Counted from the stretch's first letter, positions 1 to 47,500 are shown. The stretch is DNA of 47,500 nt from Candidatus Thorarchaeota archaeon (GCA_048884965.1 JBHLQH010000025.1:1-47500); one strand, 5' to 3'. Notes: generated from the sequence alone by a model not told the origin. Made by a program: numbers and translations.

Positions 1-48
1 AATTAGGGAGAGAACGGATATCAGTGTTTTCAATCTTGAACGAGATTC

Positions 49-495
49 TCAAGTCATATCATGCACATTCACACTGCGATTCTCTATCATCATTTCGTCC
101 CAGTCTATGGGTGATGGGAACTCGAATGTCTGGATTCCTCTATACTTGCCAATCCATCTCCAGCAAGGTACACAGCCACAGCTCTCCAGCCTGTACAGGT
201 TCGCATTGGTGGCGTTGAGTCGCACTTCCAACAGAGTTCCTGCAGGGAGTTCCTTTGCCATCTCATCAAGGTCCACCATGTCCAAGCTCTCTTTCCCATC
301 CACTTCAGATGGTCCTATTTGGGAAAGATAGTATCTGACACGTTGTCCGGTTAGTGGCTCATCAATTATGATCGCCACATGCGGTCTAGCCAATGAATCC
401 CATCTGCGGGGGATCGCTGGTCGCCTCATCAGGATGTAGTCGCTGACGAGCTCCAAGTTCGTCGACAGACTCGATTGCAAAATGATTCTCTCCAA
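49..495 (-). CDS. hypothetical protein (contains CGCVPC)
   Basis: 148-aa ORF with TTG start; TATA-like TTTTAAAG (584-577) and a DtxR-like box upstream; no family recognised. Confidence 0.45.
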   Translation of the reverse strand: MERIILQSSLSTNLELVSDYILMRRPAIPRRWDSLARPHVAIIIDEPLTGQRVRYYLSQIGPSEVDGKESLDMVDLDEMAKELPAGTLLEVRLNATNANLYRLESCGCVPCWRWIGKYRGIQTFEFPSPIDWDEMMIENRSVNVHDMT

Positions 496-555
496 GAGAA
501 GAAGCGAAAAGTCTGCATATAAGCTGAAGTGAGATGTGAGAATCGCGCAGATGCC

Positions 556-574
556 TTGGTTTAGGCTAACCTAC
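556..574. promoter_or_regulatory. DtxR/IdeR-type metal-repressor operator candidate
   Basis: TTGGTTTAGGCTAACCTAC matches TTAGGTTAGGCTAACCTAA at 16/19 and lies just downstream of a minus-strand TATA. Confidence 0.45.
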
Positions 575-700
575 CGCTTTAAAATGTGGGTTTCAAAGGT
601 GTTTAAAGCCCCTCAATCAATCTGACAAGTTTCCTCTCCTCAAAGAAGCAGGAACGGATTTACCCTACTTAACAATTGGCCACTATATTTCGCTGGAATC

Positions 701-1015
701 CTACTTGTTCTGGGATGATTCTGGGAAGCCGACGACCAATGGTCTACCCTCAAAAAGAGACTGAGCTACCTTTCTTCTAGCACTTGCGAGGAGCCTCCAA
801 ATAGTGCCTCTGGAAACACCCATCTTGGCTCCAGCCTGTTCCTGATATAGACCCTCAATGTCAACAAGGCGCAATACCTCTGCCTCTGCCAAATCAAGAT
901 AGATCTCATTCGAATCCACAACAGGTTTGGGCATGAGCCGTTTCGCTTTTGGCTCCTTTCCGATACTTGGTTGTATCGGGAAGCGACCTCTGCCTCCGCG
1001 TCTTCTTCTGTGCAT
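701..1015 (-). CDS. DUF134 family DNA-binding protein
   Basis: EAEVLRLVDIEGLYQEQAGAKMGVSRGTIWRLLASARRKVAQSL is the DUF134 signature. Confidence 0.9.
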   Translation of the reverse strand: MHRRRRGGRGRFPIQPSIGKEPKAKRLMPKPVVDSNEIYLDLAEAEVLRLVDIEGLYQEQAGAKMGVSRGTIWRLLASARRKVAQSLFEGRPLVVGFPESSQNK

Positions 1016-1218
1016 TATCAATCAATTCCGAATATTTACAATCTGAAACCCCCATAATTATCTTTCCGTTCCAATGAATCAGAGTGTAAATTAACTCAAA
1101 TGATAGATTAAGAAGTGAAATCAATCATCAATCACTCAATCGGTCATGTTTTTAGCCTCATTTGGTGATATTTATCTCCTAGGAACGCACACAGACAGAT
1201 GTTCTTGGAGTGTTCTTC

Positions 1219-2436
1219 ATGGGATTCAGTGTGGGAATTGTTGGCAAGCCATCTTGTGGGAAGACGTCGTTCACGAACGCAGCATGCATGACTGACTTTA
1301 AGGTTGGGAGTTATCCCTTCACGACCATTGAGGCAAATGTAGGTGTGACTCATGTGAGAACTCCCTGTGCATGCAGAGACTTCGATATGCAGGACGACCC
1401 AAAGAACTCCATCTGTATCGATGGTATTAGGCTTGTACCTGTCAAGCTCATTGATGTTGCAGGGCTGGTTCCTGGAGCGCACGAAGGTCGCGGGATGGGC
1501 AATCAGTTCCTTGACGACCTGCGTGAAGCTGATGTCCTGATCCATATAGTCGATGCCAGCGGGGCATTGGACTCAGAGGGGCAAGAGGTCGCTGCTGGGA
1601 GTCATGATCCCGTTGAGGACGTACGCTTTCTTGAAACTGAGCTTACAGAATGGATGTATGCCATAATAACGAAGGATTGGAGGCGGATAGCTTCCAGAGT
1701 CCGTACAGAGGGTGCCAAGCTTGATGAGCTTCTCCTGACCAAGCTTTCGGGCCTTCAGGTCTCTCGAGCACACATACTACATGCGATAAGAAATTCCGGG
1801 CTTACTGCTTCGGCTGCTGACAAATGGACCGAGGAGGAGATCAAGCACTTTGTATCCACACTCCGAAATGTCGCGAAGCCTATCATAATCGCTGCAAATA
1901 AGATTGACCGACCAAATGCAGAGGAGAACTTGAAGAGGCTTCGTGAAGCATTTCCTGACTACCTTATCGTACCGGTAAGCGCGCTAACTGAGAAGGTATT
2001 GAAGGATCTCGATAAGAAGGGCGTTATCAAGTACATTCCAGGGAATGATGATTTCGAGATACTAGAGAAGGATAAGCTCAAGGAGCAGGAGCTTGCACAG
2101 CTTGAGAAGATCAAGTCTGACATCCTCAAGAAGCATGGGGGTTCAGGGGTACAGAATCTCCTGAATATTGCTGTATTCGAGTTCCTTCATATGATAACCG
2201 TCTACCCTGTGCATGATGCGAACGCATTGACAGATAGCGACGGAAATGTCCTACCCGACGTTTTTCTTGTACCGCAAGGCATTACAGCAAAGGAATTTGC
2301 GGGAGTCATTCATACAGACCTTATGGAGTCATTCGTTCATGCTATAGATGCCCGAACGAAGATGCGCATAAGCGATAAGCACGAACTGAAGGATAGAGAT
2401 GTCATCAAAATCGTAAGCGCGAAGGGCTCAAAATAG
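1219..2436 (+). CDS. ychF: YchF/Ygr210-type OBG-family GTPase with C-terminal TGS domain
   Basis: G1 GKPSCGKTS, G2 YPFTT, G3 DVAGLV, GMGNQFL, G4 NKID, TGS-like C-terminus. Confidence 0.9.
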   Translation: MGFSVGIVGKPSCGKTSFTNAACMTDFKVGSYPFTTIEANVGVTHVRTPCACRDFDMQDDPKNSICIDGIRLVPVKLIDVAGLVPGAHEGRGMGNQFLDDLREADVLIHIVDASGALDSEGQEVAAGSHDPVEDVRFLETELTEWMYAIITKDWRRIASRVRTEGAKLDELLLTKLSGLQVSRAHILHAIRNSGLTASAADKWTEEEIKHFVSTLRNVAKPIIIAANKIDRPNAEENLKRLREAFPDYLIVPVSALTEKVLKDLDKKGVIKYIPGNDDFEILEKDKLKEQELAQLEKIKSDILKKHGGSGVQNLLNIAVFEFLHMITVYPVHDANALTDSDGNVLPDVFLVPQGITAKEFAGVIHTDLMESFVHAIDARTKMRISDKHELKDRDVIKIVSAKGSK

Positions 2437-2674
2437 GAATCATTCGAGAGCGAAGAGCGACTCAGAGAGTCCAGTAGCAGCCGGACATAGTTCGTTCTTT
2501 TCTCCTAATATAAAGGACCCAAAAACTCAGCTCCCCAAATGCCTGTTTTTTGACTGATGAAGTACGATTCTCACTACAAAACTGGTCAAGATATTGTATG
2601 GTTCCTCTCTCAAATACCATTACCATACTCTCTATTGAAGAAAATACAATTTCTGAGAAAGAGATGATCACGAC

Positions 2675-3139
2675 ATGGAAATCTTCGAGTCATTGATATC
2701 AGCCAAGGAACAAGGGCACCAGCTAGCAAAACAAGGACGGGTCCCCTCGATTTACCAACGCGAGCATCGTGAATTCATTCTACTGGCAAGTAGAGAGACG
2801 CCGCCCCAAGGAGCATATCCCTTTCTCAAATGGGTAGGCAAAGACCTACGGGATGCGGACGAATCGGAGTGGATTCCTATTCTTACCAAGCTTGATTCCT
2901 TGAACCGAGCAAAGGAAGCCTGTGCGCTCTTCTATCTCCTCGGATATGAGCCGATAATTGTAGAGTTCAGTCTTCTAGGAATATTCGATATATATCTACG
3001 AGAGTCCGACATCCCCCTAGGAGCATGGATCATCCTCGAATCAGACGAAGATGATTACCTCTTGGAGATTCAGCAACCTCCTATCTTCTATGACGAAGAG
3101 GATGAGCCTGAATTCGAGATAGTTTTCCCGAATGACTGA
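2675..3139 (+). CDS. hypothetical protein with an internal two-fold repeat and acidic tail
   Basis: 154-aa ORF; two copies of SL..AKE......G..P.I...F...E..P.GA. Confidence 0.7.
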   Translation: MEIFESLISAKEQGHQLAKQGRVPSIYQREHREFILLASRETPPQGAYPFLKWVGKDLRDADESEWIPILTKLDSLNRAKEACALFYLLGYEPIIVEFSLLGIFDIYLRESDIPLGAWIILESDEDDYLLEIQQPPIFYDEEDEPEFEIVFPND

Positions 3140-3146
3140 TCCTTGA

Positions 3147-3683
3147 CTAGCCTATTTTATCTCCAACGGACCAATATTGGGCATTCAGTGGGAGGTACAC
3201 AAAGAGATCTGCCTTGGACGCATCAAAGCGATCGTTTTCATCAAGGACCGACTCATCAATATGAACTGCTACCACTTCTGCGATGAACAAATCGTGGACT
3301 CCCACATTTACTATCTGAGTGGTCTTGCACTCTAGACTAATGGGACATTCGCCTATCATTGGAGCATCGACTTTGGACGCTGGGACGGCAGTCAACCCAC
3401 ACTCTTCGAATTTATCAAAATCCTTCCCGGACTTTGAGCCGCAGAACACTGCAGCATCGAATTGACCCTTTCCTGGAACATTCAGAACAAACTCTCCAGC
3501 ATCCTTAACAAGATCATAGCTATGACGATTGGGACGAATGCCTACTGCAATACTTGGAGGATTGCTGCAAATATTCGCAGCCCATGATAATGTGATGATG
3601 TTCGGTCTATCCTCCCCTCGTACACTGAGTAGTACGACTGGGCAAGGCACCAGAGCAGTCATTCCTTTCATTTCTTTTTTCAT
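3147..3683 (-). CDS. flavin reductase-like FMN-binding protein (flavoredoxin family)
   Basis: PCPVVLLS, NIITLSW, GEFVLNVP, CGSKSG...DKF, ECPISLEC, HDLFIAEV. Confidence 0.9.
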   Translation of the reverse strand: MKKEMKGMTALVPCPVVLLSVRGEDRPNIITLSWAANICSNPPSIAVGIRPNRHSYDLVKDAGEFVLNVPGKGQFDAAVFCGSKSGKDFDKFEECGLTAVPASKVDAPMIGECPISLECKTTQIVNVGVHDLFIAEVVAVHIDESVLDENDRFDASKADLFVYLPLNAQYWSVGDKIG

Positions 3684-3799
3684 GAGGGAACAGGATAGCC
3701 TGCCCAGTTAAGAAAATGTCGCAATCAAATCCTTGTCGCAACGCCAGACTTAAGTTCAAGGCACGCCCGGCGAAGCTCACAAGTTCAGAGGGTTGAACG

Positions 3800-4711
3800 A
3801 TGGCACGTGTACTTATCGCAGATTCAGTTGCAGAGTCAGCTGTTCAAAAGATGAAGGACGCTGGATTGGAACTTGTCCTCAGGGATGCCAATACAGACGG
3901 TCCGATTGAAGAACAAATCAAGGGTTTTGATGGTGTTGTTGTACGGAGTGCTACAAAAATCACTCGTGAGGTCATACAAGCATCTGACAAGCTCAAAGTC
4001 GTAGTAAGGGCGGGAGTAGGTCTTGATAATGTGGATGCAGAAGCTGCCAAAGAGAAGGGTATCCTCGTCATGAACACTCCTGAAGCTCCTAGTGTCAGTG
4101 TTGCAGAGATGGTCATCTCTATGATGTTCGCCCTGGCTCGAAACATCACTCAAGCAGACAGCTTGATGAAGAACGAGCGATGGGAGAAGAAGAAACTAAC
4201 TGGCACTGAACTCTGGCAGAAGACGCTTGGTATTATCGGATTCGGACGAATTGGACAAGAGGTTGCAAAGAGAGGAAAGGCGCTCGAGATGGACGTTCTC
4301 GCCTATGATGTCATTGATATCAGCGAGGCATGCAAGAAGTATGGCGCAAGGAGTTCCACTATTGATGAGATCATCTCAAAAGCCGACTATATCACCTTGC
4401 ATGTACCTCTTATACCGCAGACAAAGGGTATGATTAGCACTGCCGAATTTGACAAGATGAAGACAACTGCATTTCTAGTCAACACTGCGCGTGGTGGTGT
4501 TGTTGACGAAGAAGCACTCTTCATAGCTCTTGAAGAAGGCAAGATTGCTGGAGCCGCTCTTGACGTGTTTGAGAATGAGCCTCCAACAGATTGGAAGCTG
4601 GTAAAGCATTCAAAGCTAATCGCTACTCCCCATGTCGCATCCTCAACGAACGAGGCACAGGATCGCGTCGGCGATCTGACCGCACAGAAGATCATTGATG
4701 CATTCAAATGA
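3800..4711 (+). CDS. serA: D-3-phosphoglycerate / D-2-hydroxyacid dehydrogenase (no ACT domain)
   Basis: VRSAT, RAGVGLDNVD, GFGRIG, NTARG, LDVFENEP, TPHVASST; 303 aa. Confidence 0.8.
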   Translation: MARVLIADSVAESAVQKMKDAGLELVLRDANTDGPIEEQIKGFDGVVVRSATKITREVIQASDKLKVVVRAGVGLDNVDAEAAKEKGILVMNTPEAPSVSVAEMVISMMFALARNITQADSLMKNERWEKKKLTGTELWQKTLGIIGFGRIGQEVAKRGKALEMDVLAYDVIDISEACKKYGARSSTIDEIISKADYITLHVPLIPQTKGMISTAEFDKMKTTAFLVNTARGGVVDEEALFIALEEGKIAGAALDVFENEPPTDWKLVKHSKLIATPHVASSTNEAQDRVGDLTAQKIIDAFK

Positions 4712-4767
4712 TGCCAAGATTTAGAGGCAAATCGTTAGACCTTTAAGCAAATAGAACCGGCAGAAGC

Positions 4768-4885
4768 ATGGCTTGGAATCAATCCAAGCCATCCCATTTC
4801 CTTTGTTATGGCGGATCCGTCCGCAGGGATGTGGCCCAAAGGGGCTGAACCACAAACAAAGCGAATAAATCACAGCAAAGGATGG
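4768..4885 (+). ncRNA. candidate structured 5' leader of the rpl15e operon
   Basis: 10-bp hairpin plus a multibranch fold whose closing stem covers the SD-like AAGGAUGG; TATA-like TTTAAG at 4742. Confidence 0.55.
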
Positions 4886-4894
4886 AATTTACAG

Positions 4895-5476
4895 ATGTCC
4901 GCATACAAGCGTATGAATGAAGAGTGGATAAGAGAGCAGCATGAACGCTCTGAGCTAATTAGAAGCAGGCTTATCGTCTGGAGAAAACAAGGCACAATCG
5001 AACGATTGGAAAGACCAACTCGTCTTGGAAGAGCCCGAGGGCTCGGTTACAAGGCCAAGCAAGGCTACGTCATTGTAAGAATCAAGACCGGTCGTGGTCC
5101 AAGAGAGCGACCTCGTCCCACATCAGGTCGGAAGCCGAGGAGCTTGGGTGTGACCAAGTACACTCCTGCAAAGTCTAGGAGATGGATTGCTGAGGAACGT
5201 GTTGGAAAGAAGTTCCCGAACCTTCGAGTCCTAAACTCCTACTGGGTAGGGTCTGATCATCGTAACGTGTGGTATGAAGTAATCCTCGTTGATCCAAATC
5301 ATCCAGTAATCTACAACGACCCTGAGATCAACTGGATTTGTGACCCAACACAAAAGGGCAGAGAAAGTCGAGGTCTCACTTCTGCAGGTAAACGAAGTAG
5401 AGGTCTCAGGCAGAAGGGTAAGGGCGCTGAGAAGCTCAGACCTAGCCTTGCTGCAAAGGGAAACCTTGGAAAGTAG
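4895..5476 (+). CDS. rpl15e: 50S ribosomal protein eL15
   Basis: RPTRLGRARGLGYKAKQG, IAEERVGKKFPNLRVLNSYWVG, YEVILVDP, RGLTSAG; start moved to MSAYK at 4895. Confidence 0.97.
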   Translation: MSAYKRMNEEWIREQHERSELIRSRLIVWRKQGTIERLERPTRLGRARGLGYKAKQGYVIVRIKTGRGPRERPRPTSGRKPRSLGVTKYTPAKSRRWIAEERVGKKFPNLRVLNSYWVGSDHRNVWYEVILVDPNHPVIYNDPEINWICDPTQKGRESRGLTSAGKRSRGLRQKGKGAEKLRPSLAAKGNLGK

Positions 5477-5482
5477 ACAAGC

Positions 5483-5962
5483 ATGTCTGACCCTTCACAA
5501 ACATATATCGACCGAATCGAGGCCCGAGCGTTCTCTCGGGCCACTGAGGTTCCTGAGAGGGTACGAACAGCCCTTCTCACCCTATTTCCTGAAGATATCC
5601 AAGAACATGTTATTCTGACAGAGGAAACGACAGAAGGTCACCACAAGAATCCTATTCGTATTCTCAATGCTACCTTGGAGCATCCCTTTACCGATGAGAC
5701 GAGTCGATTCATATTCTCTCACCTCACCCAAAGTGATATGGATTCCCTCCTCAAGACCTTTGAAAGACGAATCGATGAGGATTGCACCTTCTTTCTTAGG
5801 ATTGATAAGCAAGCTGCATATCTGGGATATATCGAGATGGCAATGGCTCCGGATGTCATTAGTCTGCAGATCTACATCCGCAAACTACCGAGATGCAGAC
5901 CAACGGATGCCAAAGCACTAATCGAGCATTATGCATCGTTTGCAGGAGCTTCCCCTTCATGA
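5483..5962 (+). CDS. RNA-binding protein (DUF54/PF01877), exosome-superoperon member
   Basis: ATE..ERV..AL, EGHHKNPI, FFLRIDKQAAYLG; sits between rpl15e and rnp3. Confidence 0.85.
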   Translation: MSDPSQTYIDRIEARAFSRATEVPERVRTALLTLFPEDIQEHVILTEETTEGHHKNPIRILNATLEHPFTDETSRFIFSHLTQSDMDSLLKTFERRIDEDCTFFLRIDKQAAYLGYIEMAMAPDVISLQIYIRKLPRCRPTDAKALIEHYASFAGASPS

Positions 5963-6642
5963 GATCCATAGACCTCAATGTCATAGCGGATTCCGATTCG
6001 GAATTACAATCCTTATCCTCGATGGGTGTGGAGCTAGGGTATTCAGGGCTGGCAATATCGGGCCTGAACTTGAAGTCCAATATGGCGTCCAAGGACATTG
6101 AGATATTCTCTAGATTCGATCTTAAGACAAACCGATTATCTGTTCTAAAGAAAGAAGCTGCAAGGATGAGGGACAAGTATCTAGTACTCGCTATCCCCCT
6201 TGGAGCGATTGAACCTGCAAACTGGGCAGCTGAAGAACAGGTTGTCGATCTATTGACACTACTTCCTTCTGATAGCAATAAACTAAGGACAACGACTGCT
6301 AGATTGGCTGCCAAGAGCGGCACAGTACTTGAAGTACCAATACATTCACTATTACTGACTCAAGGTCTCCATCGCTCTCGGGCCCTCAAGACAATGACAG
6401 ATGCTATCAAGATAGCTCTCCAGTGTGAGATGCATGTAATCCTTACTAGTGGTGCAAGCAATCCGATTCACTTGAGATCCCCCTATGCGATGGTCCATAT
6501 TGGAATGCTTCTCGGTCTGAATCGTGCACAAGCGATCGAGTCCATCAGTGATCATCCCTTGGCAGTCATAGAACGCAATATGAAGCGTCTTGATGACAAT
6601 CATATCCTTCCTGGACTTGAGATAGTAGGTGATGACCATTGA
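5959..6642 (+). CDS. rnp3: ribonuclease P protein component 3 (Rpp30)
   Basis: N..AAE...VDLL, ARLAA, ILTSGA....LRSP; ATGA overlap with upstream gene. Confidence 0.85.
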   Translation: MRSIDLNVIADSDSELQSLSSMGVELGYSGLAISGLNLKSNMASKDIEIFSRFDLKTNRLSVLKKEAARMRDKYLVLAIPLGAIEPANWAAEEQVVDLLTLLPSDSNKLRTTTARLAAKSGTVLEVPIHSLLLTQGLHRSRALKTMTDAIKIALQCEMHVILTSGASNPIHLRSPYAMVHIGMLLGLNRAQAIESISDHPLAVIERNMKRLDDNHILPGLEIVGDDH

Positions 6643-6950
6643 AGCCTAACAGAAAACGATACATCTACTTCAAGCTTCATCAAGAAGGACTACGCATTAC
6701 AGAGCGTCAATTGAGCAATGCCATCTGGAAAAGTATGCTCTCTCTCTTTGGGGAAACAATCGTGGCAGACGCTCGTTTCTTTCTAAATGAGTATGATGAC
6801 AGGAGTGGAACCGGGTACCTTCAATGTAATGCTAATTTGCTCCAGCAGCTGATATCTTCTGCTGTTCTCATTGAATCTATCGAGAAGACCAAGGTTTCGT
6901 TCGAACCAAAGAAGACTTCCGGTACAATCAAGGCGTTACTCAAGAATTAA
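6639..6950 (+). CDS. rnp2: ribonuclease P protein component 2 (Pop5/Rpp14)
   Basis: KRYIYF, LFGE, G.L.C, TSGTIKAL; TTG start overlaps the rnp3 stop. Confidence 0.85.
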   Translation: MKPNRKRYIYFKLHQEGLRITERQLSNAIWKSMLSLFGETIVADARFFLNEYDDRSGTGYLQCNANLLQQLISSAVLIESIEKTKVSFEPKKTSGTIKALLKN

Positions 6951-7356
6951 TAATTCTAATCACTGCATACTCTTGGTTCTCTCGTAGCAGATATGCCTTG
7001 TATTCCCATTGACCAGTTATCTTGGATGCTATCAGCCAGACCACAGGGTTCAGTTTCATGTTTCTCAAGTCAGTCGATGAGGGCACCGGAGGTGCCGGGT
7101 GAGAATGGAAGATACATACAAGGTCCTCTCCTCTCTCTTCAGCATCTACAAGAAGGTTGTATTGTATGACTGGATCGACAAGAAAAGTCGTCCTAGAGTT
7201 GGCAACATTATCCAACAGCTCGATTGATCTGGCGATAATCCTATCTTCTTCGATAACCCCGAAAAGTAGCGCGACCGCCTCTAAAGGAAGGCAGTCTTCT
7301 GCGTGATCAAGAAGCTTGTCAATATTAGCTTGTGGTACGACTAGAGCATATTCCAA
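6940..7356 (-). CDS. JAB/MPN+ (JAMM) metalloprotease
   Basis: PLEAVALLFG...HSHP....PSSTD catalytic motif. Confidence 0.9.
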   Translation of the reverse strand: MEYALVVPQANIDKLLDHAEDCLPLEAVALLFGVIEEDRIIARSIELLDNVANSRTTFLVDPVIQYNLLVDAEERGEDLVCIFHSHPAPPVPSSTDLRNMKLNPVVWLIASKITGQWEYKAYLLRENQEYAVIRIINS

Positions 7357-7368
7357 GATACTTCCCTA

Positions 7369-7806
7369 CTAGAAGGGTGACTTTACTGTTTCAAGTACAA
7401 TACAGGTCTCTACTTCTCCAACACCTGGAACTTTCCCTAAACGATTCTCCAAGAACGACTTGAGGTCGGCGAGATCATCTACAGTAACCTTGAGCATCAC
7501 TCCACAAGCACCATCCAAGAAATATGCTTCAGTGACCTCCTCGTACTTCTTGACCTCATCAGCTATCTTTGAAGCCTGTTTCATTTGTGCCTTTACCTTG
7601 ACTATTGCGCTGATACGCTTGCCCATCTTCATTGGGTCTAGTACGACCGTGAAGCGTTGAATAATCCTCTCGTTCTGGAGTCGACGAACCCTGCGTCTAA
7701 TAGTGACCTCTGTCTTATCGACCTTTTTGGCAATCTCGCTATATGACATCCTGCCATCTAGTTGCAGCATATCAATAATGATTCTATCAATCTCGTCCAG
7801 GGTCAC
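7369..7806 (-). CDS. Lrp/AsnC family transcriptional regulator
   Basis: LDEIDRIIIDMLQLDGRMSYSEIAKKV HTH plus RAM domain ending ETCIVLETVK. Confidence 0.93.
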   Translation of the reverse strand: MTLDEIDRIIIDMLQLDGRMSYSEIAKKVDKTEVTIRRRVRRLQNERIIQRFTVVLDPMKMGKRISAIVKVKAQMKQASKIADEVKKYEEVTEAYFLDGACGVMLKVTVDDLADLKSFLENRLGKVPGVGEVETCIVLETVKSPF

Positions 7807-7924
7807 GATACTTTCCTCACAGATAGCATTCTCTGACAGCCTCGCTTGAGATAGTCCTACACATATACCTTACGAAAGCGTACAAACAAATCCTGATTTT
7901 GTCCGATGTCGAAAATTAGCTTAG

Positions 7925-8743
7925 TTACAGAATCTTCATCTGTTCTCCGATAATGGTTTCAGCTTTGTCCGACATAGTCGCAACCAATTCAATGTGCTCC
8001 ACAAGCTGTGGCGCATTTCGAATCTTACGCTCAAGAAGCTCCTGTATCTGGAAGATGCCTGATGCATTGTTCATCAGCACCTCTATACGAACGGTCTTCT
8101 CTTCTCCCTTCACTATCCTTACATTCTCAATTGATAGTGCTGAAGCAGAGTGAATATTGACCTTTCCAAGCTCGAATGGGATTCTTGCTCTTCCTTTTGT
8201 CATGTCCAACGCATCTGCAATACCGACAATCCCTGCTTCAACAGTACTTGGTCTGGTGAATTTATCATGACACAGTATAGCATGGAGTATGTGTCCCCTG
8301 ACATGTATTCTCTTGTGAATGTCCTTTTGATACACTTTACTTAGAACACGATCGACCACAGGGGTCGCTAGTGTTACTGAGAAGATATGATGGTCCTCTC
8401 TGTGGACAGTCATACCAATATCATGCAAATAGCATGCCATCAAGACTATCAGTTGGGCATCCTCAAAGGTGCCTGTTTCCTCTTGAACGATCGTTGGTTG
8501 GATGCCTTTTACAAGCTTGTTGATAAGATCGATTCCGTTCTTGACTACTATCAATGAGTGCGTATGACCATGATCCGAATAGCCCATTCTATCAATTGCC
8601 ATCCTATTCATATCTTCAAGCATGGTCTGTACTTCTACGTCTTTCTCTAATTCATCAAAGGCTACCGTACAAAGTTGATTATCCTTGAATAACTTAATTG
8701 TTCTATCTTTTAGTGTCTGTCTATGTTTCTGGGTCTTTGCCAT
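7925..8743 (-). CDS. HD-domain phosphohydrolase (COG3294-like)
   Basis: GYSDHGHTH, LHDIGM.VHR..H, H, ADALDM.KGRARIP, IHSASA. Confidence 0.9.
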   Translation of the reverse strand: MAKTQKHRQTLKDRTIKLFKDNQLCTVAFDELEKDVEVQTMLEDMNRMAIDRMGYSDHGHTHSLIVVKNGIDLINKLVKGIQPTIVQEETGTFEDAQLIVLMACYLHDIGMTVHREDHHIFSVTLATPVVDRVLSKVYQKDIHKRIHVRGHILHAILCHDKFTRPSTVEAGIVGIADALDMTKGRARIPFELGKVNIHSASALSIENVRIVKGEEKTVRIEVLMNNASGIFQIQELLERKIRNAPQLVEHIELVATMSDKAETIIGEQMKIL

Positions 8744-8853
8744 TTTCTATGACCCCCTCTTTCTTGAAAAACTACATCTAATCATTATCGCTATACATGA
8801 GATAGCTCTGTTAAGGCAGTTACTATCCATTGAGATAGATGGATATCACACCC

Positions 8854-9714
8854 CTACTCTTCCTGCATCGTATTAGCAAAGGTTCGAGGTGGTGTAGTTT
8901 CTTCTTTTGTCTGAACATTACTCTTTCTCAGAACGTAATAAAGACTTACAATGAGGAGATATCCGATATAGCTTACGATCTCAAGTGCTGACGGATTCCC
9001 ATTATATCCGAAGAGTGCCTTTAGCATACTACCAATCTCCCCTTTATCATCTAGAATCGGGTTGATATTCCAAACCTCTATTGGTCCAATTAGGAGAAGT
9101 CCTGCCTCTTGGAGCTCATGTATTCCATAGGCTATCATCCCTGCAGCGAAGAGGACCAAGAAGATCGAGGTCCATTTGAAGAATCCACTGAGGCTAACCC
9201 GCAGAGATCCTTGGTAGATCCCAATACCCAGAACAATTGCTATCGCCAGCCCTATCATTACTCCTACATAGGTCTGAAATGCATCCTGCACTGCTAGACT
9301 GATAGTGAACAGGACAAGCTCCACACCCTCCCTCAGGATCAAGGCAAAGGCGAGAACGAAGAGTCCTAGACCACCTCGAATCGCACTCTGAGTTTCAACC
9401 GACTCTTGGATCTCTGTAGAAATGCTCGCTCCTACCTTCCACATCCAGAGAATCATTGTTGTAAGCAAGATCGCAGCAAGTAGTACGACACTTCCTTCAA
9501 AGATAGTAAGTGCCACGCCTTCGAAGAGCTCCCAGACTAAGCCAAGTACTGCACCTACCAGTACACTTGTGAGAATCGCCACTAATGCTCCTCCAAGAAC
9601 ATACTTTCGAAGGTCCATTCTCTGGGTCTTCTTCAAATACGAGAGCATAATCGCTAGTATCAGCGCAGCCTCTATCCCTTCTCTCAGTGCAATTGTCGCA
9701 GGTCCGATGAACAT
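8854..9714 (-). CDS. FTR1/EfeU family iron permease
   Basis: two RExxE motifs (LREGIEA, LREGVEL), GIHELQEAG, LFGY. Confidence 0.93.
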   Translation of the reverse strand: MFIGPATIALREGIEAALILAIMLSYLKKTQRMDLRKYVLGGALVAILTSVLVGAVLGLVWELFEGVALTIFEGSVVLLAAILLTTMILWMWKVGASISTEIQESVETQSAIRGGLGLFVLAFALILREGVELVLFTISLAVQDAFQTYVGVMIGLAIAIVLGIGIYQGSLRVSLSGFFKWTSIFLVLFAAGMIAYGIHELQEAGLLLIGPIEVWNINPILDDKGEIGSMLKALFGYNGNPSALEIVSYIGYLLIVSLYYVLRKSNVQTKEETTPPRTFANTMQEE

Positions 9715-9817
9715 ACAAATCACATCTTAACTATATTGAATGATATGCGATTTGTAATATAAGCTGTTGTTTGTAGCTGCATTCCAACGACCAATGCTGC
9801 TGAAGTCCTACCTGACC

Positions 9818-10069
9818 CTAGGAATAATGATTATTATCTTCGTAGCCAGTTCGGATATTAACAGGCATCACCTTTGGAGCCTCTCCAGATGCCCGGGTTT
9901 GATTGATAGGTCCAGAAACCATTCCACTTGTACTGGGATCCGTTTCCCATGCTGCACGGGCAGAAGATCGCAAGGTCCTTGTGTATGCATAGAAAAGCAA
10001 TCCTATGAACACTCCAAGAATCATCAGATAGATTACAATCACACAGCATTCCCAGCATGACATGCCCAT
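9818..10069 (-). CDS. small single-pass membrane protein
   Basis: Cys-rich N-terminus, hydrophobic helix, polar tail. Confidence 0.55.
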   Translation of the reverse strand: MGMSCWECCVIVIYLMILGVFIGLLFYAYTRTLRSSARAAWETDPSTSGMVSGPINQTRASGEAPKVMPVNIRTGYEDNNHYS

Positions 10070-10135
10070 CCATAGATATATTCCTTGTCGTCTATAGAGA
10101 ATCGTTCGGAATGTGCTTCCCCAGAGAGTTGACTC

Positions 10136-11473
10136 CTAGGATTCAGGATGCCATTCAGTGGTAGAGTGTCGAAGTCCTGATGATAAGATTCCTGCAATGA
10201 TCAAGAGCATCCCTCCTATGAGAACCAAATCCATGAGTCGCAGCCCTTGAGCTAGCAACCAGCCCCCTCCAGTGGAACCTACTGCAAATCCCAGAATTCC
10301 TATGGTTTGAAGTATTGAAACAACCTCATCAGACCCTGATGTGTGGGAATGCTCATGGTCATGACTGGTAACTGAGAATGGATTCCCAGGTGCATGCCCC
10401 AAGAAATAGTGCTTGTGAGAATGGACTGTTTCTCTTGAAGGCGTGTTCTCCATGGCGGCATCATTTCTCGCGGGTTCGAGAAATCCCTCTGAAAGTCCCG
10501 CTAATGCCAGTAGTGATGTTAGAACAAGGAACGATGCTGCATAGGGATAGAAAATGACGATTGTACCTTTTGCAACAAGGCTCAAGGCAAGAGGTGCTAT
10601 GCTGCCGGATCTATCCACAAGTCTACCTGTATAGAGCTGTGACGCTCCCCATACAGCATCTCCAACGAGATATCCCAGTCCAATCAGGTCTAATGATATG
10701 CCATTCTCATTGATCATGATGGAGAGACCCGGTGTGTATATCCCATGAGAGAAGTCATAGAGGAGATAGATGCCAATGAGGATGATGAGATTTCTCGATA
10801 GTAGCGATCCAAGTAGGAATCGGGAGTGAGAATGACCATGATTCTTGTCTGTAGTAGTGACGCAGTAATCATCAATCTCCTTCAAAAATGGTAACAATGC
10901 TACCAGAAGAATGATGAAGCTGATAGATAGTATAGATCCAATCAGCATGATTGCCTGTGTCTGTGAAAGACCGTAGACCAGCTCTAACTGTCCTACTGCT
11001 ATTCCTGCAATGCCTTGACCTAGCGCAGAGCCCAAAAAAACTCCTGCAAGCAGTGTGCCAACAGACTCCCCGCGACACTCCTCGAAGCCTGATGACAGTC
11101 TGATGATAATGATTGCTAATAGTCCGGTTCCTGCTCCTTCACCAATGCGTGAGAGGAGTAAGAGGTCAGAAGATGTCGAGAGGGCAGTTGTTATGGTAAA
11201 ACATGTGATGAGCAATCCGCTAATCCCCAGGGCCGCCCTCTGATTAGAAAATAGTCGACTCAGGATGATAAGGCCCAAGACTTGACCAATTGATGATAAG
11301 GAACTGCCCCATGATATCAGTGACTCAGTTCCACCTAGATTGAGAATCTGAAATGGGAAGAGGAATCTCAGTATGCCCGCAGTAAGTCCCATGGTGAAGA
11401 CGATTAGGAACACATATCGTATAATCGGCTCCCTGAAGATGAGCCAGCTACTATCTTGATTCACCGTATCCAT
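10136..11473 (-). CDS. MFS transporter with His-rich loops
   Basis: ~12 hydrophobic segments, SRIGEGAG, GRLVDRSG motif A; HGHSH and HSHKH...HDHEHSH inserts. Confidence 0.85.
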   Translation of the reverse strand: MDTVNQDSSWLIFREPIIRYVFLIVFTMGLTAGILRFLFPFQILNLGGTESLISWGSSLSSIGQVLGLIILSRLFSNQRAALGISGLLITCFTITTALSTSSDLLLLSRIGEGAGTGLLAIIIIRLSSGFEECRGESVGTLLAGVFLGSALGQGIAGIAVGQLELVYGLSQTQAIMLIGSILSISFIILLVALLPFLKEIDDYCVTTTDKNHGHSHSRFLLGSLLSRNLIILIGIYLLYDFSHGIYTPGLSIMINENGISLDLIGLGYLVGDAVWGASQLYTGRLVDRSGSIAPLALSLVAKGTIVIFYPYAASFLVLTSLLALAGLSEGFLEPARNDAAMENTPSRETVHSHKHYFLGHAPGNPFSVTSHDHEHSHTSGSDEVVSILQTIGILGFAVGSTGGGWLLAQGLRLMDLVLIGGMLLIIAGILSSGLRHSTTEWHPES

Positions 11474-11566
11474 TGCATCAACATCCGGTATCTGTGTTCA
11501 ACCTGATATCATCGCACATTTAATGATAGGGATAATGCCTCTCATTCCTATCTAGTACTTTCTTCT

Positions 11567-12130
11567 TCACTCAATGAACCGCTTCATGAATACAGCCACC
11601 TCGAAATCTGTGAGATCCCTATTAGTATAGTAGGACAGGTCTATCCCTCCAACCTCGAAACCTACCTTACGATAGAAGCGAATCGCAGGGACATTCGTGT
11701 TCTGTGTTTCGCACACCATCACACGGCATCCGGCCTTCCTTCCTACCGAGGTCATATGCTCCATCAACTGCGATCCGATACCTTTCCCTCTGTATTCTTG
11801 GTCTATATGGAACTCCCAGATCCATAGCGTCTTGTTCCATAGATGCGCTTCAGCGATGGCTATTCCTACCAATCTCTCGTCATCGTACGCTCCTGCCGAA
11901 AGCCCTTGCTGGATTATCTGCTCGTATCGTGCATCGTTCTCAGAATCAGGAGGCCATCGTTTCTCATATGGTACTTCAAGAGGCTGTAGATGCAAAGAGA
12001 TGATTGTTTCATCATCTGTTTCGCTCTTCTTGACTTGGTACCTCTCTGAGGACGAGTATCCCCCAGAAAGCTCGTGGAATCGCGCTCGAATCAATTCTGT
12101 AAGAGGATGTATCTGAATCATCACTTCCAC
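11567..12130 (-). CDS. GNAT acetyltransferase, streptothricin acetyltransferase-like
   Basis: WNK...I, YRGKGIG, ETQNTNVPAIRFYRKVGFEVGGIDLSYY. Confidence 0.85.
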   Translation of the reverse strand: MEVMIQIHPLTELIRARFHELSGGYSSSERYQVKKSETDDETIISLHLQPLEVPYEKRWPPDSENDARYEQIIQQGLSAGAYDDERLVGIAIAEAHLWNKTLWIWEFHIDQEYRGKGIGSQLMEHMTSVGRKAGCRVMVCETQNTNVPAIRFYRKVGFEVGGIDLSYYTNRDLTDFEVAVFMKRFIE

Positions 12131-12221
12131 ACAAAGATAGGAGGCATATGAATGCTAAAACGTTTTGCACTTTACAGAATCCTGACGACGAGGGTTTAAT
12201 ACCTTTCATGAAAACTTCGCT

Positions 12222-13064
12222 ATGATAATCGTGATGGAGACGCATTTCAGTAGCAAGAAGCTGCCAGTTAGCTTGGTAGTGGCATTGCTATTCGTCACTG
12301 GTTTGATATGTAACACCCAAACACCTGCTGTCGCCTCTACAGGAGATTATGACAAAGATAGTTCGACTTTCTTTGGAGCAGGCATTGATGTCGAAGGACT
12401 TCCAAGTGCAGAGATTCAGCTGATAATAGAAGGTCCCCCTTCTGGCAGCTCGATAACAGGCACATTGGACTTTGGGTTTGGAGAATGGATAGGAGAGGAT
12501 GTCGTTGGGATTGGCTACTCAGAGGTATCTATCATTACTCATCATAGCGACTTGTACATGGACATCTCCGGGATAGGCTGTGATATGATGAGAGAGTATG
12601 TCTTCGCCTACACGCATGAAGGAGAATTGTTTGACAATCTGAAGAGTGGGATTCCTTCAGGTGAGTACCCTCGCAATTCATGGCCTTGGGATTCCGAGAA
12701 TCATGCTACGACATACACAGAACGATTCAATGAAACAATACTTTCAGAGCTAGTCTTTGTGGGATTCGTTATTGAATATGAGAATCTAACTGCACGCTAT
12801 GATGATGGAAGTTTCGTTGTATGTGGTCCAAGATATCTGACATTGGGTGTTAATTTCACCATGTCCGATGGTAATTGGAACGTGGAGCGAATATTCACTT
12901 CTTCAACTTCTGATGGAGTAGAGATCAGTTCATCATCGATCACAGTGATACTGAGTGACTATCCTGCAGCTCGTCCTCAAGCCAATTTATTGCTGATACT
13001 AGCACCTTTATCCATTGGCCTTTTAGTCGTTGGAGCAATCTGGTGGAAACGAAAGCAAATCTGA
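12222..13064 (+). CDS. cell-surface protein (signal peptide, C-terminal TM plus basic tail)
   Basis: N-terminal KK plus hydrophobic stretch; C-terminal LLLILAPLSIGLLVVGAIWWKRK. Confidence 0.75.
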   Translation: MIIVMETHFSSKKLPVSLVVALLFVTGLICNTQTPAVASTGDYDKDSSTFFGAGIDVEGLPSAEIQLIIEGPPSGSSITGTLDFGFGEWIGEDVVGIGYSEVSIITHHSDLYMDISGIGCDMMREYVFAYTHEGELFDNLKSGIPSGEYPRNSWPWDSENHATTYTERFNETILSELVFVGFVIEYENLTARYDDGSFVVCGPRYLTLGVNFTMSDGNWNVERIFTSSTSDGVEISSSSITVILSDYPAARPQANLLLILAPLSIGLLVVGAIWWKRKQI

Positions 13065-13078
13065 TCATTCCACTTCTA

Positions 13079-13113
13079 TGCCTCGGTACAATCCGAGGCA
13101 CCTTGTTTTTCTT
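13079..13113 (+). terminator. hairpin plus T-tract between convergent genes
   Basis: TGCCTCGG-tacaat-CCGAGGCA followed by TTGTTTTTCTT. Confidence 0.6.
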
Positions 13114-13127
13114 GCATGCATTCAAGA

Positions 13128-13661
13128 TCATCTGCTGAAATCAATCTCTTTTGCATACTTCAGCTCTACAAACCAATCTCCTAGAATCGAGCTATGATGT
13201 GCAATTATCTGTGAAGCAGAGAGGATATCAGAGTCCCAAGTACTATGTCCATCCCTAACAAGCACTATGCTATATCCGAGGATAGAGCCACGTCTGCAAG
13301 TCGTATCGATACAGAACTCCGTCTGCAGTCCCATAACTACCAAGTTCTTTATACTCCGTATATTCAATACCTCTTCTAATCCAGTTTGGTGGAAGGCATC
13401 AGGAGTCGTTTTCTCAATCAGGATGTCCCCCTCATTTGGTGTTATATCAGAGTGGATCTCCCAGCCTGGCGTACCTGATTCATCCCACGCACCCTTTCCA
13501 CCATCATTGAGAACATAGACTATAGGGATGTCGGCTGCTCGGGCCTTCTGAATGAGTTCCTTTGCTACACCAAGAAGGGAATCTCCTCCGACAATGGGGT
13601 GCTGATTATCAAAATTGCATTGCTGCATATCCATGATGACAAGCGCAATCTTTGAGCTCAT
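13128..13661 (-). CDS. isochorismatase-family cysteine hydrolase
   Basis: ALVIMDMQ, K..PDAF..T.L, GLQTEFCIDTT. Confidence 0.92.
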   Translation of the reverse strand: MSSKIALVIMDMQQCNFDNQHPIVGGDSLLGVAKELIQKARAADIPIVYVLNDGGKGAWDESGTPGWEIHSDITPNEGDILIEKTTPDAFHQTGLEEVLNIRSIKNLVVMGLQTEFCIDTTCRRGSILGYSIVLVRDGHSTWDSDILSASQIIAHHSSILGDWFVELKYAKEIDFSR

Positions 13662-13745
13662 AATCTACACACAGATAGCAATATGTTAAATCAGTTGCTT
13701 TCTTTGTTCAAGGAAATGGACCTGCCTATTCAAGGAGGCTCTGTC

Positions 13746-14180
13746 ATGGATATTCGTGTGTTCGAACCTAGTGACATCAAAGATGCTGTCAAGCTCGCAA
13801 ATCTGTATGCATCATTCGATTCAGAGGTCAGCGAGGTAGATTTTCAACCTGCTTGGTCATTCCCTGAGGGATTCCTTATTGCCGATATCTGTGGACAGGT
13901 TGTGGGTTTCATTTTTGCATATCTGCGAGATGTTCCAAGCGAGGTATTGCATAGGTGGCATGCATCGAAGGTGGCTCAAATCGAGCTTCTCGTGGTCCAT
14001 CCCTCCTTTCGAGATCGGGATATTGGGGATAGGCTGTTGAGAAGACTACTTGATACACTAAAGGATGAGAGTGTCGACATAGTGCTTCTTCATTGTCCCA
14101 CGCAGTCAATCGAAGCGAAGAATCTCTATGACAAATATGGTTTCGAGGTTCGTGCCTATGCAATGAAGAAACGCCTCTAG
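13746..14180 (+). CDS. GNAT acetyltransferase
   Basis: LVVHPSFRDRDIG, A.NLYDKYGF; SD AGGAGG before ATG 13746. Confidence 0.85.
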   Translation: MDIRVFEPSDIKDAVKLANLYASFDSEVSEVDFQPAWSFPEGFLIADICGQVVGFIFAYLRDVPSEVLHRWHASKVAQIELLVVHPSFRDRDIGDRLLRRLLDTLKDESVDIVLLHCPTQSIEAKNLYDKYGFEVRAYAMKKRL

Positions 14181-14259
14181 AATATAAATCCTAGTTGATA
14201 CGATTATGCACAATCGTTCAAATCTCAGTAATTATATGGCTTCTTATCTTGTAGCAGAC

Positions 14260-14796
14260 ATGTCCTATGAAGAAGAAATCAGAACTTGGAGAAAAAAACG
14301 AGAAGCAGATCTGGCTGAAGGTATAATGATTGGAGATATCCTATGGTCTCCAGTTCCTGAGTCTGAGCGTGCCAATCTGAATCTGAATTTCTTTCCAATA
14401 GATCCAGCTTTCAAGTTCCATGCAAAACTAACTCTTCTAGAAGAGAAGAGAGAAAGGGTATTGACAAAGACAGATGGAACGCCAGCCAATCCCTTTCTTG
14501 AAACCGGTTACGTAGAATTCATGTATAGAAATGAGAATATCCGTTTGTTTATGGTCTTCGACGAACAAACAGACAGCTATTATGTCGGCTTTCGGGACTC
14601 TACATGTGGCAAAGAAAGCTATCCCAATGGACGTTTGTTGCGTATTGAAAGGGTTGATCAAGAACTGATAACTTTGGATTTCAATAAGGCATTCAACTTC
14701 GCCTGTGCATATAATGAGAAGCTTCCCTGTCCAATCACTCCTCAGGAGAATTGGCTAGATTTTCCTATTAGGGCCGGAGAGAAAAAATATCATTGA
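14260..14796 (+). CDS. DUF1684 family protein
   Basis: L.FFPIDP, FRDSTCGKESYPNGR, LDFNKAFN..CAYN...CPI.P..N.L...IRAGEK. Confidence 0.9.
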   Translation: MSYEEEIRTWRKKREADLAEGIMIGDILWSPVPESERANLNLNFFPIDPAFKFHAKLTLLEEKRERVLTKTDGTPANPFLETGYVEFMYRNENIRLFMVFDEQTDSYYVGFRDSTCGKESYPNGRLLRIERVDQELITLDFNKAFNFACAYNEKLPCPITPQENWLDFPIRAGEKKYH

Positions 14797-14920
14797 TGTT
14801 TTCATGTACTAGTATTGCTATAGCCTAAGGATTCAGACCAGTCTTCCGAATCTCCTAAGCAAAATCACTACAAAAAGCCCTCAGAATATATTTTAGGTCG
14901 AACTATATCCCATCTAGATT

Positions 14921-15523
14921 GTGGGGGCGATCGACACGCAAATTGATGCTGTACTACCGGAGTTCATCTTCATTGTGCTACTGGCTGTTGTCATAATATG
15001 GGTTACTATCTTGGCTGGAGCATTGACTCGAATGCAGCGATATGGCAGACTATCGACTGCTTTGTTTATCCTTGCATTCCTTGCAGCTATGGGGTCCGCA
15101 ATCAGCTTGGGGATAGAGCTGTTCTTTTCCGTAATCCTAGCAAACGAATCCCCACGTTTGACAACACTGCTCACCACATTATTGATGTTCTTGCTTGGCA
15201 TACCTAGCGGCTATATCGTGAAACATTATGGGGAAGATAGAGTAAAGGAAGAAGAGATTGCTCGCCACTTCGATAGAGCTACGAATGATGCATTTACTAT
15301 CGGCACGACACTTCAAATCATCGTTCTAACCCTCTTGACAAGTGGAGTTCTATCTGCAGATACTATGGCTGATTTATTATCTCTCTTTAGCTTGGTAGTG
15401 GTATCCCCGCTTATCATTTATGACCTGTCCTTCTTCTACCATATAAGAAGACACAAAGTGCACCTCTCTCAGGATGCACTGCTGGACAACCAAAACCGCT
15501 CGGATACAGGCGAAGACTCATAA
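14921..15523 (+). CDS. hypothetical multi-pass membrane protein
   Basis: about 5 hydrophobic segments; stop overlaps the mvhD pseudogene stop. Confidence 0.65.
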   Translation: MGAIDTQIDAVLPEFIFIVLLAVVIIWVTILAGALTRMQRYGRLSTALFILAFLAAMGSAISLGIELFFSVILANESPRLTTLLTTLLMFLLGIPSGYIVKHYGEDRVKEEEIARHFDRATNDAFTIGTTLQIIVLTLLTSGVLSADTMADLLSLFSLVVVSPLIIYDLSFFYHIRRHKVHLSQDALLDNQNRSDTGEDS

Positions 15524-15883
15524 TCGAATCGGATTCGGCCCGATCTTTCTGATTTCCTCGGCGAACTTGTTGATCTCGGTAGCGAACTTATCGCCTTAAG
15601 CTGCTGATACGAAGACCATCTTCACTCGGTCCTTGTTCATGCCCATCTGATCGACAAACTCTCTGGCAAAACGAACCCTTCTTTCTGCCCCCAGGTTCCC
15701 AGTCTTGAAAGCACAGTCGCCAGGATGACAGCCCACAACCAGCACACCGTCTGCCCCTTCTTGCAGTGCCTTCAGGATGAAATTGATGCGGGCGGTACAT
15801 GGCATGCGAATGATCCTCGAACTGGCGTCGTACTGCAACTTCATGGTCCCTGCGAGGTCGGAGGCTGCGTACATGCACTGCAT
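15518..15883 (-). pseudogene. mvhD: mvhD 3' remnant (codon 14 to end) with in-frame TAA and a 6-nt deletion
   Basis: aligns to 17008-17379; reads VSAA*GDKFATEINKF...NPIRL*; CTARLDINF is CTARINF; first 13 codons absent. Confidence 0.9.
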
Positions 15884-15916
15884 GTGTGAATAAAACTAGA
15901 ATTATATTACAAAATA

Positions 15917-16921
15917 GTGATGAGATATAGAGAAAACTGCAAGGCAAAATCGGAGGGGTCGATCAAATTGATTAAGAAAGTCTTGTGCAATGTGCTACTT
16001 ATCACATTGATATCAAGTCTGGTACTAGGATATTCGAATGGGTATGCTAACAAGCAGATACTATGTCCAGCAAATCAATCCAAGGATTTGAGCATAGATA
16101 ACATTCATTCAGATGAGATTGGCCCCTTAATGAAGTACTATTTGAGGAGGTATGCCCCTGACCGTGCACAGACACTTTCCAGTATCAATCTGTCAATATA
16201 CGCAGAGGACCCTGCAGGTGTTGATACCGTGATTATGATGTACTCTCATAATGTAGGTGATTGGAACAATAGCTCCATGATTACCCAAGATGTTGGCGAT
16301 TGGGTGAATCTCACCATGAACTGCAATCTGGAAGGTTGGTATGAAACGATAATTCCGGTTTCGAATATCTCTCAGCCCTATATGTGGTGCTCATATCTTG
16401 TAAAATATGCTGCCAACGATACACTGGGGAACTGGAGGGTCAGCCCTTTGTGTATCTACGTGTTCACACATTCTACTATAACAGCGGATTGGTTCGATAT
16501 TGAGTTATATGACACTCCAGACCTGTGGTACGTTGTTGGAACCACAAATCACACGGTCACATGGGATACAGCTCCAGATATTCATGGTCAATCAGGTTGG
16601 CCCTACAGTCTATATGAGGATGGACATCTCACTGAACTCTGGAGCTGGGGAGGCAGCATTACTATTGACGTGGATGACCTTGGTATTGGTGATCATATCT
16701 TCGAGTTGTACCTTCAGGTGGTCCAATCAAAGAATTCGGATACGGTAATGGTACACGTCGTAGAAGCACTTGAAGAAATACCATATGGAGTTTCCACCGG
16801 TGCTGTTGGACCCTTGACAGAAACAGCTACAGCAGAGTTCGACTTATTGACCCCTGTCCTTATTGTTGGTTCAGCATGTATTGCTCTCCTGATTGTTTGG
16901 ATGAAACGGAGAACTCGTTGA
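15917..16921 (+). CDS. cell-surface protein, beta-rich/Ig-like, with C-terminal TM anchor
   Basis: signal-like N-terminus, D..GVDTV, Y...ANDTLGNW, IDVDDLGIG.H, several N-x-S/T sequons, TM plus MKRRTR; exact start uncertain. Confidence 0.8.
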   Translation: MMRYRENCKAKSEGSIKLIKKVLCNVLLITLISSLVLGYSNGYANKQILCPANQSKDLSIDNIHSDEIGPLMKYYLRRYAPDRAQTLSSINLSIYAEDPAGVDTVIMMYSHNVGDWNNSSMITQDVGDWVNLTMNCNLEGWYETIIPVSNISQPYMWCSYLVKYAANDTLGNWRVSPLCIYVFTHSTITADWFDIELYDTPDLWYVVGTTNHTVTWDTAPDIHGQSGWPYSLYEDGHLTELWSWGGSITIDVDDLGIGDHIFELYLQVVQSKNSDTVMVHVVEALEEIPYGVSTGAVGPLTETATAEFDLLTPVLIVGSACIALLIVWMKRRTR

Positions 16922-17007
16922 GATGCATTGGCTCTCAATTGAATTCAGAGCCTTGGCTGCAACCCTGTCGCAAATTTGAACGCGTATGGGATGTGAACAA
17001 GTAATTC

Positions 17008-17418
17008 CTATAGTCGAATCGGGTTCGGACCAATCTTCCGAATCTCCTCGGCGAACTTGTTGATCTCAGTGGCGAACTTGTCACCCTCTGCGGCTGATAC
17101 GAAGACCATCTTGACCCTGTCCTTGTTCATGCCCATCTGGTCCACTAATTCCCTAGCGAAGCGAACTCTGCGCTCTGCCCCCAGATTACCAGTCTTGAAC
17201 GCGCAGTCACCAGGATGACAGCCCACAACCAGCACACCGTCTGCCCCTTCTTGCAGTGCCTTCAGGATGAAATTGATGTCCAAGCGGGCGGTACATGGCA
17301 TGCGAATGATCCTCGAACTGACGTCGTACTGCAACTTCATGGTTCCCGCGAGGTCCGACGCTGCGTACATGCATTGCATACAGCCGAACACTATGATATT
17401 CATGTCCTTCGGAGGCAT
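17008..17418 (-). CDS. mvhD: MvhD/FlpD [2Fe-2S] hydrogenase/heterodisulfide-reductase delta subunit (all-Cys form)
   Basis: FGCMQCMYAASDLAG, IRMPCTAR, GADGVLVVGCHPGDC...GN, VSAAEG; SD GTGGTG. Confidence 0.93.
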   Translation of the reverse strand: MPPKDMNIIVFGCMQCMYAASDLAGTMKLQYDVSSRIIRMPCTARLDINFILKALQEGADGVLVVGCHPGDCAFKTGNLGAERRVRFARELVDQMGMNKDRVKMVFVSAAEGDKFATEINKFAEEIRKIGPNPIRL

Positions 17419-17637
17419 TTGGTCTGCACCACTTACATTCCCAAAATCCAACCGCCATATATTCTTTGACATTGGGAAAAGGTCGCTGAGGACTTTTTGT
17501 AGACCTCAGCGCATGCAGTGTCTGACCTATCTCAGGGAGTGTGTTTCTCCTTACCGGTTGGTGAGTGAAACATGCATACTCTCTTCTCAATACTCCCATC
17601 GTTAATTAGATATCCCCCCAATATTGGAAGAAATCCC

Positions 17638-18462
17638 ATGAAAGATACTACTTCTTCTGTTTTTCATCATTGTAAAACTGCTGTTATTACTGGAGCATCA
17701 AGTGGTATTGGATTAGAGTATGCTAGACAACTTGCAGCAAGGAAGATTGACGTGATCTTACTTGCCCGTCGAAAGGACAAATTGGAAGAAATCTGTTTGA
17801 ATTTGTCAAATACTCATGACATTTCTGCATCATTTATTCCTGTAAATCTATCCAACATAGATGAAGTTCAGAATGTCTGTCAAGAGATTCTCAAGAAATC
17901 TCCCATTGACATTCTAATAAACTGTGCAGGGTTTGCGACTCGAGGTGAATTTACATCCGTATCATTGGAAACTCATTTTCAGATGATATCTCTTCATGTG
18001 AATTCCGCTGTCGCATTATGCCATTCTATCTTACCAACGATGCAAACACAAAACCGCGGAATCATCATCAATGTCGCATCAATTGGTGCGTTTACCCCAA
18101 CTCAAGATAATTCAATATACAGTGCGACCAAGTCCTTTCTTGTTGCGTTCTCTCAGAATCTGAACGTAGAATTGGAAGGTACGAATATAATCGTCCAAGC
18201 TGTATGCCCTGGTTTTACAAAAACCGAGTTTCATCATGTCGGTCACTTTTCTGATTTTGATGCATCCGTTATTCCTGAGAGACTATGGATGTCTGCGACC
18301 GATGTAGTGTCAACTTCTCTAGCAAAGTTGAAGAAAAACAAAGTAATTTTGATTCCCGGATTTAAAAATCGGTTGTTTCTAAGACTTCACCGAACGTTCC
18401 TAGTTCAACTATACATCAAATCACGGAGAAAAAAAGCCTTGGAGAAAAGTCAGTTAAAATAG
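17638..18462 (+). CDS. short-chain dehydrogenase/reductase (DltE-like)
   Basis: TGASSGIG, NCAG, NVAS, YSATK, CPGFTKTEF; AT-rich. Confidence 0.92.
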   Translation: MKDTTSSVFHHCKTAVITGASSGIGLEYARQLAARKIDVILLARRKDKLEEICLNLSNTHDISASFIPVNLSNIDEVQNVCQEILKKSPIDILINCAGFATRGEFTSVSLETHFQMISLHVNSAVALCHSILPTMQTQNRGIIINVASIGAFTPTQDNSIYSATKSFLVAFSQNLNVELEGTNIIVQAVCPGFTKTEFHHVGHFSDFDASVIPERLWMSATDVVSTSLAKLKKNKVILIPGFKNRLFLRLHRTFLVQLYIKSRRKKALEKSQLK

Positions 18463-18593
18463 ATGCACAAACTTCTTGGATGTTCTTCATGTGCTCATTG
18501 GCATGTACCGATCTGTTTCAGGAGTCTAAAGACGGTGAGTGACCTCTCTCGGCAACGTTCAACTCCCGTGTTCCACCCGATTCGTGGCTGGCA

Positions 18594-19034
18594 TCACCGC
18601 TTAGACTCAAGAATAGACTTCAGTGTTTGAAAATTGTTAGTGGCACCTAGTTTGATCATATGGGCTGCAAAGAACGCATGCGCCTTGAACGGCAAACCAT
18701 CATCCTTGACTTTTCCATTTAGCAAAATTCTAGTGCTTGTACCTATTGGTTCAAAGGAATACCTATAGGTAAAGGGAGTAGGTCCTGTTAGAGTTTTAAT
18801 TGTTAGAATCTTGTTCTTTGTGTATTCAGTCACTCGATAGATATTCTCCACTCTCTTCTTGCCAATAACTCGCTGTATTCTATATTTACAACTCAGTTCA
18901 TCATCACAATCATCTATTCGTTCTACGCCTACTACTTCAGAATTCCAGCGAGGGTCGTTTTCTGTATCTGATACATACTCAAAAACATCAGTAATAGGAC
19001 AATTGATCAGAATACTAATCTCAAAATTTATCAT
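18594..19034 (-). CDS. SRPBCC/polyketide cyclase-like protein
   Basis: I.INCP..DVFEYVSD.EN.PRW, C-terminal helix LKSILE. Confidence 0.85.
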   Translation of the reverse strand: MINFEISILINCPITDVFEYVSDTENDPRWNSEVVGVERIDDCDDELSCKYRIQRVIGKKRVENIYRVTEYTKNKILTIKTLTGPTPFTYRYSFEPIGTSTRILLNGKVKDDGLPFKAHAFFAAHMIKLGATNNFQTLKSILESKR

Positions 19035-19661
19035 TTTTTCAACTCTGTATATTTCTGATGGGAAGGACTATCCCTTCTGATTCCTAGTGTGAATCAGAAC
19101 CTGATTCTGTGACTTCCTCTCTAGCTATTTTTGCTCCCAACTTCTGTTGTATCATTTTCAAAATATTATGCGGCCCTTGATCGTTCATCACTCGGTTTCT
19201 AGTATATCCGGTCTTCGAATTGATTTTCATTTCTTCCATTTGTCATATCCTGCAAAAATGAGTATAGATTAGCAAGTCAATTAGGCTGATATCACTAAAA
19301 AGAACAGATAAAACAAAAACCAGAAAATACAGTCTGGATTCAGTAGTACTTGATGCTAATCTATTTCTTCCTTTATGCGGTCATTCTATTCACCTAATGC
19401 CTAATAAACTTGGACCTAGAGCCGGAAATCTCTAATGGACGCCCCTTTGGATGCAAGATGGTAGATATTGAGCACTTTCTACAATCAAGAAGCAAGTTTC
19501 TGAAGGAATAAGTGAACCTTCTTGGCAACTACAAGTATGCGACCTATCTCTGAGTATATTCTACATAATAATGCTGAATAATCAGCTAGAACTAAATGGG
19601 GGGTTAGTTTCAGAATAAATGGTATTAATTATCTTGAACTACTATCCAATGGTGATACGTT

Positions 19662-19994
19662 ATGGATACAAATGATACAAACGATATCGATGGAAAGCTC
19701 ATCCGCTGGAACGATATTTTTGATCAGCTGGTCATTGATGTACAGACCTTGATCAAGGACTTTTCAGGGATAATCGACTTTCCTGTTCCGTTAGCGATAC
19801 TAATGTTTGCCATTGGAGGCGCATCATTTGCTGCAACGATACTACTCAGTGGGGATTTGCTTGTCATTGTCTATGTCTTCTTCCTCATGTGTATTCTAAT
19901 TGTTTCGGGGATATTGATTCTCCGGCATTGGTATACAATGAAGACACGATATAATCGACTCTTTGCTATGCAAAAAGCATTGGAGTCTACTTAG
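19662..19994 (+). CDS. two-TM membrane protein
   Basis: two hydrophobic helices; TATA-like TATTAATTA upstream. Confidence 0.7.
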   Translation: MDTNDTNDIDGKLIRWNDIFDQLVIDVQTLIKDFSGIIDFPVPLAILMFAIGGASFAATILLSGDLLVIVYVFFLMCILIVSGILILRHWYTMKTRYNRLFAMQKALEST

Positions 19995-20005
19995 GGGGTG
20001 CCAAG

Positions 20006-20302
20006 ATGGCTCCCCGCCGCGCTCCTGATGTCATTGCTCTTGAATTATTAAACTGTGTAGAAGAGAATGGAGAAGCGTCCAAGTGGGACCTTATCAAGGT
20101 CCTTGGAAATGAAACACAGTTCATACTATGGATTGAGAGGTTCTTCTTACCTGAGAAAGTTCTTACGGAACGCCGAGATGGAAGACGATACTACTACAAG
20201 AAAACGGAGCGGGGCGAGCAGTTCCACAAGCTACTGAAAAGCAGCAGTTTGATCAAGCTGTTTAGTAGCGTTAGTGGACGACGGTTGAAATTAGAGTCAT
20301 AG
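20006..20302 (+). CDS. winged helix-turn-helix protein
   Basis: RR...IALELL, wing RRYYYKKTERG; SD GGGGGTG. Confidence 0.7.
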   Translation: MAPRRAPDVIALELLNCVEENGEASKWDLIKVLGNETQFILWIERFFLPEKVLTERRDGRRYYYKKTERGEQFHKLLKSSSLIKLFSSVSGRRLKLES

Positions 20303-20404
20303 CCTTTGAAGGAATTCAATCTGCACCACTTACCGAGTCTAAATCCAACCACCATATATTTTCTGACACTAAGAGAAAGATCGCCGAGGCCTCCAGACTC
20401 AACG
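20297..20404 (-). repeat. diverged copy of the mvhD promoter, SD and first ~6 codons (5' remnant)
   Basis: aligns to 17400-17511 at offset 2897; 40/49 identical over 20320-20368; ATG has become ATT. Confidence 0.85.
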
Positions 20405-20409
20405 AGAAT

Positions 20410-20946
20410 CTATCGTAGTTGCCTGCTCATCCAAACATGGGTTACACCATCGGCTGTTTCTGGTCTCTCTATATGGTGAATTAGGAACCCATTTGATTCG
20501 TAGAACTTTCGAGCCCTCTCGTTCTCTTGTACATACTCCACAAAGAGGTTCTTGATATTGTCAGGTAGCATTTGAATGACTCGATTGATGAGAGATGTTC
20601 CGATTCCTTTTCCTCTATTGCTCAACAGGACAAATACTTTCCATAATACAGCTTGATAGGACTCTGCTTCTCCTAGACCCAATGCATGGGCCTTTGCTTT
20701 CTCCAGCACTTCGCATTCGATATAACCTACAATCTGCTCATCCAACTTGGCCACTAAGGTGATATGATTGGTGGACAGAATGGTCATTTCAAGATAGGAT
20801 CTAGACCACCATTGGGATAATGCGGTCCTTATCAGTGAATCAGACATGATATCGCGAAAGGTGTCCCACAATGACCGCTTCCCAATCTCTCTTATGTCAG
20901 GAATATCTTCGATCTTTGCGTCCTGAATTATCAGCAAACAGTTCAC
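20410..20946 (-). CDS. GNAT acetyltransferase
   Basis: NRGKGIGTSL, NERARKFYESNGF. Confidence 0.88.
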   Translation of the reverse strand: MNCLLIIQDAKIEDIPDIREIGKRSLWDTFRDIMSDSLIRTALSQWWSRSYLEMTILSTNHITLVAKLDEQIVGYIECEVLEKAKAHALGLGEAESYQAVLWKVFVLLSNRGKGIGTSLINRVIQMLPDNIKNLFVEYVQENERARKFYESNGFLIHHIERPETADGVTHVWMSRQLR

Positions 20947-21026
20947 CTACCTACCATGGTGGTCTTGTACACCCACATAGATTCTCTTGAATTCTCTTCT
21001 TGGTCGAAGCAAGGCAGAACTTGTGA

Positions 21027-21950
21027 TTATATGAATACAGTACACCCTTTCTGTTCAAGCTGCTTTGCCTGCTCAGGTTTGAAGGTCAGTCTGTTCCATC
21101 TAAGATCCAGCTTTTCAAGGTGTGGCAAACTGATGAGATGTTCTGGAAATGATGTCAAGTGGTTCGCTCTTAGGTCCAAATATCTGAGATTCTTCATATT
21201 GACTAGAGTTTCTGGGAGGGATCTCAGGCTGTTATACCTCAAATTCAGGTCCGTAAGACTTGCCAGGTTTCCCATCTCTTGAGGGAGTGCGGTCAACCTA
21301 TTTCCTTGAAGGTCCAACCTCCTCAGACTCGTGAGCTCTCCAATTGACGCGGGGAGAGTTATCAGCTTGTTGTTCATCAGATGTAACTCCCTCAGATTCT
21401 TCAATTGGCCAAGAGATTCGGGTAACGTGGAGAAGGAATTACCCTGCAGACGAAGCTCGATGAGACAAACAAGTTCTCCAATCCAATCTGGAAGAGAGTT
21501 CAGTAGGTTATCCGCTACATTCAGATAGATAAGGCTACTCAGCTCCTGCAATGGTTCAGGGAGTGAAGCCAACTGGTTATCACTCAGGTATAGAAATTCA
21601 AGTCGATTCAGATTTCCGACAGAATGAGGCAATGAGGCCAATTCATTGTGACCCAAATCCAGCATTGTGAGATTTGTGAGATTTCCTATGCCCTTGGAAA
21701 GTGAAGAGAATTTGTTCTCTGCTAGGTTTAGTGTTCGAAGATTCGATAAATGACAAATCTCCTCAGGAAGGCAAGTCAGAATGTTCTGATATAGACTCAA
21801 TTTGGTAAGCTGCCTTAGCTGACCAATAGTAGTAGGTATGGAATCCAGGCTATTCTGATCAAGAATTAACTCTTCACAAATAGCTAGTTCACTGGATGAG
21901 CTTGGAAACGAAGACAATCGAGCTCCAGTCAAATCCAATATCCTCGTCAT
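21027..21950 (-). CDS. leucine-rich repeat protein (~12 repeats of 23 aa)
   Basis: LxxLxLxxNxLxxLPxxIGxL repeats along the whole length. Confidence 0.95.
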   Translation of the reverse strand: MTRILDLTGARLSSFPSSSSELAICEELILDQNSLDSIPTTIGQLRQLTKLSLYQNILTCLPEEICHLSNLRTLNLAENKFSSLSKGIGNLTNLTMLDLGHNELASLPHSVGNLNRLEFLYLSDNQLASLPEPLQELSSLIYLNVADNLLNSLPDWIGELVCLIELRLQGNSFSTLPESLGQLKNLRELHLMNNKLITLPASIGELTSLRRLDLQGNRLTALPQEMGNLASLTDLNLRYNSLRSLPETLVNMKNLRYLDLRANHLTSFPEHLISLPHLEKLDLRWNRLTFKPEQAKQLEQKGCTVFI

Positions 21951-22046
21951 AGCAATCCCTTTCTGTGTGATAGTAGTGTCTTTTTCTCATTTTCGTCCCA
22001 AAATGCCAGAAACAGACTCTACCAATCATAATATGGAACACGTGTT

Positions 22047-22196
22047 CTAACTTGATTCTACTATTCGATGCTGAACATATTTTCCACAACTGGTACAGCG
22101 CAGGTGGACTATCTTCACTTCTTTCCCTTTTTCTGATATCGATTCATAATGCTTCTCTCTGAGTCTACCTTCACAGTGCGGACACTTGGTAATCAT
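22047..22196 (-). CDS. 49-aa zinc-ribbon microprotein (CPHC...CTSC)
   Basis: manual translation MITKCPHCEGRLREKHYESISEKGKEVKIVHLRCTSCGKYVQHRIVESS*; SD-like AGGATGAG; not in ORF track. Confidence 0.75.
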   Translation of the reverse strand: MITKCPHCEGRLREKHYESISEKGKEVKIVHLRCTSCGKYVQHRIVESS

Positions 22197-22357
22197 TGTC
22201 AATTCTCATCCTGAATATCTTCAAGATTCCATGCTCATCAACTGGGATAAAACAACCGGATTCGGACAAAATCGTATGAGCGTCGGAATGGACTGCAAAC
22301 ACAATTGCTTTGGAGGGAATTGAAATATCAGTTCTATGCCGCATTCAGGAGTGGTGG

Positions 22358-22777
22358 ATGATGGTATTGAGTGATCCAGCGTTTCATGAGATCGAAGAAA
22401 TCAAAGCAGCGGTCATGGAGTATGTCGAGGGTGTGGTCGAGTTCGATTTTCCAAAGGGGATGAATCCTTGGCATCCAGATGGATTGAAGATTTCCTACGA
22501 CTCTACTAACGGAGAACTTGTACGAGAAACGATTCTCCAAAGCAAACCGGACCTTACAACAGAGGAAATCGAACAGGCAAAAGCCAGGATCTCGCAGAGT
22601 GGTCATATTGCTTCTGTCGACAGAACTGGAAATGCGGCTTCTGTAAAGCTACTATGGCTATCAAGATCAGCTGTCAATCTTAGAGAATACACCGATTATA
22701 TTCTATTGCTAAAGATAAAGAATGAGTGGAAGATAGTATCCAAAGTGACCCATATCAATGAGATTCAAATCGATTGA
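22358..22777 (+). CDS. NTF2-like (lumazine-binding/SnoaL) protein
   Basis: I...V.EYVEG, HPD, I.SVD.TGNAASVK, YTDY..LLK....WKIVSK. Confidence 0.85.
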   Translation: MMVLSDPAFHEIEEIKAAVMEYVEGVVEFDFPKGMNPWHPDGLKISYDSTNGELVRETILQSKPDLTTEEIEQAKARISQSGHIASVDRTGNAASVKLLWLSRSAVNLREYTDYILLLKIKNEWKIVSKVTHINEIQID

Positions 22778-22801
22778 GTAATTCAGAACGTGCATTTCGA
22801 A

Positions 22802-23557
22802 TCATACCGAAGGTCTGATGGGTGTCTTCAGATACTCGCGAATGTTATAGATGTGTTCGCGTTCGTGCTCAAGAAATCGACGTACCACCTTATGTGCTGT
22901 CCATTCTTCCTTTGGATAGCTGGTGTATTCCTGTCTTTGAAATATGCTCTCTCCTTTGATAGGAATGAGGTCTCTGAGAGTTTTGATACACGCATTTCGT
23001 ACAACATCAAGTCGTTTCATGATTGGAAGTTCATCTGCATCAGCGACAGGCATTCCAAGATGCCTCTCATAGGTTTCGTCCGCTTCCATTCCCAGTCGAG
23101 AAGTATAGAACTCCTCTGCATTGCATACATGCTGCAGGATATCTTCAATACTTCTGCCTTTCCCAGTTGGTATCTCATTGAGTCGTTCTACATTGACACT
23201 TTTGCACAAATCCAGCAAATCCAGTCGATTATATCCCATATATCGAAGGGCAGTGCTCAGCAACTTTTCTTCGATTTGGACGATGTCAAAATCAAATAGA
23301 GCGACCTCCCCTCCAGACTCTCCGAGCTCATCAATACCCGTTATCTCTTCTCTGATATTCAAATCTGGGTCTTCAATCGATGGGGACGGTTCTCCATGTC
23401 TTTGGAGCCACCGCATGTGATATCTCCCCTCTGCCACCAATTCATTGAGCAGCTCACTTTTGTTCACTGCACGTGCGTGTGTACCGAGGAACCCTATGAC
23501 TCTCCCATACCAGAGGCTTGTAGTTCCATTCTCTATGGCGACATCTAAGACTTGCAT
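22802..23557 (-). CDS. DinB-family metalloprotein with HicB-like N-terminal domain
   Basis: ILQHVCNAEEFY and WTAHKVVRRFLEHEREH; N-terminal G.HA.A......L....WL.RHGE. Confidence 0.75.
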   Translation of the reverse strand: MQVLDVAIENGTTSLWYGRVIGFLGTHARAVNKSELLNELVAEGRYHMRWLQRHGEPSPSIEDPDLNIREEITGIDELGESGGEVALFDFDIVQIEEKLLSTALRYMGYNRLDLLDLCKSVNVERLNEIPTGKGRSIEDILQHVCNAEEFYTSRLGMEADETYERHLGMPVADADELPIMKRLDVVRNACIKTLRDLIPIKGESIFQRQEYTSYPKEEWTAHKVVRRFLEHEREHIYNIREYLKTPIRPSV

Positions 23558-23610
23558 GGGTATCAGCTAGTAAGTTCTTTTCTTCCTCATATTCTCACCG
23601 ATATCTATTC

Positions 23611-24228
23611 TCAGACTGTAAGATTGTTCGAGAATACAGTATAGATTGCGGTCACGAGCCCATTCATAGCACCAACTGGCTCAAGCAGGTCCGCATCTAC
23701 CATGTTCAGATCAGGAGTCCCCATTCCTGACTTGAATAGGATATGCCCTTTCTCAGTCTGCAGGGTCCATATACTGGCCCACCCACCATCGTTGTAGGTG
23801 ATGACCATGTGGAATCCGATGCTATCTCCGGCTATCAGGATCGTAGTTAGATTATCCTCTGATTGCACCGTCAGATTCAGACCAGCGCTGAGTGCATCAC
23901 TAATCGAGGTGACTTCGTCGTCGGTCACCGAAAAGGTCCTGTCATATATCTCAGGACTCTCCCATCCTTCTGAATCGTCCACAAAGTTGGCAGTAACCAC
24001 CCATTCCGAACCCTCTATACCAAAGGTTGCCTCCATGAGCTCCGGATAGACGATATCCGTGCTATTGGCCAAGATGGTGATTGAACTGACACCTGATGTA
24101 TTGATACTGCCATCATCATCTGGTATGTTGATTAGGACGATTGCACTCGCTGCCACCGCAAGCACGACTATGGTTGCGATTACTGCCAGTTTTGTACCCT
24201 GGGTATCCACAAGAATCCCTCCATACAC
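23611..24228 (-). CDS. N-terminally anchored acidic surface protein
   Basis: KLAVIATIVVLAVAASAIVLI then an acidic domain. Confidence 0.7.
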   Translation of the reverse strand: MYGGILVDTQGTKLAVIATIVVLAVAASAIVLINIPDDDGSINTSGVSSITILANSTDIVYPELMEATFGIEGSEWVVTANFVDDSEGWESPEIYDRTFSVTDDEVTSISDALSAGLNLTVQSEDNLTTILIAGDSIGFHMVITYNDGGWASIWTLQTEKGHILFKSGMGTPDLNMVDADLLEPVGAMNGLVTAIYTVFSNNLTV

Positions 24229-24277
24229 TGGACCAATATATGCTGCATTTCATCTTTACCTTTTCCATCTAAGAATT

Positions 24278-25138
24278 CTATACGGTATCTTGGATGAGAG
24301 ATGATGTGACCACCTTCCGTCCAGTAAAGACAAGATATCCAAGATGCGCGAATCCCTCTTCAGCTGTAAGGGTCGCAGTCTTGCGCAATCTCATCAATTT
24401 CATCATTTGTCGTCGTACAGTGCCATTGATAATCATGTGGTACACCATCTTCAAGGTGGCCTTTGCAGCACCTGCGCGACCCCGTGTAAGAATGAGTACA
24501 TCTCTGTAGGCTTCTTCTATGTCTACTTCACTAAAGTCGGTCTTGCTGATTATAGATTTCCAATTATCGATATCAAGAATTGAAACATCGATTCCGAGGA
24601 GGGTCGACATTGTACTACTGAAGACATCTATAACTTTTGGATCGACATCCTTCTTGACAAAGAGATCTAGTGTGCCAACAATCCCACCTGGCTTTACGAC
24701 TCTCATGAGCTCTCGAAACGCCTGTATCTTATCTGGGAGCAGGGCAACAATAGCTACCCCATAGACTGCATCAAACGAACCATCCTCAAATGGGAGTTTC
24801 AGTGCGTTTGCCACCTGGAAGTGGGCGTTATTCAAGCCAAGTCCATCAGCTCGTTCTTGAGCCTTCGAAACAAGTATCTCTGAGATATCTATCCCTGTAA
24901 CCTGACAACCGTATTCCTTTGCTATCATACAGCTAGTGAAACCGGATGCACATCCTACCTCGAGAACTCGGAATTCTTTATCATGTGGAATCTTTAGTTG
25001 ATCAATTAGGCGCCGAGTCCCATCCAAGCCGCCGATATATGGCGAATCGAATGCACCGATATATCCCAAGAAGTCATAGATTCCAAGCTCAGCTACTTCC
25101 TTTCTATTCAATTTCTTAGTCATTATCATATCCTTCAA
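24278..25138 (-). CDS. class I SAM-dependent methyltransferase
   Basis: VLEVGCASG, VTGIDIS, LPFEDGSFDAV, RVVKPGG; start may be a few codons downstream. Confidence 0.92.
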   Translation of the reverse strand: MKDMIMTKKLNRKEVAELGIYDFLGYIGAFDSPYIGGLDGTRRLIDQLKIPHDKEFRVLEVGCASGFTSCMIAKEYGCQVTGIDISEILVSKAQERADGLGLNNAHFQVANALKLPFEDGSFDAVYGVAIVALLPDKIQAFRELMRVVKPGGIVGTLDLFVKKDVDPKVIDVFSSTMSTLLGIDVSILDIDNWKSIISKTDFSEVDIEEAYRDVLILTRGRAGAAKATLKMVYHMIINGTVRRQMMKLMRLRKTATLTAEEGFAHLGYLVFTGRKVVTSSLIQDTV

Positions 25139-25140
25139 TA

Positions 25141-25210
25141 ATCGAGTTCGACTCGAATTCTATTACTTAATCCAACCTTATTATTCTTTCGATTCCGACT
25201 CGAATTCGAA
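25141..25210. promoter_or_regulatory. pair of imperfect palindromic operators between divergent methyltransferase and TetR genes
   Basis: ATCGAGTTCGACTCGAATTCTAT (25141-25163) and TTCGATTCCGACTCGAATTCGAA (25188-25210) share CGACTCGAATTC. Confidence 0.7.
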
Positions 25211-25246
25211 GGGATTATATGAGTACGTACCTCTAAATGCTTCAAG

Positions 25247-25855
25247 ATGAGAACCTCGAAAGCCAAGGAACGTATCCTGCAAACCGCAGAGGATGCAATA
25301 CGAGAGAAGGGCTATGCCAATCTAAATGTAAATGATATTGCGTATCTAGCCAAGGTAAGTATTGGCACTCTATACTATCATTTTCCTGACGGTAAAATCT
25401 CCATACTCACTGAGATTCTCTCACGAATGCAACAAAATGCACTTGAATCAAGAGAGATTTTGCTAGGCACCGATCTCATGAAAGGAGGGACGTTTGATGA
25501 GATTCTTGGGCGGCTATTATCGATTGTCCTTCAACAACGACGAAAGGATCGACAACTATTGGCAGCTGTACAATCTGAGATGCTTGCTGATTTGAGCCAA
25601 TACAAGGAGGTCGTGGAGTCATACGAGTCGCATGAAACCATGCAACAGGGTTGGAGGATCTTCGTAGATTTCATTGATAAGATATCCAAGCAGTTTCCTG
25701 ATGACTCGATCAGTATCAAGGGATATGAAACACGGATCGAGAGGACCCTTGGCACACTGATGACCTATCAGATAATGTTTCCAAACTATCTTGGAACAGA
25801 TGAGGAATTTGTCAGGATACTTCTAGGTATCATACGTCTGATTACTAAGGGATAA
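25247..25855 (+). CDS. TetR/AcrR family transcriptional regulator
   Basis: ILQTA.....EKGY....V.DIA..AKVSIGTLYYHFP.GK. Confidence 0.93.
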   Translation: MRTSKAKERILQTAEDAIREKGYANLNVNDIAYLAKVSIGTLYYHFPDGKISILTEILSRMQQNALESREILLGTDLMKGGTFDEILGRLLSIVLQQRRKDRQLLAAVQSEMLADLSQYKEVVESYESHETMQQGWRIFVDFIDKISKQFPDDSISIKGYETRIERTLGTLMTYQIMFPNYLGTDEEFVRILLGIIRLITKG

Positions 25856-25952
25856 CACTGCTGAATCCTTTGTTACCTTCTAGTAACCTACTTACTTAAG
25901 TGATACAAATGTATTTATTATAGTTAATTCCTATATAGTATGTGTGGTTAAA

Positions 25953-27146
25953 ATGAAACCGATAGAAGTTGTTAAGGATGTATACTGGGTTGGAGCGATT
26001 GACTATAATGTGCGAAATTTTCATGGATACAGCTATTCTGTACATAATGGCACGACATTCAATGCATATCTCATTGTAGGTGAGAAGATTGCCCTTATTG
26101 ATGCGGTTCAAGGCCCTTTCTCAGAGGAGATGTTTAGTAGGATATCAGAGATTATTGACCCAAAGAAGATTGACTATATGATCTCAAATCACGCTGAGAT
26201 GGACCACTCAGGAGCGATACCTGCGGTGTTGGAGCGCGTTCCCAACGCTACTCTAATTTGTACCGAAAAGGCCGTAGATGTCCTAGAGAAGCATTACCCA
26301 GACGGTTGGAAGAAAAAGACCGTAGGAACTGGAGATGAGCTAGACCTTGGTGGAAAGACACTTCGCTTCTTTGAAGCTCCTATGCTTCACTGGCCTGAAA
26401 CGATGTTCACCTACTATGTTGAGGAGGAAGTATTGCTACCGAATGATGCCTTTGGGCAACACTATGCAACCGAAGAAAGGTTCGCTGATGAGGTCAATCA
26501 AAATACTCTGTGGCGCGAAGCTGAAAAATACTATGCCAACATCCTATGGCCCCTCAGTCGAATGGTCGCAAGGAAGATCGAAGAGGTTGTTGAACTAGGA
26601 TTACCCATCAAAATCATTGCACCTTCTCATGGACTGATCTGGAGGAAAGACCCTCTGAATATAGTGATGCGTTATTTAGAATGGGCAAAAGGAGAACGAA
26701 TGAGCAACAAGATAGTGATTGCATGGGACACGATGTGGGACAGTACTACAAAAATCGCAAGAGCTATGGCTGAGGGCATCAAAGATGCAGGGATGACACC
26801 CTTGTTACGTCTGATTCCTCATAGTGATAGAAGTGATATCATAGCAGATCTCTTGGAGGCAAAAGGAATACTCATCGGGAGCTCGACGCTACATAATGAA
26901 TTTCTTCCAACGATTGCACCTTTGCTAGCAGACTTTGAAGCATTGAAACCAGTGGGCAAGAAAGCAGCAGCCTTTGGATCATATGGTTGGGCTGGTGGCG
27001 CTACAAAGAAGATCGAGGAAGCGATGAAGAATGGAAAGATGGAGATCGTAGCAGAGCCATTTACGGTAAAGTGGGTTCCAGATGAGAACGAACTCAGGAA
27101 TGCCTACGAGTACGGGAAGGCATTCGCTGAGAAATTGAAGGACTAG
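25953..27146 (+). CDS. fprA: flavodiiron protein (class A; O2/NO reductase)
   Basis: GTTFNAYLI, NHAEMDHSG, LHWPE, DAFGQH, PSHG, flavodoxin domain with FGSYGW.GG. Confidence 0.93.
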   Translation: MKPIEVVKDVYWVGAIDYNVRNFHGYSYSVHNGTTFNAYLIVGEKIALIDAVQGPFSEEMFSRISEIIDPKKIDYMISNHAEMDHSGAIPAVLERVPNATLICTEKAVDVLEKHYPDGWKKKTVGTGDELDLGGKTLRFFEAPMLHWPETMFTYYVEEEVLLPNDAFGQHYATEERFADEVNQNTLWREAEKYYANILWPLSRMVARKIEEVVELGLPIKIIAPSHGLIWRKDPLNIVMRYLEWAKGERMSNKIVIAWDTMWDSTTKIARAMAEGIKDAGMTPLLRLIPHSDRSDIIADLLEAKGILIGSSTLHNEFLPTIAPLLADFEALKPVGKKAAAFGSYGWAGGATKKIEEAMKNGKMEIVAEPFTVKWVPDENELRNAYEYGKAFAEKLKD

Positions 27147-27155
27147 ACCTTTCAA

Positions 27156-28061
27156 TCAAGCCTTCATAACGACATATGCAAGGATACCAATGCTAGTGAA
27201 AATACTCAAGCCATAAACGGTATCAAACAGCAGCTGTACCGTAGAAACATCGAGTGAAAGGAGTATGAACGTGCTCAGCAGCATCATTCCTATGGCAAGC
27301 ATAGCTAAGAAGGCTCTCTCCAGAACCATGAGTGGTTTCTTATCCAAGGTGAATGATCTGAGCCAAAGGACGATGAGGGGAAGAACGATTGGTGGTATCA
27401 CTATCAGGGCTATTCCTAAGGGAAGTAACAGGACTCCACTAAGCTGTCCTCGTATCTTATCCAGTCTTTCCCCATAGCGCTCGAACTCCTTCGCATAGAC
27501 CTTGCCGTACTCCTTGTGGATTCGGGTTTGATAGCCTTTCCATAATGAGTACTTCGTGTCGCCGAAACGCTTCCTAATCTTGTCAGTGGTCGATTCCTTG
27601 TATTCTGGTTGATATCGTCCCTGAATTACAGGAAGCACATAGATTGACAGCATCAGTGACCAGACACCGTAGATCGAGATCAGAGTATCTAGAAGAGGTT
27701 CTGGAGTCGAAAAGTAACCTCCTGCAATCTTGTATATGCCATATGCAGCAATACCTAAGATGGGTAGTAATAGCACTATTTTGATTCTCTTAGCGAACGA
27801 TTTGCTGTCTTTCATCCCCTCTGAGAACATCTTGAATACAATAGTACAGAAGGATGCATAGGTCAGCATGATTCCGATGCCGCTAAGCACCTTCATCGTG
27901 ATACCTGATACAGAAAAGAGGAAGAGCATATAGTCTGCAGAGAATAGTACTGAAAGGTCCCATGCATTGACAAAAAGAAGGCCTATCATGAGAATAGAGC
28001 CTATCAAGAACGAAATTCCATATAGCGCTCGAGTTCTATTGGTAACTATCTCCATCGTCAT
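27156..28061 (-). CDS. hypothetical multi-pass membrane protein
   Basis: about 7 hydrophobic segments with a basic loop. Confidence 0.75.
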   Translation of the reverse strand: MTMEIVTNRTRALYGISFLIGSILMIGLLFVNAWDLSVLFSADYMLFLFSVSGITMKVLSGIGIMLTYASFCTIVFKMFSEGMKDSKSFAKRIKIVLLLPILGIAAYGIYKIAGGYFSTPEPLLDTLISIYGVWSLMLSIYVLPVIQGRYQPEYKESTTDKIRKRFGDTKYSLWKGYQTRIHKEYGKVYAKEFERYGERLDKIRGQLSGVLLLPLGIALIVIPPIVLPLIVLWLRSFTLDKKPLMVLERAFLAMLAIGMMLLSTFILLSLDVSTVQLLFDTVYGLSIFTSIGILAYVVMKA

Positions 28062-28139
28062 TCCGTTGGACTCCTCTTGACAAAGGAAAGGTAATGGATG
28101 TGATAAGCTCTTTGCTCTTCTAGATGGTCCAACCCACAG

Positions 28140-28484
28140 TTAGACTAGTTCTTCCGCATCAGGTTCCCACTCTGGGTATACAATACAGATGAACTCCAAC
28201 TTTTCTGTTCCCACACTCTCAATGTACTGAATCCCCCTTGGGGGAATATAGATAGTATCCCCTGGGTATACTTCTGTGGCTTCATCATCGATATGCATGA
28301 TGCCTTTCCCTTTCAGGATATAGTACACTTCTGATGCTTCCTTGAACCGATGGGGAAGGGAGGACTTTCCAACATCTATCGATGCATGCGCAAGACTATA
28401 CCCTAGGATTAGTCCCTTTTCGTCATGCTTTGGATTGAGAAATTCCCTCACTCTTGTATCATCAAGAGCAACAATCTCCTTCAT
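28140..28484 (-). CDS. cupin-2 domain protein
   Basis: PH.....EVYYILKGKG.M.ID......PGD.IYIP. Confidence 0.88.
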   Translation of the reverse strand: MKEIVALDDTRVREFLNPKHDEKGLILGYSLAHASIDVGKSSLPHRFKEASEVYYILKGKGIMHIDDEATEVYPGDTIYIPPRGIQYIESVGTEKLEFICIVYPEWEPDAEELV

Positions 28485-28527
28485 GTCACGAAATCTCTTG
28501 AGTATCATATGTATCGCCTGAGTCGTA

Positions 28528-29343
28528 TCAGATTTGGCATTTCGGACAGATATAACTTGTAGTAGAACCGACACGAATCTCCTCAATGATGCTTGAGCAC
28601 TCAGGGCAGGCTTCTCCGGTCTTATACCCAATGGCTCTATGTTTCATATACGTGCCTTTCTTGCCGAAAAGATCCTGTTCCCCTGGCCCACCGCCATATC
28701 TTATGCCTTCTTTGAGCACGCGTTGTATCGCACTATGTAGTCGCTCAATATCATCGTCCTCCAGAGAGCTAGCGGCCCTATTTGGATGGAGCTTGGCGTA
28801 CCATAGGATGTCTTGAACATAGACATTTCCGATGCCAGCTATGAAGGATTGATCTAGCAGGTATGCCTTGATTCGCCCCCGTTTTCTATCAAGCATCCCT
28901 CGTAGCTTGTCCACAGTGAACTCTTTGTCCAAAGGATCAGAGCCAAGCTTAGACATTTGTGGATGCGATGAATAGTCCCCTTTTGGTATAAGATGGACAT
29001 GTCCAAACCACCAGTGATGGATTCCAATCCAGTCATCATGGTCAAGATTCAGCACAACTCTGTGCTTTTTCGAATCAGGCTCCTCTGAACCATCGAACAG
29101 TCTTATCTCGCCGCCCATTCCCAGATTGAAAGCAATGGACCACTTCTCATCGAGATTGGTTATTACCCATTTTCCTCTCTGGGATGAGGTTTCAATGACC
29201 CGACCTTGAATGCCATTCTGGAATTTTCTCGCTGTCATGTTCAGACATTTCGGCTGATTCACAGTTGCACCGATAATCGTCCGCCCGGACAGTCCCTTGT
29301 TCATGCTCTTGACGAGCACATAGATATCAGGTAGCTCAGGCAT
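28528..29343 (-). CDS. Fpg/Nei family DNA glycosylase/AP lyase
   Basis: N-terminal PELP, RGKW, LGMGG, LLDQSFIAGIGNVY (H2TH), CPEC...CPKCQ zinc finger. Confidence 0.92.
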   Translation of the reverse strand: MPELPDIYVLVKSMNKGLSGRTIIGATVNQPKCLNMTARKFQNGIQGRVIETSSQRGKWVITNLDEKWSIAFNLGMGGEIRLFDGSEEPDSKKHRVVLNLDHDDWIGIHHWWFGHVHLIPKGDYSSHPQMSKLGSDPLDKEFTVDKLRGMLDRKRGRIKAYLLDQSFIAGIGNVYVQDILWYAKLHPNRAASSLEDDDIERLHSAIQRVLKEGIRYGGGPGEQDLFGKKGTYMKHRAIGYKTGEACPECSSIIEEIRVGSTTSYICPKCQI

Positions 29344-29404
29344 GAGTATCGGGTCTGACTACAACTGTTACAAGATTAAGATATACGATAAGCGTAATCT
29401 TGAC

Positions 29405-30448
29405 CTAGTTATCGTCAAAGCCTGGGTCCTCTACCGAATAGGATGCTTTCTTCTTGGCGTACCACATCCAATACAAAGGCACCAGTAATCCGAGAACTGC
29501 TAGGTTGAGGATGGTGAAGCTGGTTATTCCCACTTGGACAGCATTCCCCCATCCTGCAGCTGCGGCGAGCAGTCTATTGACCTGTGAACCCACTCGAGCC
29601 AATATCACTAAGAGAAGGACGGTGATAGCAGTCAGAGGTCGAAGACTGGTGTCCTCATGGACCTTGGCAGTCGTGGATGAAAGACCATAGATTAGGAGGA
29701 CCGCTTGGACTACAATATCTATCAATGTGAATTGGGGATCTGAGATGCTCACGAGCCTAAAGGTGTAGTAAATTCCTAGGATGAACAGAACGAATCCCAT
29801 AATCGTAGATTGGTGCGGCCCCTTCTGGCCGTCCCTGAATACAATCGTGAATAGTGGTAGAAGAACAATCACCAAGGGGAACATCAGCAGGACGATTTGC
29901 TGCTCGAAAGGCAAGAGGGAGAGCCCCAAGAACATATACGCTCCACCAAAGACCATGATTTCCGCAATCAGGAATAGAACGAAAAGTACCCAATTGATGC
30001 TTGATTTATTCCCGAGTTTCTCCGAGAACGTCTTCCCGATATTCCACCCGAGAAGGATGGTGAAATATGCAGTCACCAAGGCATCTCCAAAGGCAAGTGC
30101 AGCACCAACCGCAGGTCCCACAGCCGCTGAAATCCCGCCAAGTGCCATGAATAGAATGATGAGTCCAACACTCAAGACAATCTGGTTGCGTAACTGGGCA
30201 GGACCTTCGAAGAATAGAGTCCTTCCAATTGGAATCATGGATAGAATTACCAAAGCCATGATAAAGTACTGGAACGAAACGACGATTGAGATAGCCAATC
30301 CCTGAAACGGATCTGTGATATTTGGCGTTAGTGAGCCAAAAACCAGTAACCAGATGGATATGATGGCTGTAGCGACCAGTGCGAGAATGAAATTGTAGTT
30401 ATACCAAGAATTAGTTAGGAGAATTCGTAATCCTCGTAGGAACTTCAT
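29405..30448 (-). CDS. hypothetical polytopic membrane protein
   Basis: about 10 hydrophobic segments; SD GGAGGT before ATG 30448. Confidence 0.75.
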   Translation of the reverse strand: MKFLRGLRILLTNSWYNYNFILALVATAIISIWLLVFGSLTPNITDPFQGLAISIVVSFQYFIMALVILSMIPIGRTLFFEGPAQLRNQIVLSVGLIILFMALGGISAAVGPAVGAALAFGDALVTAYFTILLGWNIGKTFSEKLGNKSSINWVLFVLFLIAEIMVFGGAYMFLGLSLLPFEQQIVLLMFPLVIVLLPLFTIVFRDGQKGPHQSTIMGFVLFILGIYYTFRLVSISDPQFTLIDIVVQAVLLIYGLSSTTAKVHEDTSLRPLTAITVLLLVILARVGSQVNRLLAAAAGWGNAVQVGITSFTILNLAVLGLLVPLYWMWYAKKKASYSVEDPGFDDN

Positions 30449-30702
30449 CGTTTTACCTCCAATCATAGGGAGATGCGAGGCAAGCTTACTCCACTTCCTA
30501 CGCTTAAACATTCTTTCGATGTCATTATTCGGACCACATTTCCGCTCTTGAAACACGACATACTCCTGTCTGAGAGCAAGTATTTGTCCTCAAATGAATC
30601 AAATGAATGCTGACAAAGCTAAAGGCTGATAAGAATTTGACATTGAGAAAGAAACAGAGCCTTCAACTAGTCGATGAAACGCTCACCAAGGTGAACTCTA
30701 CC

Positions 30703-33069
30703 ATGCGCTCAGAGAGGATACGACGTCTAAGAGATCAAAGTGTGGACACAGAACCGTATATCTCTACAGAGCGAGCCGAGCTATTGACCGATTTCTACCA
30801 AAGCGGTGCTGCCGATACAAAATCGACCTCTGTAGCACGAGCGCTGGCATTCAAATTCATCATGGAAAACAAGGAAATCTATATCGGTGACGGAGAACTG
30901 ATAGTCGGCGAGCGTGGTCCCGAGCCACGAGCCACGCCAACATACCCCGAGCTCTGCTGCCACAGCATCTCTGATTTGGAGATATGCAACAGTAGGGTGC
31001 GATCACGTTTCAATGTGGATGAGAGTTCCAAAGAGGTCTATCGAGAGGAAATCATCCCCTTCTGGCAAGGAAAGACCATGCGGGAACGTGTCTTTGATGC
31101 CATGTCCGACGTATGGATGCGCGCATTCGAAGCTGGCATCTTCACCGAGTTCATGGAACAACGAGCCCCTGGTCACGCGATACTCGATGATAAGATATAC
31201 CATCGCGGACTCAGTGACTTCATTGAGGATATCGAGAAGAGAATCAAAGTGCTTGACTTCTTCAATGATCCTAAGGCATATGATAAGGAACAAGACCTCA
31301 AGGCCATGGCTATCGCTGCAGAGGCTGTGATTACCTACGCTCAGCGGCATGCAGAAAAGGCTATGGAACTGGCTGAAGAAGAACCAGACATCGAGCGACG
31401 CAAAGAACTTGAGAAGATTGCCACTGTCTGCAATCATGTCCCAGCAAACGCTCCACGTGACTTCTGGGAGGCGATTCAGTCCTACTGGTTCGTTCATCTG
31501 GGAGTCATTACCGAGCTGAATGTATGGGACAGCTTCAATCCCGGACGCCTAGATCAGCATCTTCAACCATTCTATGACAAAGGAATCGCCTCAAACACAC
31601 TCACGCCTGAATTCGCTGAGGAGCTCCTTCAGTGCTTCTGGATTAAGGTACACAATCAACCCGCTCCACCGAAGGTTGGCATCACGGAGGAGGCCAGCGG
31701 CACATATCAGGACTTCTCTCTCTTCAACACAGGGGGCGTCACTACAGATGGGAATGATGCCGTGAATGACCTGTCATACCTTATCCTTGATGTGTGCAAA
31801 GAGATGAAGCTCATCATGCCCAGTGTCTGCATACAACTCAGCACAGCAAATCCCGAGTCATTTCTCTTGAAGGCAATCGAAGTGGTGAATGAGGGCTTTG
31901 GGCAACCCTCGATGTTCAATACTGATGTCATCATCAAGGAGTTCCTACGGGCCGGCAAGTCGCTAGAGGATGCAAGGAACGGAGGACCTAGTGGTTGCGT
32001 CACCATAGGCGCCTTCGGGAAGGAATCTGTCATCCTGACAGGTTACATCAACTGGCCAAAGATCCTTGAGATCACACTTCACAATGGTATTGACCCTAAG
32101 ACTGGGACCTTGGTGGGTCTTGAAACTGGCGACCCAGCCGCCTTCACTTCCTATGATCATCTCTTTGATGCTTACTCTAGACAGCTGAAATACTTTGTAG
32201 ACCTGAAGGTCCGCGGGAACAATATCATAGAGCGACTCTATGCAGAGCACATGCCCTCTCCCTTCATGTCAGTTCTCATGGACGATTGTATCAAGAAGGG
32301 GATGGACTATCACAAAGGGGGATCTCGCTACAATAGCACCTACATCCAAGGCGTAGGAATGGGGACCATCACAGATTCCCTTACAGCCATCAAATACCAT
32401 GTCTTTGACAAGAAACGGTTCACTATGGAAGAGCTCCTTAGAGGACTCAGGACCAACTTCAAGGATAATGAGGTGCTCAGACAGATTCTGGTGAACAAGA
32501 CCCCTAAGTATGGCAATGACGATGACTATGCTGATTCAATTGCGCAAGATGTCTTCAACGCATACTTCAGCATCCTTGATGGGCGCCCCAATACCAAGGG
32601 CGGCGAATATCGAGTCAACCTGCTACCTACAACTGTGCATATCTACTTCGGAGAGGTCACTGGCGCAACGCCAGACGGTCGTGTCCAAGGTGCACCCCTC
32701 TCTGATGGCATCTCTCCCAGTCACGGAGTCGATAAGCAAGGACCGACTGCGGTCATCAAATCGGTCGCGAAGATTGACCATTCAAAGACCGGCGGTACGC
32801 TTCTCAACCAGCGATTCCTCCCAGAGGTACTTGTGACACAGGAGGGTCGGGAGAAGCTAGGAGGTCTTGTACGGACATACTTCAAACTGGGAGGACATCA
32901 TATCCAATTCAATGTGGTCCGATCTGAAACCCTTCTTGAGGCACAAGCACATCCGGAGATGCATAAGGACCTCATTGTACGTGTCGCAGGCTATAGCGAC
33001 TACTTCTGCAACATTGGGAAGGAACTGCAGGACGAGATTATCGCTCGAACTGCCCACCAAGGTTTCTAA
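30703..33069 (+). CDS. glycyl radical enzyme, HypD (trans-4-hydroxy-L-proline dehydratase)-like, variant active site
   Basis: FTEFMEQRAPGH, TELNVWDSFNPGRLDQ, PAPPKVG...S.TY.DF, SGCVT, LLPTT.H.YFG, RVAGYS; SD AGGTGA before 30703. Confidence 0.9.
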   Translation: MRSERIRRLRDQSVDTEPYISTERAELLTDFYQSGAADTKSTSVARALAFKFIMENKEIYIGDGELIVGERGPEPRATPTYPELCCHSISDLEICNSRVRSRFNVDESSKEVYREEIIPFWQGKTMRERVFDAMSDVWMRAFEAGIFTEFMEQRAPGHAILDDKIYHRGLSDFIEDIEKRIKVLDFFNDPKAYDKEQDLKAMAIAAEAVITYAQRHAEKAMELAEEEPDIERRKELEKIATVCNHVPANAPRDFWEAIQSYWFVHLGVITELNVWDSFNPGRLDQHLQPFYDKGIASNTLTPEFAEELLQCFWIKVHNQPAPPKVGITEEASGTYQDFSLFNTGGVTTDGNDAVNDLSYLILDVCKEMKLIMPSVCIQLSTANPESFLLKAIEVVNEGFGQPSMFNTDVIIKEFLRAGKSLEDARNGGPSGCVTIGAFGKESVILTGYINWPKILEITLHNGIDPKTGTLVGLETGDPAAFTSYDHLFDAYSRQLKYFVDLKVRGNNIIERLYAEHMPSPFMSVLMDDCIKKGMDYHKGGSRYNSTYIQGVGMGTITDSLTAIKYHVFDKKRFTMEELLRGLRTNFKDNEVLRQILVNKTPKYGNDDDYADSIAQDVFNAYFSILDGRPNTKGGEYRVNLLPTTVHIYFGEVTGATPDGRVQGAPLSDGISPSHGVDKQGPTAVIKSVAKIDHSKTGGTLLNQRFLPEVLVTQEGREKLGGLVRTYFKLGGHHIQFNVVRSETLLEAQAHPEMHKDLIVRVAGYSDYFCNIGKELQDEIIARTAHQGF

Positions 33070-33157
33070 GATACGGCAAGAAAATTGATTAGTTCTCTGT
33101 TGCCCCTCATATTGAGGTAGTAGAGCGAAGTTTCTTCAGATTGTACTGATATCGGGC

Positions 33158-33346
33158 GTGATAGTATTTTCAGCAATCTCCCTCTTTGCTTGGTATGTAT
33201 ATGGAGAGTCGTGGCTATTCTTCTTTCTTATCCCATACCTAATCATTACTTGTGGCGAGGTCATTGGAAGTGGCCTCTTCCACCATAACGACGAAGTCCA
33301 AGAGGATTATTTCTACTCCAGCTACGGGAGAAATCTATCCATTTGA
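33158..33346 (+). CDS. possible small membrane protein or 5'-truncated remnant
   Basis: two short hydrophobic stretches; frame stays open 14 codons upstream without a start codon. Confidence 0.3.
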   Translation: MIVFSAISLFAWYVYGESWLFFFLIPYLIITCGEVIGSGLFHHNDEVQEDYFYSSYGRNLSI

Positions 33347-33511
33347 GTAGGAGTTCATCTTTTCGATAAAATCACAAGAATTGGTCAAGTGGCAAGTTTT
33401 AAAAACACACCATGACACGACGGGCACTAGCAGTAAGTATAGCCCCAGGCTTAATACTATTCTATTATCAAGCCAGTTTAGCCGGGAGCTGCAAAACTGC
33501 AGGATGTTTAC

Positions 33512-34519
33512 ATGGCACACAGGAAGAAGAACGCCCCACGTAGGGGTAGTCTAGCATATCTCCCGCGAGGTAGAGCCTCGAAGTTCGTCCCACGGATAAA
33601 GAACTGGGGCGCCTTCAACGGAGATAGTCCGAAGTTGCTTGGTTTTGTCGGTTACAAGGCCGGTATGACTCATGCAGTGGTAACTGTCCACAATCCTGAC
33701 AGTCCTTTCAAGGGCCAGGAAACAGTTATCCCTGTGACAGTCATCGATACGCCCCCAATCCGACCATTCTCTATGCGCGGGTACAAAGCAACCCCCTATG
33801 GAGTAAAGCTCATTGTCGAAGTGTTGGCTGACAATCTCTCAGATGATCTGAAGAAGACGATGCCAGTACCAAAGGACTATGATCAAGCAACCAAGATGAA
33901 GGAATTTGAGGAAAAGCTTGAGTCCCTCACAGAGATTCGAATGCTTATCCACACACAACCACGACTTGCAGGTGTTGCAAAGAAGAGACCCGATATCATG
34001 GAATACAAGGTCGGTGCACCTGATGTCCAGGGAGCCTTTGACTATGCGAAGGAGGTCCTCGGTACCGATGTTCGTATCGCAGACATCATTGATGAGGGGA
34101 TGCTTGTAGACTCGATCGCAGTGACGAAGGGTCATGGATTCCAAGGTCCCGTGCGAAGATGGGGTGTCAGAATTCTTCAGCACAAGTCCAGAAAGACCAA
34201 GCGTGGCGTAGGGTGTATCGGTCCGTGGTCCCCCACTAATATCCGATATACTGTGCCTCGTCCCGGTCAGACAGGGTTCCACACCCGAACCAGCTTTAAC
34301 AACGCTGTTGTGAAGCTCGGAGAAAGAGGTGAGGAGATTACACCCTCTGGCGGCTTTGTGAACTATGGTGTGATACGTGGTGACTACATAATGCTCAAGG
34401 GCTCAGTACCAGGTCCAGTCAAGAGACCTATACGAATGCGATATGCAATCCGCCCGATGAAGAAGCACCTTGATGAGCCTATCCCGGTGAGCTACATCAG
34501 TACCAGCTCGAAGCAATAG
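33512..34519 (+). CDS. rpl3: 50S ribosomal protein uL3
   Basis: PRRGSLAYLPR, GYKAGMTH, KGHGFQGPVRRWG, GQTGFHTRT, KGSVPGP. Confidence 0.98.
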   Translation: MAHRKKNAPRRGSLAYLPRGRASKFVPRIKNWGAFNGDSPKLLGFVGYKAGMTHAVVTVHNPDSPFKGQETVIPVTVIDTPPIRPFSMRGYKATPYGVKLIVEVLADNLSDDLKKTMPVPKDYDQATKMKEFEEKLESLTEIRMLIHTQPRLAGVAKKRPDIMEYKVGAPDVQGAFDYAKEVLGTDVRIADIIDEGMLVDSIAVTKGHGFQGPVRRWGVRILQHKSRKTKRGVGCIGPWSPTNIRYTVPRPGQTGFHTRTSFNNAVVKLGERGEEITPSGGFVNYGVIRGDYIMLKGSVPGPVKRPIRMRYAIRPMKKHLDEPIPVSYISTSSKQ

Positions 34520-34534
34520 TGGAGATGAAACATT

Positions 34535-35323
34535 ATGGTTAGTGTTAAGACATATTCATTGAAAGGCAAGGCTGGAACAGCAGTTGACCTTCCAACCCAT
34601 TTTGACACCCCCTATCGCCCTGACCTGATAAAACGAGCAGTCCTTGCAGTACAATCTCGAAGATATCAGCCCCATGGCGTCGATGAGCTAGCAGGTAAGC
34701 GGAACACCGCACAGAGCTGGCAGACAGGTCATGGTCGATCAAGGATGCCTCGTATCAAGGGTAGTGGCACATCTGCAGCCAATAAGGCTGGCTTTGCACC
34801 TGGTACCGTCGGTGGTCGAGTCGCTCACCCTCCTGAGGCACGAAAGGTCCTCTTGGAGCGTATCAACAAGAAGGAGAACCGCTTCGCGATCAGGTCCGCA
34901 ATCGCTGCTACAGCCAGCAAGGATCGGGTCAGCGAACGAGGTCACAAGGTAGATGATATTCCTGCATTACCACTTGTTGTGGACAATGCTCTCGAGACCT
35001 TGATCTCAACCAAAGAGGTCGTAGAGGTTGTCGAGAAGCTTGGACTCTCAGCTGACTTACAGCGTGCAATCGATGGCCGAGGCATTCGAGCCGGTAAAGG
35101 CAAGATGCGTGGCAGAAAGAAACGCACTCCAAAGTCATTCTTGATTGTTGTTGGCGAGGACCAAGGAATTGGTCTAGCTGCACGAAATCTCCCTGGCGTC
35201 GAAGTTGTCGAAGTCCATGGGCTCAACGCCGAACACCTAGCCCCGGGCACCCACCCAGGTCGTCTAGTAATGTGGACAGTGTCCGCATTAGAGAGGCTAG
35301 CAAACGAGAACCTGTTCAATTGA
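34535..35323 (+). CDS. rpl4: 50S ribosomal protein uL4
   Basis: RPDLIKRAV, GRSRMPR, GGRVAHPP, IRAGKGKMRGR, LAPGTHPGRL. Confidence 0.98.
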   Translation: MVSVKTYSLKGKAGTAVDLPTHFDTPYRPDLIKRAVLAVQSRRYQPHGVDELAGKRNTAQSWQTGHGRSRMPRIKGSGTSAANKAGFAPGTVGGRVAHPPEARKVLLERINKKENRFAIRSAIAATASKDRVSERGHKVDDIPALPLVVDNALETLISTKEVVEVVEKLGLSADLQRAIDGRGIRAGKGKMRGRKKRTPKSFLIVVGEDQGIGLAARNLPGVEVVEVHGLNAEHLAPGTHPGRLVMWTVSALERLANENLFN

Positions 35324-35333
35324 GGTGAAAAAG

Positions 35334-35597
35334 ATGCGTGATCCGAACGAAGTAATCATTCGACCCATCGTCACTGAGGCTAGTCTTGAGGGCGTAGACA
35401 GGGAGAACAAGCTTGCATTCTACGTCATAAGGACAGCGAACAAGAACACCATCAAATGGGCTGTCGAGACCCTCTATGATGTAGTCGTTGAGAAGGTTAA
35501 CACACTGATAATGCCTAACGGAATGAAGAAGGCATTCGTGCGATTGGCACCGGAGTACAGTGCCGCTGAGGTCGCAACCAATCTGGGTATATTCTAA
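35334..35597 (+). CDS. rpl23: 50S ribosomal protein uL23
   Basis: PIVTE, ENKLAF.V...ANK, VNTLI...G.KKAFVRL; SD GAGGTG. Confidence 0.97.
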   Translation: MRDPNEVIIRPIVTEASLEGVDRENKLAFYVIRTANKNTIKWAVETLYDVVVEKVNTLIMPNGMKKAFVRLAPEYSAAEVATNLGIF

Positions 35598-35609
35598 GGA
35601 GGCGTTCAT

Positions 35610-36332
35610 ATGGGTAGACGTATACTAGTACAGCGAAAAGGACGCGGAACGACTCAATGGAGGAGCCCCAGTCACAAGAAGGTCGCACCAGCAAAGCATC
35701 CAAAGTGGTCACCCGATAAGACCTATATTGGGTCTATTGTCAGACTTATTCATGAGTCTGGTCGAGGAGCACCTTTGGCTGAGATCAAATACGAAAGTGA
35801 GGACAAGCTTCACTATATGGTAGCACCTGAAGGCGCTTATGTTGGTCAAATCGTAGAATGTGGTGAGGATGCAACACTTGCCAATGGCAACACCTTGATG
35901 TTGATGTATATCCCTGAAGGTACGCCCATCTATAATATAGAAGGCTCCCCAGGTGATGGAGGCAAGTATGTGAGATCATCAGGTCTTACTGCAACCATCA
36001 TCTCAACGGATAAGACCAAGTCAATGGTCAGACTCCCCAGTGGTGTCCAAAAGCCATTCAGTCCCCGCTGCAGAGCCACCATTGGCATAGTAGCAGGTGG
36101 TGGACGATCCGAGAAACCATTCCTACGAGCAGGTGCGGTATACCATCATGTCCGCGGCAAGGCACGAAAGTGGCCTGTTGTCCGTGGTGCAGCTATGAAT
36201 GCAGCATCACACCCACACGGTGGTGGTTCACACCAGTCCCCTGGTAGACCCTCGACCGTTAGCAGACATGCACCACCTGGTCGAAAGGTTGGTAACATCG
36301 CAGCACGAAGAACCGGTCGTAAGACCAAGTAA
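35610..36332 (+). CDS. rpl2: 50S ribosomal protein uL2
   Basis: MGRRI..QRKGRG, GRGAPLA, WP.VRG.AMN...HPHGGG, PPGRKVG.IAARRTG. Confidence 0.98.
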   Translation: MGRRILVQRKGRGTTQWRSPSHKKVAPAKHPKWSPDKTYIGSIVRLIHESGRGAPLAEIKYESEDKLHYMVAPEGAYVGQIVECGEDATLANGNTLMLMYIPEGTPIYNIEGSPGDGGKYVRSSGLTATIISTDKTKSMVRLPSGVQKPFSPRCRATIGIVAGGGRSEKPFLRAGAVYHHVRGKARKWPVVRGAAMNAASHPHGGGSHQSPGRPSTVSRHAPPGRKVGNIAARRTGRKTK

Positions 36333-36342
36333 TCAAGACAGA

Positions 36343-36377
36343 GAAGAGAGTTCGCTCTCTTCCTCTCCTCTCTTTTT
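36343..36377 (+). terminator. hairpin/pyrimidine-tract terminator after rpl2
   Basis: GAAGAGAG-ttcg-CTCTCTTC then CTCTCCTCTCTTTTT. Confidence 0.7.
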
Positions 36378-36462
36378 CATATTTCCAATGCCTCCTGTGT
36401 CCTATCCCTGTATTACTCAAACACATATCCCTCTATGACCCCAGTTTCATAGAGGACTGCTT

Positions 36463-36642
36463 ATGCGTCTTATAGCTGTACACTTACCGGACAAACTGCT
36501 CGATGACATCCAAGAACTAGTAGAGAAGGGTCTCTATCCGAACAGGTCTGAGGCCATCAGGATTGCCATTCGAGATCTGCTCAAACAGGAACTATGGGGA
36601 CGCAATGCATCTACTGTGAAGGTGAGTGAAGTCATAGGATGA
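36463..36642 (+). CDS. cdrS: CdrS-like ribbon-helix-helix regulator (59 aa)
   Basis: manual translation MRLIAVHLPDKLLDDIQELVEKGLYPNRSEAIRIAIRDLLKQELWG...; TGA overlaps the ftsZ ATG; not in ORF track. Confidence 0.9.
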   Translation: MRLIAVHLPDKLLDDIQELVEKGLYPNRSEAIRIAIRDLLKQELWGRNASTVKVSEVIG

Positions 36643-37904
36643 AAACACTGATTGATTCTGCAAGGGAGCACACTCGAAGAGAACGTTCTGTTGGTCCCTC
36701 TCTGGACATGGGTCAGGCCCGTATAGTCGTCGTAGGATGCGGTGGGGCTGGTAATAACACCATCAAGCGCCTCATGTCAATAGGCGTCCAGGGTGCAGAA
36801 TGTCTAGCAATCAATACCGATCGCCAACACCTCGCAGTAACGACCGCTCACAGAAAGCTTCTGATTGGAGAGAAGATTACCCGAGGTCTTGGTGCAGGTG
36901 GCTACCCTCATGTCGGTCAGGCAGCAGCTGAAGAATCCGCACATCAGCTCTCAGAGCTCCTTCGTGACGCAGACTTGGTCTTCATAGCAGCAGGGATGGG
37001 CGGAGGCACAGGCACAGGAAGCGCGCCAATCGTAGCAGAGATCGCAAAACGGAACGATGCTATTGTAGTAGGCGTTGTTACCATGCCATTCAGCCTTGAA
37101 CGTACCCGGATCGATAAGGCGAAGGCTGGTTTGGCACGCTTACAGGAATACGCCGATACAGTCGTGGTCATTGACAACCAGAAGCTTATGGAGCTGGTCC
37201 CTGATCTCCCGTTAGAGGAGGCGTTTGGTGTTGCTGACGAAGTCCTTGCAGCCATGACCAAAGGCATCACAGAAACCATCACAATGCCCAGCTTGATCAA
37301 CCTTGACTATGCTGATGTTCGATCCATTATCTGCAATGGAGGTGTCGCTCTCGTTGGTCTTGGTGAGGCAATTGGCGAAAATCGTGCTGAGGAAGCAATC
37401 AAGAACGCTCTGAACAGTCCATTATTGGAGGTCGAGTGGAAAGGTTCCACTGGAGCCCTCATCCACATCACCGGAGGTCCCGATATGTCACTGGCTGAGG
37501 CGAACGGTGTCGGTGAGAAGATATCTGAGAAGATGAGCACAGATGCCAATGTCATCTGGGGCGCCCGTGTCGACCCTCGACTCACAGGTACTCTCCGTGT
37601 CATGCTCATCCTTACTGGTGTCAAGAGCCCCCAGCTACTTGCACGAACCACTGAGGAGAAGGAGGCGCCTCGGACCAGAAGCAGACTGGCGGACCTAGGA
37701 CTACTAGGCTCAGCAGGTTCCCTTGACCCTCGGAAGATAAAGGCCGAGTTCAGGTCCATCGGTAAGGTTCCCCAGGTCAGTAGAGGCTCATGGGAGGATC
37801 GTCTAAAGCCTCTTGAGAAACGAATCGAGAGCCAGATGGATGAGATGAAACGCGAAGAACGTCGGAAGAATCTGGATGATCTTGGACTGAGAAGGTTGAC
37901 CTAA
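36639..37904 (+). CDS. ftsZ: cell division protein FtsZ (probably FtsZ2-type) with a long C-terminal tail
   Basis: [28 protein letters not shown]7 loop INLDYADV. Confidence 0.97.
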
Positions 37905-37936
37905 TCCCTCTCAGTTCCTTCTTTTCCCCACAGATC

Positions 37937-38962
37937 CTAGCCCATAATCAATCGAACGATATCAATTACAAGAACATCCTTAGCAGATGTAATCTCTTGC
38001 AAATCGATTCGTGAAATATATCGTATGTACTCCTTCAAAGCTTGCGATATGTTAGATTGATGTGATTTCTGCGCATCGAGGTTTGTTTGGAGATCGATTC
38101 CAATCTTGCTGAATTCTTCTTGAACATCCAGAAAATCCTCTCCATCACAGGACATACCGAGTTCTAGGTCAGATAATATCGCAAAACCATGGGCAGTATA
38201 CCAAAGGTCTTCTAGATCGACCATCGACACTTCATAATCGTACCCCTCACGGATTTGCGAACTAGCAAGCGGTAGTAATCTCTCAACTTCCTGCTTCCTC
38301 AGCTCAAGAACCTTGTCAACACGCTTCGCTAGGACTTCGTAGTCTGCCATCTTTTCAATATCAAGCCCAATAGTAGTTCCGCCTCTATCAATCTGAGCAG
38401 ATACTTGATTGATTACAAGCTCATGAGCATCCTTCTCAGAGCTTGAAGGTATCGCCCAAAGCACCCTTAGGAACTCCAATGGATCAGTTTCTGATAGTCC
38501 TACCCACTGAAGACCCAGAGTCGATAGCAAGTTCTGAAGAACTAAAATATGTAGCCAGTGGGCTTCATACGCTTCTGGTGTGGGAATAGTTCCACTGATG
38601 CTAGAATCGATCGTCCCTTTCTCCAAGAGGTCCAAAACCATCCTCATTCTCTCTCTATAGGGCTCATCGTCACTATCCGACTCGGCGGATTCTTGCACGA
38701 AGAGCACCACGGCAGATTTGCTAGATATAGGAGGCCATCCTCCACCTTCAATCAGTATTCTATACCCTTTTTTCGGGATGACGGTCAAGGGTCCATCGTA
38801 GTCATCGTATGGATTGTAGCTAATAGCCAGAGACTCTGGGTCCTTTTCAAAATCCCTGTACTTGATAGAAAGAAGAATTTTCTGGTTTCGCTTATCAATC
38901 ACAATGAGATGCAGAAGCCTTTGCTCATCGAAGGCTGTCCGAGGGCTGTGCGTACTATCCAT
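37937..38962 (-). CDS. hypothetical protein: longin-like N-terminal domain plus uncharacterised helical C-terminal domain
   Basis: pattern LLHLIVID/ILLSIKY/LTVIP/YRILIEG/AVVLFV/helix; C-terminal QIDRGG...LDIE, LW.TAHGF.IL..L. Confidence 0.6.
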   Translation of the reverse strand: MDSTHSPRTAFDEQRLLHLIVIDKRNQKILLSIKYRDFEKDPESLAISYNPYDDYDGPLTVIPKKGYRILIEGGGWPPISSKSAVVLFVQESAESDSDDEPYRERMRMVLDLLEKGTIDSSISGTIPTPEAYEAHWLHILVLQNLLSTLGLQWVGLSETDPLEFLRVLWAIPSSSEKDAHELVINQVSAQIDRGGTTIGLDIEKMADYEVLAKRVDKVLELRKQEVERLLPLASSQIREGYDYEVSMVDLEDLWYTAHGFAILSDLELGMSCDGEDFLDVQEEFSKIGIDLQTNLDAQKSHQSNISQALKEYIRYISRIDLQEITSAKDVLVIDIVRLIMG

Positions 38963-39122
38963 TCCAAAATCTCACTCTCGCAGATACTACCATCATCTCC
39001 TAATGTTTCTTATCCCAGAGAGAATAATATGATGGTGAGGAATACAGATGTCGCTCTATAGTATGCATATTCCTAGTGACCACTAGTTTGACACAAAGGG
39101 AGTGGTCAACTCATCGGTTCCC

Positions 39123-39551
39123 TTACTCTAGTAGACCACGGTCTCGTAACCATGGCTCGGCGACTTGTGCGACTCGCTCATAGAGCGGTCCGGTCCCATC
39201 GACACCTTCTGGTGTGATCCTGATCTTGTTCATGACAACGATAATGCTCGTATCAGGGAAGTACTGGACACCACCTGGTGGGAATTGCTTTTCGAGTTCC
39301 CTAGCTAGGCCCTCTAGACTGATCTCCTTCTCTGCAACGGAGAACGACAAGATACTTGGACCATAGATGAACATCTTGGGCACATTGGCTGCGCCACCCA
39401 CACCTGCCAAGACGATGCTCAGGGTGCTCTGGTCTATCCCGACAAGGGTACCATTGTAGATCTTTCCATTGGTCAATTCGACATCTACTGTTGCGCCAAC
39501 GACCGCTGCCATCTCGCGGTTGAAGGCTCTCATTGCTGCGACATCTGACAT
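39123..39551 (-). CDS. Lsm/Sm-like RNA-binding protein with C-terminal domain (SmAP3 type)
   Basis: V.VELTNGKIY.GTLVGID...L.IVL Sm1 motif; Lsm_C-like I.VMNKIRI...GV.G.GPL.ERV. Confidence 0.88.
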   Translation of the reverse strand: MSDVAAMRAFNREMAAVVGATVDVELTNGKIYNGTLVGIDQSTLSIVLAGVGGAANVPKMFIYGPSILSFSVAEKEISLEGLARELEKQFPPGGVQYFPDTSIIVVMNKIRITPEGVDGTGPLYERVAQVAEPWLRDRGLLE

Positions 39552-39642
39552 TCCTATTATCACCTTTCAAAGTAAAAGTGCAAACTACCTCAGTCGCGAA
39601 AACAACCCGTTTTAAAACCTCTGTTAAGACCCTAGCTCAAAA

Positions 39643-39987
39643 ATGGTGATGGGTTACCAAATAGAGAAAAATCTGATAAGCAATCAATCACAATTCATAC
39701 CTAAGGGTGGTAGTGTGTACAGATTCTATCTGCTACAGGACATAGAAAGACATGTCTATCTGAGCGACATTCTCTTAGTAACCGGGATGTTAGTTGTAGC
39801 AACCGTTTTCACTGTACTCATTCTTCGATGGCGACTTGCAGTTTCGGTTGATAGTGCTCCCAAGTTCTACAGATATGACCTACAAATACATCACTGTCCG
39901 TTTTGCGAACATCCTGTCGTAGGGAGGGGAGATCAAGTCTGTGCGAATTGCGGACATACCCTAGCACTTGAATCAGTGATATGCTGA
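39643..39987 (+). CDS. membrane-anchored zinc-ribbon protein
   Basis: one TM helix then CPFC...CANCG; start uncertain. Confidence 0.65.
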   Translation: MVMGYQIEKNLISNQSQFIPKGGSVYRFYLLQDIERHVYLSDILLVTGMLVVATVFTVLILRWRLAVSVDSAPKFYRYDLQIHHCPFCEHPVVGRGDQVCANCGHTLALESVIC

Positions 39988-40116
39988 ATCTCACCCTAGT
40001 TCACTATGGCGAATCCTAGTCGTTGGAAAGTGTTCAAGATTGTGTTAATCGTAGACGGTGCAGTAGGGAAACCACGATAACCCCAGTTCGCTCTGATGAA
40101 TTCCAACTGAATCCTG

Positions 40117-41007
40117 CTATCCTCTTCTCTTGATAAATACCACCACAACAAGTATCACAGCAATTCCACCAGCAATTATCAGACCGTATATCAGAACCTG
40201 CATATCTCCACTATCAGGTAATGAGGATTCTATCTGCCAGATTGCGATGCGAAGGAGAAAATCCCATTCAGTATCTGGATCGATATACGCATCAAAGTCA
40301 TTCGTGTCATCTCTTGAGATTCCCTCTTCATATTCGGGATGAGGACTCGAAAGAAACGCATTACCATATCCATAGGTGAAAGCAATCATACCCGGACCGT
40401 TGCCCTCACTGTACCTAGCTATGGGAATATAGTCAAATCCCTCATCGGGAACGAAATAGGATGAACCCCAATAAAGGGTACTGAAGTTCTCAGGCATATC
40501 CGATAGATTTGGCCCATGGCAGGTCGTGTTAAGGGTCATCTCCATTTGTGCCATTGATATATCTCCAGGAACGACTTGTTCATACGTCCCATTATATATG
40601 CCAAGTCTTCTGCTAGCGGCTGCGAAGATAGCACCGCCACATATACCAAAGTATGAGCCTCCTTCTGCAATCCAATCTCTAAGATTCTCGATTCCACTTG
40701 TTCCTAGAGCGCCCATGTAGGCATTAACCATGCCCCCTGGCATTGCAAGAAGATCATATTCATCAAGCACATCCGACCTCACCTCACTAGCATTGACATA
40801 TTCCACTGTCGCATTCATCCACTCAAACATAGCATGAAGTGCAATGGCACTGGATGTGACGATATAATCACTGTAATACCAGACTGCTACTTTTACTCCT
40901 TCAAGATCTACTCTTTCGGAATCGTTTTGAGCAAAAGCTGGATAGGGCCCTATAAGTATGAGTACAAACATGACTCCAGTTAGTATGAGCATGACTCTTC
41001 TTTGCAT
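40117..41007 (-). CDS. BPL_N/class I glutamine amidotransferase-like protein, exported and membrane-anchored
   Basis: MPGG, GGSYFGICGGA, SPHPE; signal peptide ending AFA; C-terminal TM plus KRRG. Confidence 0.85.
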   Translation of the reverse strand: MQRRVMLILTGVMFVLILIGPYPAFAQNDSERVDLEGVKVAVWYYSDYIVTSSAIALHAMFEWMNATVEYVNASEVRSDVLDEYDLLAMPGGMVNAYMGALGTSGIENLRDWIAEGGSYFGICGGAIFAAASRRLGIYNGTYEQVVPGDISMAQMEMTLNTTCHGPNLSDMPENFSTLYWGSSYFVPDEGFDYIPIARYSEGNGPGMIAFTYGYGNAFLSSPHPEYEEGISRDDTNDFDAYIDPDTEWDFLLRIAIWQIESSLPDSGDMQVLIYGLIIAGGIAVILVVVVFIKRRG

Positions 41008-41374
41008 TCACATCCACCTTAGGAATTTTATATAACTGAGCAAGAAAAAGTTACAATCTCTAATTAAGACTCCATATCGGCGCAACGAGAAAGAAGAAAC
41101 GGCTTGCCACAGAAGGTATTGGTAAATCTCAGATTCTAGTGATTCTTCTATGAAAAGAATGAATTGAAACAGCTAGTATCGCTACGTTATTGACGAGAAG
41201 ATGGTCAGCTCAACTTAGTACGGTGCAAGTCATGATAACACTCACTCTACATTAGAGATATCTTCATCCAAAGACGCTTTCAAAAAATTGGACTGAATGA
41301 TTCAAATACAAGTAGTTCTATCACGCAGGTTGGGTCGCACTATCTAATCCTAATATGTATGTGAGTCGAAGATC

Positions 41375-41680
41375 ATGATAGAGCTAATTATCGCAGGTTT
41401 GCTAGTTCTCTTCATGGGCGGCATGTGCTTTGACTGGATTTGTTCGGGAAGCATCAATCCAATCTACAACAATAGAGCTGAGCATAGCGAAGGAGAGGCC
41501 GTTCCATCTCCACTCCCTTATAGCAAACCGCTTTCAAAGGAGGGAACAATCAGACTGACTTGTCCCATGTGCAGGTTGAACAGCGAATATAATGTTGAGA
41601 TTCTCAAATCCCAAGGACATGTGAAATGTAGAAGGTGTGAACACATCTTTGGCCAAGATACCCTAATTGAAATCGACTAA
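41375..41680 (+). CDS. membrane-anchored zinc-ribbon protein
   Basis: N-terminal TM, then CPMC...VKCRRCEHIF. Confidence 0.7.
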   Translation: MIELIIAGLLVLFMGGMCFDWICSGSINPIYNNRAEHSEGEAVPSPLPYSKPLSKEGTIRLTCPMCRLNSEYNVEILKSQGHVKCRRCEHIFGQDTLIEID

Positions 41681-41777
41681 GAATCTAGAACATCAGTAGG
41701 TTGTAGACACTCTTCCGAGAATAGCAAGTATCGCTAGGTTATTAACATGAAAGCGTTCCGCCCACCACAGTAGTACG

Positions 41778-42641
41778 GTGATAGCTGTGACGACACCTGC
41801 TCCACACATCTCATTACAATACCTCCGTGAGGAGGCACTCCCGTCGCCCTTTTGCCCAGGTTGCGGCAATGGCACACAGATCAACGCGTTTCTGAAGGCA
41901 GTGAAAGACCTAGGACATGAGGATTTTAGCGGCTTCGCCTTCGTATCTGGCATCGGGTGCGGTGCCTGGATTCCTTCTCCCCACTTCAAGGCAGATACCC
42001 TTCACACGACCCATGGACGAGCGATCGCCTTTGCGACTGGTCTTAAGCTGGCCAATCCCGAACTGAAGGTCGTCGTGATCTCTGGAGACGGAGACCTCGC
42101 TACCATAGGAGGGAACCATCTCATCCATGCAGCACGACGCAATGTGGACATGACCGTGATATGCAGCAACAACTACAACTATGGCATGACCGGAGGACAG
42201 GTGAGCGCGACAACGTTCACGGGAGATACCACTTCTACTACACCTTATGGCAATCCCGAGCGCCCATTTGATATATCCAGACTCGTCGCAGCAGCAGGAG
42301 CCAACTACGTCGCTCGATGGACCACTGCTCACCCGAATCAGGCGGCACGTGCCATGAGGACCGCTCTCCAACGAAGAGGATTCACCTTTATTGAGATGTT
42401 GAGCCAGTGTCCGACAGCCTACGGTCGTAGAGCAAAGGTCGGGGACGCTCAGAAGTTCTTGGAATGGTTCAAGGCTCTCCCAGTACGGAAGGTCGATGAC
42501 CCTCTGAATCATAAGGTACCAACGAAGACCGGACTTGACCTTGGCGTGTTCGTAGATAGGGACGAACCAGGACTTGTCGAAACAATGAACGAGATGATCT
42601 CTCGTATTCCGGATGTGGTGATAGATGCGTCAGGAGATTAG
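41778..42641 (+). CDS. korB: 2-oxoacid:ferredoxin oxidoreductase beta subunit
   Basis: FCPGCG, SGIGC, HTTHGRA, SGDGD...IGGNH, NN..YGMTGGQ, CPT. Confidence 0.92.
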   Translation: MIAVTTPAPHISLQYLREEALPSPFCPGCGNGTQINAFLKAVKDLGHEDFSGFAFVSGIGCGAWIPSPHFKADTLHTTHGRAIAFATGLKLANPELKVVVISGDGDLATIGGNHLIHAARRNVDMTVICSNNYNYGMTGGQVSATTFTGDTTSTTPYGNPERPFDISRLVAAAGANYVARWTTAHPNQAARAMRTALQRRGFTFIEMLSQCPTAYGRRAKVGDAQKFLEWFKALPVRKVDDPLNHKVPTKTGLDLGVFVDRDEPGLVETMNEMISRIPDVVIDASGD

Positions 42642-43149
42642 AATAGCAGGGACTGGCGGGATGGGCGTCGTCCTAGCCGGGGTCATTGTAGGGCATGCTG
42701 CCGTTCGAGCAGGACTTAATGCGGTCCAAAGCCAGAGCTATGGTTCAGAGGCCCGTGGAACTGCTGCCAAGAGCGAGGTCATCATCAGCGATGGAGATAT
42801 CCACTATCCAAAGGTTCGAAGATCTGACATTCTTGTGGCGATGAATCAAAAGGCCATTGATGCGTATCTGCCTGATGCAAAGGAAGGTAGTGTAGTGATA
42901 GCAGATCCCGATCTTGTAGATATATCACAGATAGAAGGCAAGTATCAAGTGTTCAAGGTGCCTGCAATGCGAACAGCGGACGAGCTTGGTCTTAGACTCG
43001 TATCCAATATGGTGATGTTGGGTGCTCTCGCAAAGACTGTTGGTTCAATCACTGATGAGGCATTAGAAGAAGCTGTGAGTAACTCAGTGCCAGCAAAGTA
43101 TCTCGAGCTCAATATGAAGGCAGTCAGAGCAGGTGCAGCATTCATCTAG
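42625..43149 (+). CDS. korC: 2-oxoacid:ferredoxin oxidoreductase gamma subunit
   Basis: IRIAG.GG.GVVLAG, QSYGSEARG, NMVMLGAL. Confidence 0.92.
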   Translation: MRQEIRIAGTGGMGVVLAGVIVGHAAVRAGLNAVQSQSYGSEARGTAAKSEVIISDGDIHYPKVRRSDILVAMNQKAIDAYLPDAKEGSVVIADPDLVDISQIEGKYQVFKVPAMRTADELGLRLVSNMVMLGALAKTVGSITDEALEEAVSNSVPAKYLELNMKAVRAGAAFI

Positions 43150-43424
43150 CCCCCGTGTACGAGGGGCAGGATTACTATCTCATCACCCGCTTCAAGAATA
43201 GTGCTCAATCCGTCTAAGAGCCCCACGTCCACCTCATTCTTGAGGAGGAGTGCCTCTCGGTCTATCTGGTTCGAGTCATCCCATACCTCTTTCATGGGTG
43301 GAATGGTATTCAGCGCCAAATCAAGGGCCTGTTGGAGTGTACTAGCTTCGGGTGCCTCGAGTTCAACCCTATCGATGGACATCTGAGAGGCAAGGGGTCC
43401 TCGAAATCGAATTCTTACCTTCAT
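43146..43424 (-). CDS. MoaD/ThiS/SAMP ubiquitin-like sulfur carrier
   Basis: beta-grasp pattern, GDEIVILPLVHGG C-terminal di-glycine. Confidence 0.9.
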   Translation of the reverse strand: MKVRIRFRGPLASQMSIDRVELEAPEASTLQQALDLALNTIPPMKEVWDDSNQIDREALLLKNEVDVGLLDGLSTILEAGDEIVILPLVHGG

Positions 43425-43559
43425 TCTTCTCATTTTTCTGGCTATCTCAATCCATGATAAAGTGTACGGAGATAGCTCATTTTGGCCGAGTACGAAATAC
43501 TAATAGAGGAATGTATCCGCACTCGTCTAACTTCTAATGATGTTAAGGAGCCCCTAGTG

Positions 43560-45005
43560 ATGAGTAGGTTAGCTAGAGCCTTTGGTCTTCAAGACGCCAC
43601 ACAGGCAGGTATTGGTCTAGCTAAGACTCTAGCTATGGTCTTGCCTGCATTCGCCATCGTGTTTCAAGTATCGACCACCTTCTGGACGATATTCATTGCT
43701 GAATCTCTCGGTGGTGGCGACTACTTGGCAGGTATCACGATAGTCAGCTTTCTCGTCGTGATTCAACTCATCGTCCAGACAATATTTGACTATCCAACTG
43801 GAGCCCTTGGTGATCACATTGGACAAAGATGGGTCATCGCTTCAGCTCTTTTCTGTTACGCGATTGCATTCTGGATAACCTCGACGTTGACCTACACGAC
43901 CGAGTTTATTGTTTATGTGGCAATTTATGGCCTCATGGGGTTTGGTGCGTCACAAGAGAGCGGAGCATTCCATGCGTGGTTTGACAATAATTATCGTGTT
44001 GCTATGCCCCAAGACAAGGATAGGAAGGCATACGGCGTCTTCTGGGGCAAGGTCGGATTCATTTGGCAGATATCCTCTACCCTTGTCCTGATACCAGGGA
44101 GCATAATCGCGACTATCTTCTTCAGGCAACTGGTCTTCCAGATTCAGGCTATTGCGTGTATTCTCTTGGCATTCGTCGTCCTTTCTATAATCAAGGACTT
44201 ACCCGGAGCGAGAGAAGTTTCTGAATCCAAGTCGTTCAAGGAATATGCTGGACTCATGAAGGATGGGGTTCGATTCCTCTTCTCAAGTAGATTCGTTTCT
44301 CTCGTTCTCTTTGGCGAGGTTTTCCTGTGGGCTATAGGGACAGTGTGGTGGCAGATTGTTCTCTTCCCGCTGTACTTTGCCTACCTCTTCAACGATGTGA
44401 CAGTATCCTCGTTCAGGACTTTGGTCTTCTTCCCTGAGGCATTTGGTCAGGAGCGAAGTGGAGTTATCGCGCAAAGATTCGACCCGGTCAAGTGGACACC
44501 TCGATTAAGGTTCTTCCAGTTCCTAGGTGTAGTGTTCAATATCCTCTTGGCTGCTATCATCTTTGCAATGCCTCCTCCTACTGAAGCAGTAGATATCATC
44601 GGACTTTACATATTCGATGTTCCGATAATCGAGATGCCCGTGCAGTCAGTCCTCCCCATAGTTTTGCTATTCATAATCTTCATCATAACGGATTTGATTG
44701 GCGGAATAGCCAATATTCTGAATCAGCGAGTATTCCTAGATGTAGTACCCAACAGGATTCGAAACAGCATCTACTCTCTACAGCCTACAATAGCGATGAT
44801 GATGGCCATACCATTCATCCTTCTCTTCGGATGGCTCCTACCATTGCATGGATTCCCAACTACCTTCATGCTTATGGCGATAGTGACCCTGTTTGGCACT
44901 CTGTTAATCGTGCAGGGCTTTAGGAATCCCATTCCGCAAGCCGAGCTCGTCGTTCCTGCTGAGGAGGAAGCGATTGAGATAGTTGGAGACCTTGAGGTCA
45001 CCTAG
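43560..45005 (+). CDS. MFS transporter
   Basis: FDYPTGALGDHIGQR motif A, SQESGAF.AWFDNNY, P..IRN..YSL. Confidence 0.88.
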   Translation: MSRLARAFGLQDATQAGIGLAKTLAMVLPAFAIVFQVSTTFWTIFIAESLGGGDYLAGITIVSFLVVIQLIVQTIFDYPTGALGDHIGQRWVIASALFCYAIAFWITSTLTYTTEFIVYVAIYGLMGFGASQESGAFHAWFDNNYRVAMPQDKDRKAYGVFWGKVGFIWQISSTLVLIPGSIIATIFFRQLVFQIQAIACILLAFVVLSIIKDLPGAREVSESKSFKEYAGLMKDGVRFLFSSRFVSLVLFGEVFLWAIGTVWWQIVLFPLYFAYLFNDVTVSSFRTLVFFPEAFGQERSGVIAQRFDPVKWTPRLRFFQFLGVVFNILLAAIIFAMPPPTEAVDIIGLYIFDVPIIEMPVQSVLPIVLLFIIFIITDLIGGIANILNQRVFLDVVPNRIRNSIYSLQPTIAMMMAIPFILLFGWLLPLHGFPTTFMLMAIVTLFGTLLIVQGFRNPIPQAELVVPAEEEAIEIVGDLEVT

Positions 45006-45011
45006 CTTGAT

Positions 45012-45974
45012 CTAGAGCCCCAATGACTCCTTCAGGACAGTATGATTGACTCTTCCTGCCTTGTGTATCTCACCTGTTGTGATGTCGTTGATGGTAATCT
45101 CCGCAGGACTGAACAAGAGCGGGTCTACCTTATAGAAGTCGAACTCGACACTCTTGAATAGGTCATAGAATGGCTTTCCATACTGCTCTGAGGACGAGGA
45201 AGGTGCTTTCTTAGCTAATTCCGCGAGATTGTCCCCTTCACCAGGACGGATGTAATAGTATGTCTGCCCAGCATAGAGGATGCAATCATTCGTCGTTCCC
45301 ATGGCTTTGGCATCCTTCTTTGCTACTGGCGCCACTGGTGCCACTCCATGGCCATTCCGAATCTTTCGAGGGTCATAGCCGAGTTCATGGAGCTTGTGTA
45401 CTCCTACCTCTACGACTCGTGCTGAGATCTGGACTGATCCTACCTTACAGGCAGTGGGTGCAACGATACAGTAGAGGTCCTTGGCATCGATTCCACACTT
45501 GTTTGCAAGCTTGTCAGTTACCTTCTCATCAGGAGGCGTCCTTGTTTCCAGTACTGCCACCCCCACCTTCGCATCATCTGCATACTCAATTTCTTCATAG
45601 AGCTTCTCAACTCTAGATAATGCTCGAGCAGGTCCGGAAACCATCGCAAAATAATCGCCCGACTTGAATGCCCAGCCTGCATATTGTGCACCTAGACAAG
45701 CAATCGTTGGTTGATCTGTAGATACTATCACGGAAGGCAAAGTCATACTGTTGATTTGAACAGTAGACATTCGGACCGTGCCAAGGCCGCCCATGCACAC
45801 CTCACCAACCAATCTACCGAGCTCATCAGTGCCTTCGGTTTCAATACCCGCATCCAATATCGTTGTTCCATTCTCCAAGTTCGTTACTAAGCAACCAAGC
45901 TCTTTCTTTCGTTGAATAATTTCATCTACAATCTCTTTCGCCTTTTCATTGACACTGACTGTCATTCGATTCAA
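45012..45974 (-). CDS. mch: methenyltetrahydromethanopterin cyclohydrolase
   Basis: SVN, CMGGLG, CLGAQYAGW, SGPARAL, GSVQISARVVE, TNDCILY, DFYKVDP.LFSPA. Confidence 0.96.
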   Translation of the reverse strand: MNRMTVSVNEKAKEIVDEIIQRKKELGCLVTNLENGTTILDAGIETEGTDELGRLVGEVCMGGLGTVRMSTVQINSMTLPSVIVSTDQPTIACLGAQYAGWAFKSGDYFAMVSGPARALSRVEKLYEEIEYADDAKVGVAVLETRTPPDEKVTDKLANKCGIDAKDLYCIVAPTACKVGSVQISARVVEVGVHKLHELGYDPRKIRNGHGVAPVAPVAKKDAKAMGTTNDCILYAGQTYYYIRPGEGDNLAELAKKAPSSSSEQYGKPFYDLFKSVEFDFYKVDPLLFSPAEITINDITTGEIHKAGRVNHTVLKESLGL

Positions 45975-45980
45975 CCTCCC

Positions 45981-46835
45981 TTAGTGAAGATGATCGTTTA
46001 GATTTGCTCGAACATAGATCTCTTGCTTTGGCGACCCTTCTGCAAAATCACCCATATACTTGGTCCATTTCTCAGAAGCAGAAATCTCCTCTCCTAGGAA
46101 ATCTGGTCTTCTAGATTTTAAGTAGCGTAAGTAGTAATTCGTGAATTCTCTTTCCGAGGTCCCACTGAATAGGTACGTCGGCATAAGAGACTCTACTTTT
46201 CCAAGAGCAAATATCATACCTTTTGTGGCGCCCACTCCAGAGCGCTCAGCCAGACTACCGCAGACAATTATTGTTCCTCCTTTCATCTTCGCTGCAGCAA
46301 GCTCTCCTACATTCCCTTTGACTGCAATGAATCCCTTTCGCATCTGCGAAGCCATCTCTCTTCCTACGTTCCCTGAAACATAGACACGTCCACCAGACAT
46401 ACCTTCGATGCTACCTCTGTACCCAGCACAAAGCCGGTCACCAGCGTCACCTTCTATTTGGATATTGCCTCCCGCCATCTCAGTGGCAGCCCAAGGTCCC
46501 ACAGATCCCTTGACATGAATCCTGCCAGCGATCATCTCCGCGCCAAGATACATGCCTACATCGCCATCAATGGTGATTTGACCTCCATTCATTCCCTTTC
46601 CAATCATTTTGACCTTCTGAAGGTTTCCTGAAATAGAAATCTCAGTAGTGTCAGGAGAATCTCCTGCCTCGCCAGAGATCTTGAAGAACTCTCCAAGCTC
46701 AAGGAACTTGTTCCCTTGAAGGATAGGAAGTTTTCCGATCTCAGAAGTCGATTTCCCCGCGAAGTGACTTGGTGTTATAGTATCAGCTTCGATAGGTAAA
46801 TCAGGTTCTTTTGTAAGAATAAGACTCACAGTCAT
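45981..46835 (-). CDS. fwdC: formylmethanofuran dehydrogenase subunit C
   Basis: IEAD.I.P, GN....L.EFF.I.G, repeated G..M.GG.I.I.G, YRGS..GM.GG. Confidence 0.92.
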   Translation of the reverse strand: MTVSLILTKEPDLPIEADTITPSHFAGKSTSEIGKLPILQGNKFLELGEFFKISGEAGDSPDTTEISISGNLQKVKMIGKGMNGGQITIDGDVGMYLGAEMIAGRIHVKGSVGPWAATEMAGGNIQIEGDAGDRLCAGYRGSIEGMSGGRVYVSGNVGREMASQMRKGFIAVKGNVGELAAAKMKGGTIIVCGSLAERSGVGATKGMIFALGKVESLMPTYLFSGTSEREFTNYYLRYLKSRRPDFLGEEISASEKWTKYMGDFAEGSPKQEIYVRANLNDHLH

Positions 46836-46937
46836 CGGTCTGACCTTCAGATATCATTGCATATGTCCCTCATAAACGCTATGGCGGAACAAAGAAATGG
46901 GGGAAATGTATCATATTCGAACATTCGAGGTGAAAAA

Positions 46938-47500
46938 ATGGAGATAAACGGAGTCCCAATTGAGGATACTTTTGCGGAAGCATTCAGCATGCACATGAAT
47001 CGGACTATCATTACGGCATACGATGAGGAATGGGCACGAGTGACTGCCCTTGAAACCACCGGATTTGGGACTTCAGTAATCATGACCCCCTCTGAAGCGG
47101 GGATTGAATATGTATTGAAGCCCAGTGAAACCCCTGACGGTCGTCCTGGTGTTAGGGTCATCTTTGCCACTGCAAAGGATGAAGCACTTGAGAAACAGCT
47201 CCTTGCAAGGATTGGACAATGCATCCTTACAAGTCCAACCGCATGTGCCTATGATGATACGCCTAACGCAAAGGATACCTACAAGGTCGGCAAGCTCATC
47301 GCAATGTTCGGGGATGGACATCAGACAAAGAAGGGTCCTATCGATGGGCGTGTTCTTTGGATGGTACCTCGTATGAGCGGCACATTCGTCGTTCAAGAGA
47401 GCTTTGGACGTACCAAGGGTGTTGCTGGCGGGAATATCATCTACAGTTGTAGGGATATCAAAAGTGGAATGGAAAGTGGCAAGGCTGCTGTCAAAGCGAT
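46938..47500 (+). CDS. ftr: formylmethanofuran:H4MPT formyltransferase (truncated by window end)
   Basis: manual translation MEINGVPIEDTFAEAF...TGFGTSVIM.P.EAGIE...ETPDGRPG...RIGQCILTSPT...FGDG...GVAGGN; SD GAGGTG; not in ORF track. Confidence 0.95.
   Translation, partial: MEINGVPIEDTFAEAFSMHMNRTIITAYDEEWARVTALETTGFGTSVIMTPSEAGIEYVLKPSETPDGRPGVRVIFATAKDEALEKQLLARIGQCILTSPTACAYDDTPNAKDTYKVGKLIAMFGDGHQTKKGPIDGRVLWMVPRMSGTFVVQESFGRTKGVAGGNIIYSCRDIKSGMESGKAAVKA

Follow-up and report, generated by a model that had tools for sequence, protein, structure and literature searches.

The locus described here raises the question of why an intact copy of mvhD, a small redox gene, lies between broken pieces of mvhD in an Asgard archaeon, with passenger genes in between. 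The window, i.e., the whole stretch of DNA analysed, comprises 47,500 nucleotides from a Candidatus Thorarchaeota archaeon (GCA_048884965.1 JBHLQH010000025.1:1-47500) and belongs to a MAG of 95.7% completeness and 7.2% contamination. We read the locus as layered scars of repeated partial replacement of mvhD. It contains the following features:

13683–14796 (+): DUF1684 (14206–14796) and GNAT (13683–14180) genes
14804–14863 (−): third, short mvhD remnant, the last ~16 codons, stop and ~12 nt beyond (alignment)
14921–15523 (+): cassette 2 cargo, 200-aa membrane protein
15518–15883 (−): displaced 3′ copy of mvhD (P), codons 14–136, with TAA and a 2-codon deletion
15917–16921 (+): cassette 1 cargo, 334-aa membrane-anchored surface protein
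17008–17418 (−): intact mvhD, the working copy (F), 136 aa, PF02662 (Pfam)
17419–17503 (−): 5′ leader of the intact mvhD with hairpin and TATA-like box
17504–17571 (−): relic of the 3′ tail of a TnpB-like element (guide-RNA tail type)
17572–18462 (+): upstream passenger, short-chain dehydrogenase (SDR; PF00106, E 1e-45)
18594–19034 (−): upstream passenger, SRPBCC/polyketide-cyclase-like (PF10604, E 1e-12)
19662–19994 (+): upstream passenger, 110-aa ORF predicted to form two membrane helices
20006–20302 (+): upstream passenger ORF, 98 aa, initially labelled 'wHTH'
20290–20393 (−): 5′ remnant of an older mvhD, promoter region and codons 1–9, ATG changed to ATT (alignment)

Copies of mvhD in the Window

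On the 3′ side the order is F, the surface-protein cassette, P, the membrane-protein cassette and the short remnant; the 5′ side holds four passenger genes and the mvhD 5′ remnant, which overlaps the 3′ end of the 98-aa ORF. The copies form one repeat pair between P and F (D1/D2; 15520–15883 versus 17010–17379, 87–94% identity) and another between F and the 5′ remnant (D3; 17393–17480 versus 20290–20377, 73% identity), and Pfam assigns PF02662 to F and P alike. The 5′ remnant, recognisable up to codon 9, aligns over 103 nt (20290–20393 versus 17393–17495) with a score of 95 (300 shuffles reached at most 31), and is also recovered as a pattern match with 5 mismatches, for which one match is expected in shuffles of all loci. 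The third remnant, repeat family D4, aligns with a score of 62 (shuffle maximum 34).

The divergence between F and P amounts to 12% of sites and is nearly all synonymous. Among the 39 differing codons, 36 are synonymous, two are missense (V33A, L91F) and one is a GAG to TAA change; in addition, P lacks codons 1–13 and has lost two codons (gap over codons 45–47), while a tract of ~128 nt within it is identical to F (a conversion tract). Displaced copies across the family show 418 synonymous versus 74 non-synonymous codon differences, and in the family comparison rare residues occur 39 times in P but 3 times in F. Judged by these codon differences, the displaced copies are relics of once-functional alleles. 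The arrangement noted in the first-pass annotation, an intact mvhD between a 5′ and a 3′ remnant, is borne out here by repeats, Pfam and alignments; its view of the remnants as decaying (lost start codon, TAA, two-codon deletion) versions of formerly functional alleles also holds. Its description of the neighbouring genes stands in part: the SDR and SRPBCC assignments are confirmed, whereas Pfam gives no significant match for the 98-aa 'wHTH' ORF (none in PADLOC either), the two-helix ORF (sub-threshold ThrE only) or the surface-protein ORF.

P, which lies nearer to F, is almost intact, and the third remnant, farther away, retains 48 nt; the third remnant is older than P. Decay is also unequal between the two sides, with non-synonymous changes in 5 of 9 codons of the 5′ remnant versus 3 of ~120 in the 3′ copy. 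Because the 5′ remnant is far more decayed, and because the 3′ pieces in relatives mostly occur without 5′ pieces, separate events are favoured. One mvhD split by a single ~4.4-kb segment, as in the heading of the first-pass annotation, may nevertheless account for both, if a homing mechanism delivered a fragment already decayed in its donor.

A Fixed Breakpoint Recurs in Related Thorarchaeota

In Thorarchaeota, DNA has repeatedly been inserted at one point of mvhD, bracketed by scars at nt 27–42 (codons 10–14). The inserted DNA itself supplies the remaining part of the gene, so that mvhD stays whole; what is displaced, and then decays, is the prior 3′ part (beginning at nt 40) or, in fewer cases, the prior promoter and first codons. 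Among related loci holding a full mvhD copy, 24 of 57 from genomes and 17 of 45 on metagenome contigs (~40%) have between one and five additional 3′ pieces on the downstream side. Nearly all mvhD pieces run through to the stop codon, and the start of the 28 complete partial copies falls at nt 38–42, or slightly earlier in a few, next to ~18 unrelated flanks. Their first codon is variable (ATG, GTG, ATA, CTG, TCG or AGG), which suggests that the junctions, scattered over ~3 nt, are inexact. Mirror-image 5′ remnants, found in five loci, end at nt 27–36. Erosion is one-sided, ~42 pieces retaining the 3′ end versus ~5 retaining the 5′ end, and within the arrays the fragments share one start position, the younger ones lying closer to the full gene. 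Mosaic identity tracts show that gene conversion exchanges sequence between mvhD copies.

These data support the earlier proposal that mvhD is an integration hotspot. A comparison of relatives had been suggested for distinguishing it from tandem triplication with unrelated endpoints, and the relatives display the opposite, i.e., variable cargo with a common endpoint. We found no published description of mvhD scar arrays.

A TnpB-like Gene with a Guide-like Tail

Immediately upstream of mvhD, 16 genome loci and several metagenome contigs carry a TnpB/Cas12f-like gene; a conserved TnpB-type tail, ending ~100 nt before the mvhD start, is present upstream of the gene in 42 of 111 loci. The tails contain the GTTCACTCA motif, which has been reported for Asgard TnpB loci (PMC10691335). 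The terminal 14-mer of the tail is the reverse complement of mvhD nt 31–44, thus spanning the breakpoint, and varies almost only at positions polymorphic in mvhD (facing nt 31, 33, 36 and 39). No guide matches its own mvhD allele perfectly (0 of 36), whereas 29 of 38 are a perfect fit to the allele of another genome; the mean mismatch to the own allele (2.75) is greater than in all 20,000 permutations. At one locus (L053), the older guide agrees with the current gene at 13 of 14 positions, and the newer one with the displaced 5′ remnant.

The relic in the window comprises a GTTTCACTCA motif (17571–17562), a scaffold end ATAGGTCAG (17530–17522) and a guide-like stretch (17521–17504), the end of which is overlapped by a hairpin (17510–17485); the TATA-like box of the intact mvhD follows at about 17466–17455. 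The family motif found in this relic has been described (PMC10691335). The first 11 nt of the relic guide are the reverse complement of mvhD nt 38–48 of a CAG/TGT-type allele. They mismatch F at nt 39, 45 and 48, and P only at nt 48, which faces the guide's first position and counts against a nuclease as the cause of the scars.

All 15 TnpB-like proteins share the GIDLG, NADKNGAINI and CxxC...CxxC motifs; the RuvC-I and RuvC-III Asp residues and the zinc ribbon are conserved, but the canonical RuvC-II Glu position is occupied by Gly in 15 of 15, which counts against the nuclease reading. The enzyme may have a rearranged active site, or may be inactive and serve, e.g., as a regulator; rearranged RuvC sites are known, and exapted, inactivated TnpBs are common (PMC10691335).

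We assign a probability of roughly 0.5 to the reading that the scars stem from mvhD allele replacement driven by a TnpB-like nuclease, with hitch-hiking cargo, and not from an integrase. An RNA-guided TnpB-like nuclease would break mvhD, its guide-like 11–14 nt targeting the alleles of other strains across the breakpoint but not the adjacent allele. Following an exchange of DNA, sensitive alleles would be cut and then repaired from the chromosome with the nuclease-linked resistant allele, and this repair would copy the resistant part of the gene together with neighbouring cargo, as in the yeast WHO elements at FBA1. In the window, the TnpB gene itself has been lost, leaving the tail relic alone, so that the array is presumably frozen and decaying. 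More tentatively, we speculate that Thorarchaeota carry a natural RNA-guided 'allele drive' against rival synonymous mvhD alleles that spares its own linked allele. Each win would drag in passenger genes (toxin–antitoxin, defence, surface proteins), giving integron-like arrays without an integrase.

The case for the nuclease reading is a comparative one throughout, and several observations count against it. An intact TnpB-like gene is missing from the window's genome, the guide match of 11–14 nt is short for TnpB, and the sharp start of the 3′ copies at nt 40 is not derivable from a nuclease model: a TnpB cut normally falls at the far end of the target, here ~nt 24–30. Furthermore, the regions upstream of intact TnpB-like genes yielded no 5′ fragments, and RNAalifold returned no consensus fold on the tail alignment used.

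Comparison with Known Nuclease-Linked Systems

For WHO elements at FBA1 of Torulaspora and Lachancea yeasts, the original study (Coughlan et al. 2020, PMC7282813) describes a linked nuclease that cuts sensitive alleles of a housekeeping gene, repair in which a resistant 3′ end replaces that of the gene and the old one is pushed downstream, and arrays of 3′ fragments with one start position that accumulate and decay. The mvhD arrays resemble them in the common start, in the placement of younger fragments nearer the full gene and, in silico, in the allele specificity of the guides. In contrast to WHO, the candidate nuclease at mvhD would be RNA-guided and is encoded upstream of the gene, outside the cassettes; the cargo consists of unrelated passenger genes, 5′-side scars also occur, and the host is an archaeon without meiosis.

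TnpB/omega-RNA systems (IS200/IS605-type) and Asgard aCas1-associated TnpB groups (Altae-Tran et al. 2023, PMC10691335) share the RuvC-I/III Asp residues and zinc ribbon, as well as a conserved non-coding tail after the gene, which contains the GTTCACTCA motif reported for Asgard loci and leads into a short variable guide-like stretch. However, at mvhD this stretch is not derived from a transposon flank; it fits the alleles of the neighbouring host gene while avoiding the linked one. The RuvC-II Glu is not in its usual place, and no TnpA or Cas1 partner was found: profiles for a Y1 or serine TnpA (PF01797, PF00239) are without matches in the window's genome, and the neighbouring 1,700-aa protein has no detectable Cas1 domain.

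Alternative Explanations

Pure homologous recombination is unlikely. Cassettes would exit as circles via the direct mvhD repeats and enter any mvhD by single crossover, the codon-14 boundary going back to one founding partial duplication, with no site-specific enzyme involved. The mosaic conversion tracts attest to active recombination between copies, no recombinases were found, the junction is inherited within a cargo family, and the mvhD copies group by lineage, a pattern that also counts against the nuclease reading. On the other hand, ~18 unrelated flank families share one boundary with no common sequence upstream, the 5′ remnants end at the same place, and erosion is strongly one-sided. 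The guide-like 14-mer and its avoidance of the own allele would be left unexplained.

In a further, distinctly unlikely reading, the TnpB-like protein has no nuclease activity and regulates mvhD in the RNA-guided manner of TldR, the scars having formed by another, unrelated route. The Gly at the RuvC-II position, the frequency of exapted, inactivated TnpBs and the location of the guide next to the gene that it matches would fit such a role. A regulator, however, should match the adjacent gene, which none of the 36 guides does, the own-allele mismatches exceeding all permutations; the remaining RuvC Asp residues and zinc ribbon are conserved, and the segment matched by the guide coincides with the scar breakpoint.

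Phage 21 and e14 at icd of E. coli insert into a protein gene, supply a replacement 3′ end that is mostly synonymous and leave the old 3′ end as a pseudo-copy; they are prophages with their own tyrosine integrase, an exact core and a site near the gene's 3′ end. By analogy with these, or with accreted CIMEs, small non-autonomous elements might integrate at an mvhD attachment site by means of a tyrosine or serine integrase encoded elsewhere. The insertion within a protein gene, the element-borne 3′ part that restores mvhD, the retained old 3′ end, direct repeats, tandem accretion and sharp boundary agree with such a scheme, but at mvhD 90% of the gene is replaced, no integrase is seen and the arrays hold multiple cassettes. 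Archaeal integrated elements likewise use 3′-distal parts of protein genes and form tandem arrays, with att sites mostly <25 bp, multi-gene content and integrase-mediated sites or casposon target duplications (Krupovic et al. 2019, PMC6563490). They share with mvhD the protein-coding target, direct repeats and re-use of one site; the mvhD repeat, in contrast, measures 371 nt and starts at codon 14.

We consider such integration improbable, and the trans-acting recombinase postulated in the first-pass annotation found no support, although its observation that the locus itself encodes none was correct (Pfam), as it is for the cargo proteins scanned. A profile search for PF00589, PF00239 and PF01797 gave zero matches in the window's genome. 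Among 61 family genomes, PF00589 is sporadic (24 genomes), never occurs on an mvhD contig and is missing from the array-bearing relatives G003, G007, G017 and G022; no tyrosine or serine recombinase was found adjoining any mvhD array. The partial-copy junctions appear inexact, with a variable first codon, and lack a conserved arm on the cargo side, while searches for viral contigs with mvhD and for a circular contig returned none. A guide-like sequence that fits the breakpoint but not the allele beside it also argues against an attachment site.

Local tandem duplication with later deletions is barely credible, as is an assembly artefact caused by strain mixing: the MAG is partly contaminated and mvhD is the break point of many contigs in other assemblies, but F and P differ by almost exclusively synonymous changes, the layout recurs with differing cargo in dozens of independent assemblies, and the same cargo families occupy different array positions.

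Cargo of the Arrays

Cargo between mvhD copies includes toxin–antitoxin pairs, HEPN, GNAT, SDR, transporters and surface proteins. As in chromosomal integron arrays rich in toxin–antitoxin cassettes, ordered modules of 1–4 genes without their own recombinase are bounded by repeats, and toxin–antitoxin genes are frequent. Unlike integrons, the mvhD arrays have a coding fragment as the repeat and cargo in both orientations; no IntI integrase was found beside the insertion point, and no attC-type hairpin is apparent, DNA folds of the boundary and the gene's 3′ end giving z-scores from −1.3 to +1.0.

Several genes of the window have counterparts at mvhD in relatives. Relatives of the 334-aa surface protein lie directly after the full mvhD in one locus (L093) and after a short 3′ remnant in another (L133), and the 200-aa membrane protein family adjoins a complete partial copy in a third (L181). 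The DUF1684 and GNAT genes fall within the variable tract behind mvhD in relatives, where the commonest gene directly past an mvhD stop codon is a GNAT.

Layout of the mvhD locus

The window spans all of contig C25, one of 99 contigs in a metagenome-assembled genome of 4.09 Mb (completeness 95.7%, contamination 7.2%). Full and partial copies of mvhD alternate here with passenger genes (cassettes).

Features of the mvhD locus in minus-strand order
20393-20290, minus strand: 5′ remnant, the decayed promoter and first codons of an earlier mvhD
Between the 5′ remnant and the tail relic: four passenger genes
17571-17504: relic of a TnpB-type non-coding tail with a guide-like stretch
Between the tail relic and F: promoter
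17418-17008, minus strand: F, full mvhD (PF02662)
Between F and P: surface-protein cassette
15883-15518, minus strand: P, displaced 3′ copy of mvhD
14921-15523: membrane-protein cassette (200-aa gene)
14863-14804, minus strand: third, short mvhD remnant
Beyond the short remnant: DUF1684 and GNAT genes

A repeat finder run on the window paired 15520-15883 with 17010-17379 (87-94% identity) and 17393-17480 with 20290-20377 (73% identity), and a three-way alignment gave the same picture. Pfam assigns both the ORF at 17008-17418(-) and the partial ORF to PF02662 (MvhD/FlpD family). Compared codon by codon, F and P differ at 39 positions (36 synonymous, 2 missense and one GAG to TAA); P has also lost two codons by deletion and lacks codons 1-13. 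For the 5′ remnant, the alignment spans 103 nt and scores 95 (maximum 31 in 300 shuffles); the remnant is legible up to codon 9, its start codon being gone. Repeat finder, alignment, Pfam and codon comparison alike uphold the first-pass annotation in its description of these three pieces. The segment 14804-14863 comprises the last ~16 mvhD codons, the stop and a few further bases (score 62, shuffle maximum 34), so that the 200-aa membrane-protein gene counts as a second cassette.

The 5′ remnant and P may be two halves of one former mvhD. However, the remnant is far more decayed, with 5 of its 9 codons changed non-synonymously against 3 of ~120 in P, and 5′ and 3′ scars are mostly found apart in relatives. 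Unequal decay would be compatible with a common origin if homing copied donor fragments that were already decayed.

Recurrence of the scars across the family

A search covering 40 relatives returned full mvhD followed by open partial copies, every one starting at residue 13-14; the collection was then widened to 66 mvhD loci each from reference genomes and metagenomes. Among contigs with a full mvhD copy, one to five extra 3′ pieces lie downstream of it in 24/57 genome and 17/45 metagenome contigs. Two classes can be distinguished: in the 411-nt gene, complete pieces begin at nt 38-42 and short ones mostly at nt 250-373, and almost every piece runs to the stop codon. The 28 complete pieces are preceded by ~18 unrelated flanks with no common sequence ahead of the boundary. 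The earlier proposal of mvhD as an insertion hotspot is supported, with the breakpoint at codons 10-14. Mirror-image 5′ remnants, consisting of the promoter and first codons and ending at nt 27-36, were found upstream of full mvhD in the window, L052, L053, L081 and L103, in a search expected to give one match in shuffled sequence. Altogether, ~42 pieces retain the 3′ end and ~5 the 5′ end. The first codon differs among partial copies, so the junctions vary by up to 3 nt.

The locus is bounded upstream by a core block of Hdr-like, acyl-CoA dehydrogenase and cupin genes, and downstream by FTR1, HD-domain, Lrp-like and other conserved genes. All DNA from mvhD to these blocks is variable; the comparison with relatives suggested at first pass has revealed differing cargo behind a common breakpoint. 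At four loci (L070, L071, L074 and L147), the usual downstream block (FTR1, HD and others) lies upstream instead, inverted, so mvhD also marks a rearrangement breakpoint. A partial mvhD (nt 39-391) also occurs off the usual locus on an 8.5-kb contig (L109:3406-3758, G001:C83), adjoining ribosomal protein L3/L4 and pyruvate formate-lyase genes.

Displaced copies are relics of selected alleles

Ten pairs of full and displaced copies differ by 418 synonymous and 74 non-synonymous codons, and states rare among full copies occur 39 times in displaced copies and 3 times in their full partners. The displaced copies are therefore relics: over most of the time in which they diverged, these alleles were under selection, and they have drifted since. 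This agrees with the earlier claim that F and P had both been functional. Ten of the 13 complete displaced copies are still open. We rejected the reading of them as working truncated genes read from Met14, given the same 39 to 3 excess of rare residues, the stops or indels in 3/13 and the frequent lack of a start codon at position 14.

Long identical tracts shared by full and displaced copies sit between diverged stretches, which is the mark of gene conversion. In a tree of the 3′ parts, also proposed at first pass, grouping follows genome lineage and not cargo and is blurred by gene conversion, so the tree did not show which copy is the incoming one; the L145/L165 comparison proved too distant for this purpose.

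Integrase, viral and integron readings

A recombinase acting in trans, as supposed at first pass, found no support. PF00589, PF00239 and PF01797 (recombinase and transposase profiles) had no match in the window's genome, with positive controls, and a Pfam scan of the cargo proteins revealed no recombinase. Only 24/61 genomes of the family have PF00589, in no case on a contig with mvhD, and the array-bearing genomes G003, G007, G017 and G022 lack it. We rejected an integrase system, as these genome-wide and family-wide searches gave nothing linked to the arrays. The variable first codon and the ~42:5 retention also count against recombination alone. Junction scatter, one-sided retention and many unrelated flanks at one boundary point to breakage at a single position.

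No IMG/VR contig encodes this mvhD, and no contig is circular or has terminal overlap. The integron attC idea was dropped, as neither the mvhD boundary nor the gene end folds significantly as single-stranded DNA.

A TnpB-like gene and its non-coding tail

Directly upstream of mvhD, 16 genome loci and several metagenome contigs carry a gene of ~600 aa; its product has a match to the Cas12f1-like TNB domain and is akin to Cas12f/TnpB in profile and structure searches. RuvC-I (GIDLG), RuvC-III (NADKNGAINI) and the zinc ribbon are kept in 15/15 proteins. Gly occupies the usual RuvC-II Glu position, which means a rearranged or a dead site; rearranged RuvC sites have been discussed for TnpB (PMC10691335).

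The gene's non-coding tail carries the GTTCACTCA motif, reported for Asgard TnpB loci (PMC10691335), and ends with ACAGGTCGG. It lies ~100 nt upstream of mvhD in 42/111 loci, many of them without the TnpB-like gene. RNAalifold on 34 tails yielded no consensus structure, the alignment being disturbed by sequences without the gene. In the window's genome, a loose search gave only chance-like matches besides the window's own tail, and no intact TnpB-like gene was found, so the array there is no longer driven and is decaying.

Divergent to the TnpB-like gene, about ten loci encode a 1,450-1,960-aa protein of cluster 25 (e.g., L051:2658-7790 and L114:1423-7311), in which no significant Pfam domain and no Cas1 domain was detected. 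Three loci (L094, L095 and L101) have two units of scaffold end plus guide-like stretch between the TnpB-like gene and mvhD, and another has the unit twice (L111:8768-8931 and 9691-9854). Doubled in tandem or ~0.9 kb apart, these units are like a two-unit mini-array.

Guide-like sequences match mvhD and avoid the linked allele

In guides of the main type, the tail is followed by a 14-mer reverse-complementary to mvhD nt 31-44 (TTC GGC TGC ATG CA). Comparison of 36 non-identical loci shows little or no variation in this 14-mer save where it faces nt 39, 36, 33 and 31, which are exactly mvhD's polymorphic codon positions and show similar base frequencies; past 14 nt the match is random. A perfect match to the neighbouring mvhD was found in 0/36 cases, and to some other genome's allele in 29/38. 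The mean mismatch to the own gene, 2.75, is greater than in all 20,000 random re-pairings. As judged from these alignments, the guide-like stretch matches the gene and avoids the linked allele. A second type (the window, L050, L051, L149 and L156) matches mvhD nt 38-48 and differs from its own mvhD at synonymous sites; the window's guide differs from F at nt 39, 45 and 48, and from P at nt 48 only. At L053, the displaced 5′ remnant has its own tail and guide: the old guide fits the present mvhD at 13/14 positions and the new guide fits the old remnant, which looks like reciprocal targeting.

The TnpB-like protein could possibly be a nuclease-dead regulator, a reading for which the altered RuvC-II leaves room. 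Such a regulator, however, should match its own gene, and these guides do not.

A proposed homing-type model

The closest worked-out model for the mvhD scars is the yeast homing element WHO, in which a sensitive allele is cut by the element's nuclease and mended from the chromosome bearing that nuclease; a resistant 3′ end is swapped in, the old 3′ end is displaced downstream and arrays accumulate (PMC7282813). The mvhD data fit such a scheme, the most likely one here, with an RNA-guided nuclease and hitch-hiking cargo on either side. The candidate TnpB-like nuclease would cut sensitive mvhD alleles, and repair from the donor would copy the resistant gene part together with whatever adjoins the donor's mvhD. 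That the protein cuts, where it does so and that repair copies cargo we infer from sequence comparison. In TnpB enzymes the cut usually falls at the target's far end. The nuclease model leaves unaccounted for the sharp start of the 3′ pieces at nt 40 and the shortness of the 11-14 nt match.

Residues right after the breakpoint (codons 14-18) vary non-synonymously among full mvhD copies, reading MQCCY in L086, L099 and L107, NQCMY in L061, QQCMY in L081 and MQCAYS in L095. Displaced copies at loci with variant codons retain the common MQCMY. This variation would fit nuclease escape.

A literature search on mvhD as an integration site, Thorarchaeota mobile elements and TnpB in Asgard archaea or at mvhD found no description of such a system. 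If true, the model would give TnpB-family nucleases a natural role beyond retaining their own transposon: they would take part in competition among host-gene alleles, and genes would be captured along the way. The model would further show how Asgard archaea without detectable integrases assemble cassette arrays of defence and accessory genes, and offer a compact RNA-guided enzyme with naturally documented target and escape variants. For annotation, it would account for assembly breaks at mvhD and for truncated mvhD "genes" called in these archaea.

Cargo

The window's surface-protein and membrane-protein families recur in arrays of other genomes.

Recurrent cargo modules
VapB/VapC
RHH and DUF3368-PIN pair (PADLOC candidate system PDC-S70)
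HEPN/AbiV
Divergent pair, the larger protein being tandem winged-helix
GNAT, MFS transporter, deaminase, CHAT domain and Ras-like GTPase
Membrane or surface proteins (many)

The commonest first cassette after full mvhD is the divergent cluster 24/20 pair (e.g., L061:7695-8918 and L050:10465-11722), encoding a ~100-aa protein and a ~230-aa protein with a predicted tandem winged-helix structure (pLDDT 85). Protein 20 was considered as a recombinase and rejected, since structure comparison of its predicted fold turned up no recombinase, only a weak Csa3-like match.

Repeats elsewhere in the window's genome

A second instance of a gene with a 3′ copy behind it concerns the S-adenosylhomocysteine hydrolase gene (L199:2535-3803, equal to G000:C3:36534-37802): 541 nt after its end comes a copy of the last 72 codons (L199:4344-4559, equal to G000:C3:38343-38558). 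The copy is 87% identical, with largely synonymous differences and one TGG to TAG change, and runs precisely to the stop codon; gene and copy are separated by an ORF for a 72-aa membrane protein. In many relatives, the gene consists of two adjacent pieces meeting at residue ~352.

Two direct repeats of 118 nt on contig C17 lie 8.7 kb apart and share 93% identity (L200:2182-2299 and 10998-11114, G000:C17). We rejected them as an element, since the genes that they flank are ordinary metabolic ones (among them those for a surface protein of 1,572 aa, FMN reductase, ThiI and a PP-loop ATPase) with no recombinase. The repeats have no Rfam match. On contig C83, three direct copies of ~111 nt, 84-88% identical and without an Rfam match, lie within 3 kb (L201:735-845, 2845-2954 and 3498-3608, G000:C83), each adjoining small ORFs.
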